The notes under the pieces were generated by a model, which was not told the origin of the DNA, searched no databases, and was given only the letters and a program-made list of their open reading frames with translations. Positions 1-17,615 of a stretch of DNA of 17,615 nucleotides are shown in pieces. This DNA is from Erysipelotrichaceae bacterium. GTDB lineage: Bacteria; Bacillota_I; Bacilli_A; Erysipelotrichales; Erysipelotrichaceae. The number at the start of each line of letters is the position of its first letter. The stretch's first letter is position 1. The position numbers were made by a program, and so were the translations under genes. Location: the NCBI GenBank assembly GCA_016302195.1, contig JAEDOA010000017.1, positions 1 to 17,615 of the forward strand, written 5' to 3'.

Positions 1-7394: not shown

Positions 7395-7432
7395 ATACCG
7401 AGTAGTTTAAACTACTCGGTATTTTGTTGTTT
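7395..7432. terminator. bidirectional rho-independent terminator between the convergent MVP-like gene and the minus-strand nuclease gene
   Basis: Perfect 28-bp inverted repeat ATACCGAGTAGTTT|AAACTACTCGGTAT, followed by TTTTGTTGTTT on the + strand and TTTATTTTATATTATATT on the other side. It overlaps the last 5 codons of CDS 7407-8135. Confidence 0.7.
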
Positions 7433-8135
7433 CTAATAATAAATCTTCAAGACATAAATCATCGTAATAAGTATATGGAATTCTTATTAAAGGAATGTTA
7501 TTATCTTTACAATATTCATTTTTAATTTTATCTTTTTTTGTAACATTTTTTAAATATTCTTCAGTACTCCAACCTCCAGTACTTTTAAAATGTTGGATAC
7601 CATCATATTCAATTAAATATTTATTATTAACATAAAAATCAAATCGTGGAGTGCTATTATTTTCATATTTAAAATTATCAAAAGTTTTTTCTCTTATAAA
7701 AGAAATATTGTTTAAAGTAAGAATATCTTTTATTTTTTCTTCTCCTTTGGATTTTGTAACACATCCACAAGATGTTGTATGGCCATTTCTTAATTTAGTT
7801 CCATCAACAATAAGTCTTGTATGATTTATACAATCACATTCACATTCCCAGTAAATATGGTCAGATTTAATACCTTCTTTTCTTCCATATTCTTTAATTA
7901 CTGTCAAATGATTATATTTTTTTCCCACTTCATTTTTAAAAGAATTATTTCTTTGTTTTCTTAAACATCCACAAGATTTAGTATGACCGCTTCTGAGATA
8001 ATAACCAAAAACAGTAACTTCATTTCCACAATCACATTTGCACTTCCAAAATGTTTTTCCATTTTTACTTTCTGCTCTTTCAATCACTTCTAAAGAACCA
8101 AATCTTTGTCCTGTTAAATCAATTAATTTACTCAT
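7407..8135 (-). CDS. putative homing-endonuclease-like protein, paralog of 4011-4787 (zinc-ribbon repeats plus Vsr-like PD-(D/E)xK domain)
   Basis: RBS GGAGGAAAAAA before the ATG. It shares 'WKCKCDCGNEV...SCGCL', a second repeat 'WECECDCINH...SCGCV', and the C-terminus 'RFDFYVNNKYLIEYDGIQHFK...NNIPLIRIPYT', about 60% identical to the other copy's C-terminal domain. Confidence 0.6.
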   Translation of the reverse strand: MSKLIDLTGQRFGSLEVIERAESKNGKTFWKCKCDCGNEVTVFGYYLRSGHTKSCGCLRKQRNNSFKNEVGKKYNHLTVIKEYGRKEGIKSDHIYWECECDCINHTRLIVDGTKLRNGHTTSCGCVTKSKGEEKIKDILTLNNISFIREKTFDNFKYENNSTPRFDFYVNNKYLIEYDGIQHFKSTGGWSTEEYLKNVTKKDKIKNEYCKDNNIPLIRIPYTYYDDLCLEDLLLETTKYRVV

Positions 8136-8295
8136 TATTTTTTTCCTCCATTATAATATAATTCGCATTTTTGCCTTCTCCTTCTTTTATAACTATAATA
8201 CCTTTTTTCTTTAAACTCTCTTGAGTTCTTTTAAAATTAGTCATTAAAGTAGAAGGTGATTTATTTAATTTTTCGCTTAATTCAAATAATGTCAT
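8128..8295 (-). CDS. small helix-turn-helix DNA-binding protein (about 55 aa), likely a transcriptional regulator co-transcribed with the downstream nuclease gene
   Basis: Preferred start is the ATG at 8295 (MTLFELSEKLNKSPSTLMTNFKRTQESLKKKGIIV...) with AGGAAG 7 nt upstream. The track ORF extension to 8466 overlaps the + strand promoter and is low-complexity. The stop is 2 nt before the start of 7407-8135. Confidence 0.5.
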   Translation of the reverse strand: MTLFELSEKLNKSPSTLMTNFKRTQESLKKKGIIVIKEGEGKNANYIIMEEKNNE

Positions 8296-8321
8296 TTTTT
8301 CACTTCCTTTCATTATTATAT

Positions 8322-8343
8322 AAAAATTGTCGCGACAATTTTT
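8322..8343. promoter_or_regulatory. perfect 22-bp palindrome AAAAATTGTCGCGACAATTTTT, a putative operator
   Basis: Perfect dyad symmetry centred on CGCG. It lies 27 bp upstream of the HTH gene start (minus strand) and between that gene and divergent promoter copy 5. It overlaps the likely -35/spacer of the minus-strand promoter (TATAAT at 8312-8317 on the complement). Confidence 0.5.
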
Positions 8344-8367
8344 TATTAGTTTGTCCAAGTTGCCCCC

Positions 8368-8396
8368 TTTATTTTTTTGAAAAATTATGATATAAT
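8368..8396 (+). promoter_or_regulatory. conserved phage promoter, copy 5
   Basis: TTTATT-TTTTTGAAAAATTATGA-TATAAT followed by (AT)9. Confidence 0.65.
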
Positions 8397-8434
8397 ATAT
8401 ATATATATATGAAATAGAAAAGAGGATAAAAAAT

Positions 8435-8608
8435 ATGAAAAATGTTGGGGCAACAAAAATGCACATTAAAGAAATTCACAAGAAACCTCATTCAGAACCA
8501 AAGAGAGTAAGAAAGAAAGTTGAAACAAAACAAAAGACAAAGAAAATTGGTTTTATTGAATTATTATTGCACTTATTTTTAGGATTGGAGATTGATAATA
8601 ATGAGTAA
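8435..8608 (+). CDS. possible small basic protein (57 aa, Lys-rich), not in the supplied ORF track
   Basis: ATG at 8435 with AAGAGG 8 nt upstream, directly downstream of promoter copy 5. Translation: MKNVGATKMHIKEIHKKPHSEPKRVRKKVETKQKTKKIGFIELLLHLFLGLEIDNNE. Confidence 0.3.
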   Translation: MKNVGATKMHIKEIHKKPHSEPKRVRKKVETKQKTKKIGFIELLLHLFLGLEIDNNE

Positions 8609-8825
8609 AAATCCATTATATGCCAATGAAATAGCAACAGCATATCAGTTTGTTATTGCACACAATACTGATATAAAGTTACAAAATTTTTTACATGATA
8701 TGAGATTTAGAAAAGATTTAATGCATAGCGATAGATGGTCTTTATGCTATGACTTTTTAAAGGAGAATTATCCTGCGGCGACCGACTCAATCGTCACTGG
8801 ACTAGCTTATTATTTGGAGGACTAG
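8601..8825 (+). CDS. hypothetical protein (74 aa)
   Basis: ATG at 8601 with GGAG 10 nt upstream. The track ORF start at 8592 is TTG. Confidence 0.45.
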   Translation: MSKNPLYANEIATAYQFVIAHNTDIKLQNFLHDMRFRKDLMHSDRWSLCYDFLKENYPAATDSIVTGLAYYLED

Positions 8826-8828
8826 ACT

Positions 8829-9014
8829 ATGGGAGAAATTATCGGAATTCCGCCATCAGAATGGGAATATGAGTTCATGGTTGTTAAACCTCGTGAAGAT
8901 GGTAATTTTGATTGGGTAGCAAATTATGAAAATTATCCCGTAAAAATAGAAGATGGATGTGTAATTACTCATAATATAAGAATTGCTCATAAGCAATTGA
9001 AGAAGAATATTTGA
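8829..9014 (+). CDS. hypothetical protein (61 aa)
   Basis: RBS GGAGGA 8 nt upstream of the ATG. The stop overlaps the -35 of promoter copy 6. Confidence 0.45.
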   Translation: MGEIIGIPPSEWEYEFMVVKPREDGNFDWVANYENYPVKIEDGCVITHNIRIAHKQLKKNI

Positions 9015-9039
9015 TTTTTTATAAAAAATATATTATAAT
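9011..9039 (+). promoter_or_regulatory. conserved phage promoter, copy 6, driving the RNA ligase gene
   Basis: TTGATT-TTTTATAAAAAATATAT-TATAAT. Confidence 0.65.
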
Positions 9040-9071
9040 ATTTATATAAAAAGAAAGGAAGTATAAAGAAT

Positions 9072-10310
9072 ATGTTAAACAAACAGGGTACGAGAGAGCT
9101 AGCTTATGTAGTAAAAATAGACAGTATAGAGCCAATACCTGGAAGAGATAGGGTTGAATGTGCTAAAGTTGGCGGCTGGACGATTATGGTTCGCAAGGAC
9201 CAGTTCAAGCCTGGTGACCTGGGTATCTACTTTGAGATTGACTCTAAAGTACCTGCAAAGGAGCCTTTTATGTTCCTTGAGGGTAAGCATTTTAAGATTA
9301 AGACACAAAAGTACAAGACTCCAAATGGTCAGTTCTGGTCACAGGGTTTGCTTATGGCAGCTTCTGATTTTGGCTGGATATATACTGGAGAAGATTTTGT
9401 AACAAATGATAATAAAGTTTTTAGGCTAGGGGATTTCCTTACAAAAGAGCTTGGGATTACATATGCAGACCCTGAAGATAATTCTCGTAAGTCTAAGTCT
9501 TCAGTAGATAAGTATCAGAAGATGGCTCAGAGAATGGGTAAGAAGTTCGCTAAGCAGCCATACAGATGGCTTATGAAGAGAATCTGGGGTAAGAAGTTAC
9601 TTTTCTTCTTCTATGGTGAAAAGAAGGATACTAAGGCGTGGCCTGAGTGGGTAGTAAAGACAGACGAAGAGAGAGTTCAGAATATGCCTTGGATTCTTGA
9701 GGATAAGTCTGAGTGGTTTGCTACTGAGAAGATTGATGGTACTTCAACAACTTTTACAATGAAGGGTTGGGGAAGAAAAAGAGAGTTCTTTATCTGCTCA
9801 AGAAACGTATGTTTCAATACACCTGAGAAGATGGAGGCTGGTGCTTGGTATGACACTAATGTATATCAGGAGATGGGCATTAAGTATAACATTGAGAATG
9901 TACTTGCTACACTTATGGAATACTTTAATAAAATCGGCACTGGCGCAGTTGATTTCGTAACACTTCAGGGTGAAACATATGGTGCTGGTATTCAGAAGAG
10001 AGATTACTCACTTACTGACCACGACTTTATGGCTTTCAATGTAATTATTAAGTATGAGGGTGAGGCTCCTCGTAGATTAAATCCAAGAGAAATGACAGAT
10101 TTACTTGCGGATTATGGAGTACCTTGTGTACCAATCGTAGACGAGCATTTTGTAATGCCAGATACTGTTGATGAATTACTTGCAATTGCAACTGATGCAT
10201 CTAAAGTGGATGGCGGCATGCGTGAAGGACTTGTATTCAGGAGTGTAGATGGTGCAAAGTCATTTAAGGCTGTTTCAAATGAGTTCTTAATGAAGTATCA
10301 TAACGGTTAA
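9072..10310 (+). CDS. ATP-dependent RNA ligase (nucleotidyltransferase superfamily), with an N-terminal OB-like domain (DraRnl/NgrRnl/Rnl5-like architecture)
   Basis: RBS AAAGGAAG. Motif I 'ATEKIDGTSTTF' (KxDG with the lysine adenylylation site) at about residue 220. Downstream 'LQGETYGAG', 'REGLVFRSVDGAKSFKAVS' (motif IV/V-like EGxVxK ...K.K). The N-terminal ~100 aa 'VVKIDSIEPIPGRDRVECAKVGGWTIMVRKDQFKPGDLGIYFEIDS' resembles the extra N-domain of bacterial/phage RNA ligases. Confidence 0.7.
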   Translation: MLNKQGTRELAYVVKIDSIEPIPGRDRVECAKVGGWTIMVRKDQFKPGDLGIYFEIDSKVPAKEPFMFLEGKHFKIKTQKYKTPNGQFWSQGLLMAASDFGWIYTGEDFVTNDNKVFRLGDFLTKELGITYADPEDNSRKSKSSVDKYQKMAQRMGKKFAKQPYRWLMKRIWGKKLLFFFYGEKKDTKAWPEWVVKTDEERVQNMPWILEDKSEWFATEKIDGTSTTFTMKGWGRKREFFICSRNVCFNTPEKMEAGAWYDTNVYQEMGIKYNIENVLATLMEYFNKIGTGAVDFVTLQGETYGAGIQKRDYSLTDHDFMAFNVIIKYEGEAPRRLNPREMTDLLADYGVPCVPIVDEHFVMPDTVDELLAIATDASKVDGGMREGLVFRSVDGAKSFKAVSNEFLMKYHNG

Positions 10311-10403
10311 AATTATATGGTTTCCTAAGATGCCATAGTGTAGGTTGTAATAGGCGGGCTACTATAATATCCCTTCCATATAATCAATTATAAAAGGAGC
10401 ATT

Positions 10404-10649
10404 ATGATAATGAAAAAAATGTATATTGCTATTAACACTATCAATAAAGCAGCTGAATTTGTACAGAAAGCATCTCAAGTAGATGGTGATGTAATATGTA
10501 CTAAAGGTCGATATACTATTGATGGTAAATCAATTATGGGTATTTTTTCGATTGATATTTCAGAAGGTATAATAGTAGAATATCCAGAAACAGCTACCGA
10601 CTTTGAAGAGTATCTATCTCAGTTCAAAGTAAACAAAGTGGGGTTATAA
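10404..10649 (+). CDS. HPr-family phosphocarrier-like protein lacking the catalytic His15 but retaining the Ser46 region (Crh-like)
   Basis: RBS AAAGGAG. It aligns collinearly with HPr: 'VQKASQVDGDV' against 'VQTASKYDADV', and 'DGKSIMGIFSIDISEG' against 'NLKSIMGVMSLGIAKG'. The 'GIHARPA' active-site segment is 'TINKAAE' here (His to Asn, Arg to Ala). Confidence 0.55.
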   Translation: MIMKKMYIAINTINKAAEFVQKASQVDGDVICTKGRYTIDGKSIMGIFSIDISEGIIVEYPETATDFEEYLSQFKVNKVGL

Positions 10650-10657
10650 TACCCTGC

Positions 10658-10686
10658 TTTATTTTTTATAAAAATTATGATATAAT
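10658..10686 (+). promoter_or_regulatory. conserved phage promoter, copy 7, driving the kinase/phosphoesterase operon
   Basis: TTTATT-TTTTATAAAAATTATGA-TATAAT followed by TTATATATAAG. Confidence 0.65.
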
Positions 10687-10735
10687 TTATATATAAGAAA
10701 TAAGAAATACAAAAAATGAAAGAGAGGGATAATTT

Positions 10736-11029
10736 ATGTCTGGTTTTAGTTTAGAAAGTGAGTTTTATTGTTGTAAATGTGGAACAAAAGGAATACCTAT
10801 TGCTCGTAAAAAAGGAAAAGCGCGCGAGGCAGGTCATTTAAAAAAATTATACTGTCTAAAATGTGGTGAAGAAACAAATCATGCAGAATGTAAAGAATTT
10901 ACACATTATAGTAAAGCAGATTTTGAGTTTGAAAGACAGTATGGAAATTTTGATGAGAACCAAAATCGTATTTTAGATTATGGATTATTTAGAAATAAAA
11001 TGCACAATGAAGGAGTTGATTTGCCATGA
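10736..11029 (+). CDS. hypothetical zinc-ribbon protein (two CxxC pairs, 'CCKCG ... CLKCGEE')
   Basis: RBS AGAGAGGG. The stop overlaps the start of the kinase gene (ATGA), implying translational coupling. Confidence 0.5.
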   Translation: MSGFSLESEFYCCKCGTKGIPIARKKGKAREAGHLKKLYCLKCGEETNHAECKEFTHYSKADFEFERQYGNFDENQNRILDYGLFRNKMHNEGVDLP

Positions 11030-11544
11030 GTAAGAAGAAATTATTTGTAATGTGTGGAAATGCAGGATGTGGAAAATCTACTTGGATTCAAAATAATTTA
11101 CACACACTTGAAGGTTATACATCAGTAGTTTCTCGTGACCAGATTAGATTTTTATTTGTACCTGAAGGAGAGGATTACTTTTCAAGAGAGACTGAAGTAT
11201 ATGCTAAATTTATTGATGATATTCAATTTGGTCTTGAAAATGCGGACAATGTTATTGTAGATGCTACACATCTCAACGAAGGTTCCCGTGGTAAGTTACT
11301 TCGCAGAATTGGTCCCGCATTAAAAGGTGTTGAGGTTATTGCAGTAGTTATTAAGGTTCCTCTTAAGGTATCCTTAGACCAGAATGAGAAGAGAAAGGGT
11401 AGCCGCTCATATGTTCCTCGTTCAGTAATTCGTAGAATGTATTATCAGTTTACAATGCCTGCTTTCGAGGAAGGTTTTGATAAAATTTATGTTTACAGTC
11501 CATATAAAGAAGGTGCTAAGTACACTATTTTTGAGAAGGAATAA
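11026..11544 (+). CDS. polynucleotide 5'-kinase (T4 Pnk kinase-domain-like P-loop protein), stand-alone
   Basis: Walker A 'GNAGCGKSTW'. Collinear with the T4 Pnk kinase domain: 'VVSRDQIRF' against 'NINRDDYRQ'; 'VIVDATHLNEGSRGKLLRRI' against 'VIISDTNLNPERRLAWETF'; 'KVSLDQNEKRKGSRSYVPRSVIRRMYYQF' against '[28 protein letters not shown]'. There is no fused phosphatase domain. Confidence 0.75.
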   Translation: MSKKKLFVMCGNAGCGKSTWIQNNLHTLEGYTSVVSRDQIRFLFVPEGEDYFSRETEVYAKFIDDIQFGLENADNVIVDATHLNEGSRGKLLRRIGPALKGVEVIAVVIKVPLKVSLDQNEKRKGSRSYVPRSVIRRMYYQFTMPAFEEGFDKIYVYSPYKEGAKYTIFEKE

Positions 11545-11560
11545 AAGAGAGGTGATATAA

Positions 11561-11743
11561 ATGATATGCCCTGTAATGAGTTTCCAAAAACAATATACTT
11601 ATGAAGTAAATTGTCAAGAAGAAAATTGTGCCTGGTGGAATAAAAATTGCGGCAAGTGCGCTGTTGCAACTTTAGCCGAGAATAGTGAATCGGTAAGCGA
11701 AGCCGCCGCAGGTCAAAGAACAATATTTGTAAGGGAGGTATAA
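11561..11743 (+). CDS. hypothetical small Cys-rich protein (60 aa)
   Basis: RBS AGAGAGGTG 8 nt upstream. 'CQEENCAWWNKNCGKC'. Located between the kinase and phosphoesterase genes. Confidence 0.4.
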   Translation: MICPVMSFQKQYTYEVNCQEENCAWWNKNCGKCAVATLAENSESVSEAAAGQRTIFVREV

Positions 11744-11747
11744 ACTA

Positions 11748-12299
11748 ATGAGTCAAATATGGATAACTTCAGATTGGCATTTTTGTCATTCGCAACCATT
11801 TATTTATGAGCCTAGAGGATTCAAAAATCAATATGAAATGAATGCCGCGATTATTGAAAGACATAACGCTATTGTGCAAGCAGATGATGAAGTCTATGTT
11901 TTAGGAGATTGTATCTTAAATGATAATGAAGAAGGTATTAAATGTATTAAACAGTTAAAAGGACAAATTCATATTATTAGAGGAAATCATTGTACTGATA
12001 CACGAATCGCACTTTATAAGGAATGCTGGAATGTAGTAGAAGTATGTGATGCAAAGTGGTTAAAAATTGGAAAGCAGAGTTTCTTTCTTTCTCATTATCC
12101 TTGTCTTACAGATAATTACAATGATGACAAGCCACTCAGTAGAAAAATTATTTCATTATGTGGTCATGTTCACACATCTGATAAGTGGCATGATTGGGAT
12201 AATGGATTAATATATCATGTGGAGATGGACGCACACGGATGTAAACCTGTTTCCGCAGAACAAATTATAAATGATATAAAGGAGAAAATTAATGGGTAA
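11748..12299 (+). CDS. calcineurin-like metallophosphoesterase, candidate 2',3'-cyclic phosphodiesterase/3'-phosphatase partner of the kinase and ligase
   Basis: RBS AGGGAGG. Motifs 'TSDWHFCH' (DxH), 'VLGDCIL' (GD), 'RGNHC' (GNH), 'CGHVH' (GH.H). The same domain type serves as the phosphatase module of bacterial Pnkp. Confidence 0.65.
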   Translation: MSQIWITSDWHFCHSQPFIYEPRGFKNQYEMNAAIIERHNAIVQADDEVYVLGDCILNDNEEGIKCIKQLKGQIHIIRGNHCTDTRIALYKECWNVVEVCDAKWLKIGKQSFFLSHYPCLTDNYNDDKPLSRKIISLCGHVHTSDKWHDWDNGLIYHVEMDAHGCKPVSAEQIINDIKEKING

Positions 12300-12564
12300 A
12301 AAAGATGTTTCAGGATGGGCTATTGTTGGTGTTATTGCATTTTTTGTTGTAGTGATTATTATTGAGCCTGCCTTATTATTTTGGCTTGGATACTTCAGCG
12401 GCTGGTTAGCAAAACTGGTCATTGGTACTAAATTAGTAACTGCAATTAATATGGTATTTGGTACAGCTTTTACCGCAGATATGCTTCCAATGATTGGCGG
12501 TGCTCTTGGTTGGATTGGAGGTTTCTTCAAATCAATTAGTACTACATCAAACAATAAAAAATAA
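12292..12564 (+). CDS. small membrane protein (two predicted TM helices)
   Basis: RBS AAAGGAGAA. The start overlaps the upstream stop. Hydrophobic stretches 'WAIVGVIAFFVVVIIIEPALLFWLGYF' and 'FGTAFTADMLPMIGGALGWIGGFF'. Confidence 0.5.
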   Translation: MGKKDVSGWAIVGVIAFFVVVIIIEPALLFWLGYFSGWLAKLVIGTKLVTAINMVFGTAFTADMLPMIGGALGWIGGFFKSISTTSNNKK

Positions 12565-12574
12565 TAAATAATAT

Positions 12575-12618
12575 ATACCCAGGTTACCTATATAAGGAAA
12601 CCTGGGTATTTTATTTTT
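12575..12618 (+). terminator. rho-independent terminator
   Basis: 10-bp stem TACCCAGGTT/AACCTGGGTA with a 13-nt loop, followed by TTTTATTTTT. Confidence 0.7.
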
Positions 12619-12677
12619 ACGATGAGGGTGACGGTGCCGAATTTTCCGCGTACCTCTAGGTATTTTTTTTACCAAAT

Positions 12678-12706
12678 TTGACAAATATATTTTTTTTTGG
12701 TATAAT
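12678..12706 (+). promoter_or_regulatory. canonical sigma70-type promoter (second promoter class): TTGACA, 17 bp, TGgTATAAT
   Basis: Exact TTGACA and TATAAT hexamers with an extended -10 TG. It lacks the conserved ATAAAAATTATGA spacer of copies 1-7. Confidence 0.65.
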
Positions 12707-12737
12707 ATAGATAGTAATTGAAAGGAGAAGTTTACAT

Positions 12738-13169
12738 ATGCGTTTTTTAGATAGTGGTACTATAAAAGAGACTGGCTATTCTACAGTTGTAATTGAACAT
12801 AAGGGAAATAAGTATGTGGGCCAGGCTAAATGCCACCCAGACGACACATTCTCTGAATTTACTGGATGTAGATATGCACAAGAAAGAGCTGAAATTAATG
12901 CTTTAAAAGATGAATGGAAACAAAAAAAGCATGACTGTGATGAGTGTAGAAAATACTTAATCGCAGTTTCTCAATATGCAGGTTTCGATAAAGAAAGTTC
13001 TACAGCAAAGGCGATGTTCCGACAGTTGAACCGCCGCATTAAAGAAGTGAATAAATTAGCAGAAATTATTAGTCAAAAACAATTTAATCTTCAAATTGCA
13101 ATTAGACAACAAGATGGTTTTAATAGTAAAATTGAACAAATGAGATTAAATGATAATAAAGAAAATTAA
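12738..13169 (+). CDS. hypothetical protein (143 aa), first gene of the PIN-PhoH operon
   Basis: RBS GAAAGGAGAAG. No family recognised. Confidence 0.5.
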   Translation: MRFLDSGTIKETGYSTVVIEHKGNKYVGQAKCHPDDTFSEFTGCRYAQERAEINALKDEWKQKKHDCDECRKYLIAVSQYAGFDKESSTAKAMFRQLNRRIKEVNKLAEIISQKQFNLQIAIRQQDGFNSKIEQMRLNDNKEN

Positions 13170-13208
13170 AATCTTTTTAGAGAATAAAAACTGAAAGGAA
13201 GGTATAAT

Positions 13209-17615: not shown

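What the first reader, a model, noticed from the sequence alone, without database searches (positions are those of the whole stretch)
10404..10649. HPr-family protein with His15 replaced (Crh-like): possible hijack of host carbon-catabolite signalling
The ORF aligns along its whole length with HPr. The His15 phosphorylation site is Asn and Arg17 is Ala, while the Ser46 region (KSIMG) is intact. This mirrors Bacillus Crh, where His15 is Gln and the protein acts only through HprK-dependent Ser46 phosphorylation and CcpA binding. A phage Crh mimic could titrate HprK/CcpA or other HPr partners and so rewire host metabolism during infection. It sits between the RNA ligase and the kinase operon.
Basis: inference. 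Interest (0 to 1): 0.65.

Follow-up and report, generated by a model that had tools for sequence, protein, structure and literature searches.

The report
Phage copy of histidine-less HPr-like protein
A small phage gene encodes a protein with the fold of the bacterial sugar-signalling protein HPr but without its phosphate-carrying histidine; it belongs to a large family, for which I found no published study, shared by gut Clostridia and their large phages, so the phage probably uses it to tap into host metabolic signalling, though its partner is unknown.

Summary

The protein has no histidine at all. The helix N-cap equivalent to His15 is Thr12, Arg17 is Asn14, and the active-site loop is three residues shorter than in HPr. 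The KSIMG motif (Ser43 = Ser46) is intact.

It is not Crh. It fails the NCBIfam Crh equivalog model (36.8 against 123 bits) and lacks Arg17-Pro18, which Crh keeps. It belongs instead to a large clade of His-less HPr-like proteins (887 clusters at E<=1e-10). That clade is a core chromosomal gene of Clostridia, sitting between mtaB-like and thiI genes. It also recurs in at least 135 viral contigs, spanning 32 lineages in my sample.

Y-x-x-D-x-K-S-I-M-G is nearly invariant across the clade, while the helix-1 face diverges.

Best reading: a non-PTS, protein-binding regulatory mimic that uses the Ser46 face and is possibly a host HprK/P substrate or decoy. Canonical CcpA co-repression is unlikely. 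No experiment or paper on this clade was found.

The parts
10311..10409 (+). Upstream intergenic region with the ribosome-binding site AAGGAG (10395-10400). It separates the gene from the RNA ligase stop at 10310.
   Evidence: Sequence read directly. The consensus scan did not call a strong promoter here.
10410..10649 (+). Coding sequence of the His-less HPr-like protein (79 aa plus stop). The ORF as listed starts at the alternative ATG 10404 (81 aa).
   Evidence: dN/dS is 0.16-0.19 against homologs in L165 and L167.
10437..10445 (+). Codons for Thr12-Ile13-Asn14 (81-aa numbering). Thr12 is the helix-1 N-cap, equivalent to His15. Asn14 is equivalent to Arg17. The loop before it is 3 residues shorter than in HPr.
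   Evidence: HMM register, MAFFT with HPr and Crh, profile alignment, predicted helix boundaries.
10512..10541 (+). Nearly invariant clade motif Y-T-I-D-G-K-S-I-M-G (Tyr37..Gly46). Ser43, at nt 10530-10532, is the Ser46 equivalent and the N-cap of helix 2.
   Evidence: Column frequencies over 268 clade members: Y 96%, D 97%, K 98%, S 99%, I 92%, M 93%, G 99%. Invariant columns.
10635..10670 (+). Terminator-like hairpin (10 pairs) overlapping the stop codon, followed by a T-run. It makes the gene a likely monocistronic unit, separate from the downstream kinase genes.
   Evidence: 1 site found against 0.3 expected in shuffles.
9072..10310 (+). Context: RNA ligase, the upstream neighbour. It is not part of the HPr-like unit.
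   Evidence: Pfam RNA_ligase and PHA02142. phrog_968.
10736..12299 (+). Context: downstream block of a 97-aa zinc-ribbon protein (10736-11029), a polynucleotide-kinase-type P-loop kinase (11026-11544), a small ORF, and a metallophosphoesterase (11748-12299).
   Evidence: Pfam AAA_33 and Metallophos_2. phrog_1257, phrog_505 and phrog_547. The same gene order occurs in related phages.

Best explanation
The gene encodes a phage-borne member of a large clade of HPr-fold proteins on which I found no published work. The clade lacks the phosphotransfer histidine, lacks Arg17, and has an active-site loop three residues shorter than HPr. It keeps an almost invariant Y-x-x-D-x-K-S-I-M-G around the Ser46-equivalent serine.

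The clade is a single-copy core chromosomal gene in many Clostridia (Lachnospiraceae, Oscillospiraceae, Ruminococcus and relatives). It has been carried for a long time by large phages from the same (mainly gut) habitats, some isolated on the Clostridia member Enterocloster bolteae.

Shown: the protein cannot act in the PTS phosphorelay, because it has no His. It is a real, selected and probably separately transcribed gene.

Inferred: it acts by protein-protein binding through the conserved helix-2 (Ser46) face. This is the face that HPr and Crh present to HprK/P and to their regulatory partners. During infection it would mimic or compete with the host's own His-less paralogue, or with host HPr. 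The most likely first partner is the host HPr kinase/phosphorylase, as substrate or pseudosubstrate (my estimate about 0.4-0.5). That would shift the host's Ser-phospho-HPr signalling of carbon and energy status.

Its downstream partner is unknown. It is probably not CcpA bound in the canonical Crh/HPr manner, because the helix-1 determinants are absent.
For: Fold and homology.

Loss of the PTS site: there is no His in the sequence. None of the 148 best library hits carries H-x-R-P. The loop is shortened and position 17 is D/N/E across 268 members.

Constraint on the Ser46 face: K45, S46, I47, M48 and G49 are 92-99% conserved in both the bacterial and the phage copies, while helix-1 surface positions vary more in phages. 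In CcpA-HPr complexes Ile47, Met48 and Met51 pack on CcpA, and P-Ser46 contacts Arg304 and Lys308 (PMC10287919). HprK/P binds HPr through its active site plus the C-terminal helix of a neighbouring subunit (PMC9399212).

Host origin and breadth: there are 887 clusters at E<=1e-10. At least 600 genome stretches matched, and the best 80 are all Clostridia or unclassified Bacillota bins. The housekeeping neighbourhood is conserved: a MiaB/MtaB-type gene in 56 of 77 loci, ThiI in 38, then cysteine desulfurase, RuvX, PrmA, RsmE and RNase J.

Phage recurrence: 9 GenBank phage records, including six Enterocloster phages. 135 IMG/VR contigs carry it, and the 85 viral loci I analysed fall into 32 lineages. 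The window protein lies in a 59-sequence clade made up only of viral and metagenome sequences.

Real gene: dN/dS is 0.16-0.19. Synteny is kept in related phages down to 51% identity. It has its own terminator-like hairpin.

HprK in this host range: Faecalibacterium prausnitzii, a member of Oscillospiraceae, has an active HPrK that phosphorylates Ser46 of its HPr2 (PMC11906611).
Against: No experiment exists for any member of the clade, and I found no paper on it.

Ser46 is also the N-cap of helix 2, so its conservation could be structural only.

The His15/helix-1 region that HprK/P's neighbouring subunit contacts is remodelled here.

The clade has nearly invariant acidic residues at HPr positions 43 and 54, flanking the serine. 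They are absent from HPr and Crh and might disfavour phosphorylation, or even stand in for it.

Gene neighbourhoods give no metabolic clue. In bacteria the gene is alone on its strand among tRNA-modification and RNA-metabolism genes. In phages it lies among RNA-repair or nucleotide-metabolism genes.

Co-occurrence with hprK across genomes could not be tested.
Confidence: 0.5

Rival explanations
1. One reading: a Crh mimic. Host HprK/P phosphorylates the serine, and the phospho-protein binds CcpA as a co-repressor, or titrates it, rewiring catabolite repression.
For: KSIMG is identical to that of Firmicute HPr and Crh. Ile47, Met48 and a hydrophobic residue at position 51, which pack on CcpA, are kept. 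The best NCBIfam hit is the Crh model, and Crh chains are among the best PDB hits.
Against: The Crh equivalog model is failed by a wide margin, 36.8 against 123 bits. Arg17 is replaced by Asn here and by Asp, Asn or Glu across the clade, and the His15 loop is shortened. Arg17 and His15 are recorded as participants in CcpA signal processing (Horstmann 2007 title; details from my memory). At least one family of the host range, represented by F. prausnitzii, may lack a typical CcpA and uses HPr(Ser-P) with FruR instead (PMC11906611).
Confidence: 0.12
2. A kinase-independent adaptor or decoy. The serine is only a helix cap. The protein binds the unknown partner of the host's His-less paralogue, or a host HPr partner, constitutively. 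The invariant Asp residues beside the serine may imitate the phosphorylated state.
For: The clade-specific invariant residues Tyr40, Asp43 and Asp54 (HPr numbering) are not shared with HPr or Crh. Bacterial copies have their own conserved helix-1 surface, I-D-K-V-K, with Lys at position 20 in 98% of them, which implies a dedicated partner. Phage copies keep the helix-2 face but vary on helix 1, as expected for a selective mimic. As far as I recall, unphosphorylated Crh binds MgsA in B. subtilis; the passage says only that Crh may have roles beyond CCR and lists the Landmann 2011 paper on Crh and the methylglyoxal bypass.
Against: The exact retention of K-S-I-M-G, the HprK/P target motif of Firmicute HPr, is most simply explained by retained kinase recognition. 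There is no direct evidence for any partner.
Confidence: 0.25
3. An accessory factor of the phage RNA-repair cassette (RNA ligase, polynucleotide kinase, phosphoesterase, Thg1-like enzyme), for example a regulator of the P-loop kinase.
For: Its position between the RNA ligase and the kinase is conserved in this phage clade down to 51% identity. P-loop kinases recur within a few genes of it in 6 other phage lineages.
Against: It has its own terminator-like hairpin. In L165 the upstream gene is not an RNA ligase. In most other phage lineages it lies with NrdD, NrdG, ThyA, ThyX and DHFR and not with RNA-repair genes. The bacterial copies are not linked to such cassettes.
Confidence: 0.07
4. A small-molecule-binding domain that reuses the HPr fold, like the 3H domain of NiaR.
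Confidence: 0.03

Closest known systems
Crh (catabolite repression HPr) of Bacillus subtilis
   Same: It has the HPr fold, has no phosphorylatable His15, keeps the K-S-I-M-G Ser46 motif, and has no possible PTS role.
   Different: Crh keeps the full G-L-Q-A-R-P loop with Arg17 and Pro18. Here the loop is 3 residues shorter, with Thr at the cap and Asn at position 17. Identity to Crh is only 30%. The NCBIfam Crh equivalog model gives 36.8 bits against a 123-bit cutoff. The histidine was therefore probably lost independently of Crh.
HPr (PtsH), PF00381
   Different: It has no His15 and no Arg17, so it cannot be phosphorylated by Enzyme I or pass phosphate on to EIIA. It has clade-specific invariant Tyr40, Asp43 and Asp54.
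Chromosomal His-less HPr-like proteins of Clostridia (e.g. Lacrimispora xylanisolvens DSM 3808, locus L053 6001-6234; Pseudobutyrivibrio ruminis, L074)
   Same: Same clade. Identity to the window protein is 35-45%. They share the shortened loop, the invariant motif and a length of about 76-80 aa.
   Different: They sit in a conserved housekeeping locus between a MiaB/MtaB-type gene and thiI. They have a strongly conserved helix-1 surface (I-D-K-V-K) and a K-P after helix 2, both of which the phage copy lacks. The one copy tested (L. xylanisolvens) falls below Pfam's cutoff, at 20.6 bits.
Enterocloster phage PMBT24 'phosphocarrier protein' (WDQ45469.1) and homologs in phages CB457P1/P2 and CB473P1-3
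   Same: They are phage-borne members of the same clade, 36-39% identical over about 90% of the length, with the same motif.
   Different: They belong to a different phage lineage (about 100 kb) and a different neighbourhood, lying after a SleB-like gene and before recA. The gene is annotated but not discussed in the genome paper.
Regulatory HPr paralogues: F. prausnitzii HPr2 and B. cereus Bc1009
   Same: They are HPr-type proteins specialised for regulation and not for sugar transport (PMC11906611, PMC9912610).
   Different: HPr2 still has His15 and Ser46 and works with FruR. Bc1009 lies in the sigB cluster of the B. cereus group, and I did not have its sequence to compare.

Membership tests
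HPr family (Pfam PF00381, PTS-HPr) | Score at or above the Pfam gathering cutoff | tested here: met
   30.8 bits against a cutoff of 23, E=3.1e-7.
HPr family (Pfam PF00381, PTS-HPr) | Open-faced beta-sandwich fold with beta-alpha-beta-beta-alpha-beta-alpha order | tested here: met
HPr family (Pfam PF00381, PTS-HPr) | Active-site His15 at the N-cap of helix 1, the phosphotransfer site | tested here: not met
   There is no His anywhere in the protein. The cap residue is Thr12.
HPr family (Pfam PF00381, PTS-HPr) | Conserved Arg17 (and Pro18) next to the active site | tested here: not met
   Asn14-Lys15 occupy these positions. The clade has D, N or E at position 17.
HPr family (Pfam PF00381, PTS-HPr) | Phosphoryl transfer from Enzyme I to EIIA | not testable with these tools
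   Excluded in practice by the absence of His, but not assayed.
Crh (NCBIfam NF010354 equivalog) | Score at or above the curated equivalog cutoff | tested here: not met
   36.8 bits against a cutoff of 123.
Crh (NCBIfam NF010354 equivalog) | Full-length active-site loop with Gln15 replacing His15 and with Arg17-Pro18 kept | tested here: not met
   The loop is 3 residues shorter and Arg17 and Pro18 are absent.
Crh (NCBIfam NF010354 equivalog) | Ser46 within K-S-I-M-G | tested here: met
   K42-S43-I44-M45-G46.
Crh (NCBIfam NF010354 equivalog) | Phosphorylation of Ser46 by HprK/P, and binding of the phospho-form to CcpA | not testable with these tools
   This needs biochemistry or complex modelling.
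His-less HPr-like clade of Clostridia and their phages (defined here) | About 72-83 aa, shortened beta1-alpha1 loop with a Ser/Thr cap, no H-x-R-P, and the motif [GS]-R-Y-x-[IV]-D-[AG]-K-S-I-M-G-x-[FM]-S-[LI]-D | tested here: met
   The window protein reads G-R-Y-T-I-D-G-K-S-I-M-G-I-F-S-I-D. It is 35-50% identical to members, and the best 150 library hits all share these features.
His-less HPr-like clade of Clostridia and their phages (defined here) | Conserved bacterial helix-1 surface I-D-K-V-K and K-P after helix 2 | tested here: not met
   The window protein has I-N-K-A-A and E-G there. These features mark the chromosomal subgroup, not the phage subgroup.

The most novel reading that the evidence does not exclude
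Gut Clostridia have a third branch of HPr signalling, alongside HPr and Crh, that I could not find described. It would be a dedicated His-less paralogue, either serine-only or a constitutive phospho-mimic through its invariant flanking Asp residues, with its own still unknown partner. Many lineages of large phages would have carried diverged copies for a long time in order to take over that branch during infection.
Probability: 0.3. Interest if true: 0.7.

Novelty: new variant of a known kind. Interest (0 to 1): 0.5.

Why it matters
HPr and its serine phosphorylation are the central read-out of carbon and energy status in Firmicutes.

A histidine-less HPr paralogue is a core gene of the dominant gut Clostridia. 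The one chromosomal copy tested scores below Pfam's cutoff, so such copies may often go unannotated. At least 32 phage lineages also carry it. Together this points to a regulatory interaction that has not been studied and that phages find worth copying.

A culturable host-phage pair, Enterocloster bolteae with phage PMBT24 or the CB-series phages, carries a homolog. The question 'what does this protein bind, and does HprK/P phosphorylate it?' is therefore directly testable.

If the phage copy is a kinase decoy or a partner mimic, it would be an example of phage control of host catabolite signalling by molecular mimicry. That differs from control by carrying metabolic enzymes.

Tried and rejected
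- **Near-identical DNA search.** Window 9000-13000 against GenBank phages gave no match.
- **PHROGs and PADLOC.** Neither library had a family for the HPr-like protein.
- **Cluster look-up for source names.** None of the ten clusters carried a name.
- **Literature.** Searches for a His-less HPr-like protein in Clostridia or for a phage-encoded HPr found nothing specific. The PMBT24 genome paper does not mention the gene. The T. saccharolyticum, PTS-evolution, E. rectale and sigma-54 papers were not relevant to this clade.
- **HprK/P-HPr complex paper (PMC129691).** It is not held, so the HprK/P contact residues rest on a secondary description and on memory.
- **Pseudogene or chance ORF.** Rejected on dN/dS of 0.16-0.19 and conserved synteny.
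- **Recent capture of a host gene.** Rejected because the window protein sits in a clade of only viral and metagenome sequences and is at most 45% identical to any bacterial copy sampled.
- **The His in relatives P0057-P0059 (I-H-D) as a displaced active site.** Considered and rejected. It aligns with HPr position 17, inside the first helical turn, lacks the A-R-P context, and is absent from the window protein.

Full report
**The observation**

The window has an ATG-to-stop ORF at 10404..10649 on the + strand, 81 aa. A Shine-Dalgarno AAGGAG lies at 10395-10400, only 3 nt from the first ATG and 9 nt from the ATG at 10410. Fifty-one of the 67 close homologs in the protein collection are called as 79-aa proteins beginning MKKMY. 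The real product is therefore most likely 79 aa, from 10410.

The gene has 93 nt of non-coding sequence upstream of the first ATG (10404). A terminator-like hairpin at 10635-10660 followed by a T-run overlaps its stop codon; one such site was found against 0.3 expected in shuffles. It therefore looks like its own transcription unit. It is not formally part of the downstream kinase genes.

**Is it HPr-like?**

Yes, by every test.

- Pfam PF00381 scores 30.8 bits, above the gathering score of 23 (E=3.1e-7).
- phmmer against PDB sequences finds only HPr and Crh chains at the top, 2.9e-6 to 1e-4.
- A profile of the protein's own family reaches 1.9e-10.
- AlphaFold2 with an 8-sequence alignment gave pLDDT 91.2. 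With 37 sequences it gave 94.7, with all five models at 93 or above.
- Both models have the order strand 2-6, helix 11-22, strands 29-32 and 35-38, helix 42-46, strand 54-58, helix 63-72 (79-aa numbering). This is the HPr topology.
- The first 38 Foldseek hits in the PDB are all HPr or Crh.

**The residue mapping**

HMMER aligns F19-V20-Q21 with F22-V23-Q24 of Crh and HPr without gaps through to Ser43 = Ser46. The predicted helix 1 (residues 11-22 of the 79-aa form) superposes on what I recall as helix 16-27 of HPr. The helix N-cap, which is His15 in HPr, is therefore Thr12. Arg17 corresponds to Asn14, and Pro18 to Lys15.

MAFFT with B. subtilis HPr and Crh and E. coli HPr places a 3-residue deletion in the loop that carries G-[IL]-H. 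HMMER's profile alignment leaves 'lharp' of a true HPr unmatched.

The protein contains no histidine at all and has a single arginine (Arg36). The whole G-x-H-x-R-P signature is missing, not merely substituted. K42-S43-I44-M45-G46 is intact.

**What family is it?**

A full HMMER scan of 1.84 billion representative proteins with a profile of the window protein and its relatives found 3,562 clusters at E<=1e-3 and 887 at E<=1e-10. I read all of the best 150. Apart from one long repetitive false positive, they are proteins of about 70-110 aa or obvious read-through fusions. None has H-x-R-P, and nearly all have K-S-[IL]-[ML] at the same place.

The 80 best loci are all Clostridia or unclassified Bacillota/bacterial bins. 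They include Lachnospiraceae, Oscillospiraceae, Ruminococcus, Blautia, Roseburia, Agathobacter, Hungatella and Enterocloster. Cultured examples are Lacrimispora xylanisolvens, Pseudobutyrivibrio ruminis and Anaerotruncus massiliensis.

I called ORFs in these loci and clustered the neighbours.

- The gene sits alone on its strand in a conserved housekeeping neighbourhood.
- A UPF0004 plus radical-SAM methylthiotransferase of the MiaB/MtaB type is next to it in 56 of 77 loci.
- ThiI is on the other side in 38 loci.
- Beyond those lie a class-V aminotransferase (cysteine desulfurase type), an RsmE-type methyltransferase, PrmA, IreB, RuvX and RNase J.
- These names were verified with Pfam on two loci.

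This is a chromosomal core gene, not prophage cargo. The L. xylanisolvens protein scores only 20.6 bits on PF00381, below the cutoff. That may be why the clade has gone unnoticed.

**Phage copies**

tblastn against GenBank phages finds 9 records. They include six Enterocloster bolteae phages of about 100 kb. One of them, PMBT24, annotates the gene as 'phosphocarrier protein', but its genome paper does not discuss it.

IMG/VR holds 135 contigs with a relative, many of them 80-270 kb. Together with the window and the GenBank phage loci, the 85 viral loci I analysed fall into 32 lineages at 80% identity.

In 10 lineages the gene lies within six genes of an anaerobic ribonucleotide reductase. NrdG-type activase, NT5C nucleotidase, ThyX, ThyA, DHFR, nucleoside deoxyribosyltransferase and small P-loop kinases also recur nearby.

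The window's own phage type is common in gut metagenomes; one 90% cluster alone stands for 360 sequences. Related contigs keep the order RNA ligase (or another gene), HPr-like, zinc-ribbon protein, AAA_33 kinase, metallophosphoesterase, PIN-PhoH down to 51% protein identity.

Between the window and two such relatives dN/dS is 0.16-0.19, with synonymous sites near saturation. The gene is therefore maintained by selection.

In a neighbour-joining tree of 268 unique clade members, the window protein lies inside a group of 59 sequences that are all viral or metagenomic, with none from a bacterial genome. It is 40% (median) and at most 45% identical to bacterial copies, 30% to Crh and 26% to B. subtilis HPr. 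The tree rests on about 75 columns, so it is only indicative. It argues against a recent capture.

**Conservation pattern**

Figures are over the 268 members, in HPr numbering.

| Position | Residue | Frequency |
|---|---|---|
| 40 | Tyr | 96% |
| 43 | Asp | 97% |
| 45 | Lys | 98% |
| 46 | Ser | 99% |
| 47 | Ile | 92% |
| 48 | Met | 93% |
| 49 | Gly | 99% |
| 52 | Ser | 98% |
| 54 | Asp | 89% |

Position 17 is Asp, Asn or Glu and never Arg among the four commonest residues listed.

Bacterial copies also share a tight helix-1 surface, I-D-K-V-K, with Lys at position 20 in 98%, and a K-P after helix 2. Phage copies, including this one (I-N-K-A-A and E-G), vary at those places but keep the helix-2 face.

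In HPr and Crh that face carries the HprK/P target serine. It also carries the hydrophobic residues Ile47, Met48 and Met51 that pack against CcpA, while P-Ser46 binds CcpA Arg304 and Lys308 (PMC10287919). HprK/P holds HPr with its active site and with the C-terminal helix of a neighbouring subunit (PMC9399212). As far as I recall from the original structure paper, which I could not read, that helix contacts the His15/helix-1 region.

**Mechanism**

Shown: the protein cannot be a PTS phosphocarrier.

Inferred: it is a binding module that uses the Ser46 face. My preferred reading is that it is recognised by the host HPr kinase/phosphorylase as substrate or pseudosubstrate. Overall confidence in this package is 0.5, of which the kinase step alone is about 0.4-0.5. 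It would thereby mimic or compete with the host's own His-less paralogue or with HPr, changing what the cell reads as its carbon and energy state while the phage replicates.

A culturable representative of the host range, F. prausnitzii, has an active HPrK and uses HPr(Ser-P) with FruR, not with a typical CcpA (PMC11906611). The downstream partner in Clostridia therefore need not be CcpA.

The Crh-type CcpA model gets 0.12. Arg17 and the His15 loop are gone, and position 17 is usually acidic. Both residues take part in CcpA signal processing (title of Horstmann et al. 2007; my recollection is that Arg17 is needed for CcpA activation).

A kinase-independent adaptor gets 0.25. In that model the serine is only a helix cap and the invariant flanking aspartates shape, or even imitate, a charged surface.

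A role inside the RNA-repair cassette gets 0.07. The synteny is limited to this phage clade, and the gene has its own terminator.

**Comparison with the known, and novelty**

It works like a regulatory HPr paralogue, and in logic it resembles Crh: the histidine is lost and the serine is kept. It is not a member of the Crh family, because the equivalog cutoff and the Arg17-Pro18 loop features were tested and not met.

It is a member of the broad HPr superfamily by fold and by Pfam score, while failing the two catalytic-site features.

I found no paper on this clade in bacteria or phages in the searchable library. That library lacks most subscription journals, so this is not proof of absence.

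I rate it a new variant of a known kind, with interest 0.5. The phage gene itself is one of many such copies. The finding does expose a widespread clade on which I found no published work, with a testable question and a culturable host-phage system.

Noticed in passing
window 1828-2643, 9072-10310, 11026-11544, 11748-12299: A dispersed RNA-repair gene set: a Thg1-like tRNA-His guanylyltransferase (PF04446, 109.7 bits; phrog_4717), an RNA ligase (PF09414 and PHA02142 OB-fold; phrog_968), a polynucleotide-kinase-type P-loop kinase (AAA_33; phrog_505) and a metallophosphoesterase (phrog_547). This would fit a phage counter-measure against host tRNA or anticodon nucleases. No tRNA genes are in the window.
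   Followed up: partly
window 4950-7376 (+): An 808-aa protein with a major-vault-protein shoulder domain (PF11978, 68 bits) and weak SPFH/Band_7 similarity. It is conserved in related phages (L167, L169, L170). It has no PHROG and no PADLOC hit. This is an unusual protein for a phage.
   Followed up: partly
window 4011-4787 (-) and 7407-8135 (-): Two paralogous reverse-strand genes flank the vault-like gene. Each has repeated C-x-C-x-C-G zinc-ribbon-like motifs and a C-terminal part weakly similar to DUF2726. Similar proteins occur near the HPr-like gene in three other phage lineages. They may be mobile nuclease genes.
   Followed up: partly
window 10736-11029 (+): A 97-aa zinc-ribbon protein lies directly after the HPr-like gene and overlaps the start of the kinase gene. 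It matches phrog_1257, 'ribosome associated inhibitor A; zinc finger domain' (host-takeover category). It is conserved at this position in related phages.
   Followed up: partly
window 13209-14459 (+): A PIN-PhoH fusion protein (PF13638 plus PF02562; phrog_2765). Its best isolate relatives are Geobacillus virus E3, an Alicyclobacillus phage and large Bacillus phages, at 33-44% identity. This points to a large Bacillota phage. Window GC is 29-34%.
   Followed up: partly
window 14511-14909 and 14924-15790 (+): A two-transmembrane protein with weak SLATT similarity, probably a holin, is followed by a CHAP plus PG_binding_1 endolysin. Related phages carry an Amidase_2 plus SH3 endolysin at the same place (L165), which indicates lysis-module swapping.
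   Followed up: no
window 16753-17343 (+): A 196-aa ORF whose N-terminus (YVYLHLNKINGKKYYGIT) looks like a GIY-YIG homing-endonuclease motif. A Pfam-confirmed GIY-YIG gene sits next to the RNA ligase in the related locus L169.
   Followed up: no
P0057-P0059 (loci L165 4214-4459, L167 8001-8246): The closest divergent relatives, 63-68% identical, have a His where the window protein has Asn14 (I-H-D). This is HPr position 17, inside the first turn of helix 1, not the cap. The meaning is unknown.
   Followed up: partly
P0068 (157 aa, metagenome): A tandem duplication of the His-less HPr-like domain within one protein, with two matched stretches.
   Followed up: no
L053 6001-6234 and other bacterial loci L005-L084: The chromosomal homolog tested (L. 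xylanisolvens) scores below Pfam's PF00381 cutoff, at 20.6 bits. Across the bacterial loci the gene is the only one on its strand, between a MiaB/MtaB-type gene and thiI. IreB, a regulatory phosphoprotein, lies nearby in many of the loci.
   Followed up: partly
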